NCBI GenBank assembly: GCA_964016885.1 | Contig: OZ024740.1 | Span: forward strand, 246,512,001 to 246,576,000 | DNA from: Eledone cirrhosa | Taxonomy: Eukaryota | DNA: 64,000 nt | Direction of reading: 5' to 3' | Shown: piece after piece, positions 1-64,000 of the stretch | How positions within the stretch are numbered: position 1 is the first letter of the stretch | How the letters are laid out: the number at the start of each line of letters is the position of its first letter | Made by a program: the position numbers and the translations under genes | The notes under the pieces: model-generated | What the model saw: the letters and a program-made list of their open reading frames with translations, nothing else | What the model was told of the DNA's origin: nothing | Database searches by the model: none

Positions 1-272
1 CTGCCTCCCTGCTAAACGGACATTCTTTTCACTGCCTGTTTACGATGCAGCACTACAACAAAAAACTAGACTTTGAATGACCAGCTAACTTACCAACACA
101 CGCACATGCACACACAGACATATACGTGTACATTTACTATATCACTATGAGGTCTAGTGATTCGGCGCAGGTCACAGATTTAGTCAGTTTGTACCTCTTA
201 AATGAAATTTATAAAGCTTTACCTTACCTGAAGGATGGATTGTATCGCGACGATGCATTATTTACTTTAGAT

Positions 273-383
273 GAGTTCAAATCCCACCAAGGTTGACTTT
301 GCCTTTCATCCTTACGGGGTCGATAAAATAAAGTACCAGTAATGCACTGGGTAATTGCTGGCCTTGTGCCTAAAGTAGAAACA
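273..383 (+). mobile_element. SINE family A, 5'-truncated copy
   Basis: Box B-like GAGTTCAAATCC, core GCCTTTCATCCTTACGGGGTCGATAAAATAAAGTACCAG, tail GGCCTTGTGCCTAAAGTAGAAACAATT; about 10 copies in this window. Confidence 0.85.
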
Positions 384-402
384 ATTATTTACTTTAGATT
401 AT

Positions 403-586
403 GGCAGTGGATTGGCAGTATCAGTAGAGGGTCGGACGCCATGCTTTCCAGCATAGTTACGTCCCTTTACGATCTGAGTTCAAATCCCGCCGAGGTTGAC
501 TTTGCCTTTCATCCTTACGGGGTCGATAAAATAAAGTACCAGTAATGTACTGGGTAATTGCTGGCCTTGTGCCTAAAGTAGAAACA
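403..586 (+). mobile_element. SINE family A, full-length copy
   Basis: tRNA-like head with box B, same core and tail; flanked by the direct repeat ATTATTTACTTTAGATTAT (384-402, 587-605). Confidence 0.9.
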
Positions 587-1533
587 ATTATTTACTTTAG
601 ATTATAAAAAATATTAAATTGAAAGAACTAAGAAAGATCTATTTAAACTCTTCAAAAACTTTAACCCAAGCATTATTTTAGATAAGAACACCATAAACCC
701 AATGCAAAACTTTTTTATGTTGATACCAATTCTAGCCATCCTAGATCTGTCTTAAACTCAATTATCAAAGGTGTATCTAATAGAATTAGTAATTTATCCT
801 ATAATGAAGACACATTTAACCATAATGTCCATTATTATAATGAAGCTCTATCACGTTCTGGCTATAAAGATAAAATTAAGTTTATGCCTAAAAAATCCTT
901 TACCAACTGCAAAAAACAACCTAATATTATTTCTCATAAAACATATCCAGAATAATGGTGCTGGTGTTATGGTGTGTAACAGTGGGTTAAATAATGATAT
1001 ACACCGATTTACAGTAATAATTTCTAAAGATAAGAGAAATATTATGAATAAAAAGAATAGTATTAACTAAACCAAACATCTGTAATACTAGATATAAAAC
1101 AGAAGATTATAATCATACGAACCCACTCACCAGTAACAAAATTAAAAAGAATAGAAGAAGGCTTGAATATTTTAATCCACTCTTCAATTTTAATGTTTCT
1201 ACTAATATACCTAGAGTATTCTTCTCTATTTTGGAAAAAAAATTCCCAATTGAGCATAAGTATCATAGTTTAATTAATAAGAATACCATTAAAATCTAAC
1301 TGGGAATGTGTTCGTAAAAGCTGCTTCGTATAGACCCCCAATAAATTCTGCAACCTTTGCCTGCTTGAATCCCATACTATTATCTTCTCCAAATCAGATT
1401 TATTAAATAGGAAATCTGAGATTTTTTCCGCTTGTAAACATATCAATCACCATTCTTTTCACTATTTTAAACCTAGTAACCAATCTATACCAATGTAGCT
1501 TATATGTATATGTATTTCTTTAGTAATATTAAT

Positions 1534-1633
1534 ATTATTATACGCTTATATCTTCCCTATTCACTTCGATTTTGATTATAATCTATTATAATCAAAATCG
1601 AAGTGAATAGGGAAGATATAAGCGTATAATAAT
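1534..1633. repeat. Perfect palindrome, 49-bp arms, 2-nt loop
   Basis: 1534-1582 is the exact reverse complement of 1585-1633; loop CT. Confidence 0.95.
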
Positions 1634-2259
1634 TCACATTTAGCCATCTTTTGATTAGTATATTTTATTTTATTATATTTAGATTATTTCTTTAATAAGC
1701 CCCTCTGATCTGATCTCATATTATTGTTTTATCTTCATATTATATTTTTATCCTTATATTATTTTATCTTATTATCTTATTATCTCTCTCCAGTAGTATA
1801 CCTTCAAGTTTTACGTAACTTATTAAATTATTAATTAATTAACATTTTCTTCTGTTAGCATTTAGGTGATTTATTGTTCCTTCTGTAGAGTGTTTCTTTA
1901 GAGAGTTTTTAAAATAAAAAAAAATTGTTATAAGTCCTTTTGATATTAGTTATTGATAGAAACTTTTTAATTAAATTGTTTTCTTGATTAAAATCTTTGA
2001 TAAATTTTAATAATGTTAATAATATACAGCTTTTCAATATACATAGGGAATTTATTGTTATTTCGATTAGTTCTAATATTATATTATTCTAAAATTAAGA
2101 TTAATAATTTTAAAATAATTTCTTTAGTTTTGTAATTCATTAGCCCTAACATTTATTTAATAATTTGTAACTCTCCTTTAAAAAATATTTAGCAATTACC
2201 TCCCTTTCATTCACTTCCTCCATCTGCCGTTATTTGATAGTTTTTTAAAATAATATATA

Positions 2260-3260
2260 AACGAGCTACACTCATGAAGTTCAGAGACTTTTTCTTTCAG
2301 GCACTTTTAAATGACCTACGTAAGTGTCACCTTAATACACCCTTGATATGGTTATAATAAGCTAACATTCAAAATCTTTTTTTCCAGGTTGAAGTTTTGG
2401 GCCGTTGCAGCACTTTAAACACTACTCGTCATTACACGTCTTGTCACAACTGACTGGTTCCACAATGCAGTCGAGACATGAAGACAACTGGGATGCTCGA
2501 TATGCAATAACGTTTTGTGTCAAGCTTGGCAAGAACGCTGCAGAAACCTATAAAATAGTCAAAACTACTGACGGACTAACTTCATGTGCCGAGAGACTGC
2601 TTTTCGCTGGCACAAGAGATTCCACGAGGACAGGTTTGTACAACGTTTGTTCCCAGAGTACTTAATGAAGATCAAAGACAGAAGTGCGATGATGACAGCA
2701 GGGAGATAGTCGAGTGGATCGATTCGAATCCAAGTGCTCTTGAGTCTCTGGTAACTTATGACAAGAGCTGGGTCTACTGTTATGATCCAGACACCAAAAG
2801 ACTGAGTGCCCAGTTGAAATAGTCTGACTCCCTAAGACCCAAGAAGGCCAGGCAAAGCAGGTCCTCTGAGAAGCTCATGGTGATCTCATTCTCCGACAGC
2901 AAGGGCATCATCTATATGTACAAGGTCCCCCACGGCCAGACAGTCAACAAAGAGTACTATGTAGAGATTTTGAGGCAATTCAGAAAAGATTTCGTCGCAA
3001 GAGACCAGAACTCTTCAAGTCTGGTCAGTGGCATCTGCTCCAGGACAATGCCTCCTGCCACAAATCCATCCTGCTGACCAACTACTTGGCCAATATGGGG
3101 ATCAAGACTGTCCTTCATCCTCCCTACAGTCCAAACTTAGTCCCATGCAACTTCTGGATGTTCCCGAAACTGAAGGAGAAGCTCAGGGATATCCGCTTTG
3201 AGGATGTTGAGGAGATGAAAGAGACTGTGACTCCCTGACACCTTCACTTTGGAGGACTAC
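2260..3260 (+). mobile_element. Decayed mariner (Tc1/mariner, DD34D-type) transposon
   Basis: Fragments: RYAITFCVKLGKNAAETY (HTH), FVPRVL (WVPHEL-like), VTYDKSWVYCYDP, VPHGQTVNKEYYVEIL, WHLLQDNA, HPPYSPNLVPCNFWMFPKLKEKL (YSPDLAP motif, third D changed to N). Stops and frameshifts. Degenerate left TIR-like sequence at about 2260-2293; right end missing. Confidence 0.92.
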
Positions 3261-3261
3261 A

Positions 3262-4116
3262 ATGATGATAGTGATGGTGGTGGCTGTAATGCCATGACGT
3301 GGAAGAAAGCAGTGGCAGGTGTGTTAGTTGTGAGTGGCAATGGTTGTAGTATGGATATAGTTACTAGTCAACAGTGGTTCGAATAGTAGAAGTAGGAGTG
3401 GTATGAGTGGTAATATTGTTGGAAGGGGTTTAGGTGTTAGTGGTATTGGTAGTAGTGTTGTCAGTAGCAGTTGTGGTTTTAGTAGTGTTGTTGTTGGATG
3501 TGGTATTGAGAATAGTGTTGTCGTTGGTAGTAGTGTTGGTGGTAGGGGTGATGTTGTTGATGGTAGCAATAAATAACAACGATGGTACTGATGGTTGTAC
3601 ATGGTGGTGACATTGAACGCAATGGTGATGTTGGCTGAAATAATGGTTGTGGTGATAGTGGTGTTGATGGTAAGGATGATGGTGATGGAAGTTGTAGTGA
3701 AGTACATAGTACTTATGGTTGTTTTGAGAAATTACCACGACCGAAGTGAAGGGAGCAACAGTAATTGTGATCATGGTTAGAGTGGGGGTATGATGGAGAT
3801 TGTTGTTGCGGATTGGTGGAGATTAAAACAGCGACAAAGATCGATAAGTTTCAATCAGTAACCGAGTGACTGACCCGTATCACACCCGGCATTAAATTAA
3901 CTTCGATTTTTGAGCTATACAATCACACTAATAGAAACACTATCAACATAAATAATAATAATAAGAGAAACAGCAGCAGCAACAGCAGCAGCAACAGCAG
4001 CAGCAACAGCAGCAGCAATAGCAGCAGTCACGATGTTATGTATCATCATCATCGTCATACCCGTCTGCAGCAACACTATAACTATTAGATCCACCACCAC
4101 CACCACCACCACCACC

Positions 4117-4147
<31 letters not shown>

Positions 4148-4455
4148 ATATTCATAGTCCAACTACAGCTGCCAGGCAGGCACCACACTTCATTGAAACA
4201 CAACATTGGCAGCAGCAGCAACAACAACAGCAGCAGCAGAAGTAGCAACAGCAGCAGCAGCAGAACCACTTGTACCTTTACCACCATCACCCTCAACAAC
4301 AACAAGAATATCGACAGCAACAATACCAACATCCCAACAACAACAAAAATAACAGCCCCCACCACCACCTTCCTCGCCAACAACAACTACAGCACCAACA
4401 GTACCCATACTTCAATAACAACAACAACCACTACAGGTCCAACAAACAAACAAGG
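3262..4455. repeat. Low-complexity trinucleotide region (GTT/GGT/GAT-rich, then CAA/CAC/CAG-rich)
   Basis: Degenerate triplet repeats including (CAC)n and (GCAGCAGCAACA)n; composition flips strand near 3850-3910. Confidence 0.8.
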
Positions 4456-4571
4456 TAGTAAAAATGTTATTTAGGTTCCCCAATACAGTGCAAATGGTGA
4501 ATGTAATAGCATAGAGTAATTTCTATTGATTTATTATAACATGGACTGCTGCTTTCGAACAATTATACACT

Positions 4572-4639
<68 letters not shown>

Positions 4640-4753
4640 AGTACAGCATTAACGAAGCTTTAATTCGCGGCCAAGCTAACGAATGCAAATTCAGTATGTA
4701 GCTTTAGCACTCGGATGGGGAAAAGTACCCCAGAGTAATAACAATACGTTTAA

Positions 4754-4785
<32 letters not shown>

Positions 4786-4865
4786 GTGGTAGAACACTGG
4801 AAGGTAATATCCGTAGTGGTAGAGCACTCAGCCCATGGGACGAGTTAGGTAGAAGTGGTTACACA

Positions 4866-4943
4866 ACCGAGAACAATTGTTTCACCTTAGCCGATCCTCA
4901 CCTCGTAATGAGGATCGGCTAAGGTGAAACAATTGGTCTCGGT
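4866..4943. repeat. Inverted repeat (35-bp arms, 1 mismatch, 8-nt loop) built from a decayed HHR
   Basis: Arms 4866-4900 and 4909-4943. Minus strand reads CGAG-GUGAGGA-UCGGCUAAGGU-GAAA-CAAUUG-UU-CUCG, a hammerhead with C3->G and a weak stem II. Confidence 0.8.
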
Positions 4944-4969
4944 ATGGTGAACTAACTGTTATGTAACCA

Positions 4970-5030
<61 letters not shown>

Positions 5031-5595
5031 AAATATGAGAAAAACGTGCTGCGGGTTGCTAATGGGTTACATATGAATAAAGTTAGTCCTTCATCAGTGA
5101 TCTCCCAACCATCATTGGTATTTCATCGCTTTAAAGACCATATACCTCCGGTTGGTGCGAGCAACGGCTAAAAAAAGTCGTTGGGACACGTAATTAAAGG
5201 GGACGCGAGTGTAAACAAACAAAATGGTGAAGCAACAGAAAGTGAGGAAGAAGGAGTCAAGTCCTAAATTTCTATGAATTTAAATTCGGTGAAATCGTGA
5301 ACGAGAGAGAATAAAGACCATAAAACCTGGTTGGAATGTAAGCAAGGAAGGAATTCCGTACAGGTCTAACGGGAGGAAGAAGGGATCTAGTCTGTGATTT
5401 CGGTGAACGTAAGTTCTGTGAAATCGTAGACGAGAGAGGGAGAAAAAAAGGCGACTTGCCAGACCAAGGGTGCGAAAGAAAAGAATTACGCACAGGTCAA
5501 ATGGGAAGAAGGAGGAGGAGGAGAGGTAGTAACAGAGAATGAGTGAGTGAAGGGTGAGGAAGAGGCTAACAGAGAGAGTGACTGCTAGAGAGGGT
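5031..5595 (-). mobile_element. Non-coding (TA)n-embedded element with decayed HHR near its 3' end
   Basis: Minus strand 5107-5075: CUGAUGA-AGG-ACUAA-CUU-UAUU-CAUAUG-UA (GAAA core lost). Internal diverged dimer of about 128 bp at 5285-5510. Confidence 0.4.
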
Positions 5596-5693
5596 ATATA
5601 TATATATCCAGAGAGTGTAAGTTGGAGTTACTGTAGGTTCACCCGGGTGAGCACTCCATGTTTATATATATATATATATCCCATTTTTGGGAC

Positions 5694-7093
<1,400 letters not shown>

Positions 7094-7113
7094 TCTACTG
7101 ACTTATATTCATC

Positions 7114-7338
7114 ATGCAGAAACAACATCTGAATATTTCTACAAAGAACATACCCGTACCAAGCAGGAAAACATACCTAAAACTCCTGATACAGAAAACA
7201 GACGCGTTCATTAAAAGGTTGCGTTGGCGGGCCTTTTACTTCGATAATCCACGAAAAGCAGACAACAAACAGGATAAATTTGGATTTAAAACCTATAATA
7301 ACCCCCCGTGTAACCCAGCATTGCTACCCATCAAATAA
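7114..7338 (+). pseudogene. PLE ORF N-terminal fragment, opposite orientation to the adjacent endonuclease fragment
   Basis: STKNIPVPSRKTYLKLLIQKTDAFIKRLRWRAFYF...FGFKTYNNPP matches the N-terminus typical of this PLE group; truncated after 74 aa. Confidence 0.75.
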
Positions 7339-7775
7339 TTAATTAAACATTCATTAATATATAGATCAGCATCACAATACAAATATCTAAACTTAGAATA
7401 GGTATCTAAACGAATAAAATCTAGTATAAAAAATAAAAGATGGACTAACTATTTATATATGCCTCACTAGGAATCAAGCGACCAATCTGGTAACTTGCTA
7501 TCCTAGCCAGTTCACAAGCAGCAACGTCAATTGGAATATCTATCTCCTACACATATAAGAACTGCTAGTTAAGAATTTCGGATATATGCTTACTGGTCGG
7601 CGAAGGGAATAACACGTATGACCGGTAACATATCAATGGATATTTGCATCTCGTTTGGATTTTTGTCTGAAGAGAACACGTATAACAACTGCCTTACGTC
7701 TTTGGAATGCGTATAACAAAATAAATAGGGATGTACAAATGAAACCGTCTTTCTTGTTTATTATATATATATGTC

Positions 7776-7972
7776 TAATCGGACCAAAGAAATAATGTTT
7801 CCATTGATCTTTCCAATTGCTAATAGTATCTATCGGTCGCAACACCAGGTGGAAGGAGCAACGTGAAATACAGTGTCTTTCCAAAGGACACAACGCATCG
7901 CCCGGTCCGGGAATCGAACTCACAACCCCACGATTGCGAATCCAATTCTCTAACCACTCACCCACGCGGGAT

Positions 7973-7976
<4 letters not shown>
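7776..7976 (-). mobile_element. tRNA-derived SINE family B
   Basis: Minus strand: box A TGGGTGAGTGG, box B GAGTTCGATTCC, core GTGTCCTTTGGAAAGACACTGTATTTCACGTTGCTCC; homologous to 16267-16432 and 17478-17686. Confidence 0.85.
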
Positions 7977-8700
<724 letters not shown>

Positions 8701-8801
8701 TCTACCTGGAGTTGCGACCGATAGATAGTATTAGCAATTGGAAAGACCAACGGGAACATTGTTCCCTCGGTCCGATTTGACGAAAGTCGATCGTTCCTAT
8801 C
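8701..8801 (+). mobile_element. SINE family B, 3' portion
   Basis: TCTACCTGGAGTTGCGACCGATAGATAGTATTAGCAATTGGAAAGACCAA is the reverse complement of part of 17478-17570. Confidence 0.8.
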
Positions 8802-8839
<38 letters not shown>

Positions 8840-8844
<5 letters not shown>

Positions 8845-10838
8845 GGTTTGATGGCTCACCACTGGATAGAATTGGTCATTCCGTATGGTCAATCTCGATG
8901 TAATATTATGGAGAGTACTCAACATAATGCAGCTCACCCTCACCAGATGGTCATAAGTAGACCGAATAGCCACCACTTGAGGGCGACCGACTAAAGTAGA
9001 AGATGCTAGATGGTCGGTCGTCCTCTTGTTTATGATTTTCAGCCCCGGTCATTGAAATGATTATAGTATAATAAACCTTTCAAGGATTTACACAACTCCA
9101 GCCTCCTGTTATTTTATTATAATAATTAACTCAGTACTCGCACCACCAACTACACAAACGAAGACGGGTGAGCTGCATTACGTTGAGTACTCTCCATAAT
9201 ACTACATCGAGATTGACCATACGGAATGACCAATTCTATCCAGTGGTGAACCAACAAACCTAAATAAATAATGCTGCAGAAATGTTGAGCGCTTTCAGAT
9301 GTAATAATGAACAGCGGCACTGACTCCAGTGTACAGCTATCGCCAGCATGGCACTCACTGATCTACTCACCATTCGGATTTTGGCTGCTCTGTGCTTTGT
9401 CTACCGCCCACCTGGTCCAATGCTGCTTCCCTGTCGGGAATATTCAGACTTCGACAAAATTCTATGGATTATACTGTAACCTGTATTGTATTGACTGAAT
9501 TCTATACCCTATACTTCAGGGCCTTTGTGATTCACACTGAATTCTGAGACTCGAACATACACTAGGTATCACCTGATACCATTCCATCTCTTCCATCCTC
9601 TATATCTATATGTATTATCTAACTGCAACTTGATCTATATTGTATTTCTCTTGCGTTTTGATTTCTCTGATATGTTTTTATATACTTCCGTTTTACTCCA
9701 TCACCACCCTAGCTATGACGGCGTTTTATTTATGTATTTTTACTTTTTTACTTTATTAATGTATTTTATTAATGTATTTTTATCTTTGCATTCTGCTTTT
9801 ATTTATTTATGTATTTTTGCTTATTGTTCCTTTTATGTAGGTTTTTACTCGCTTACTCTCATTATGTACTTATCATTGTACTCATTAGCACACGACACTA
9901 GAATATTACTCTCGGTACCCTTAAACCTCCCCCTACCCACCAAAGAACCACACTACTTATAACCCGGACTAACTGGGGACTTAAATATAGTCTATTTGCG
10001 CATTTCATCGGGTTTTACCACTTTCAACCTCACATCACGGGTGTGAATATATAATAATCGTTTGGTTACACGCGATGATCCGACTGATGTGGTGGCTTTC
10101 CCGGCTGCGCGCCTGGCGCTCTGGTGCATAAGCCTTCCTTGAGTGTTTGGAAAAATAAATTTACCCTTCTTTCAGTAAATGAAATTACTCGGAGCGTTGC
10201 TTCGCCCCGGGGCCCGCCGCGCCGCCGGTTTTGACCACCATACAGTAACTTTAAATTCTAGGCTTAATCATAACTATTAGCTGTATCATGCCTCCCTCTT
10301 CTGGCACGTAAACAAATCCCCCTCCCGTGTGAATTAATAGTATTCGTTTGGTATAGCGATGGCCTAACAACAATGGCAGACTTCCCGCTAGCACACCCGA
10401 AGCCTAGAGTACTCGGAAAAATTAATTTCCATCTATTTCACTAGACGATATCACTCGCAACGGCTGACACGTGGTTAGGAAGGGCTGGCCGGAGTCTGCC
10501 GTCGTCGCGTATTATTGATTGGTAAACAAGGGCTTAATCTTTACTCTATATCCCACCCTGGAAACTGATCGAGAATCTCTATAATACACTTAAACTTTTT
10601 CACATAGGACTCTCTGTAAATTATTTAACTAAATCTCACAAGCCAAACCTTAAACTTTTTTTAATTTTTTAATTCTTTAATTTCATCCTATAACTCTAAA
10701 CATAAGTTTAACGTTCCAATTTTCTGTTCACACATTATACCATACAGGCACCCTCTATGTTAAGATATAGGTTCTCTGGAAAAAAAATTTTCGCGGCAAT
10801 TTCTAGCCTGATTGTAGCATGACCTTAACACTGACTTT

Positions 10839-10895
<57 letters not shown>

Positions 10896-11193
10896 TTTTT
10901 TCTCTTTGGCGGGAAGGTAGTAGTACATTATCAGCTTTCGCCCCCTCACCAGATGGTCATAAGTAGACCGAATAGCCAACACTTGAGGGCGACCGACTAA
11001 GGTAGAAGATGCTAGATGGTCGGTCGTCCTCTTGTTTATGATTTTCAGCCCCATGGATTTTCTCTGAGATATTCCTTTGTTATATTTCGAATAGCTGATG
11101 ATATCACCGGATTCATACGGAACCCGGTCATTGAAATGATCATAGTATAATAAACCTTTCAAGGATTTACACAAGTCCAGCCTCCTGTTATTT

Positions 11194-11198
<5 letters not shown>
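8840..11198 (+). mobile_element. Non-autonomous PLE-like element with pseudo-LTR-type direct repeat, 5' inverted segment and 3' HHR
   Basis: Direct repeat 8937-9120 / 10943-11198; inverted repeat 8840-8939 / 9166-9265; flanked by (TA)n; no recognisable ORF. Confidence 0.65.
11091..11148 (+). ncRNA. Type I hammerhead ribozyme motif with extended stem II
   Basis: AUAG-CUGAUGA-UAUCACCGG-auucauacggaac-CCGGUCAUU-GAAA-UGAUCA-UA^GUAU. Palindromic stem III; G.G mismatch at the base of stem I; followed by AATAAA, a tail of about 50 nt and (TA)n. Confidence 0.7.
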
Positions 11199-11280
<82 letters not shown>

Positions 11281-11286
11281 GACAAT

Positions 11287-11987
11287 CTATATATTTCCAG
11301 GGGTACTTAGTACCCGTGGGCATATTAACTTCTTTTAATATTCTCCATTATGTAGAGAACAAATCTGTTGTTCTATTTAGCTGCTATTTTTCGTAGTGTA
11401 GTAGACAACACGTCTATGTTTACTTCCGCTTTTGCTACGGACTAGTTCATGAGCAGGTCAAATTTCGACCCCACTCGATCTTGTGCTAGCTAGCAGATGG
11501 CAATATATTTTGCAGTTCCTGGGACTTTAGCCCTAGGAAAGGAAAATGCTTCTCTGATGAACTTTACTTTTCCATTAGAAATCCCATGTATTTCTAATGT
11601 TTTATAAAGGGAAACCGATCGGTAAGAGCAACTGAGAGTAGGTAAATATTTAAATTATTATTTTTAATTTATTTAAAAAAATTGTTTAATTTTTGCTTGT
11701 TCTGCTTATCTCAATATTATAGTTCTGGTATGTCAAATTAATACCATTGAACAACCCTGTATCATAGACGAGCTATATATTTCCAGGGGTACTTAGTACC
11801 CGTGGGCATATTAACTTCTTTTAATATTCTCCGTTATGTTGAGAACAAATCTGTTGTTCTATTTAGCTGCTATTTTTAGTAGTGTAGTAGACAACACGTC
11901 TATGTTTACTTCCGCTTTTGCTACGGACTAGTTCATGTGCAGGTCAAATTTCGACCCCACTCGATCTTGTGCTAGCTAGCAGATGGC
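11287..11987 (+). mobile_element. Retrozyme-like element: 486-bp unit in about 1.44 tandem copies
   Basis: Near-identical direct repeat of about 215 bp (11287-11501 / 11773-11987) flanking a unique part that contains an HHR. Confidence 0.75.
11547..11630 (+). ncRNA. Type I hammerhead ribozyme motif with long branched stem II
   Basis: UGCUUCU-CUGAUGA-A-CUUUA..CAUUAGAAAU/AUUUCUAAUG..UAAAG-G-GAAA-CCGAUCGG-UA^AGAGCA. Core complete; 8-nt palindromic stem III; GUA cleavage triplet. Confidence 0.8.
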
Positions 11988-12033
11988 TCGATAAGGATAA
12001 ATATATATCAAATATATAAAAACCGTAGAGCAA

Positions 12034-12296
<263 letters not shown>

Positions 12297-12310
12297 TATA
12301 TATATATATA

Positions 12311-12343
<33 letters not shown>

Positions 12344-12346
12344 GTG

Positions 12347-12465
<119 letters not shown>

Positions 12466-12482
12466 ATATATATATATGTACA

Positions 12483-12526
<44 letters not shown>

Positions 12527-12586
12527 TATATGTATATATATATATATTTATATCTATATATATATTCATATATGTATATATATATA

Positions 12587-12618
<32 letters not shown>

Positions 12619-12636
12619 CATATGTATATATATATT

Positions 12637-12668
<32 letters not shown>

Positions 12669-12870
12669 TTCATATATGTATATATATATATATTTATATC
12701 TATATATATATATATATTTATATCTATATATATATATATATATTCATATATGTTTATATATATATTTATATCTATATATATATATATTTATATATATACA
12801 TATGAAATTTCGTTTCATTCTATTCCAATGTATCGTTTACGGTGCGCCTGGCCGACTGAACTCACTCGAT

Positions 12871-12918
12871 ATGCAAATTAGGCTGCTCAGCCGTTAATTT
12901 TCATAAGGAAAGTATATA
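12871..12918 (+). promoter_or_regulatory. Candidate compact snRNA-type promoter (octamer, PSE-like, TATA)
   Basis: ATGCAAAT at 12871-12878, TCAGCCGTTAATTT 8 nt later, TATATA at 12913-12918; nearly the same spacing at 14549-14597 (minus). Confidence 0.45.
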
Positions 12919-12952
12919 CTTTCGAACGTTCAACCATCTGGCAGAAGGGTAC

Positions 12953-12995
12953 ACGGTGCTGACGATAGCTAACAAGCTTGAAACTAGTACATCGT
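12953..12995 (+). ncRNA. Minimal type I hammerhead ribozyme
   Basis: ACGGUG-CUGACGA-UAGC-UAACAA-GCUU-GAAA-CUAG-UA^CAUCGU: 6-bp stem I, intact core, palindromic CUAG stem III. Confidence 0.85.
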
Positions 12996-13298
12996 TCCTG
13001 TGTCAGTGTTGAACAAAAAGGTGACGTGGTTGCCTTAACACCGTACGGCATAAATCAGGCTGTCCGTTTGTTTACAAACGAACAAAGCGAATGTTATAAT
13101 AAATATTAGCTAAACTGATACGTACATATATATATGTGTGCCTGTATGTATATATATATATATATACATGCTACTGTACGTCTGTATACATATATGTATG
13201 TACGTATACATACATACTTACATTTAAGTAAGTGCCGTACTAAGAGTGAAAAATGAAATTTCGTTTCATTCTATTCCAATTTATTGTATATATATATT

Positions 13299-13330
<32 letters not shown>

Positions 13331-13410
13331 TATTCATATATGTATATATATATATATTTATATCTATATATATATATATTCATATATGTATATATATATA
13401 TATTTATATC

Positions 13411-13441
<31 letters not shown>

Positions 13442-13522
13442 GTATATATATATTTATATATATATATATATATACATATATATATGTATATATATATTTA
13501 TATGTGTATATATATTTATATG

Positions 13523-13557
<35 letters not shown>

Positions 13558-13584
13558 GTATATATATATATATGTATATATATG

Positions 13585-13617
<33 letters not shown>

Positions 13618-13618
13618 G

Positions 13619-13679
<61 letters not shown>

Positions 13680-13695
13680 ATATATATATATATAT

Positions 13696-13741
<46 letters not shown>

Positions 13742-13827
13742 CATATATATAGATATATGTATGTATAGATATACATATATATAGATATACATATATATAG
13801 ATATACATATATATAGATATATGTATG

Positions 13828-13891
<64 letters not shown>

Positions 13892-13959
13892 CATACATAC
13901 ATATATCTATATATATGTATATCTATATATATGTATATCTATACATACATATATCTATA

Positions 13960-14011
<52 letters not shown>

Positions 14012-14019
14012 TACACATA

Positions 14020-14071
<52 letters not shown>

Positions 14072-14080
14072 CATATATAC

Positions 14081-14118
<38 letters not shown>

Positions 14119-14135
14119 TTATACATATATATACA

Positions 14136-14206
<71 letters not shown>

Positions 14207-14215
14207 ATATATACA

Positions 14216-14282
14216 CCGACGGCAGAGCTCAAGCCGTTTAGTCCAGAAATAGCCGTCGAAACGGCTTCAGCTCTGCCGTCGG
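14216..14282. repeat. GC-rich inverted repeat (24-bp arms, 1 mismatch) isolated in (TA)n
   Basis: Arms 14216-14239 and 14259-14282; 19-nt loop. Confidence 0.85.
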
Positions 14283-14295
14283 GGTCATACTTGTT

Positions 14296-14358
<63 letters not shown>

Positions 14359-14462
14359 CGTATCTCCAAAGAAATACGGTTTTAGGAAGCCGTAGCTACG
14401 CAAACACCGGGGGGGGGGGTTAACGCCCTCTGGTGCTGTCCAGCAGAAGCAAGGGAGACAAT

Positions 14463-14502
14463 CGTCTATGCATTTCAGGCTTAACTGGCCTTCGTCAGGA
14501 CG
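14463..14502 (-). ncRNA. Minimal type I hammerhead ribozyme
   Basis: CGUC-CUGACGA-AGGC-CAGUUAA-GCCU-GAAA-UGCA-UA^GACG: perfect 4-bp stems I and II, intact core, palindromic UGCA. Confidence 0.9.
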
Positions 14503-14548
14503 GTCCCTCCCACCGCTTGCGACTGCTGGACTAGAAGACAGGCGAGAA

Positions 14549-14597
14549 TATATACTTCTCTCGTCTGTGTAAATGAGGTGATTAATCTCATTTGCAT
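14549..14597 (-). promoter_or_regulatory. Candidate compact snRNA-type promoter (octamer, PSE-like, TATA)
   Basis: Minus strand: ATGCAAAT-GAGATTAA-TCACCTCATTTACA...AAGTATATA; octamer start to TATA start is 43 nt. Confidence 0.45.
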
Positions 14598-14614
14598 ATG
14601 AAGCTACATAATCC

Positions 14615-14702
<88 letters not shown>

Positions 14703-14727
14703 GTATATATATATGTATATATATATA

Positions 14728-14868
<141 letters not shown>

Positions 14869-14875
14869 GTATATA

Positions 14876-14907
<32 letters not shown>

Positions 14908-14995
14908 AAGGACGTAAAATAAGAAAATATTTCTTTAAAAAAAATTTTAAAAAAAAAAAAATTTTAAAAAAAATTTTTTTCTTACTTAAATTTTC

Positions 14996-15077
14996 ACTCC
15001 AACTAATTAGTTTCTGCAATGGGATAAAGACAGTTATGTAATCCAACTGTCGAGAATTCATTGCGTCATCAGGAAGT
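14996..15077 (-). ncRNA. Type I hammerhead ribozyme with long branched stem II (copy 1)
   Basis: ACUUC-CUGAUGA-C-GCAAUG..GACAGUU/AACUGUC..CAUUGC-A-GAAA-CUAAUUAG-UU^GGAGU; core complete; 8-nt palindromic stem III. Confidence 0.82.
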
Positions 15078-15577
15078 CTATTCTCAGTTAAGTCTCCAGG
15101 CAATGCGCGGACACTGGCGGCTCATATAAAAATAATAATAATTCGGTAGATCGAACAGCTTGCGAGGACTGAATTCTATGTACCGAAATTCTCACTGCTT
15201 CAAGTCAAATGGCCGATTCTAAAGAATCAATCACGTGACACAGAGGCTAGTTAGAAGGAATGGGATGGTAAGATGACTGACGCCTACTAACACCCCAAAA
15301 AAAAATTTTTTTAGAAGTGGTTTTGACAAGTTTGCTCGACAAATCAGTGATTTGGAGATAAATATAGATAATTTAATATATCAACTAACATAAGCGCACA
15401 GATGCACGCCCATGCCAGCAAATACACAGGTTATGTCATAGTACCTAGGTGGTTCAATGCAGGAGAATGCAGAACAATAATATAAAGGACGTAAAATAAG
15501 AAAATATTTCTTTAAAAAAAATTTAAAAAAAAAAAAAAAAAAATTTTAAAAAAAATTTTTTTCTTACTTAAATTTTC

Positions 15578-15659
15578 ACTCCAACTAATTAGTTTCTGCA
15601 ATGGGATAAAGACAGTTATGTAATCCAACTGTCGAGAATTCATTGCGTCATCAGGAAGT
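15578..15659 (-). ncRNA. Type I hammerhead ribozyme with long branched stem II (copy 2)
   Basis: Identical to 14996-15077. The third copy (16160-16230) is truncated inside the CUGAUGA core. Confidence 0.82.
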
Positions 15660-16228
15660 CTATTCTCAGTTAAGTCTCCAGGCAATGCGCGGACACTGGC
15701 GGCTCATATAAAAATAATAATAATTCGGTAGATCGAACAGCTTGCGAGGACTGAATTCTATGTACCGAAATTCTCACTGCTTCAAGTCAAATGGCCGATT
15801 CTAAAGAATCAATCACGTGACACAGAGGCTAGTTAGAAGGAATGGGATGGTAAGATGACTGACGCCTACTAACACCCCAAAAAAAAAATTTTTTTAGAAG
15901 TGGTTTTGACAAGTTTGCTCGACAAATCAGTGATTTGGAGATAAATATAGATAATTTAATATATCAACTAACATAAGCGCACAGATGCACGCCCATGCCA
16001 GCAAATACACAGGTTATGTCATAGTACCTAGGTGGTTCAATGCAGGAGAATGCAGAACAATAATATAAAGGACGTAAAATAAGAAAATATTTCTTTAAAA
16101 AAAATTTTAAAAAAAAAAAAAAAAATTTTAAAAAAAATTTTTTTCTTACTTAAATTTTCACTCCAACTAATTAGTTTCTGCAATGGGATAAAGACAGTTA
16201 TGTAATCCAACTGTCGAGAATTCATTGC

Positions 16229-16266
<38 letters not shown>

Positions 16267-16269
<3 letters not shown>

Positions 16270-16432
16270 TACCCCGCGTGGCTGAGTGGTTAGAGAATTG
16301 GATTCGCTATCGTGAGGTTGTGAGTTCGATTCCCGGACCGGGCGATGCGTTGTGTCCTTGTGCAAGACACCGCATTTCACGTTGCTCCTTCTACTTGGTG
16401 TTGCGACCGATAGATACTATCAGCAATTGTAA
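16267..16432 (+). mobile_element. tRNA-derived SINE family B
   Basis: Box A TGGCTGAGTGG, box B GAGTTCGATTCC, core GTGTCCTTGTGCAAGACAC. Confidence 0.85.
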
Positions 16433-16476
16433 ATATATATATATATATATATTTGTTCATATATATATATATATAT

Positions 16477-16930
16477 GTTTATCCCGGGTTCAATCGGGGG
16501 TAAGCACAGTAAGTAAGGTACTCAATACGTAGCAGAGTATAAATATTTAATATAGAAATGGCTTCTACAGGACTAGAACTGTTTCATGCGGTAGAAATCA
16601 TCAGGAGAACCGACATACGTTCTACATGTCTGAGCCATTTAGTTGATGCCAGCATCATGTACATTAAAATATGACCATCATCATTTCACTGAGGATTTTT
16701 CTGTGCCTAAACCTATTTCTCTGGTTGTTAAAAACCTCAAAGGTCTGAGGGTCGGTTTCATGCGATCTATTTTTCAATATATAAAATGGAAACACAGTCT
16801 GTGGAGGAGCTTTGTATGGAAGCTCAGATAGTAAAAACTGCACGGCATTGCTTGCTTTTGCCTCAGTTTGTGCTTCACGGTTCATTATAGGGTCTCTTCA
16901 GCGCAACAACAAACCTACCACACAACTAAA
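16477..16930 (-). mobile_element. Penelope-type 3' fragment (GIY-YIG C-terminus plus decayed HHR)
   Basis: Minus-strand translation SHETDPQTFEVFNNQRNRFRHRKILSEMM..FNVHDAGIN resembles the GHxxD...RKILE...LNxDxG end of PLE endonucleases. CUGAUGA-N12-GAAAC at 16604-16581. Confidence 0.55.
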
Positions 16931-16995
<65 letters not shown>

Positions 16996-16996
<1 letters not shown>

Positions 16997-17340
16997 GTAA
17001 CGTAATCCTCCCTTCGGCCACAAATGACCAGGGATTTGCACCTACAAAGTACCCCTCCGAGGCACATGTCCGCGTAAGGTTATTTGTAGAAGACCAACTG
17101 TCACCCAAGCATACCAGTCTCCACTTCTCACGCTGCCGATGTTGTCCAAGGGAAAGGCAATGTCCGATACAGCTTGGCACCGCTGATGTCGCAACTCGTT
17201 TCTACAGCCGAGTAAATTGGAGCACCACGAAATAAAGTTTCTTACTCAAGGACACAACGCATCACCCGATCCAAGAATCGGCACTACAATATTCCGATTG
17301 CAAGCCCAATGCTTTAATCACAAAGCTATGCGCCTTCATG
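16996..17340 (-). mobile_element. Diverged tRNA-derived SINE (family B head and core, different 3' tail)
   Basis: Minus strand GTGTCCTTGAGTAAGAAACTTTATTTCGTGGTGCTCC core with a degenerate tRNA head at 17270-17340. Confidence 0.7.
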
Positions 17341-17431
17341 TATATGTGCATTAAATATATACATACATTTATATCATATATAAATATACACAATCTCTCT
17401 CTCTCTCTCTTTCTTTCTCTCTCACTCTCTC

Positions 17432-17472
<41 letters not shown>

Positions 17473-17477
17473 CCTAA

Positions 17478-18110
<633 letters not shown>

Positions 18111-18249
18111 ATTTTGTATTTCTGCTCTGTAATCATTTACATTGAGCTATTTTTCTTACTGGTAATCGGGTAGTACAACATACTACCCTTTCGTATTTAT
18201 AATTGTATATAGTTCATATATATAAGTATAAATACTATCATATATATAT

Positions 18250-18440
18250 GGCGGTGAATTGGCAGTATCGGTAGAGGGTCGGACGCCATGCTTTGACGCA
18301 TAGAGTTACGGCCCTTGCCATTCTGAGTTCAAATCCGCCGAAGTTAACTTTGCCTTTCATCCTTACGGGGTCGATAAAATAAAGTACCAGTAATACACTG
18401 GGCAATTTCTGGCCTTGTGCCAAAAGTAGAAACAATTATT
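18250..18440 (+). mobile_element. SINE family A, full-length
   Basis: Collinear with 403-586. Confidence 0.9.
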
Positions 18441-18481
<41 letters not shown>

Positions 18482-18590
18482 TGAGAGAGAGAGATAGGTA
18501 TATACGCATATATATACATGTATATGATATATAAATATACACAATATACATAGTGTATATATATATACATGCATATATGTCTGTATACAC

Positions 18591-18621
<31 letters not shown>

Positions 18622-18629
18622 GATAGATA

Positions 18630-18994
18630 TATAAGAATAACATTAAGACAGATGATGTGATTACATAAAACGTTTATTCGTTCTAATTATTTCTATGGCT
18701 CCCCTTATGCAATCCAAGATGCAGTTCTTACATTTGTTGCTGGAATAGGACCTATTTCTTCAGATGAATATTCGTTTATGTGATATGCTGCGGGCACGAA
18801 AGAAGAATAACATCTTTTTGCCTGCAGCATATCACGTAAACGAATATTCATGTGAAGAAATCGCTCCCATTCCAGCAACACATGTAAAACCTCCACCTTG
18901 GATTACATAAGAGTAGTCATAGAAACCATTGAAATAATTATAATGAATAAACGCTTTATGTAATCACATCATCTTTCTTGATGTTATTCTTATA
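18630..18994. repeat. Imperfect fold-back palindrome of about 365 bp
   Basis: Arms pair along nearly their whole length around a centre at about 18807, e.g. GATGATGTGATTACATAAA / TTTATGTAATCACATCATC and ATGAATATTCGTTTATGTGATATGCTGC / GCAGCATATCACGTAAACGAATATTCAT. Confidence 0.85.
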
Positions 18995-19102
18995 CTAATC
19001 TCCATCGTAACTACATTCCATGAGTGTAGAGAGCTTTCTCCTGCTTACTCCAGTCTTTACCAAAACAACTTTTTTTACTGAAAAAAAAACACATACACAC
19101 AC

Positions 19103-19137
<35 letters not shown>

Positions 19138-19163
19138 TGTATGTATGTATGTATGTATGTATG

Positions 19164-19233
<70 letters not shown>

Positions 19234-19275
19234 AAAGAACAGAAGAGCGTCTACAACATCAAAAATTTTTTATTG

Positions 19276-19320
19276 GCTTACAATGTTTCTTCCTTACGTA
19301 ACCGTAGGATTCGTCAGAGC
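19276..19320 (-). ncRNA. Minimal type I hammerhead ribozyme at the 3' end of a (TA)n-embedded element
   Basis: GCU-CUGACGA-A-UCCUACG-GUUA-CGUAAGGA-A-GAAAC-AUU-GUA^AGC; followed by AATAAA, a tail of about 40 nt and (TA)n. Confidence 0.75.
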
Positions 19321-20402
19321 TATAAAAGGGGTTTGATTGGTGTTATGGACTCTAGCAACCAAACATTCAAGAACAAAGAGTAAAGAGAGTAAAGAGCAAA
19401 AGTAGGGGACGATAAGTCTAATTTTGGTGCGGGAGGGTGGGGTGTGGGTCCTTGTTTACTAGCTGCGATCATATTTATTCCCGGGAGTCGAGTGGTTAGC
19501 TGAACCATAGATGGGGTGGCGTCGATAGTAGGGTGCAGAGGGTGCGCAGAGGCTACACAAACACAAAGGGCATACAATATATATATAACGGAGGAGAAAG
19601 TACATGAGGTAATTAGAAATGGAAAAAGAGTAATAATAATAATCTATAATTAATAATGTATAATAAGGCATGGGGAAGATTACACTATAATAAGGTTTAA
19701 AAGTAAGAATAAGGTAAAATATAAAGGAGGATAAAAGTGGAAATAATAAAGATAAAAAATATATATGTAAAAAAATATATATAGAATATTTAAAGAAATA
19801 TAAGCGAATATTTGGAGGGGAAAACACAATGTAAAAAAAAACGATTTTTTCAAATAAAAATAAAAATATAATTATGGGGGGAGAAAACGGGATAGAGAAA
19901 TATGATCAAATGTGATTAGTTGAGAGAATATAAGATGATAATAGTTATGTCAAGTTTATACATCTTAATAATAAATAATCTGTGTATCAGAGTTACAGAA
20001 CCTTCAATTCACTTACAGGTTCAAGCCACGTGGCATAGTCCATTGTTTATCTGTGCGGTCATGCGCGTTTGTTTTTGACACCACAGCAGGTGCACAAGTT
20101 CGTAAATTTCAATGCAGATAGAAATCTATTTTTGCTCACCCGGACATTGACGGAGGATCTAATATTCCTAGTTCAATATGTGTGTGGTGTTATTTTGGTC
20201 GCACAAATCAACCACTTGGTTCAATATTATGGAGTATGGTTTTCTGGTCTTCGTAACACTGTCAGTGGTTGTATATCTCGAAATCACAAGGATCACAGTA
20301 CTCCGGTTTGGTGTGATTATCGGTCATCCAACTATGTTGTTGGTGGTTGGATTCAATTCTATTAGCCCGAACATCACATGTATATATATATATATGTGTA
20401 TG

Positions 20403-20453
<51 letters not shown>

Positions 20454-20633
20454 TTAAGGATACTATTTATGGTTATGTATGTAATAAAACCTTTTATGGT
20501 TGTATATTTTTTATACAAACCCTAAATAGTGAAAGATAGTCATTAATTACTATCTTATTACCAGTAAGATAAATAGCTCAATGTAATAACATCGGTTGTT
20601 TTACAGAGCAGTTATATATATATATATAGATTA

Positions 20634-22170
20634 TTAATACAATAACAGAGATAGTTTAAAGCTAATCTCTGACTGGTAACCATCTCACTCAACAAACATT
20701 AGGTTATATTTTAATATAAACCCAATTTAAGTGTTTGGGGTGCTAACAATATGTATTATGTGGAAAAGCCAGTTGTATTATTTTATGAGATATAATTAAA
20801 GTTAAAATATATCTCTCTTTCCAAACAATTGTTTCATTATAAGTTTTCTACAAATTCGGAGAATATTTCCAGTTTATGTAGAAGCCTAATATACATTCAT
20901 GTAAGAATATATTTAGGTGGGTGCTTATAAATCATCAATGGAAGCCCATTAAACTTTGATATAAGAAAAGCATTTCTTACCACAGTTAAAAATCGTGTCC
21001 GCTAAATTGCTCCTTCCCGCATCGAATGACCGGCAAATTTGAAATTCCAGCAGTTTTTGACTGAGGAAGTGTTATAGCGTCACTAAGCGGGAAGGGGAGA
21101 CAACTACGATCCACGAAAGGAGGAAAAAAAATAATATACATGCGGGTTAATCAGTTTTTTCGAAAACATTATCAATCCAACGTGTTAAGAACTCAATTGA
21201 AATTAAAAAATAAATATATGCGTGTATAAATTACACACGCATATAGATATTTTCTTAGGCTAAAATCAGAGGTTGTACCTGAATAAGAAACCGCATCTCG
21301 TAACCGTATTAAATACGGAAAGTTATGCTTTAAAGGGCAAATGGGAATGTAACTCTCCGGCCGAATTAAGAGTAAAATATAAAACACACGCGGGTTAATT
21401 AGCTATTTCAAAACCAATATCAATTCCTCGTGTAAAGAACTCAATTAATTTGAAAAAATAAATGTACGCATGTAATTATATACATAGGCATATATATATT
21501 TTCTTAGGCTAAAAAACAGAGAAGTTACAACCAATAAAAACCACAATATCGCACAACAGTAATAAATACGGAAAGTCAAATTTATAAGGTACCTGGAAAT
21601 AAACACCTCTGGCCAATCAAGAGTAAAATATTAATACAATAACAGAGATAGTTTAAAGCTAATCTCTGACTGGTAACCATCTCACTCAACAAACATTAGG
21701 TTATATTTTAATATAAACCCAATTTAAGTGTTTGGGGTGCTAACAATATGTATTATGTGGAAAAGCCAGTTGTATTATTTTATGAGATATAATTAAAGTT
21801 AAAATATATCTCTCTTTCCAAACAATTGTTTCATTATAAGTTTTCTACAAATTCGGAGAATATTTCCAGTTTATGTAGAAGCCTAATATACATTCATGTA
21901 AGAATATATTTAGGTGGGTGCTTATAAATCATCAGTGGAAGCCCATTAAACTTTGATATAAGAAAAACATTTCTTACCACAGTTAAAAATCGTGTCCGTT
22001 AAATTGCTCCTTCCCGCATCGAATGACCGGCAAATTTGAAATTCCAGCAGTTTTTGACTGAGGAAGTGTTATAGCGTCACTAAGCGGGAAGGGGAGACAA
22101 CTACGATCCACGAAAGGAGGGAAAAAAATAATATACATGCGGGTTAATCAGTTTTTTCGAAAACATTATC

Positions 22171-22177
<7 letters not shown>
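20634..22177. repeat. 997-bp unit in about 1.55 tandem copies, within (TA)n
   Basis: 20634-21180 is nearly identical to 21631-22177; the unique part contains a diverged dimer of about 248 bp (21137-21383 / 21385-21631). Confidence 0.9.
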
Positions 22178-22227
<50 letters not shown>

Positions 22228-22231
<4 letters not shown>

Positions 22232-22289
22232 AAGTAAAAGCGAAGTAGTTTCAGATGTTCATCTGAAACTACTTCGCTTTTACTTATTC
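22228..22289. repeat. Perfect palindrome, 30-bp arms, 2-nt loop, in (TA)n
   Basis: GAATAAGTAAAAGCGAAGTAGTTTCAGATG-TT-CATCTGAAACTACTTCGCTTTTACTTATTC. Confidence 0.95.
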
Positions 22290-22361
22290 GATATTTACTC
22301 CGTCACTCCTATGTGGAAAAAGTATGTTGAGTGCTTGAATTGAATTGCATCAATATTTACC

Positions 22362-22470
<109 letters not shown>

Positions 22471-23364
22471 ATATATGTATATATATATGTAATATCCGGG
22501 TTCCATTTCCATTCCATTTCCATTCCCACTCCCAACCTATAAAAACAGTGACTTTGCTGTTGTGACTGATTTTGTTCCTGTTATTGTCGTGTATGTATTT
22601 TTAGTGTTGTTGTTATTGTTATTCGTTGCTTTCCTGTTTAGAGAAGTAAAATGTACAGCAATTATCGCCCTGTAATTGTTGTGTAATGATATTTACATTG
22701 CGAAGTAATGAGGAAGGTTGTGTATGTTATCAGAGCAAATATACGTAGTTTAGATAGTGTTAACATAATAGTGGAGCAATTGAAATATCTAACGTAATTG
22801 GCAGAATTGTTAGAAGTGTAGACTTCAATAAATTGTGGTAGTTGCCCCGATTCTCTACATTTACAGTTCAAATACTGCCAAATCATCTCTCATTCTTTCG
22901 GGGTCGAGGAATCAAGAATTATTCTAGTGTAGTGGCTTAGTAGAATGTTACTGTGACAGACATGATGTTTTGCGATATTTCTCTCGACCCTTTGCATTCT
23001 GTTCTCTCGCGACTTCACTTGTACTAAGCCGTATCGGTGTTTCAGCCTTTGTGACAACATCGATGATGTGGAGTGGGAGTATTAGGATGCATGGGAGACT
23101 GCTGGTATTTTAAAAAATAAACATGCCAAGCTTTTTTTGAAGAAGAACTTTCCAAATGCACATCCATAGCTTCGGGAGCCATACGGAATTCTCGGATAAT
23201 TGAAACATTTGCTGTAGACTATGTCTCCCTTCATCACATGATTTCATTGTCACGAGTGAGACTTTACGTCAAGGCAGGCAAATATTTTTAGTACCTGGTG
23301 TGAAATGTAAGTGCGTAAAAACATGTCGGGGCACACATGAATCTTTTATATGAAAATACTCATA

Positions 23365-23516
23365 AGAATGGTGAATTGTTAGAGCGTTATTTGCTCTGGT
23401 TTTCTACATTTCAAATTAAAATCCCACTGAGTACCAGTTAAATGTTGGGGGCCAATCTAGTCGACTGTCCCCAAATCAAAAGAATTGTGACTTTGTGTCT
23501 ATGTTAGAAATTATTA
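23365..23516 (+). mobile_element. SINE family A, old and internally deleted
   Basis: GGTGAATTG head, AAATCCCACTGAG, AGTACCAGTT and a TTTGTGTCTATGTTAGAAATTATT tail. Confidence 0.55.
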
Positions 23517-24655
23517 AATTACTGTTTTGGTCCTTACAGATTAAACCATTTGTTTTTTGTTGACAGGCGGTTTCAAATTTTAATGAGGATGATATTTTCC
23601 CCGTGGCCTAAGTGTTATCCAGTTCGGCTCTACTTGGTCATTTGACCTGTTAGAAATAACAGTCATATATCTTTGAAATTAATTAGAATCGTCTATCTAG
23701 AAAAAAGGAGTGTCGCATCGGATAATCTTGTCACAAACGCGTTATAGTCATTAGTAAAGGATAGAATTATCATGGATAGAACAACTGCTTTGATAATAGA
23801 TTTCCCTAATCAGTGGCGACCTTGGACTAAACTACAACAGCAATGACAATAACGACTGACCGACAGCAATTATTAAGGAAACAGCTACGTGATTGTCTAG
23901 CTTGCTAAAAATAATTGCGCAATCTGTCTCAAACCACATACTTTCACTTTAAGTAAAGAAGGTTTTATTTGATAATATAGTCCTAGTTAAACTAATCGGA
24001 TGGCCATGGCTAAACGGTGGTTAGTGATGACCTAGGGCTAAATCATAACAATGACACTACCAATATACAACTTAAATTAGCGATATAGTATTTACGCTGT
24101 CACTTTAGTTCGTAGAAATAGGAAAAGCCGTGTTTCCCTAAAACTACACTATATCGTATTTACAAAAGAAGAACGCATTGATTAATGTAGTTCTAAATTA
24201 ACTAAGCCTCGGATGTTCACGACTAGAACGCCTTTGAGCACGGATTTTTGAAGGTGGTTATCGAGTATGGCCTTGAACTTGAAACTAAAGAACTTGCACG
24301 TTTATCCGCAAGTTGGACGCTTTACTGGTCAAACAACTAAACGCTCATCGTCGAAACCAACAGAGAATCCATCATCATCAGAGGTGAAATTCCTTCGTAT
24401 TGCTTCTAGCTAACACAATGTTTGTTTTTCTATACCTATTGGCAGTCAGATCAATATAACGAAATGTCTGAATATGTTAGATATAAAAGCTGGGCTAAAT
24501 GAGATTTACTTTTCTCGATTTTGATTCCTCGTAAATCGAGTTATTTCTATTACAATATTATAACATGATTAAAGATTTCAATGGCTAAAATGACTCTTCA
24601 ACAATGTAATTAATTAAATAATATTTGGGGTGTAATAATATCTGATTTAGACATA

Positions 24656-25025
24656 AGTGCATTACTGGTACTTTATTTTATCGAACCCGTAAGGATGAAA
24701 GACAAACAAAAATCTCGGTGGGATTTGAACTCAGAACGTAAAGGGGCGTAATTATAGGTTGCAAAGCATATTCTCCGACGCTCTACCAATACTGTCAATG
24801 CACTGCTCTTATTTGGGGTGTAATAATCATTTTTAATTGAGGCACAAGGACAGGGATTTTTGGTTGGGGTGGAGGATGTCGATTATATCGACTCCAATAC
24901 TTAAGCAGTATTTTATTTTATCGTACCCGGAATGATGAAAAGCAAAGTTGATTCAGTCGGTTTTGAATTCAGAATACTGCAAAGCATTTTGTCTAATGCT
25001 CGTACAACTCTGCCAATTCATCGCC
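24656..25025 (-). mobile_element. Two diverged SINE family A copies in tandem
   Basis: Reverse-complement core (TTTTATCG..CCCG.AA.GATGAAA) at 24676-24700 and 24915-24941; box B GGATTTGAACTC. Confidence 0.75.
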
Positions 25026-25489
25026 TCAGTCAGAAATTAAGTAAAGAGATACACCAGACCAAACTTAAAGCTATAGTTATTATTCAGTATATATTATTGT
25101 TAAGGTCTAAGCGATTGATCGTTATCACAGTATCACAGATTGAACCCGCCCTCTATATATTTTATACTTACATTAGATACGCAATCTCTAAAACACAACT
25201 GAAACACCGAATATCGTAATTGATTTGAATTATCATTGATATAATAAAATATGTAAATACAACTGTGGCAGGGGTGGGTAAGGCTTGTGTTGAAGTCGAT
25301 AATTTTGGTATTGTTGGTGATGGCGTTCATAGCTTTGGAGTTGGTAGTTTTGATAGTGTGAGGTATTTGTTGTGGTAGTGTTTGTGGTGCTGAAGGTGGA
25401 AATAACAGTAGCAGTGGTGGTGGTGGTGATTTTGGAGTTGCCTGTCAGTTTTGAAAATAGCGATGATGATGATGATCATGATCATGATC

Positions 25490-25676
25490 ATAATAATTGT
25501 TTCCACTTTTGGCACAAGGCCAACAATTATCCCAGTGCATTACTGGTACTTTATTTTATCGACCCCATAAGGATGAAAGGCAAAGTTAACCTCGGCGGGA
25601 TTTGAACTCAGAACGTAAAGGACCGTAACTCTATGCTGCAAAGCATGGTGTCCGACTCTCTACCGATACTGACAAT
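25490..25676 (-). mobile_element. SINE family A within a GTG/GAT low-complexity tract (25260-26065)
   Basis: Reverse complement of 403-586. Further partial copies at 26209-26285 and 61308-61385. Confidence 0.88.
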
Positions 25677-26101
25677 TATAATAATGATGATGATGATGAT
25701 GGGATAAATGTGGTGATGCTTGTGTTCTTGTTGCTATTGTTGTTGTTGGTGGTTTCGGACGTCGTAATGTTCATAGTGGTGGTGGTGGTGGGGTGTTGAT
25801 GTTGGAGTTACAGTAGTAGTTTTGATAGTTGTGGTCATGATGAAGCGGTGCTGGTTGGGGTATTGATGGTGGGGGTCATGGCATTGGTGCTAGTGATGGT
25901 GTTGTTGGTAGTAGTATTAATAGTAGCAGCAGTATTCGAATTAGTAGTTTTGATAGTGGTGGTGCTGGTGGTGGTGATGGGGGTGCTGATGGTGGTGGTG
26001 GTTCTGCTGTTAGTGTTGATGTAGTTTAATCTGGGTTGTAGCCCACTTGTTAATGATAACATCATGTTTTAAGTATGATCTAAAGAACTTAACATGGACG
26101 T

Positions 26102-26186
<85 letters not shown>

Positions 26187-27748
26187 GTATATTGTGTTTA
26201 TTTTATATTAATAATTGTTTCTACTTTTGGCACAAGGCCAGCAATTATCCCTGTGCATTACTGGTACTTTATTTTATCGACCCCGATACTGTGATTTATA
26301 CTTTTTGATATCATATTTATATTTTTCATTGTCGATTCATTTCGCCTTTTCTAAGAAATAGGTATTTTCTTTTTTTTATTTTATTTTTAGGTTATGGAGT
26401 AGGAACTAGACTTCTTGTATTCTTTATCTTGTAATCGTTTCGCTCTTTTTTTAATAGCTTAGTATTTTTTCTTGACTATTAATTTGGTTTTCTATGTTAT
26501 GTTGTGAAACATGTTGTGAAACATGATTCTCAACCAGTGTGCCGCCAGTTCTTCCTAAGTGTGCCGCGAAACTTTGAACAGCACACTAAGAAAACGCGAT
26601 AAAACCACGTGATCCAAATTGAGTATTCACAGTCTGTGGTGTAATATGTTGCACCACATAGCTTTGTTCATTTAGGGATGAGCGAAATGTTTCCAAATGT
26701 CGCAATGCTAAAAATTCTATATCTTTTATTGTTTCGTTCGTCATTAGTATTGATCATTTGAATGGATATTGGTCAATACTTGTCTTAAACCGGAAGAAAA
26801 AAAATGTATTATATCATGCATCTTTTTTTCACTTTATGGTAGAATCTACCTCTAAAACTGAGACAAATGATATATTTCTTTTTCATCTAGTCCTAATTTT
26901 TGCTGAGATATGACCAAAAATGGTTGAAAAATAGCGTAATATTTGAGAAAATCCAAATAAGCTATGAAGATGAGTTTTACATTTTTAGAATCAGAAAACC
27001 AGTCATTGTATGGTAACTGAAGCCCTTTTTTTGATATTTTGGAAAAAAAACTTTTTATCGTCATTAGTGTGTTTGACAGTAAAAAAACTGAAAAAATCGC
27101 ATTTTTTAAAATAAAAGTGACTATAACATTTTTTTCAAGACAGAATTAAAAGTAAATCTTCTCTCGCGATGAATGAAGCAACTATTAAAAGGAAGGTCAC
27201 CTCAAAATTTCAAGGAAATCTATCGAGTATATTTTCTGGAAAGAGCTTTGAAATTTTGAGAAGTACCCATTTTGAGAAAATTGCTTGTAAAGATTAGAAA
27301 CACAAATGGCAGCTTCTACTTCTGTTTCGGAACAATCTATGGATGTTTCCGATGATTTAGCTCAGAATTCTTTGGTTCATGCTACTTAATGAGTCCATGT
27401 TAGCTTCCATTTACATATATTTTGTCTTTCTTCATCTCTATATGGCATAATTTCTTAATTTTCTGGTGGATTATCTCATCGGAAGAGTGAGTTTGGCCGC
27501 CATGTTTACATTGTGATGGGGGAAGGAGTGGTCCGTGATGTGCTGGACCAATCAACGGGCTCGATTCGCCGAGTGTTGCCGAAAAGGAGGTTCGATGTGT
27601 ATTTGCTTGTTCAATATGGGTCGATTTTCTGGCTTTTTACACCGGAGAGGTCCAGTGTTTCATCATCTTATGCTAATGAGGATATAGTAGAGGTCTGTAG
27701 CTGTCTACTGGTGTGTGGAACATAGCAAATATGGCGGATTTTTTAACA

Positions 27749-27929
27749 ATTTTATTACAATTTTCAACTTCTTATATATGTGTTAGGCTTCTCAACATAA
27801 AACAACATCAAAAACAAGAGGCGTGAGAGATTACGTACAACGAAAGAAGAAATGAGGGTGTGTCTGCCTCATATTCGACCAAACATTGAGGAAATTTTGA
27901 ATAAAAGCCAGGCACAAATTTCTCACTAA
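27749..27929 (+). pseudogene. hAT Charlie/Buster transposase C-terminal remnant
   Basis: ILLQFSTSYIC/LGFST*NNIKNKRRERLRTTKEEMRVCLPHIRPNIEEILNKSQAQISH* (one frameshift, one stop) matches the LLPFxTTYLCExGFS..IKTKxRNRL..MRVxLSxIxPxI...QAQxSH* end of Charlie/Buster (ZBED5/ZBED8/SCAND3-like) transposases. Confidence 0.88.
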
Positions 27930-28023
27930 AGAAGCCAGCTATTTGACTGATGAAATTCGAAACACTGCAATAAAGTAAGTTCATAGCTGTGTGTTTCTTT
28001 ATTTAGTTTCAGTCATTCTATGT

Positions 28024-31000
28024 GTCTATGACTAGTCTGTGTCTACGGTTGTATGCCGTCCATGACTAGTCTGTGTCTACTGCTGTATACCGTCTATGCC
28101 TAGTCTGTGTCTACGGTTGTATGCCGTCTATGACTAGTCTGTGTCTACGGTTGTATGCCGTCTATGACTAGTCTGTGTCTACTGCTGTATACCGTCTATG
28201 CCTAGTCTGTGTCTACGGTTGTATGCCGTCTATGACTAGTCTGTGTCTACGGTTGTATGCCGCCTATGCCTAGTCTGTGTCTACGGTTGTATGCCGTCTA
28301 TGACTAGTCTGTGTCTACGGTTGTATGCCGTCTATGACTAGTCTGTGTCTACGGTTGTATGTCGTCTATGACTAGTCTGTGTCTACGGTTGTATGCCGTC
28401 TATGAATAGTCTGTGTCTACGGTTGTATGCCGTCTATGACTAGTCTGTGTCTACTGCTGTATACCGTCTATGCCTAGTCTGTGTCTACGGTTGTATGCCG
28501 TCTATGACTAGTCTGTGTCTACGGTTGTATGCCGTCTATGACTAGTCTGTGTCTACGGTTGTATGCCGCCTATGCCTAGTCTGTGTCTACGGTTGTATGC
28601 CGTCTATGACTAGTCTGTGTCTACGGTTGTATGCCGTCTATGACTAGTCTGTGTCTACGGTTGTATGTCGTCTATGACTAGTCTGTGTCTACGGTTGTAT
28701 GCCGTCTATGAATAGTCTGTGTCTACGGTTGTATGCCGTCTATGACTAGTCTGTGTCTACTGCTGTATACCGTCTATGCCTAGTCTGTGTCTACGGTTGT
28801 ATGCCGTCTATGACTAGTCTGTGTCTACGGTTGTATGCCGTCTATGACTAGTCTGTGTCTACGGTTGTATGCCGCCTATGCCTAGTCTGTGTCTACGGTT
28901 GTATGCCGTCTATGACTAGTCTGTGTCTACGGTTGTATGCCGTCTATGACTAGTCTGTGTCTACGGTTGTATGCCGTCTATGCCTAGTCTGTGTCTACGG
29001 TTGTATCCCGTCTATGACTAGTCTGTGTCTACGGTTGTATGCCGCCTATGACTAGTCTGTGTCTACGGTTGTATGCCGTCTATGCCTAGTCTGTGTCTAC
29101 GGTTGTATGCCGTCTCTGACTAGTCTGTGTCTACGGTTGTATGCCGTCTATGACTAGTCTGTGTCTACGGTTGTATGCCGTCTATGACTAGTCTGTGTCT
29201 ACAGTTGTATGCCGTCTATGACTAGTCTGTGTCTACGGTTGTATGCCGTCTATTACTAGTCTGTGTCTACGGTTGTATGCCGTCTATGACTAGTCTGTGT
29301 CTACGGTTGTATGTCGTCTATGACTAGTCTGTGTCTACAGTTGTATGTCGTCTATGACTTGTCTGTGTCTACGGTTGTATGCCGTCTATGACTAGTCTGT
29401 GTCTACGGTTGTATGCCGTCTATGACTAGTCTGTGTCTACGGTTGTATGCCGTCTATGACTAGTCTGTGTCTACGGTTGTATGCCGTCTATGACTAGTCT
29501 GTGTCTACGGTTGTATGCCGTCTATGACTAGTCTGTGTCTACGGTTGTATGCCGTCTATGCCTAGTCTGTGTCTACGGTTGTATGCCGTCTATGACTAGT
29601 CTGTGTCTACAGTTGTATGCCGTCTATGACTAGACTGTGTCTACGGTTGTATACCGTCTATGCCTAGTCTGTGTCTACGGTGGTATGCCGTCTATGACTA
29701 GTCTGTGTCTACGGTTGTATGCCGTCTATGCCTAGTTTGTGTCTACGGTTGTATGCCGTCTATGACTAGTCTGTGTCTACGGTTGTATGCCGTCTATGAC
29801 TAGTCTATGTCTACGGTTGTATGCCGTCTATGACTAGTCTGTGTCTACGGTTGTATGCCGTCTATGCCTAGTCTGTGTCTACGGTTGTATGCCGTCTATG
29901 ACTAGTCTGTGTCTACGGGTGTATGCCGTCTATGCCTAGTCTGTGTCTACGGTTGTATGCCGTCTATGACTAGTCTGTGTCTACGGTTGTATGCCGTCTA
30001 TGCCTAGTCTGTGTCTACGGTTGTATGCCGTCTATGACTAGTCTGTGTCTACGGTTGTATGCCGTATATGACTAGTCTGTGTCTACGGTTGTATGCCGTC
30101 TATGACTAGTCTGTGTCTACGGTTGTATGCCGTCTATGACTAGTCTGTGTCTACGGGTGTATGCCGTCTATGACTAGTCTGTGTCTACGGTTGTATGCCG
30201 TCTATGACTAGTCTGTGTCTACGGTTGTATGCCGTCTATGACTTGTCTGTGTCCACGGTTGTATGCCGTCTATGACTAGTCTGTGTCTACGTTTGTATGC
30301 CGTCTATGACTAGTCTGTGTCTACGGTTGTATGCCGTCTATGACTAGTCTGTGTCTACGGTTGTATGCCGCCTATGCCTAGTCTGTGTCTACGGTTGTAT
30401 GCCGTCTATGACTAGTCTGTGTCTACGGTTGTATGCTGTCTATGACTAGTCTGTGTCTACGGTTGTATGCCGTCTATGACTAGTCTGTGTCTATGGTTGT
30501 ATGCCGTCTATGCCTAGTCTGTGTCTACGGTTCTATGCCGTCTATGACTAGTCTGTGTCTACGGTTGTATGCCGTCTATGCCTAGTCTGTGTCTACGGTT
30601 GTATGCCGTCTATGACTAGTCTGTGTCTACGGTTGTATGCCGTCTATGACTAGTCTGTGTCTACGGTTGTATGCCGTATATGACTAGTCTGTGTCTACGG
30701 TTGTATGCCTTCTATGCCTTGTCTGTGTCTACGGTTGTATGCCGTCTATGACTAGTCTGTGTCTACGGTTGTATGCCGTCTATGACTAGTCTGTGTCTAC
30801 GGTTGTATGCCGTCTATGACTAGTCTGTGTCTACGGTTGTATGCCGTCTATGACTAGTCTGTGTCTACGGTTGTATGCCGTCTATGACTAGTCTGTGTCT
30901 ACGGTTGTATACCGTCTATGACTAGTCTATGTCTACGGTTGTATGCCGTCTATGACTAGTCTGTGTCTACGGTTGTATGCCGTCTATGATTAGTCTGTGT

Positions 31001-34000
31001 CTACGGTTGTATACCGTCTATGACTAGTCTATGTCTACGGTTGTATGCCGTCTATGACTAGTCTGTGTCTACGGTTGTATGCCGTCTATGACTAATCTGT
31101 GTCTACGGTTGTATGCCGTCTATGCCTAGTCTGTGTCTACGGTTTTATGCCGTCTATGACTAGTCTGTGTCTACGGTTGTATGCCGTCTATGACTAGTCT
31201 GTGTCTACGGTTGTATGCCGTCTATGACTAATCTGTGTCTACGGTTGTATGCCGTCTATGACTAGTCTGTGTCTACGGTTGTATGCCGTCTATGACTAGT
31301 CTGTGTCTACGGTTGTATGCCGTCTATGCCTAGTCTGTGTCTACGGTTTTATGCCGTCTATGCCTAGTCTGTGTCTACGGTTGTATGCTGTCTATGACTA
31401 GTCTGTGTCTACGGTTGTATGCCATCTATGACTAGTATGTGTCTACGGTTGTATGCCGTCTATGACTAGTCTGTGTCTACGGTTGTATGCCGTCTATGAC
31501 TAGTCTGTGTCTGCGGTAGTATGCCGTCTATGACTAGTCTGTGTCTACAGTTGTATGCCGTCTATGACTAGTCTGTGTCTACGGTTGTATGCTGTCTATG
31601 ACTAGTCTGTGTCTACGGTTGTATGCCGTCTATGACTAGTCTGTGTCTACGGTTGTATGCTGTCTATGCCTAGTCTGTGTCTACGGTTGTATGCCGTCTA
31701 TGACTAGTCTGTGTCTACGGTTGTATGCCGTCTATGCCTAGTCTGTGTCTACGGTTGTATGCCGTCTATGACTAGTCTGTGTCTACGGTTGTATGCCGTC
31801 TATGACTAGTCTGTGTCTACGGTTGTATGCCGTATATGACTAGTCTGTGTCTACGGTTGTATGCCGTCTATGCCTTGTCTGTGTCTACGGTTGTATGCCG
31901 TCTATGACTAGTCTGTGTCTACGGTTGTATGCCGTCTATGACTAGTCTGTGTCTACGGTTGTATGCCGTCTATGACTAGTCTGTGTCTACGGTTATATGC
32001 CGTCTATGACTAGTCTGTGTCTACGGTTGTATGCCGTCTATGACTAGTCTGTGTCTACGGTTGTATGCCGTCTATGCCTAGTCTGTGTCTACGGTTGTAT
32101 GCCGTCTATGACTAGTCTGTGTCTACGGTTGTATGCCGTCTATGACTAGTCTGTGTCTACGGTTGTATGCCGTCTATGACTAGTCTGTGTCTACGGTTGT
32201 ATGCCGTCTATGCCTAGTCTGTGTCTACGGTTGTATGCCGTCTATGACTAGTCTGTGTCTACGGTTGTATGCCGTCTATGACTAGTCTGTGTCTACGGTT
32301 GTATGCCGTCTATGACTTGTCTGTGTCTACGGTTGTATGCCGTCTATGACTAGTCTGTGTCTACGGTTGTATGCCGTCTATGACTAGTCTGTGTCTACGG
32401 TTGTATGCCGTCTATGACTAGTCTGTGTCTACGGTTGTATGCCGTCTTTGACTAGTCTGTGTCTACGGTTTTATGCCGTCTATGACTAGTCTGTGTCTAC
32501 GGTTGTGTGCCGTCTATGACTAGTCTGTGTCTACGGTTGTATGCCGTCTATGACTAGTCTGTGTCTACGGTTGTATGCCGCCTATGCCTAGTCTGTGTCT
32601 ACGGTTGTATGCCGTCTATGACTAGTCTGTGTCTACGGTTGTATGCCGTCTATGACTAGTCTGTGTCAACGGTTGTATGCCGTCTATGACTTGTCTGTGT
32701 CTACTGTTGTATACCGTCTATGACTAGTCTGTGTCTACGGTTGTATGCCGTCTATGCCTAGTCTGTGTCTACGGTTGTATGCCGTCTATGACTAGTCTGT
32801 GTCTACGGTTGTATGCCGTCTATGACTAGTCTGTGTCTACGGTTGTATGCCGTCTATGACTAGTCTGTGTCTACAGTTGTATGCCGTCTATGACTAGTCT
32901 GTGTCTACGGTTGTATGCCGTCTATGACTAGTCTGTGTCTACGGTTGTATGCCGTCTATGACTAGTCTGTGTCTACGGTTGTATACCGTCTATGACTAGT
33001 CTATGTCTACGGTTGTATGCCGTCTATGACTAGTCTGTGTCTACGGTTGTATGCCGTCTATGACTAGTCTGTGTCTACGGTTGTATGCCGTCTATGACTA
33101 GTCTGTGTCTACGGTTGTATGCCGTCTATGACTAGTCTGTGTCTACGGTTGTATGCCGTCTTTGACTAGTCTGTGTCTACGATTTTATGCCGTCTATGAC
33201 TAGTCTGTGTCTACGGTTGTGTGCCGTCTATGACTAGTCTGTGTCTACGGTTGTATGCCGTCTATGACTAGTCTGTGTCTACGGTTGTATGCCGCCTATG
33301 CCTAGTCTGTGTCTACGGTTGTATGCCGTCTATGACTAGTCTGTGTCTACGGTTGTATGCCGTCTATGACTAGTCTGTGTCTACGGTAGTATGCCGTCTA
33401 TGACTAGTCTGTGTCTACAGAAGTATGCCGTCTATGACTAGTCTGTGTCTACGGTTGTATGCTGTCTATGACTAGTCTGTGTCTACGGTTGTATGCCGTC
33501 TATGACTAGTCTGTGTCTACGGTTGTATGCTGTCTATGCCTAGTCTGTGTCTACGGTTGTATGCCGTCTATGCCTAGTCTGTGTCTACGGTTGTATGTCG
33601 TCTATGACTTGTCTGTGTCTACGGTTGTATGCCGTCTATGCCTAGTCTGTGTCTACGGTTGTATGCCGTCTTTGACTAGTCTGTGTCTACGGTTTTATGC
33701 CGTCTATGACTAGTCTGTGTCTACGGTTGTATGCCGTCTATGCCTAGACTGTGTCTACGGTTGTATGCCGTCTATGACTAGTCTGTGTCTACGGTTGTAT
33801 ACCGTCTATGACTAGTCTATGTCTACGGTTGTATGCCGTCTATGACTAGTCTGTGTCTACGGTTGTATGCCGTCTATGACTAGTCTGTGTCTACGGTTGT
33901 ATGCCGTCTATGACTAGTCTGTGTCTACGGTTGTATGCCGTCTATGACTAGTCTGTGTCTACGGTTGTATGCCGTCTTTGACTAGTCTGTGTCTACGATT

Positions 34001-37000
34001 TTATGCCGTCTATGACTAGTCTGTGTGTACGGTTGTGTGCCGTCTATGACTAGTCTGTGTCTACGGTTGTATGCCGTCTATGACTAGTCTGTGTCTACGG
34101 TTGTATGCCGCCTATGCCTAGTCTGTGTCTACGGTTGTATGCCGTCTATGACTAGTCTGTGTCTACGGTTGTATGCCGTCTATGACTAGTCTGTGTCTAC
34201 GGTAGTATGCCGTCTATGACTAGTCTGTGTCTACAGTTGTATGCCGTCTATGACTAGTCTGTGTCTACGGTTGTATGCTGTCTATGACTAGTCTGTGTCT
34301 ACGGTTGTATGCCGTCTATGACTAGTCTGTGTCTACGGTTGTATGCTGTCTATGCCTAGTCTGTGTCTACGGTTGTATGCCGTCTATGCCTAGTCTGTGT
34401 CTACGGTTGTATGTCGTCTATGACTTGTCTGTGTCTACGGTTGTATGCCGTCTATGCCTAGTCTGTGTCTACGGTTGTATGCCGACTTTGACTAGTCTGT
34501 GTCTACGGTTTTATGCCGTCTATGACTAGTCTGTGTCTACGGTTGTATGCCGTCTATGCCTAGTCTGTGTCTACGGTTGTATGCCGTCTATGACTAGTCT
34601 GTGTCTACGGTTGTATGCCGTCTATGACTAGTCTGTGTCTACGGTTGTATGCCGTCTATGACTTGTCGGTGTCTACGGTTGTATGCCGTCTATGACTAGT
34701 CTGTGTCTACGGTTGTATGCCGTCTATGCCTAGTCTGTGTCTACGGTTGTATGCCGTCTATGACTAGTCTGTGTCTACGGTTGTATGCCGTCTATGCCTA
34801 GTCTGTGTCTACGGTTGTGTGCCGTCTATGACTAGTCTGTGTCTACGGTTGTATGCCGTCTATGACTAGTCTGTGTCTACGTTTGTATGCCGTCTATGCC
34901 TAGTCTGTGTCTACGTTTGTATGCCGTCTATGACTAGTCTGTGTCTACAGTTGTATGCCGTCTATGACTAGTCTGTGTCTACGGTTGTATGCCGTCTATG
35001 ACTAGTCTGTGTCTACGGTTGTATGCCGTCTATGACTAGTCTGTGTCTACGGTTGTATGCCGTCTATGCCTAGTCTGTGTCTACGGTTGTATGCCGTCTA
35101 TGACTAGTCTGTGTCTACGGTTGTATGCCGTCTATGACTAGTCTGTGTCTACGGTTGTATGCGGTCTATGACTAGTCTGTGTCTACGGTTGTATGCCGTC
35201 TATGACTAGTCTGTGTCTACGGTTATATGCCGTCTATGACTAGTCTGTGTCTACGGTTGTATGCCGTCTATGACTAATCTGTGTCTACGGTTGTATGCCG
35301 TCTATGCCTAGTCTGTGTCTACAGTTGTATGCCGTCTATGACTAGTCTGTGTCTACGGTTGTATGCCGTCTATGACTAGTCTGTGTCTACGGTTGTATGC
35401 CGTCTATGACTAGTCTGTGTCTACGGTTGTATGCCGTCTATGACTAGTCTGTGTCTACGGTTGTATGCCGTCTATGACTTGTCTGTGTCTACGGTTGTAT
35501 GCCGTCTATGACTAGTCTGTGTCTACGGTTGTATGCCGTCTATGACTAGTCTGTGTCTACGGTTGTATGCCGTCTATGACTAGTCTGAGTCTACGTTTGT
35601 ATGCCGTCTATGCCTAGTCTGTGTCTACGGTTGTATGTCGTCTATGACTTGTCTGTGTCTACGGTTGTATGCCGTCTATGCCTAGTCTGTGTCTACGGTT
35701 GTATGCCGTCTTTGACTAGTCTGTGTCTACGGTTTTATGCCGTCTATGACTAGTCTGTGTCTACGGTTGTATGCCGTCTATGCCTAGTCTGTGTCTACGG
35801 TTGTATGCTGTCTATGACTAGTCTGTGTCTACGGTTGTATGCCATCTATGACTAGTCTGTGTCTACGGTTGTATGCCGTCTATGACTAGTCTGTGTCTAC
35901 GGTTGTATGCCGTCTATGACTAGTCTGTGTCTACGGTAGTATGCCGTCTATGACTAGTCTGTGTCTACAGTTGTATGCCGTCTATGACTAGTCTGTGTCT
36001 ACGGTTGTATGCTGTCTATGACTAGTCTGTGTCTACGGTTGTATGCCGTCTATGACTAGTCTGTGTCTACGGTTGTATGCCGTCTATGACTAGTCTGTGT
36101 CTACGGTAGTATGCCGTCTATGACTAGTCTGTGTCTACAGTTGTATGCCGTCTATGACTAGTCTGTGTCTACGGTTGTATGCTGTCTATGACTAGTCTGT
36201 GTCTACGGTTGTATGCCGTCTATGACTAGTCTGTGTCTACGGTTGTATGCTGTCTATGCCTAGTCTGTGTCTACGGTTGTATGCCGTCTATGACTAGTCT
36301 GTGTCTACGGTTGTATGCCGTCTATGCCTAGTCTGTGTCTACGGTTGTATGCCGTCTATGACTAGTCTGTGTCTACGGTTGTATGCCGTCTATGACTAGT
36401 CTGTGTCTACGGTTGTATGCCGTCTATGACTAGTCTGTGTCTACAGTTGTATGCCGTCTATGACTAGTCTGTGTCTACGGTTGTATGCCGTCTATGACTA
36501 GTCTGTGTCTACGGTTGTATGCCGTCTATGACTAGTCTGTGTCTACGGTTGTATACCGTCTATGACTAGTCTATGTCTACGGTTGTATGCCGTCTATGAC
36601 TAGTCTGTGTCTACGGTTGTATGCCGTCTATGACTAGTCTGTGTCTACGGTTGTATGCCGTCTATGACTAGTCTGTGTCTACGGTTGTATGCCGTCTATG
36701 ACTAGTCTGTGTCTACGGTTGTATGCCGTCTTTGACTAGTCTGTGTCTACGATTTTATGCCGTCTATGACTAGTCTGTGTCTACGGTTGTGTGCCGTCTA
36801 TGACTAGTCTGTGTCTACGGTTGTATGCCGTCTATGACCAGTCTGTGTCTACGGTTGTATGCCGCCTATGCCTAGTCTGTGTCTACGGTTGTATGCCGTC
36901 TATGACTAGTCTGTGTCTACGGTTGTATGCCGTCTATGACTAGTCTGTGTCTACGGTAGTATGCCGTCTATGACTAGTCTGTGTCTACAGTTGTATGCCG

Positions 37001-40000
37001 TCTATGACTAGTCTGTGTCTACGGTTGTATGCTGTCTATGACTAGTCTGTGTCTACGGTTGTATGCCGTCTATGACTAGTCTGTGTCTACGGTTGTATGC
37101 TGTCTATGCCTAGTCTGTGTCTACGGTTGTATGCCGTCTATGCCTAGTCTGTGTCTACGGTTGTATGTCGTCTATGACTTGTCTGTGTCTACGGTTGTAT
37201 GCCGTCTATGCCTAGTCTGTGTCTACGGTTGTATGCCGTCTTTGACTAGTCTGTGTCTACGGTTTTATGCCGTCTATGACTAGTCTGTGTCTACGGTTGT
37301 ATGCCGTCTATGCCTAGTCTGTGTCTACGGTTGTATGCCGTCTATGACTAGTCTGTGTCTACGGTTGTATGCCGTCTATGACTAGTCTGTGTCTACGGTT
37401 GTATGCCGTCTATGACTTGTCGGTGTCTACGGTTGTATGCCGTCTATGACTAGTCTGTGTCTACGGTTGTATGCCGTCTATGCCTAGTCTGTGTCTACGG
37501 TTGTATGCCGTCTATGACTAGTCTGTGTCTACGGTTGTATGCCGTCTATGCCTAGTCTGTCTCTACGGTTGTGTGCCGTCTATGACTAGTCTGTGTCTAC
37601 GGTTGTATGCCGTCTATGACTAGTCTGTGTCTACGTTTGTATGCCGTCTATGCCTAGTCTGTGTCTACGGTTGTATGCCGTCTATGACTAGTCTGTGTCT
37701 ACAGTTGTATGCCGTCTATGACTAGTCTGTGTCTACGGTTGTATGCCGTCTATGACTAGTCTGTGTCTACGGTTGTATGCCGTCTATGACTAGTCTGTGT
37801 CTACGGTTGTATGCCGTCTATGCCTAGTCTGTGTCTACGGTTGTATGCCGTCTATGACTAGTCTGTGTCTACGGTTGTATGCCGTCTATGACTAGTCTGT
37901 GTCTACGGTTGTATGCCGTCTATGACTAGTCTGTGTCTACGGTTGTATGCCGTCTATGACTAGTCTGTGTCTACGGTTATATGCCGTCTATGACTAGTCT
38001 GTGTCTACGGTTGTATGCCGTCTATGACTAATCTGTGTCTACGGTTGTATGCCGTCTATGCCTAGTCTGTGTCTACGGTTGTATGCCGTCTATGACTAGT
38101 CTGTGTCTACGGTTGTATGCCGTCTATGACTAGTCTGTGTCTACGGTTGTATGCCGTCTATGACTAGTCTGTGTCTACGGTTGTATGCCGTCTATGCCTA
38201 GTCTGTGTCTACGGTTGTATGCCGTCTATGACTAGTCTGTGTCTACGGTTGTATGCCGTCTATGACTAGTCTGTGTCTACGGTTGTATGCCGTCTATGAC
38301 TTGTCTGTGTCTACGGTTGTATGCCGTCTATGACTAGTCTGTGTCTACGGTTGTATGCCGTCTATGACTAGTCTGTGTCTACGGTTGTATGCCGTCTATG
38401 ACTAGTCTGAGTCTACGTTTGTATGCCGTCTATGCCTAGTCTGTGTCTACGGTTGTATGTCGTCTATGACTTGTCTGTGTCTACGGTTGTATGCCGTCTA
38501 TGCCTAGTCTGTGTCTACGGTTGTATGCCGTCTTTGACTAGTCTGTGTCTACGGTTTTATGCCGTCTATGACTAGTCTGTGTCTACGGTTGTATGCCGTC
38601 TATGCCTAGTCTGTGTCTACGGTTGTATGCTGTCTATGACTAGTCTGTGTCTACGGTTGTATGCCATCTATGACTAGTCTGTGTCTACGGTTGTATGCCG
38701 TCTATGACTAGTCTGTGTCTACGGTTGTATGCCGTCTATGACTAGTCTGTGTCTACGGTAGTATGCCGTCTATGACTAGTCTGTGTCTACAGTTGTATGC
38801 CGTCTATGACTAGTCTGTGTCTACGGTTGTATGCTGTCTATGACTAGTCTGTGTCTACGGTTGTATGCCGTCTATGACTAGTCTGTGTCTACGGTTGTAT
38901 GCTGTCTATGCCTAGTCTGTGTCTACGGTTGTATGCCGTCTATGACTAGTCTGTGTCTACGGTTGTATGTCGTCTATGACTTGTCTGTGTCTACGGTTGT
39001 ATGCCGTCTATGCCTAGTCTGTGTCTACGGTTGTATGCCGTCTATGCCTAGTCTGTGTCTACGGTTGTATGCCGTCTATGACTAGTCTGTGTCTACGGTT
39101 GTATGCCGTCTATGACTAGTCTGTGTCTACGGTTTTATGCCGTCTATGACTAGTCTGTGTCTACGGTGTATGCCGTCTATGCCTAGTCTGTGTCTACGGT
39201 TGTATGCCGTCTTTGACTAGTCTGTGTCTACGGTTTTATGCCGTCTATGACTAGTCTGTGTCTACGGTTGTATGCCGTCTATGCCTAGTCTGTGTCTACG
39301 GTTGTATGCTGTCTATGACTAGTCTGTGTCTACGGTTGTATGCCATCTATGACTAGTCTGTGTCTACGGTTGATTGCCGTCTATGACTAGTCTGTGTCTA
39401 CGGTTGTATGCCGTCTATGACTAGTCTGTGTCTACGGTAGTATGCCGTCTATGACTAGTCTGTGTCTACAGTTGTATGCCGTCTATGACTAGTCTGTGTC
39501 TACGGTTGTATGCTGTCTATGACTAGTCTGTGTCTACGGTTGTATGCCGTCTATGACTAGTCAGTGTCTACGGTTGTATGCTGTCTATGCCTAGTCTGTG
39601 TCTACGGTTGTATGCCGTCTATGACTAGTCTGTGTCTACGGTTGTATGCCGTCTATGCCTAGTCTGTGTCTACGGTTGTATGCCGTCTATGACTAGTCTG
39701 TGTCTACGGTTGTATGCCGTCTATGACTAGTCTGTGTCTACGGTTGTATGCCGTCTATGACTAGTCTGTGTCTACGGTTGTATGCCGTCTATGACTAGTC
39801 TGTGTCTACGGTTGTATGCCGTCTATGACTAGTCTGTGTCTACGGTTGTATGCCGTCTATGACTAGTCTGTGTCTACGGTTGTATGCCGTCTATGCCTAG
39901 TCTGTGTCTACGGTTGTATGCCGTCTATGACTAGTCTGTGTCTACGGTTGTATGCCGTCTATGACTAGTCTGTGTCTACGGTTGTATGCCGTCTATGACT

Positions 40001-43000
40001 TGTCTGTGTCTACGGTTGTATGCCGTCTATGACTAGTCTGTGTCTACGGTTGTATGCCGTCTATGACTAGTCTGTGTCTACGGTTGTATGCCGTCTATGA
40101 CTAGTCTGTGTCTACGGTTGTATGCCGTCTATGCCTAGTCTGTGTCTACGGTTGTATGTCGTCTATGACTTGTCTGTGTCTACGGTTGTATGCCGTCTAT
40201 GCCTAGTCTGTGTCTACGGTTGTATGCCGTCTATGACTAGTCTGTGTCTACGGTTGTATGCCGTCTATGCCTAGTCTGTGTCTACGGTTGTGTGCCGTCT
40301 ATGACTAGTCTGTGTCTACGGTTGTATGCCGTCTATGACTAGTCTGTGTCTACGGTTGTATGTCGTCTATGACTAGCCTGTGTCTACGGTTGTATGCTGT
40401 CTATGACTAGTCTGTGTCTACGGTTGTATGCCGTCTATAACTAGACTGTGTCTACGGTTGTATGCCGTCTATGACTAGTCTGTGTCTACGGTTGTATGCC
40501 GTCTATGACTAGTCTGTGTCTACAGTTGTATGCCGTCTATGACTAGTCTGCGTCTACGGTTGTATGCCGTCTATGACTAGTCTGTGTCTACGGTTGTATG
40601 CCGTCTATGACTAGTCTGTGTCTACGGTTGTATGCCGTCTATGACTAGTCTGTGTCTACGGTTGTATGCCGTCTATGACTAGTCTGTGTCTACGGTTGTG
40701 TGCTGTCTATGCCTAGTCTGTGTCTACGGTTGTATGCCGTCTATGCCTAGTCTGTGTCTACGGTTGTATGTCGTCTATGACTTGTCTGTGTCTACGGTTG
40801 TATGCCGTCTATGCCTAGTCTGTGTCTACGGTTGTATGCCGTCTTTGACTAGTCTGTGTCTACGGTTTTATGCCGTCTATGACTAGTCTGTGTCTACGGT
40901 TGTATGCCGTCTATGCCTAGTCTGTGTCTACGGTTGTATGCCGTCTATGACTAGTCTGTGTCTACGGTTGTATGCCGTCTATGACTAGTCTGTGTCTACG
41001 GTTGTATGCCGTCTATGACTTGTCGGTGTCTACGGTTGTATGCCGTCTATGACTAGTCTGTGTCTACGGTTGTATGCCGTCTATGCCTAGTCTGTGTCTA
41101 CGGTTGTATGCCGTCTATGACTAGTCTGTGTCTACGGTTGTATGCCGTCTATGCCTAGTCTGTGTCTACGGTTGTGTGCCGTCTATGACTAGTCTGTGTC
41201 TACGGTTGTATGCCGTCTATGACTAGTCTGTGTCTACGTTTGTATGCCGTCTATGCCTAGTCTGTGTCTACGGTTGTATGCCGTCTATGACTAGTCTGTG
41301 TCTACAGTTGTATGCCGTCTATGACTAGTCTGTGTCTACGGTTGTATGCCGTCTATGACTAGTCTGTGTCTACGGTTGTATGCCGTCTATGACTAGTCTG
41401 TGTCTACGGTTGTATGCCGTCTATGCCTAGTCTGTGTCTACGGTTGTATGCCGTCTATGACTAGTCTGTGTCTACGGTTGTATGCCGTCTATGACTAGTC
41501 TGTGTCTACGGTAGTATTCCGTCTATGACTAGTCTGTGTCTACAGTTGTATGCCGTCTATGACTAGTCTGTGTCTACGGTTGTATGCTGTCTATGACTAG
41601 TCTGTGTCTACGGTTGTATGCCGTCTATGACTAGTCTGTGTCTACGGTTGTATGCTGTCTATGCCTAGTCTGTGTCTACGGTTGTATGCCGTCTATGACT
41701 AGTCTGTGTCTACGGTTTTATGCCGTCTATGACTAGTCTGTGTCTACGGTGTATGCCGTCTATGCCTAGTCTGTGTCTACGGTTGTATGCCGTCTTTGAC
41801 TAGTCTGTGTCTACGGTTTTATGCCGTCTATGACTAGTCTGTGTCTACGGTTGTATGCCGTCTATGCCTAGTCTGTGTCTACGGTTGTATGCTGTCTATG
41901 ACTAGTCTGTGTCTACGGTTGTATGCCATCTATGACTAGTCTGTGTCTACGGTTGATTGCCGTCTATGACTAGTCTGTGTCTACGGTTGTATGCCGTCTA
42001 TGACTAGTCTGTGTCTACGGTAGTATGCCGTCTATGACTAGTCTGTGTCTACAGTTGTATGCCGTCTATGACTAGTCTGTGTCTACGGTTGTATGCTGTC
42101 TATGACTAGTCTGTGTCTACGGTTGTATGCCGTCTATGACTAGTCAGTGTCTACGGTTTTATGCTGTCTATGCCTAGTCTGTGTCTACGGTTGTATGCCG
42201 TCTATGACTAGTCTGTGTCTACGGTTGTATGCCGTCTATGCCTAGTCTGTGTCTACGGTTGTATGCCGTCTATGACTAGTCTGTGTCTACGGTTGTATGC
42301 CGTCTATGACTAGTCTGTGTCTACGGTTGTATGCCGTCTATGCCTAGTCTGTGTCTACGGTTGTATGTCGTCTATGACTTGTCTGTGTCTACGGTTGTAT
42401 GCCGTCTATGCCTAGTCTGTGTCTACGGTTGTATGCCGTCTATGACTAGTCTGTGTCTACGGTTGTATGCCGTCTATGCCTAGTCTGTGTCTACGGTTGT
42501 GTGCCGTCTATGACTAGTCTGTGTCTACGGTTGTATGCCGTCTATGACTAGTCTGTGTCTACGGTTGTATGTCGTCTATGACTAGCCTGTGTCTACGGTT
42601 GTATGCTGTCTATGACTAGTCTGTGTCTACGGTTGTATGCCGTCTATAACTAGACTGTGTCTACGGTTGTATGCCGTCTATGACTAGTCTGTGTCTACGG
42701 TTGTATGCCGTCTATGACTAGTCTGTGTCTACAGTTGTATGCCGTCTATGACTAGTCTGCGTCTACGGTTGTATGCCGTCTATGACTAGTCTGTGTCTAC
42801 GGTTGTATGCCGTCTATGACTAGTCTGTGTCTACGGTTGTATGCCGTCTATGACTAGTCTGTGTCTACGGTTGTATGCCGTCTATGACTAGTCTGTGTCT
42901 ACGGTTGTGTGCTGTCTATGCCTAGTCTGTGTCTACGGTTGTATGCCGTCTATGCCTAGTCTGTGTCTACGGTTGTATGTCGTCTATGACTTGTCTGTGT

Positions 43001-46000
43001 CTACGGTTGTATGCCGTCTATGCCTAGTCTGTGTCTACGGTTGTATGCCGTCTTTGACTAGTCTGTGTCTACGGTTTTATGCCGTCTATGACTAGTCTGT
43101 GTCTACGGTTGTATGCCGTCTATGCCTAGTCTGTGTCTACGGTTGTATGCCGTCTATGACTAGTCTGTGTCTACGGTTGTATGCCGTCTATGACTAGTCT
43201 GTGTCTACGGTTGTATGCCGTCTATGACTTGTCGGTGTCTACGGTTGTATGCCGTCTATGACTAGTCTGTGTCTACGGTTGTATGCCGTCTATGCCTAGT
43301 CTGTGTCTACGGTTGTATGCCGTCTATGACTAGTCTGTGTCTACGGTTGTATGCCGTCTATGCCTAGTCTGTGTCTACGGTTGTGTGCCGTCTATGACTA
43401 GTCTGTGTCTACGGTTGTATGCCGTCTATGACTAGTCTGTGTCTACGTTTGTATGCCGTCTATGCCTAGTCTGTGTCTACGGTTGTATGCCGTCTATGAC
43501 TAGTCTGTGTCTACAGTTGTATGCCGTCTATGACTAGTCTGTGTCTACGGTTGTATGCCGTCTATGACTAGTCTGTGTCTACGGTTGTATGCCGTCTATG
43601 ACTAGTCTGTGTCTACGGTTGTATGCCGTCTATGCCTAGTCTGTGTCTACGGTTGTATGCCGTCTATGACTAGTCTGTGTCTACGGTTGTATGCCGTCTA
43701 TGACTAGTCTGTGTCTACGGTAGTATGCCGTCTATGACTAGTCTGTGTCTACAGTTGTATGCCGTCTATGACTAGTCTGTGTCTACGGTTGTATGCTGTC
43801 TATGACTAGTCTGTGTCTACGGTTGTATGCCGTCTATGACTAGTCTGTGTCTACGGTTGTATGCTGTCTATGCCTAGTCTGTGTCTACGGTTGTATGCCG
43901 TCTATGACTAGTCTGTGTCTACGGTTTTATGCCGTCTATGACTAGTCTGTGTCTACGGTGTATGCCGTCTATGCCTAGTCTGTGTCTACGGTTGTATGCC
44001 GTCTTTGACTAGTCTGTGTCTACGGTTTTATGCCGTCTATGACTAGTCTGTGTCTACGGTTGTATGCCGTCTATGCCTAGTCTGTGTCTACGGTTGTATG
44101 CTGTCTATGACTAGTCTGTGTCTACGGTTGTATGCCATCTATGACTAGTCTGTGTCTACGGTTGATTGCCGTCTATGACTAGTCTGTGTCTACGGTTGTA
44201 TGCCGTCTATGACTAGTCTGTGTCTACGGTAGTATGCCGTCTATGACTAGTCTGTGTCTACAGTTGTATGCCGTCTATGACTAGTCTGTGTCTACGGTTG
44301 TATGCTGTCTATGACTAGTCTGTGTCTACGGTTGTATGCCGTCTATGACTAGTCAGTGTCTACGGTTTTATGCTGTCTATGCCTAGTCTGTGTCTACGGT
44401 TGTATGCCGTCTATGACTAGTCTGTGTCTACGGTTGTATGCCGTCTATGCCTAGTCTGTGTCTACGGTTGTATGCCGTCTATGACTAGTCTGTGTCTACG
44501 GTTGTATGCCGTCTATGACTAGTCTGTGTCTACGGTTGTATGCCGTATATGACTAGTCTGTGTCTACGGTTGTATGCCGTCTATGCCTTGTCTGTGTCTA
44601 CGGTTGTATGCCGTCTATGACTAGTCTGTGTCTACGGTTGTATGCCGTCTATGACTAGTCTGTGTCTACGGTTGTATGCCGTCTATGACTAGTCTGTGTC
44701 TAAGGTTATATGCCGTCTATGACTAGTCTGTGTCTACGGTTGTATGCCGTCTATGCCTAGTCTGTGTCTACGGTTGTATGCCGTCTATGACTAGTCTGTG
44801 TCTACGGTTGTATGCCGTCTATGACTAGTCTGTGTCTACGGTTGTATGCCGTCTATGACTAGTCTGTGTCTACGGTTGTATGCCGTCTATGCCTAGTCTG
44901 TGTCTACGGTTGTATGCCGTCTATGACTAGTCTGTGTCTACGGTTGTATGCCGTCTATGACTAGTCTGTGTCTACGGTTGTATGCCGTCTATGACTTGTC
45001 TGTGTCTACGGTTGTATGCCGTCTATGACTAGTCTGTGTCTACGGTTGTATGCCGTCTATGACTAGTCTGTGTCTACGGTTGTATGCCGTCTATGACTAG
45101 TCTGAGTCTACGTTTGTATGCCGTCTATGCCTAGTCTGTGTCTACGGTTGTATGTCGTCTATGACTTGTCTGTGTCTACGGTTGTATGCCGTCTATGCCT
45201 AGTCTGTGTCTACGGTTGTATGCCGTCTTTGACTAGTCTGTGTCTACGGTTTTATGCCGTCTATGACTAGTCTGTGTCTACGGTTGTATGCCGTCTATGC
45301 CTAGTCTGTGTCTACGGTTGTATGCTGTCTATGACTAGTCTGTGTCTACGGTTGTATGCCATCTATGACTAGTCTGTGTCTACGGTTGTATGCCGTCTAT
45401 GACTAGTCTGTGTCTACGGTTGTATGCCGTCTATGACTAGTCTGTGTCTACGGTAGTATGCCGTCTATGACTAGTCTGTGTCTACAGTTGTATGCCGTCT
45501 ATGACTAGTCTGTGTCTACGGTTGTATGCTGTCTATGACTAGTCTGTGTCTACGGTTGTATGCCGTCTATGACTAGTCTGTGTCTACGGTTGTATGCTGT
45601 CTATGCCTAGTCTGTGTCTACGGTTGTATGCCGTCTATGACTAGTCTGTGTCTACGGTTGTATGTCGTCTATGACTTGTCTGTGTCTACGGTTGTATGCC
45701 GTCTATGCCTAGTCTGTGTCTACGGTTGTATGCCGTCTATGCCTAGTCTGTGTCTACGGTTGTATGCCGTCTATGACTAGTCTGTGTCTACGGTTGTATG
45801 CCGTCTATGACTAGTCTGTGTCTACGGTTTTATGCCGTCTATGACTAGTCTGTGTCTACGGTGTATGCCGTCTATGCCTAGTCTGTGTCTACGGTTGTAT
45901 GCCGTCTTTGACTAGTCTGTGTCTACGGTTTTATGCCGTCTATGACTAGTCTGTGTCTACGGTTGTATGCCGTCTATGCCTAGTCTGTGTCTACGGTTGT

Positions 46001-49000
46001 ATGCTGTCTATGACTAGTCTGTGTCTACGGTTGTATGCCATCTATGACTAGTCTGTGTCTACGGTTGATTGCCGTCTATGACTAGTCTGTGTCTACGGTT
46101 GTATGCCGTCTATGACTAGTCTGTGTCTACGGTAGTATGCCGTCTATGACTAGTCTGTGTCTACAGTTGTATGCCGTCTATGACTAGTCTGTGTCTACGG
46201 TTGTATGCTGTCTATGACTAGTCTGTGTCTACGGTTGTATGCCGTCTATGACTAGTCAGTGTCTACGGTTGTATGCTGTCTATGCCTAGTCTGTGTCTAC
46301 GGTTGTATGCCGTCTATGACTAGTCTGTGTCTACGGTTGTATGCCGTCTATGCCTAGTCTGTGTCTACGGTTGTATGCCGTCTATGACTAGTCTGTGTCT
46401 ACGGTTGTATGCCGTCTATGACTAGTCTGTGTCTACGGTTGTATGCCGTCTATGACTAGTCTGTGTCTACGGTTGTATGCCGTCTATGACTAGTCTGTGT
46501 CTACGGTTGTATGCCGTCTATGACTAGTCTGTGTCTACGGTTGTATGCCGTCTATGACTAGTCTGTGTCTACGGTTGTATGCCGTCTATGCCTAGTCTGT
46601 GTCTACGGTTGTATGCCGTCTATGACTAGTCTGTGTCTACGGTTGTATGCCGTCTATGACTAGTCTGTGTCTACGGTTGTATGCCGTCTATGACTTGTCT
46701 GTGTCTACGGTTGTATGCCGTCTATGACTAGTCTGTGTCTACGGTTGTATGCCGTCTATGACTAGTCTGTGTCTACGGTTGTATGCCGTCTATGACTAGT
46801 CTGTGTCTACGGTTGTATGCCGTCTATGCCTAGTCTGTGTCTACGGTTGTATGTCGTCTATGACTTGTCTGTGTCTACGGTTGTATGCCGTCTATGCCTA
46901 GTCTGTGTCTACGGTTGTATGCCGTCTATGACTAGTCTGTGTCTACGGTTGTATGCCGTCTATGCCTAGTCTGTGTCTACGGTTGTGTGCCGTCTATGAC
47001 TAGTCTGTGTCTACGGTTGTATGCCGTCTATGACTAGTCTGTGTCTACGGTTGTATGTCGTCTATGACTAGCCTGTGTCTACGGTTGTATGCTGTCTATG
47101 ACTAGTCTGTGTCTACGGTTGTATGCCGTCTATAACTAGACTGTGTCTACGGTTGTATGCCGTCTATGACTAGTCTGTGTCTACGGTTGTATGCCGTCTA
47201 TGACTAGTCTGTGTCTACAGTTGTATGCCGTCTATGACTAGTCTGCGTCTACGGTTGTATGCCGTCTATGACTAGTCTGTGTCTACGGTTGTATGCCGTC
47301 TATGACTAGTCTGTGTCTACGGTTGTATGCCGTCTATGACTAGTCTGTGTCTACGGTTGTATGCCGTCTATGACTAGTCTGTGTCTACGGTTGTGTGCTG
47401 TCTATGCCTAGTCTGTGTCTACGGTTGTATGCCGTCTATGCCTAGTCTGTGTCTACGGTTGTATGTCGTCTATGACTTGTCTGTGTCTACGGTTGTATGC
47501 CGTCTATGCCTAGTCTGTGTCTACGGTTGTATGCCGTCTTTGACTAGTCTGTGTCTACGGTTTTATGCCGTCTATGACTAGTCTGTGTCTACGGTTGTAT
47601 GCCGTCTATGCCTAGTCTGTGTCTACGGTTGTATGCCGTCTATGACTAGTCTGTGTCTACGGTTGTATGCCGTCTATGACTAGTCTGTGTCTACGGTTGT
47701 ATGCCGTCTATGACTTGTCGGTGTCTACGGTTGTATGCCGTCTATGACTAGTCTGTGTCTACGGTTGTATGCCGTCTATGCCTAGTCTGTGTCTACGGTT
47801 GTATGCCGTCTATGACTAGTCTGTGTCTACGGTTGTATGCCGTCTATGCCTAGTCTGTGTCTACGGTTGTGTGCCGTCTATGACTAGTCTGTGTCTACGG
47901 TTGTATGCCGTCTATGACTAGTCTGTGTCTACGTTTGTATGCCGTCTATGCCTAGTCTGTGTCTACGGTTGTATGCCGTCTATGACTAGTCTGTGTCTAC
48001 AGTTGTATGCCGTCTATGACTAGTCTGTGTCTACGGTTGTATGCCGTCTATGACTAGTCTGTGTCTACGGTTGTATGCCGTCTATGACTAGTCTGTGTCT
48101 ACGGTTGTATGCCGTCTATGCCTAGTCTGTGTCTACGGTTGTATGCCGTCTATGACTAGTCTGTGTCTACGGTTGTATGCCGTCTATGACTAGTCTGTGT
48201 CTACGGTAGTATTCCGTCTATGACTAGTCTGTGTCTACAGTTGTATGCCGTCTATGACTAGTCTGTGTCTACGGTTGTATGCTGTCTATGACTAGTCTGT
48301 GTCTACGGTTGTATGCCGTCTATGACTAGTCTGTGTCTACGGTTGTATGCTGTCTATGCCTAGTCTGTGTCTACGGTTGTATGCCGTCTATGACTAGTCT
48401 GTGTCTACGGTTTTATGCCGTCTATGACTAGTCTGTGTCTACGGTGTATGCCGTCTATGCCTAGTCTGTGTCTACGGTTGTATGCCGTCTTTGACTAGTC
48501 TGTGTCTACGGTTTTATGCCGTCTATGACTAGTCTGTGTCTACGGTTGTATGCCGTCTATGCCTAGTCTGTGTCTACGGTTGTATGCTGTCTATGACTAG
48601 TCTGTGTCTACGGTTGTATGCCATCTATGACTAGTCTGTGTCTACGGTTGATTGCCGTCTATGACTAGTCTGTGTCTACGGTTGTATGCCGTCTATGACT
48701 AGTCTGTGTCTACGGTAGTATGCCGTCTATGACTAGTCTGTGTCTACAGTTGTATGCCGTCTATGACTAGTCTGTGTCTACGGTTGTATGCTGTCTATGA
48801 CTAGTCTGTGTCTACGGTTGTATGCCGTCTATGACTAGTCAGTGTCTACGGTTTTATGCTGTCTATGCCTAGTCTGTGTCTACGGTTGTATGCCGTCTAT
48901 GACTAGTCTGTGTCTACGGTTGTATGCCGTCTATGCCTAGTCTGTGTCTACGGTTGTATGCCGTCTATGACTAGTCTGTGTCTACGGTTGTATGCCGTCT

Positions 49001-52000
49001 ATGACTAGTCTGTGTCTACGGTTGTATGCCGTCTATGCCTAGTCTGTGTCTACGGTTGTATGTCGTCTATGACTTGTCTGTGTCTACGGTTGTATGCCGT
49101 CTATGCCTAGTCTGTGTCTACGGTTGTATGCCGTCTATGACTAGTCTGTGTCTACGGTTGTATGCCGTCTATGCCTAGTCTGTGTCTACGGTTGTGTGCC
49201 GTCTATGACTAGTCTGTGTCTACGGTTGTATGCCGTCTATGACTAGTCTGTGTCTACGGTTGTATGTCGTCTATGACTAGCCTGTGTCTACGGTTGTATG
49301 CTGTCTATGACTAGTCTGTGTCTACGGTTGTATGCCGTCTATAACTAGACTGTGTCTACGGTTGTATGCCGTCTATGACTAGTCTGTGTCTACGGTTGTA
49401 TGCCGTCTATGACTAGTCTGTGTCTACAGTTGTATGCCGTCTATGACTAGTCTGCGTCTACGGTTGTATGCCGTCTATGACTAGTCTGTGTCTACGGTTG
49501 TATGCCGTCTATGACTAGTCTGTGTCTACGGTTGTATGCCGTCTATGACTAGTCTGTGTCTACGGTTGTATGCCGTCTATGACTAGTCTGTGTCTACGGT
49601 TGTGTGCTGTCTATGCCTAGTCTGTGTCTACGGTTGTATGCCGTCTATGCCTAGTCTGTGTCTACGGTTGTATGTCGTCTATGACTTGTCTGTGTCTACG
49701 GTTGTATGCCGTCTATGCCTAGTCTGTGTCTACGGTTGTATGCCGTCTTTGACTAGTCTGTGTCTACGGTTTTATGCCGTCTATGACTAGTCTGTGTCTA
49801 CGGTTGTATGCCGTCTATGCCTAGTCTGTGTCTACGGTTGTATGCCGTCTATGACTAGTCTGTGTCTACGGTTGTATGCCGTCTATGACTAGTCTGTGTC
49901 TACGGTTGTATGCCGTCTATGACTTGTCGGTGTCTACGGTTGTATGCCGTCTATGACTAGTCTGTGTCTACGGTTGTATGCCGTCTATGCCTAGTCTGTG
50001 TCTACGGTTGTATGCCGTCTATGACTAGTCTGTGTCTACGGTTGTATGCCGTCTATGCCTAGTCTGTGTCTACGGTTGTGTGCCGTCTATGACTAGTCTG
50101 TGTCTACGGTTGTATGCCGTCTATGACTAGTCTGTGTCTACGTTTGTATGCCGTCTATGCCTAGTCTGTGTCTACGGTTGTATGCCGTCTATGACTAGTC
50201 TGTGTCTACAGTTGTATGCCGTCTATGACTAGTCTGTGTCTACGGTTGTATGCCGTCTATGACTAGTCTGTGTCTACGGTTGTATGCCGTCTATGACTAG
50301 TCTGTGTCTACGGTTGTATGCCGTCTATGCCTAGTCTGTGTCTACGGTTGTATGCCGTCTATGACTAGTCTGTGTCTACGGTTGTATGCCGTCTATGACT
50401 AGTCTGTGTCTACGGTAGTATGCCGTCTATGACTAGTCTGTGTCTACAGTTGTATGCCGTCTATGACTAGTCTGTGTCTACGGTTGTATGCTGTCTATGA
50501 CTAGTCTGTGTCTACGGTTGTATGCCGTCTATGACTAGTCTGTGTCTACGGTTGTATGCTGTCTATGCCTAGTCTGTGTCTACGGTTGTATGCCGTCTAT
50601 GACTAGTCTGTGTCTACGGTTTTATGCCGTCTATGACTAGTCTGTGTCTACGGTGTATGCCGTCTATGCCTAGTCTGTGTCTACGGTTGTATGCCGTCTT
50701 TGACTAGTCTGTGTCTACGGTTTTATGCCGTCTATGACTAGTCTGTGTCTACGGTTGTATGCCGTCTATGCCTAGTCTGTGTCTACGGTTGTATGCTGTC
50801 TATGACTAGTCTGTGTCTACGGTTGTATGCCATCTATGACTAGTCTGTGTCTACGGTTGATTGCCGTCTATGACTAGTCTGTGTCTACGGTTGTATGCCG
50901 TCTATGACTAGTCTGTGTCTACGGTAGTATGCCGTCTATGACTAGTCTGTGTCTACAGTTGTATGCCGTCTATGACTAGTCTGTGTCTACGGTTGTATGC
51001 TGTCTATGACTAGTCTGTGTCTACGGTTGTATGCCGTCTATGACTAGTCAGTGTCTACGGTTTTATGCTGTCTATGCCTAGTCTGTGTCTACGGTTGTAT
51101 GCCGTCTATGACTAGTCTGTGTCTACGGTTGTATGCCGTCTATGCCTAGTCTGTGTCTACGGTTGTATGCCGTCTATGACTAGTCTGTGTCTACGGTTGT
51201 ATGCCGTCTATGACTAGTCTGTGTCTACGGTTGTATGCCGTATATGACTAGTCTGTGTCTACGGTTGTATGCCGTCTATGCCTTGTCTGTGTCTACGGTT
51301 GTATGCCGTCTATGACTAGTCTGTGTCTACGGTTGTATGCCGTCTATGACTAGTCTGTGTCTACGGTTGTATGCCGTCTATGACTAGTCTGTGTCTAAGG
51401 TTATATGCCGTCTATGACTAGTCTGTGTCTACGGTTGTATGCCGTCTATGACTAGTCTGTGTCTACGGTTGTATGCCGTCTATGCCTAGTCTGTGTCTAC
51501 GGTTGTATGCCGTCTATGACTAGTCTGTGTCTACGGTTGTATGCCGTCTATGACTAGTCTGTGTCTACGGTTGTATGCCGTCTATGACTAGTCTGTGTCT
51601 ACGGTTGTATGCCGTCTATGCCTAGTCTGTGTCTACGGTTGTATGCCGTCTATGACTAGTCTGTGTCTACGGTTGTATGCCGTCTATGACTAGTCTGTGT
51701 CTACGGTTGTATGCCGTCTATGACTTGTCTGTGTCTACGGTTGTATGCCGTCTATGACTAGTCTGTGTCTACGGTTGTATGCCGTCTATGACTAGTCTGT
51801 GTCTACGGTTGTATGCCGTCTATGACTAGTCTGTGTCTACGGTTGTATGCCGTCTATGACTAGTCTGTGTCTACGGTTGTATGCCGTCTATGCCTAGTCT
51901 GTGTCTACGGTTGTATGCCGTCTATGACTAGTCTGTGTCTACGGTTGTATACCGTCTATGACTAGTCTGTGTCTACGGTTGTATGCCGTCTATGACTAGT

Positions 52001-55000
52001 CTGTGTCTACGGTTGTATGCCGTCTATGCCTAGTCTGTGTCTACTGTTGTATGCCGTCTATGACTAGTCTGTGTCTACGGTTGTATGTCGTCTATGACTT
52101 GTCTGTGTCTACGGTTGTATGCCGTCTATGCCTAGTCTGTGTCTACGGTTGTATGCCGTCTATGACTAGTCTGTGTCTACGGTTGTATGCCGTCTATGCC
52201 TAGTCTGTGTCTACGGTTGTGTGCCGTCTATGACTAGTCTGTGTCTACGGTTGTATGCCGTCTATGACTAGTCTGTGTCTACGGTTGTATGTCGTCTATG
52301 ACTAGCCTGTGTCTACGGTTGTATGCCGTCTATGACTAGTCTGTATCTACGGTTGTATGCCGTCTATAACTAGACTGTGTCTACGGTTGTATGCCGTCTA
52401 TGACTAGTCTGTGTCTACGGTTGTATGCCGTCTATGACTAGTCTGTGTCTACAGTTGTATGCCGTCTATGACTAGTCTGCGTCTACGGTTGTATGCCGTC
52501 TATGACTAGTCTGTGTCTACGGTTGTATGCCGTCTATGACTAGTCTGTGTCTACGGTTGTATGCCGTCTATGCCTAGTCTGTGTCTACGGTTGTATGCCG
52601 TCTATGACTAGTCTGTGTCTACGGTTGTATACCGTCTATGACTAGTCTGTGTCTACGGTTGTATGCTGTCTATGACTAGTCTGTGTCTACGGTTGTATGC
52701 CGTCTATGACTAGTCTGTGTCTACGGTTGTATGCCGTCTATGACTAGTCTATGTCTACGGTTGTATGCCGTCTATGACTAGTCTGTGTCTACGGTTGTAT
52801 GCCGTCTATGCCTAGTCTGTGTCTACGGTTGTATGTCGTCTATGACTTGTCTGTGTCTACGGTTGTATGCCGTCTATGCCTAGTCTGTGTCTACGGTTGT
52901 ATGCCGTCTTTGACTAGTCTGTGTCTACGGTTTTATGCCGTCTATGACTAGTCTGTGTCTACGGTTGTATGCCGTCTATGCCTAGTCTGTGTCTACGGTT
53001 GTATGCCGTCTATGACTAGTCTGTGTCTACGGTTGTATGCCGTCTATGACTAGTCTGTGTCTACGGTTGTATGCCACCTATGACTTGTCGGTGTCTACGG
53101 TTGTATGCCGTCTATGACTAGTCTGTGTCTACGGTTGTATGCCGTCTATGCCTAGTCTGTGTCTACGGTTGTATGCCGTCTATGACTAGTCTGTGTCTAC
53201 GGTTGTATGCCGTCTATGCCTAGTCTGTGTCTACGGTTGTGTGCCGTCTATGACTAGTCTGTGTCTACGGTTGTATGCCGTCTATGACTAGTCTGTGTCT
53301 ACGTTTGTATGCCGTCTATGCCTAGTCTGTGTCTACGGTTGTATGCCGTCTATGACTAGTCTGTGTCTACAGTTGTATGCCGTCTATGACTAGTCTGTGT
53401 CTACGGTTGTATGCCGTCTATGACTAGTCTGTGTCTACGGTTGTATGCCGTCTATGACTAGTCTGTGTCTACGGTTGTATGCCGTCTATGCTATGCCTAG
53501 TCTGTGTCTACGGTTGTATGCCGTCTATGACTAGTCTGTGTCTACGGTTGTATGCCGTCTATGACTAGTCTGTGTCTACGGTTGTATGCCGTCTATGACT
53601 AGTCTGTGTCTACGGTTGTATGCCGTCTATGACTAGTCTGTGTCTACGGTTATATGCCGTCTATGACTAGTCTGTGTCTACGGTTGTATGCCGTCTATGA
53701 CTAATCTGTGTCTACGGTTGTATGCCGTCTATGCCTAGTCTGTGTCTACGGTTGTATGCCGTCTATGACTAGTCTGTGTCTACGGTTGTATGCCGTCTAT
53801 GACTAGTCTGTGTCTACGGTTGTATGCCGTCTATGACTAGTCTGTGTCTACGGTTGTATGCCGTCTATGCCTAGTCTGTGTCTACGGTTGTATGCCGTCT
53901 ATGACTAGTCTGTGTCTACGGTTGTATGCCGTCTATGACTAGTCTGTGTCTACGGTTGTATGCCGTCTATGACTTGTCTGTGTCTACGGTTGTATGCCGT
54001 CTATGACTAGTCTGTGTCTACGGTTGTATGCCGTCTATGACTAGTCTGTGTCTACGGTTGTATGCCGTCTATGACTAGTCTGAGTCTACGTTTGTATGCC
54101 GTCTATGCCTAGTCTGTGTCTACGGTTGTATGTCGTCTATGACTTGTCTGTGTCTACGGTTGTATGCCGTCTATGCCTAGTCTGTGTCTACGGTTGTATG
54201 CCGTCTTTGACTAGTCTGTGTCTACGGTTTTATGCCGTCTATGACTAGTCTGTGTCTACGGTTGTATGCCGTCTATGCCTAGTCTGTGTCTACGGTTGTA
54301 TGCTGTCTATGACTAGTCTGTGTCTACGGTTGTATGCCATCTATGACTAGTCTGTGTCTACGGTTGTATGCCGTCTATGACTAGTCTGTGTCTACGGTTG
54401 TATGCCGTCTATGACTAGTCTGTGTCTACGGTAGTATGCCGTCTATGACTAGTCTGTGTCTACAGTTGTATGCCGTCTATGACTAGTCTGTGTCTACGGT
54501 TGTATGCTGTCTATGACTAGTCTGTGTCTACGGTTGTATGCCGTCTATGACTAGTCTGTGTCTACGGTTGTATGCTGTCTATGCCTAGTCTGTGTCTACG
54601 GTTGTATGCCGTCTATGACTAGTCTGTGTCTACGGTTTTATGCCGTCTATGACTAGTCTGTGTCTACGGTTGTATGCCGTCTATGACTAGTCTGTGTCTA
54701 CGGTTGTATGCCGTCTATGACTAGTCTGTGTCTACGGTAGTATGCCGTCTATGACTAGTCTGTGTCTACAGTTGTATGCCGTCTATGACTAGTCTGTGTC
54801 TACGGTTGTATGCTGTCTATGACTAGTCTGTGTCTACGGTTGTATGCCGTCTATGACTAGTCTGTGTCTACGGTTGTATGCTGTCTATGCCTAGTCTGTG
54901 TCTACGTTTGTATGCCGTCTATGGCTAGTCTGTGTCTACGGTTGTATGCCGTCTATGCCTAGTCTGTGTCTACGGTTGTATGCCGTCTATGACTAGTCTG

Positions 55001-58000
55001 TGTCTACGGTTGTATGCCGTCTATGACTAGTCTGTGTCTACGGTTGTATGCCGTCTATGACTAGTCTGTGTCTACGGTTGTATGCCGTCTATGCCTAGTC
55101 TGTGTCTACGGTTGTATGCCGTCTATGACTAGTCTGTGTCTACGGTTGTATGCCGTCTATGACTAGTCTGTGTCTACGGTTGTATGCCGTCTATGACTTG
55201 TCTGTGTCTACGGTTGTATGCCGTCTATGACTAGTCTGTGTCTACGGTTGTATGCCGTCTATGACTAGTCTGTGTCTACGGTTGTATGCCGTCTATGACT
55301 AGTCTGAGTCTACGTTTGTATGCCGTCTATGCCTAGTCTGTGTCTACGGTTGTATGTCGTCTATGACTTGTCTGTGTCTACGGTTGTATGCCGTCTATGC
55401 CTAGTCTGTGTCTACGGTTGTATGCCGTCTTTGACTAGTCTGTGTCTACGGTTTTATGCCGTCTATGACTAGTCTGTGTCTACGGTTGTATGCCGTCTAT
55501 GCCTAGTCTGTGTCTACGGTTGTATGCTGTCTATGACTAGTCTGTGTCTACGGTTGTATGCCATCTATGACTAGTCTGTGTCTACGGTTGTATGCCGTCT
55601 ATGACTAGTCTGTGTCTACGGTTGTATGCCGTCTATGACTAGTCTGTGTCTACGGTAGTATGCCGTCTATGACTAGTCTGTGTCTACAGTTGTATGCCGT
55701 CTATGACTAGTCTGTGTCTACGGTTGTATGCTGTCTATGACTAGTCTGTGTCTACGGTTGTATGCCGTCTATGACTAGTCTGTGTCTACGGTTGTATGCT
55801 GTCTATGCCTAGTCTGTGTCTACGGTTGTATGCCGTCTATGACTAGTCTGTGTCTACGGTTTTATGCCGTCTATGACTAGTCTGTGTCTACGGTTGTATG
55901 CCGTCTATGACTAGTCTGTGTCTACGGTTGTATGCCGTCTATGACTAGTCTGTGTCTACGGTAGTATGCCGTCTATGACTAGTCTGTGTCTACAGTTGTA
56001 TGCCGTCTATGACTAGTCTGTGTCTACGGTTGTATGCTGTCTATGACTAGTCTGTGTCTACGGTTGTATGCCGTCTATGACTAGTCTGTGTCTACGGTTG
56101 TATGCTGTCTATGCCTAGTCTGTGTCTACGTTTGTATGCCGTCTATGGCTAGTCTGTGTCTACGGTTGTATGCCGTCTATGCCTAGTCTGTGTCTACGGT
56201 TGTATGCCGTCTATGACTAGTCTGTGTCTACGGTTGTATGCCGTCTATGACTAGTCTGTGTCTACGGTTGTATGCCGTATATGACTAGTCTGTGTCTACG
56301 GTTGTATGCCGTCTATGCCTTGTCTGTGTCTACGGTTGTATGCCGTCTATGACTAGTCTGTGTCTACGGTTGTATGCCGTCTATGACTAGTCTGTGTCTA
56401 CGGTTGTATGCCGTCTATGACTAGTCTGTGTCTACGGTTATATGCCGTCTATGACTAGTCTGTGTCTACGGTTGTATGCCGTCTATGACTAGTCTGTGTC
56501 TACGGTTGTATGCCGTCTATGCCTAGTCTGTGTCTACGGTTGTATGCCGTCTATGACTAGTCTGTGTCTACGGTTGTATGCCGTCTATGACTAGTCTGTG
56601 TCTACGGTTGTATGCCGTCTATGACTAGTCTGTGTCTACGGTTGTATGCCGTCTATGCCTAGTCTGTGTCTACGGTTGTATGCCGTCTATGACTAGTCTG
56701 TGTCTACGGTTGTATGCCGTCTATGACTAGTCTGTGTCTACGGTTGTATGCCGTCTATGACTTGTCTGTGTCTACGGTTGTATGCCGTCTATGACTAGTC
56801 TGTGTCTACGGTTGTATGCCGTCTATGACTAGTCTGTGTCTACGGTTGTATGCCGTCTATGACTAGTCTGTGTCTACGGTTGTATGCCGTCTATGCCTAG
56901 TCTGTGTCTACGGTTGTATGTCGTCTATGACTTGTCTGTGTCTACGGTTGTATGCCGTCTATGCCTAGTCTGTGTCTACGGTTGTATGCCGTCTATGACT
57001 AGTCTGTGTCTACGGTTGTATGCCGTCTATGCCTAGTCTGTGTCTACGGTTGTGTGCCGTCTATGACTAGTCTGTGTCTACGGTTGTATGCCGTCTATGA
57101 CTAGTCTGTGTCTACGGTTGTATGCCGTCTATGCCTAGTCTGTGTCTACGGTTGTATGCCGTCTATGACTAGTCTGTGTCTACAGTTGTATGCCGTCTAT
57201 GACTAGTCTGTGTCTACGGTTGTATGCCGTCTATGACTAGTCTGTGTCTACGGTTGTATGCCGTCTATGACTAGTCTGTGTCTACGGTTGTATGCCGTCT
57301 ATGCCTAGTCTGTGTCTACGGTTGTATGCCGTCTATGACTAGTCTGTGTCTACGGTTGTATGCCGTCTATGACTAGTCTGTGTCTACGGTTGTATGCCGT
57401 CTATGCCTAGTCTGTGTCTACGGTTGTATGTCGTCTATGACTTGTCTGTGTCTACGGTTGTATGACGTCTATGCCTAGTCTGTGTCTACGGTTGTATGCC
57501 GTCTATGACTAGTCTGTGTCTACGGTTGTATGCCGTCTATGACTAGTCTGTGTCTACGGTTGTATGCCGTCTATGCCTAGTCTGTGTCTACGGTTGTATG
57601 CCGTCTATGCCTAGTCTGTGTCTACGGTTGTATGCCGTCTATGACTAGTCTATGTCTACGGTTGTATGCCGTCTATGACTAGTCTGTGTCTACGGTTGTA
57701 TGCCGTCTATGACTAGTCTGTGTCTACGGTTGTATGCCGTCTATAACTAGACTGTGTCTACGGTTGTATGCCGTCTATGACTAGTCTGTGTCTACGGTTG
57801 TATGCCGTCTATGACTAGTCTGTGTCTACAGTTGTATGCCGTCTATGACTAGTCTGTGTCTACGGTTGTATGCCGTCTATGACTAGTCTGTGTCTACGGT
57901 TGTATGCCGTCTATGACTAGTCTGTGTCTACGGTTGTATGCCGTCTATGACTAGTCTGTGTCTACGGTTGTATGCCGTCTATGACTAGTCTGTGTCTACG

Positions 58001-61000
58001 GTTGTATGCCGTCTATGCCTAGTCTGTGTCTACTGTTGTATGCCGTCTATGACTAGTCTGTGTCTACGGTTGTATGCCGTCTATGACTAGTCTGTGTCTA
58101 CGGTTGTATGCCGTCTATGACTAGTCTGTGTCTACGGTTGTATGCCGTCTATGACTAGTCTGTGTCTACGGTTGTATGCCGTCTATGACTAGTCTGTGTC
58201 TACGGTTGTATGCCGTCTATGACTAGTCTGTGTCTACGGTTGTATGCCGTATATGACTAGTCTGTGTCTACGGTTGTATGCCGTCTATGACTAGTCTGTG
58301 TCTACGGTTGTATGCTGTCTATGACTAGTCTGTGTCTACGGTTGTATGCCGTCTATGACTAGTCTGTGTCTACGGTTGTATGCTGTCTATGCCTAGTCTG
58401 TGTCTACGGTTGTATGCCGTCTATGGCTAGTCTGTGTCTACGGTTGTATGCCGTCTATGCCTAGTCTGTGTCTACGGTTGTATGCCGTCTATGACTAGTC
58501 TGTGTCTACGGTTGTATGCCGTCTATGACTAGTCTGTGTCTACGGTTGTATGCCGTATATGACTAGTCTGTGTCTACGGTTGTATGCCGTCTATGCCTTG
58601 TCTGTGTCTACGGTTGTATGCCGTCTATGACTAGTCTGTGTCTACGGTTGTATGCCGTCTATGACTAGTCTGTGTCTACGGTTGTATGCCGTCTATGACT
58701 AGTCTGTGTCTACGGTTATATGCCGTCTATGACTAGTCTGTGTCTACGGTTGTATGCCGTCTATGACTAGTCTGTGTCTACGGTTGTATGCCGTATATGA
58801 CTAGTCTGTGTCTACGGTTGTATGCCGTCTATGACTAGTCTGTGTCTACGGTTGTATGCCGTCTATGACTAGTCTGTGTCTACGGTTGTATGCCGTCTAT
58901 GACTAGTCTGTGTCTACGGTTGTATGCTGTCTATGCCTAGTCTGTGTCTACGGTTGTATGCCGTCTATGGCTAGTCTGTGTCTACGGTTGTATGCCGTCT
59001 ATGCCTAGTCTGTGTCTACGGTTGTATGCCGTCTATGACTAGTCTGTGTCTACGGTTGTATGCCGTCTATGACTAGTCTGTGTCTACGGTTGTATGCCGT
59101 ATATGACTAGTCTGTGTCTACGGTTGTATGCCGTCTATGCCTTGTCTGTGTCTACGGTTGTATGCCGTCTATGACTAGTCTGTGTCTACGGTTGTATGCC
59201 GTCTATGACTAGTCTGTGTCTACGGTTGTATGCCGTCTATGACTAGTCTGTGTCTACGGTTATATGCCGTCTATGACTAGTCTGTGTCTACGGTTGTATG
59301 CCGTCTATGACTAGTCTGTGTCTACGGTTGTATGCCGTCTATGCCTAGTCTGTGTCTACGGTTGTATGCCGTCTATGACTAGTCTGTGTCTACGGTTGTA
59401 TGCCGACTATGACTAGTCTGTGTCTACGGTTGTATGCCGTCTATGACTAGTCTGTGTCTACGGTTGTATGCCGTCTATGCCTAGTCTGTGTCTACGGTTG
59501 TATGCCGTCTATGACTAGTCTGTGTCTACGGTTGTATGCCGTCTATGACTAGTCTGTGTCTACGGTTGTATGCCGTCTATGACTTGTCTGTGTCTACGGT
59601 TGTATGCCGTCTATGACTAGTCTGTGTCTACGGTTGTATGCCGTCTATGCCTAGTCTGTGTCTACGGTTGTATGCCGTCTATGACTAGTCTGTGTCTACG
59701 GTTGTATGCCGTCTATGCCTAGTCTGTGTCTACGGTTGTGTGCCGTCTATGACTAGTCTGTGTCTACGGTTGTATGCCGTCTATGACTAGTCTGTGTCTA
59801 CGGTTGTATGCCGTCTATGCCTAGTCTGTGTCTACGGTTGTATGCCGTCTATGACTAGTCTGTGTCTACGGTTGTATGCCGTCTATGACTAGTCTGTGTC
59901 TACGGTTGTATGCCGTCTATGACTAGTCTGTGTCTACGGTTGTATGCCGTCTATGACTAGTCTGTGTCTACTGTTGTATGCCGTCTATGACTAGTCTGTG
60001 TCTACAGTTGTATGCCGTCTATGCCTAGTCTGTGTCTACGGTTGTATGCCGTCTATGACTAGTCTGTGTCTACGGTTGTATGCCGTCTATGCCTAGTCTG
60101 TGTCTACGGTTGTATGCCGTCTATGCCTAGTCTGTGTCTACGGTTGTATGCCGTCTATGACTAGTCTGTGTCTACGGTTGTATGTCGTCTATGACTAGCC
60201 TGTGTCTACGGTTGTATGCCGTCTATGACTAGTCTGTGTCTACGGTTGTATGCCGTCTATAACTAGACTGTGTCTACGGTTGTATGCCGTCTATGACTGG
60301 TCTGTGTCTACGGTTGTATGCCGTCTATGACTAGTCTGTGTCTACAGTTGTATGCCGTCTATGACTAGTCTGTGTCTACGGTTGTATGCCGTCTATGACT
60401 AGTCTGTGTCTACGGTTGTATGCCGTCTATGACTAGTCTGTGTCTACGGTTGTATGCCGTCTATGCCTAGTCTGTGTCTACGGTTGTATGCCGTCTATGA
60501 CTAGTCTGTGTCTACGGTTGTATACCGTCTATGACTAGTCTGTGTCTACGGTTGTATGCCGTCTATGACTAGTCTGTGTCTACGGTTGTATGCCGTCTAT
60601 GCCTAGTCTGTGTCTACTGTTGTATGCCGTCTATGACTAGTCTGTGTCTACGGTTGTATGCCGTCTATGACTAGTCTGTGTCTACGGTTGTATGCCGTCT
60701 ATGACTAGTCTGTGTCTACGTTTGTATGCCGTCTATGACTAGTCTGTGTCTACGGTTGTATGCCGTCTATGACTAGTCTGTGTCTACTGTTGTATGCCGT
60801 CTATGACTAGTCTGTGTCTACGGTTGTATGCCGTCTATGACTAGTCTGTGTCTACGGTTGTATGCCGCCTATGTCTAGTCTGTGTCTACTGTTGTATGCC
60901 GTCTATGACTAGTCTGTGTCTACGGTTGTATGCCGTCTATGACTAGTCTGTGTCTACGGTTGTATGCCATCTATGACTAGTCTGTGTCTACGGTTGTATT

Positions 61001-61114
61001 CCGTCTATGACTACTCTGTGTCTACGGTTGTATGCCGTCTATGCCTAGTCTGTGTCTACTGTTGTATGCCGTCTATGACTAGTCTGTGTCTACGGTTGTA
61101 TGCCGTCTATGACT
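28024..61114. repeat. Satellite array, 34-bp monomer GTCTATGACTAGTCTGTGTCTACGGTTGTATGCC, about 973 copies
   Basis: Uninterrupted head-to-tail array of about 33.1 kb in one orientation; most monomers have 0-2 substitutions; six 1-bp deletions and one 5-bp duplication (about 53491). Confidence 0.99.
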
Positions 61115-61859
61115 TGACATGTTTTTATTTTGTAAAATTTTAATATTTTTCATATATATTTAGCCAGGTGTGCCGCTATTTTTTTCATGTGTTCCAAAGT
61201 GTGCCGTTGGCAAAAAAAGGTTGAGAACCACTGGTTCAAGGGTATCCGGGAGAGGTTGGAGCAAGGTCTATTACGTAATGTGGTTGTAGTCACTGAAGGT
61301 AATAACTGTTATTACTTTAGGCACAAGGCCAGCAATTTTAAGGAGGAGAAAGTCGATTAAATCGACCCCCAGTGCATTACTGGTAATAATAGATATTGTT
61401 TAATGTATATTCTTATACAGAAACTACATAATTTGACGGCTGCATATTTAGAGCGAATTAGGGTTGGGAAATATAGATGATGTGTGAGGTAGGGATGATG
61501 GAGGATGTCTTAGTTCTAGTATAGATATTTAGTTCATGATTGGCTTTATTTTTTACGGATGTATTTTTTACGCGTTTGAAATGTGATGGTCTTATCCACT
61601 AGATGTTTTGTTTATTGTTGGCTTTGTTTACTGAGTGTATTATTTATGTATAGGGTATTCGATGATTGCTTTGTGTTTATTCTGGGTGTGTTTGGGTTCG
61701 GATTTGTGTGTTTGAGTGTCCTACTTGCTTGTTTTTTGTATATATATATATATATCTGTGTGTGTGTGTGTGTGTGTGTGTGTAGTATATATATGTGTAG
61801 TGTATATGTATGTATATTTAGGGTAGTTATTGATGGTGAATAGACTGATTGAGGGCACT

Positions 61860-63150
61860 TCAACAACGACGTCGGAGTCTATCCGTTTGGATAAAGTGAC
61901 CCGGATGTCCCCAATGTAATTGGCGAATTTTTCTTTTAATTTAGCTCCTGCTACTATTACTGTTGCTGCTGTTGTTGACGCTGGTGAGCTTCTTGGTTGT
62001 ATTGTGGTCAATGGTGTTTGATTTACTGCCAGTGTGGCGTAGGTAGGAAATGGGGTCTCGTTTTCTTGGTGGTTTGTTGAAGGTAGAAATCCTTCAGGTG
62101 TAGTTTTTCCCCACATGTGAGGCACTTTGGTTTTCTGTTCTCTAGAGTCATGAGAAGTCGGATGCCGTCCACGCAGTCTATTATGTCGGGGATGGCCTCA
62201 GTATTTTCTTGATTCGTTTGGATCAGTATTTCCATCCTCGATCCTGATCAGTTTTTCATTTTGATTTTCTTTACGTCTAGAATCTGTGTGCTGTACTTAA
62301 CGTCCATGAGTACAACTGTCACTAGCCAGGGAATAACTTTTGTGGGTGACACCTGGGTCACTATCATCTTTACTAATCTTTGGTCACAATATGTTGGCGG
62401 CAGAGTCAGCTATTTTCTCCTCAGTGGTGTAAGGGAGTGTCTGGTTTCCTCATGGGTTTTAGAAAATACGTCCACCGTCCCAAATCCCCTGCCTCGGATG
62501 TTATGAGGTTTGAGTTCTCATACGCAACCCAAAGCCTTTTGGATTTGGGACTTGGTGGTGCGTTTCCCCTGGCATGACTTCACTCCAAATGAACGGTATG
62601 TTATCTACCGTACAACGTCGCACGTTTTCCAGCACGTCGCGTGGAGGTGTGAGGCTGACTCTGTGACCCCTCCTCTTTAGCATCTGCTTAGCCTCCCTAA
62701 TTTCATTTTCGTTGGATTGTGCGGTGGATTGGCAGTACCGGTAGAGGGTCGGACGCCATGCTTTGTAGCATAGAGTTACGCCCCTTTATGATCTGAGTTC
62801 GAATACCGCCGAGGTTAACTTTGCCTTTCATCCTTACGGGGTCGATAGAATAAAGTACCAGTAATGCACTGGATAATTGCTGGCCTTGTGCCAAAAGTAG
62901 AAACAATTTTTCCATTTTCGTTGATAGTTATTGTTTCTGTATTTTTCGTTCCCCTTGTGAAGGGAACAGCTGATTTTGAAGGATCTTTCTGAGTTGTGTT
63001 AAAAGGAGTCACACTCTGCTTTGTCTTCGGGTCGGTATACTTGGTTGACAGATTGCTGCTGCTGTTATTGTTGTTGTAGTTGCTGTTGGTGGTGCTGGCG
63101 GTTTTGGTCTTTGTCACATGGTAGCTGGCTGAAAGAGGAGGAGCGTATCG
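61860..63150 (-). mobile_element. Decayed LINE ORF1/gag-like fragment (Tx1/L1-like)
   Basis: Long stop-interrupted frame ...RGRGFGTVDVFSK...IPDIIDCVDGIRLLMTLENRKPKCLTCGEKLHLKDF (degenerate CCHC zinc knuckle); Thr/Ser/Lys-rich N-terminal part. Confidence 0.5.
62719..62907 (+). mobile_element. SINE family A, full-length, with target-site duplication
   Basis: Collinear with 403-586; CATTTTCGTTG at 62704-62714 and 62913-62923. Confidence 0.9.
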
Positions 63151-63354
63151 CTTCCATTTTTAAAACGCTTGTAGGCGTGAAAATTAAGAAAATAAAGATA
63201 AAATATTTGGGCCAAAGGCCCAAATATTATGGGTCACCTTTTCTCACCCTATGAACAGTTTATAACAAAACTATTTCAACGAATAACATTTCAAACAACT
63301 TAAAACAACATACCTTTCGGAACTAACAATAACACGTCTTCACAAGCAGCCACC

Positions 63355-64000
63355 AATAATAATAATAATAATGCATTCTTTATTAACCACAAGAGTTTAC
63401 ACAAAGTAAGACATTAAGGACAGTACAGGACAATACAGGACAATACAGGACGGTACAAGTGGGCATTTCTGCGTGTAAAAAAAACAAAAACAGAGCATGT
63501 AACAAAAAAAGAAACAATGAAAAATTCCCCAATAGGGGGGAGACTTCCGAGGGCCATCGTGGAGAAAGCCCATTAAAAAAATGCCACGGTGACCCTGACC
63601 ACCAGGGCAAGTGCTCTCTCCCAGTTTTCCACCTTCAATTTACAGGCACATACTCAGAGTAGGCCCATTTACACGGGCCATTCTTGCCTCTCTCATTTCC
63701 ATGCCTGTAGAGTTTATCCCGAACTGGCAAAGCTCCTCGGTAGCACTGCCAAGCCAGGGATTTCTGGAAGTTGTCCATAGGCTCCGGCCCGGAAGTCCTT
63801 CCGAAGAAATTGGCTAGTTGATTTTCGTCGAAGCCTAGAGTTTCCCCAAGTACGTCGTCTTCCCCTCCACTAATTCTCTATAGAACGCCAAGGTGGAGTT
63901 TCCACCGATCACATTGCCCGACTAGTCGAGGGCTGTGAGCGCCTGAAGACATTCCAGTCTCCAAGCTCCCCCTCTCGGTCTTCGCTTGACCCAGGACTAC
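63355..64000 (-). mobile_element. 3' end of a Tx1/L1-like LINE (ORF2 C-terminus, 3' UTR, (ATT)n tail); runs off the window
   Basis: Minus strand MDNFQKSLAWQCYRGALPVRDKLYRHG (63698-63780) is the start of a zf-RVT-like domain; AATAAA and an (ATT)n tail at 63355-63385. Confidence 0.75.

Follow-up and report, generated by a model that had tools for sequence, protein, structure and literature searches.

Two hammerhead-bearing insertions in a 64,000-nucleotide stretch of the Eledone cirrhosa genome, the whole of which is referred to here as the window, are likely to be non-LTR retrozymes, and in each of them the ribozyme lies behind a cassette of an octamer, a TCA box and a TATA box that is probably an snRNA-type promoter and appears, on balance, to be read by RNA polymerase II (Pol II). 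The families to which these insertions belong, A and B, have thousands of copies each and are probably moved by Penelope-type transposons. The hammerhead retrozyme class is already known; the cassette appears to be new in invertebrate retrozymes, for which no octamer-box-TATA arrangement was found in the open-access literature as searched by titles and summaries. A sequence-only reading of this DNA had proposed self-promoting ribozyme retroelements whose promoter is kept by a tandem structure, and the genomic copies agree with it in that they form ribozyme-bearing families with the promoter inside the tandem unit.

Both insertions lie in a (TA)n-rich tract, and their boxes and hammerheads were each recovered at the positions and spacings that this reading had given them. 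The features of A and of its setting are as follows.

12153-14907, no strand: (TA)n-rich tract, the shared target of insertions A and B and of a third, palindromic one; outside either element
12802-13284, plus strand: family A insertion, one tandem-repeat unit with 28 nt of redundancy, truncated at its 5′ end
12802-12818, plus strand: short hairpin sequence that recurs at 13253-13269 as the unit redundancy
12871-12878, plus strand: octamer, within the extended octamer (TATGCAAAT followed by KAG) at 12870-12881
12887-12891, plus strand: TCAGC box, matching four of the five letters of the TCAGT of host U1, U2 and RNase P
12913-12918, plus strand: TATA box, with TATATA beginning 42 nt after the octamer start
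12943, plus strand: start predicted from the TATA position (GC/AG)
12930-13015, plus strand: type I hammerhead with extended stem I, core at 12959-12965, predicted cut after 12989 (GUA)

The 3′ end of A, at 13284, is the preferred site of the family, about 37 nt before the next octamer, and (TA)n then follows. Its 28-nt end repeat was considered as a target-site duplication and rejected, being the redundancy of the tandem unit. The TCAGC box sits at -56 when the TATA box is placed at -30. Element B is made up as follows.

14356-14611, minus strand: family B insertion, part of a unit of approximately 324-330 nt, with its 3′ end at 14356 and (TA)n beyond
14610-14620, plus strand: inverted 11-nt piece of the B unit, derived from the T-run site of the unit, at the 5′ junction with (TA)n next
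14597-14590, minus strand: octamer, within an extended octamer at 14587-14598
14581-14577, minus strand: TCACC box, with three of the five letters of TCAGT, at -57 when the TATA box is at -30
14554-14549, minus strand: TATA box, with TATATA beginning 43 nt after the octamer start
14524, minus strand: start predicted from the TATA position (GC/AG)
14437-14528, minus strand: type I hammerhead with extended stem I, core at 14498-14492, predicted cut after 14467 (AUA)

The inverted 11-nt piece at the 5′ junction of B is a 5′ inversion. A single composite element made of A and B was considered and rejected; the two are separate insertions, and their families occur together in only three of 60 loci (the window, L032 and L038).

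The genome searched comprises 3.0 Gb and returned 1,860 similarity candidates for A and 2,493 for B, of which 40 each were scored. The three-box cassette pattern had 22,714 exact matches and its reversed control none, so that the cassette is not a product of chance. A pattern of extended octamer, TATA and the ribozyme core CTGANGA had 17,753 matches against none in the control, the first 100 listed all being of family A or B, while a pattern avoiding these two families gave 6,840, the first 100 of which comprised 95 of family C, two of D, two of E and one A variant. With F, this brings to four the further hammerhead-bearing families that have the same octamer as A and B, and to six the families in total. 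The additional families are found at the following loci.

L235-L264 and L289-L308 (for example G000:C1:5738350-5751969): family C, related to A, with about 6,800 pattern matches and arrays of about 30 units
L265 and L266: family D, two old copies with the octamer upstream, U6-type spacing and a degenerate ribozyme
L267 and L268: family E, a hammerhead behind the same octamer
L047 (minus strand) and L126: family F, with exactly the host U1/U2 box TCAGT; the octamer region is partly duplicated in L047

Complete units measure 422-508 nt in A (28 distinct units), 461-470 nt in C (40 units) and 324 nt in B (one unit). Units of 324-508 nt, putatively non-coding, occur as tandem arrays ranging from monomers to multimers, and copies are also found as head-to-head pairs.

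A and B had been described as unrelated and without similarity outside the boxes. Direct BLAST of the window copies returned the boxes and short words only; the body of one A subfamily (A2), however, aligns weakly with that of B (score 33, null 18.4 ± 3.0, p = 0.003; one of eight pairs tested, five of them non-significant), and the absence of relationship is therefore not established. The non-significant pairs were window-type A and B (p = 0.33), C and B (p = 0.20), A and F (p = 0.08), B and F (p = 0.40) and C and F (p = 0.19). As A and C are clearly homologous and A2 weakly resembles B, the six families may lack independent origins. Short words recur approximately 50-90 nt after the ribozyme cut, namely TACGGCTT in A2 and B and TGTTTRCA in A, B, C and F, and may be relics of common descent, or else mark a site for a protein or a promoter element located distally.

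Constrained folding gives both A and B a full core and a stem II, with a stem III that is short and palindromic and a stem I that is long, interrupted and located about 41 nt after the TATA box in A, where the base of stem II is a U-U, and 52 nt after it in B. The core and stems I-III are likewise present in C and F by pattern and constrained folding. Rfam gave no match in the window at the gathering threshold and, at E ≤ 10, returned TA-driven miRNA-type hits with no hammerhead among them, so that it is from the conserved core and stems that the ribozymes are called. The type I form has been described for animal repeats (PMC4209133; PMC7229834). Circular units are predicted to fold at z of -7 to -11 relative to doublet shuffles (n = 5 units). 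Other repeats of the window contain further hammerhead-like cores, all without ATGCAAAT upstream.

19282-19317, minus strand: hammerhead-like core
11095-11141, plus strand: hammerhead-like core
16577-16604, minus strand: hammerhead-like core

Two more octamers with nearby TATA-like words, at 6717-6737 and 7642-7649, are also located in other repeats, and no adjoining ribozyme core was found for them.

The ends of the copies carry a footprint of their insertion. Among 70 terminal units of A, 27 end at -34 to -43 and 29 at -84 to -105 before the next octamer, nine end elsewhere and five are not true ends; the 35 terminal units of C include 18 and 15 at two preferred 3′ end sites, and of the 40 of B, nine end at the T run and 27 at a point about 40 nt before it. 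The preferred 3′ ends of all three families mostly have (TA)n next, and none of their terminal units ends exactly at the ribozyme cut. A rough motif test scored plus-strand pieces that have a minus-strand piece immediately on their 5′ side, and found them at 21 of 57 loci for A, 17 of 34 for B and 12 of 23 for C. Such 5′ inversions are a trait of Penelope-like elements (PLEs). Three traits of PLE mobilization, namely fixed internal 3′ ends, AT-rich targets and 5′ inversions, are present in the families. An anole Penelope element has two internal reverse-transcription start sites and AT-rich cleavage (Frangieh et al., PMC11167929), its start site being non-homologous to the target (PMC11167929), whereas the ends of A, B and C fall on TA-like words. 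PLEs further resemble the families described here in having a type I hammerhead and two internal 3′ end sites, in occurring as tandem copies and in their AT-rich targets (PMC11167929; PMC4209133), but the present units have putatively no coding frame and no detected homology to the terminal repeats of host PLEs. One PLE candidate lies in the window itself.

600-1500, plus strand: decayed Penelope-like reverse transcriptase/endonuclease fragment, interrupted by SINE-like copies

Used as a query, its 686-952 piece found at least 28,756 candidate matches in the genome, and the copies fetched, which we take from their motifs to be PLEs, have frames of up to 701 residues; Pfam reported no family over the cut-off for five frames of the decayed piece in the window. 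A comparison with 31 PLE loci revealed no terminal sequence in common with A or B; these loci represent one PLE group and are mostly broken, so that the partner PLE is a postulated one.

Other parts of the window are repetitive as well. Positions 14216-14298 hold a long hairpin, the inverted end of another dispersed family, which is followed by (TA)n and recurs in many of the loci fetched. Short insertions that form near-perfect palindromes, most of them beside TA tracts, occur at 4865-4945, 17940-18110, 18635-18990, 22228-22290 and 1560-1635 and are probably 5′-inverted truncated copies of other elements. A decayed transposase of the Tc1/mariner type is what 2440-3240 (plus strand) presumably resembles, 14907-16231 carries about 2.3 tandem copies of a unit of about 580 nt with A/T-run palindromes, and 28024-61114 is a 33-kb satellite with a 34-nt unit (about 973 copies, 95% matches).

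The cassette was compared with the promoters of U6 (three independent loci), U6atac, MRP, RNase P and nine distinct U1/U2 genes (five U1 and four U2) of the host (loci L121 at G000:C24:12936134, L061, L062, L063, L122, L130, L199-L204, L131-L134 and L229), whose polymerase classes are assumed to be the usual ones. Loci without the cassette (14 of U6 and 11 of the 12 viewed of U6atac) were treated as pseudogenes and dropped, near-identical array copies were collapsed, and a single U2 copy that carries a deletion and lacks a TCA box was excluded. Some copies in the U6 tandem array at G000:C19:31780605-31840331 have a SINE-like insertion that separates the TATA box from the gene. Host U6 (three loci), U6atac and MRP have at -76 to -78 the same extended octamer that is seen in A, together with a TATA box at -30 and no TCA box, and share both the extended octamer and a G-TATA with the elements. 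In each of the nine U1/U2 promoters, TCA(G/A)T lies at -56 to -58, a TATA-like stretch is found near -30, and there is no adjacent octamer; it is present in five of the six host RNA polymerase III (Pol III) promoters and in all six element families. RNase P, with TCAGT at -62 (start taken from the P1 helix), a TATA box at -30 and no octamer, alone links the two host classes. The TCA box, initially called PSE-like, does resemble a real PSE core of the host, the TCAGT of U1, U2 and RNase P. A TATA-like box near -30 is shared by U1 and U2, and in this host a TATA box is therefore not diagnostic of Pol III. With TATA at -30, both window copies are predicted to start GC/A, like four of the five host U1 promoters; in one A subfamily the ribozyme lies 8 nt closer to the TATA box, and GC/AG is therefore not always at +1.

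The box-to-TATA distance is 24-28 nt in U1/U2 (22-29 nt with other TA registers) and 30-32 nt in the six Pol III-class genes, for five of which (the three U6, U6atac and MRP) the ‘box’ is the position 16 nt from the octamer start and not a TCAGT. The elements measure 26 nt in A, 27 nt in B, 25 nt in C, 24 nt in E (34 nt in one E copy, through an A-run), 23-27 nt in F and 31 nt in D. On a matrix of the nine U1/U2 boxes, family F scores 9.5-12.5 bits (0.025% of null), A (-6.3 bits; 5.0% of null as high) and B (-5.8 bits; 4.4%) are weak matches, and C (39% of null) and D (44%) show no match above background. On the Pol III matrix the scores of A and B drop further (-11 and -7, respectively). In insects the snRNA promoters of both classes are bipartite, with the downstream box at position 30 for Pol II and 34 for Pol III (PMC1761439), and this 4-nt offset is that which separates the U1/U2 and Pol III genes of the present host. 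The sequence of the PSE is the main determinant of the polymerase in flies (PMC1761439), whereas here the Pol III genes have an adjacent octamer and little conserved PSE. A brief literature search found no description of a U1/U2-versus-U6 promoter grammar for molluscs.

The cassette had at first been assigned to type 3 Pol III promoters, an assignment that is doubtful, given a box-to-TATA spacing that groups with U1/U2, an undiagnostic TATA box and the T runs of full units. The accompanying remark that there is no T4 run applies to the two truncated window copies, in the case of A owing to a T>A change at 12839 that is absent from nearly all contigs of run X1, but fails for the families: between the predicted start and the next octamer, all of the A units (28), C units (40) and B linkers (12) that were compared have a run of at least T4, and 12, 39 and 11 of these, respectively, have runs of T5-T7. 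Host Pol III genes terminate in T runs, and such runs in full units would hinder copying of the next promoter by Pol III. New insertions include a copy of the promoter, so the RNA that serves as template has to extend across these runs. The 3′ box of host U1/U2 genes is A-rich and ends in CAGA; the best candidates for a box of this type in complete units reach at most 3.5 bits, compared with 5.5-21.8 bits for the host boxes. T runs that are crossed, together with the lack of a host-type 3′ box, favour read-through by Pol II, which we regard as the likelier reader of the cassette.

Transcription by Pol III is the less probable but still serious alternative, in which the same retrozymes would have a type 3 (U6-like) promoter and occasional read-through of T runs would yield the promoter-containing RNA. 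It is kept in play by the octamer, which in this host marks Pol III genes only, and by the match of extended octamer and G-TATA to U6, U6atac and MRP. Consistent with it are also the one preferred 3′ end at or just past the T run, the U6 spacing of 31 nt retained in the two old copies of D, the 16 of 28 A units that have T4 at most and the U1/U2 matrix scores, weak for A and B and at background for C and D; schistosome hammerhead repeats have been reported as Pol III transcripts (PMC6765202), and in vertebrates the TATA box is dominant for Pol III (PMC1761439). Against this alternative, the octamer-to-TATA distance of 42-43 nt in A and B differs from the 46-48 nt of all five octamer-bearing host genes, arrays exceed 25 units in spite of their T5-T7 runs, and the Pol II matrix gives A and B better scores than the Pol III matrix does. 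The 3′ ends were considered as sites of Pol III termination and rejected, since the -37 end persists in seven loci of an A subfamily that have no T run there.

It seems improbable that the cassette is a plain TATA promoter of Pol II which, together with a POU enhancer site, came from a Penelope terminal repeat, and that its TCA box is not a SNAPc site. By matrix score A and B have a weak box and C and D none, PLE terminal repeats contain promoters (PMC6765202), and vertebrate retrozymes are derived from PLE terminal repeats according to a 2026 preprint, in the relevant text of which the word ‘promoter’ occurs 0 times (bioRxiv 10.64898/2026.07.22.740005). However, the register of the box is fixed in A, B, E and F, where 16 nt separate it from the octamer start and its distance to the TATA box is that of U1/U2, with the TCAGT of F an exact match, and no octamer was found upstream of the other-type hammerhead hits in the fetched loci.

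The boxes are preserved across copies and subfamilies. Among ribozyme-anchored copies with homologous upstream DNA (11 of 94 A and four of 42 B copies, lacking it, were left out), the 83 of A include 75 with the exact octamer, 77 with the exact TCA box and 80 with the exact TATA box, and the 38 of B include 33, 30 and 32, respectively; many of these loci had been selected for matching the cassette pattern or resembling a window copy, which biases the sample. Divergence in A is 0.011-0.029 per site in the boxes and 0.055-0.17 per site in the flanks upstream of the ribozyme, a contrast that is not seen in B. Run X1, which was not cassette-selected, had no variant at ≥10% within the three boxes of A and none at ≥5% in those of B, save for the base before the TATA box; of the other contig runs, X5 covered no part of A and X4-X6 no part of B. 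This base, the G of AAGTATATA, is variable in B, where C stands at 14555 in about two-thirds of run X1 depth, and is present in 60 of 65 matches in fetched genomic loci. That the boxes are leftovers of common descent or chance with no promoter role, in copies spread as DNA satellites or by passive read-through, is very unlikely: the homology of A and C, the weak A2-B similarity and a sample partly selected for an intact cassette speak for it, but the boxes persist across families whose bodies do not align, diverge less than their flanks in A, where run X1 lacks frequent variants, and belong to dispersed insertions with fixed 3′ ends and inversions.

From the boxes, spacings, copies, arrays, inversions, 3′ ends and host geometry we infer a cycle of transcription, cleavage, circles and a partner element. 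In tandem arrays, transcription would start about 30 nt after the TATA box and continue through the next unit, as is proposed from the lack of a host-type 3′ box. The hammerheads, which probably act as dimers in view of their short palindromic stem III, would release unit-length RNA carrying the next promoter, and this RNA could circularize. A Penelope-like reverse transcriptase/endonuclease would then use two internal AT-rich priming sites to copy the RNA into (TA)n targets, giving rise thereby to arrays and 5′ inversions. The window copies, with one ribozyme each, are likely to be dead-end insertions. More speculatively, the host may sort its snRNA promoters between Pol II and Pol III by 4-6 nt of spacing, and the retrozymes may have captured a U6-type octamer and shortened its spacing to the U1/U2 value, although we consider this doubtful; if true, the switch to Pol II lets retrozymes read through T runs and copy their own promoter, and D is the unswitched state.

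Newt satellite 2 has an octamer/PSE layout. This tandem hammerhead repeat, described by Coats, Zhang and Epstein in 1994, has an internal snRNA-type promoter from which it is reportedly transcribed by Pol II (PMC2220036; PMC6765202), and is similar in this to A and B; unlike it, the present case involves six families in a genome of invertebrate type, and their cassette has a clear TATA box and an octamer placed in the register of host Pol III genes. The Sm-alpha hammerhead SINE-like repeats of schistosomes also have a promoter in the unit, upstream of the hammerhead, that is kept by the tandem arrangement (PMC6765202), but they are reported as Pol III transcripts (PMC6765202), whereas the promoter of the units described here is an octamer-box-TATA cassette that lies upstream and is spaced as in U1/U2. 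Metazoan non-LTR retrozymes (Cervera and de la Pena 2020, PMC7229834) are, like the putatively non-coding A and B, low-GC, non-coding tandem units with a type I hammerhead and a short palindromic stem III; they have strongly self-paired predicted circles, coexist with PLEs, in one axolotl family show the U-U at the base of stem II that is found in A, and have been reported in a mollusc, the mussel (PMC7229834). Their units measure 170-400 nt compared with 422-508 nt for A and C, and RNA was reported for them (PMC7229834), whereas the RNA of A and B is a predicted one. In the pertinent passages of that paper no endogenous promoter is named, both mentions of a promoter referring to T7, and the two-site 3′ ends and 5′ inversions seen here are absent (PMC7229834). 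A paper on octopus repeats, judged by its terms, mentions neither ribozymes nor promoters (PMC13282606).

This genome offers testable answers to the questions of what transcribes and what moves animal retrozymes. To the former it contributes a defined three-box promoter common to six families, with predicted start sites, and to the latter insertion footprints, in the form of two internal 3′ ends, inversions and TA targets, that fit a Penelope mechanism. The grammar sketched for host U1/U2 versus U6 promoters is useful for building guide-RNA promoters, and the retrozymes would extend the arrangement of newt satellite 2 beyond amphibians.
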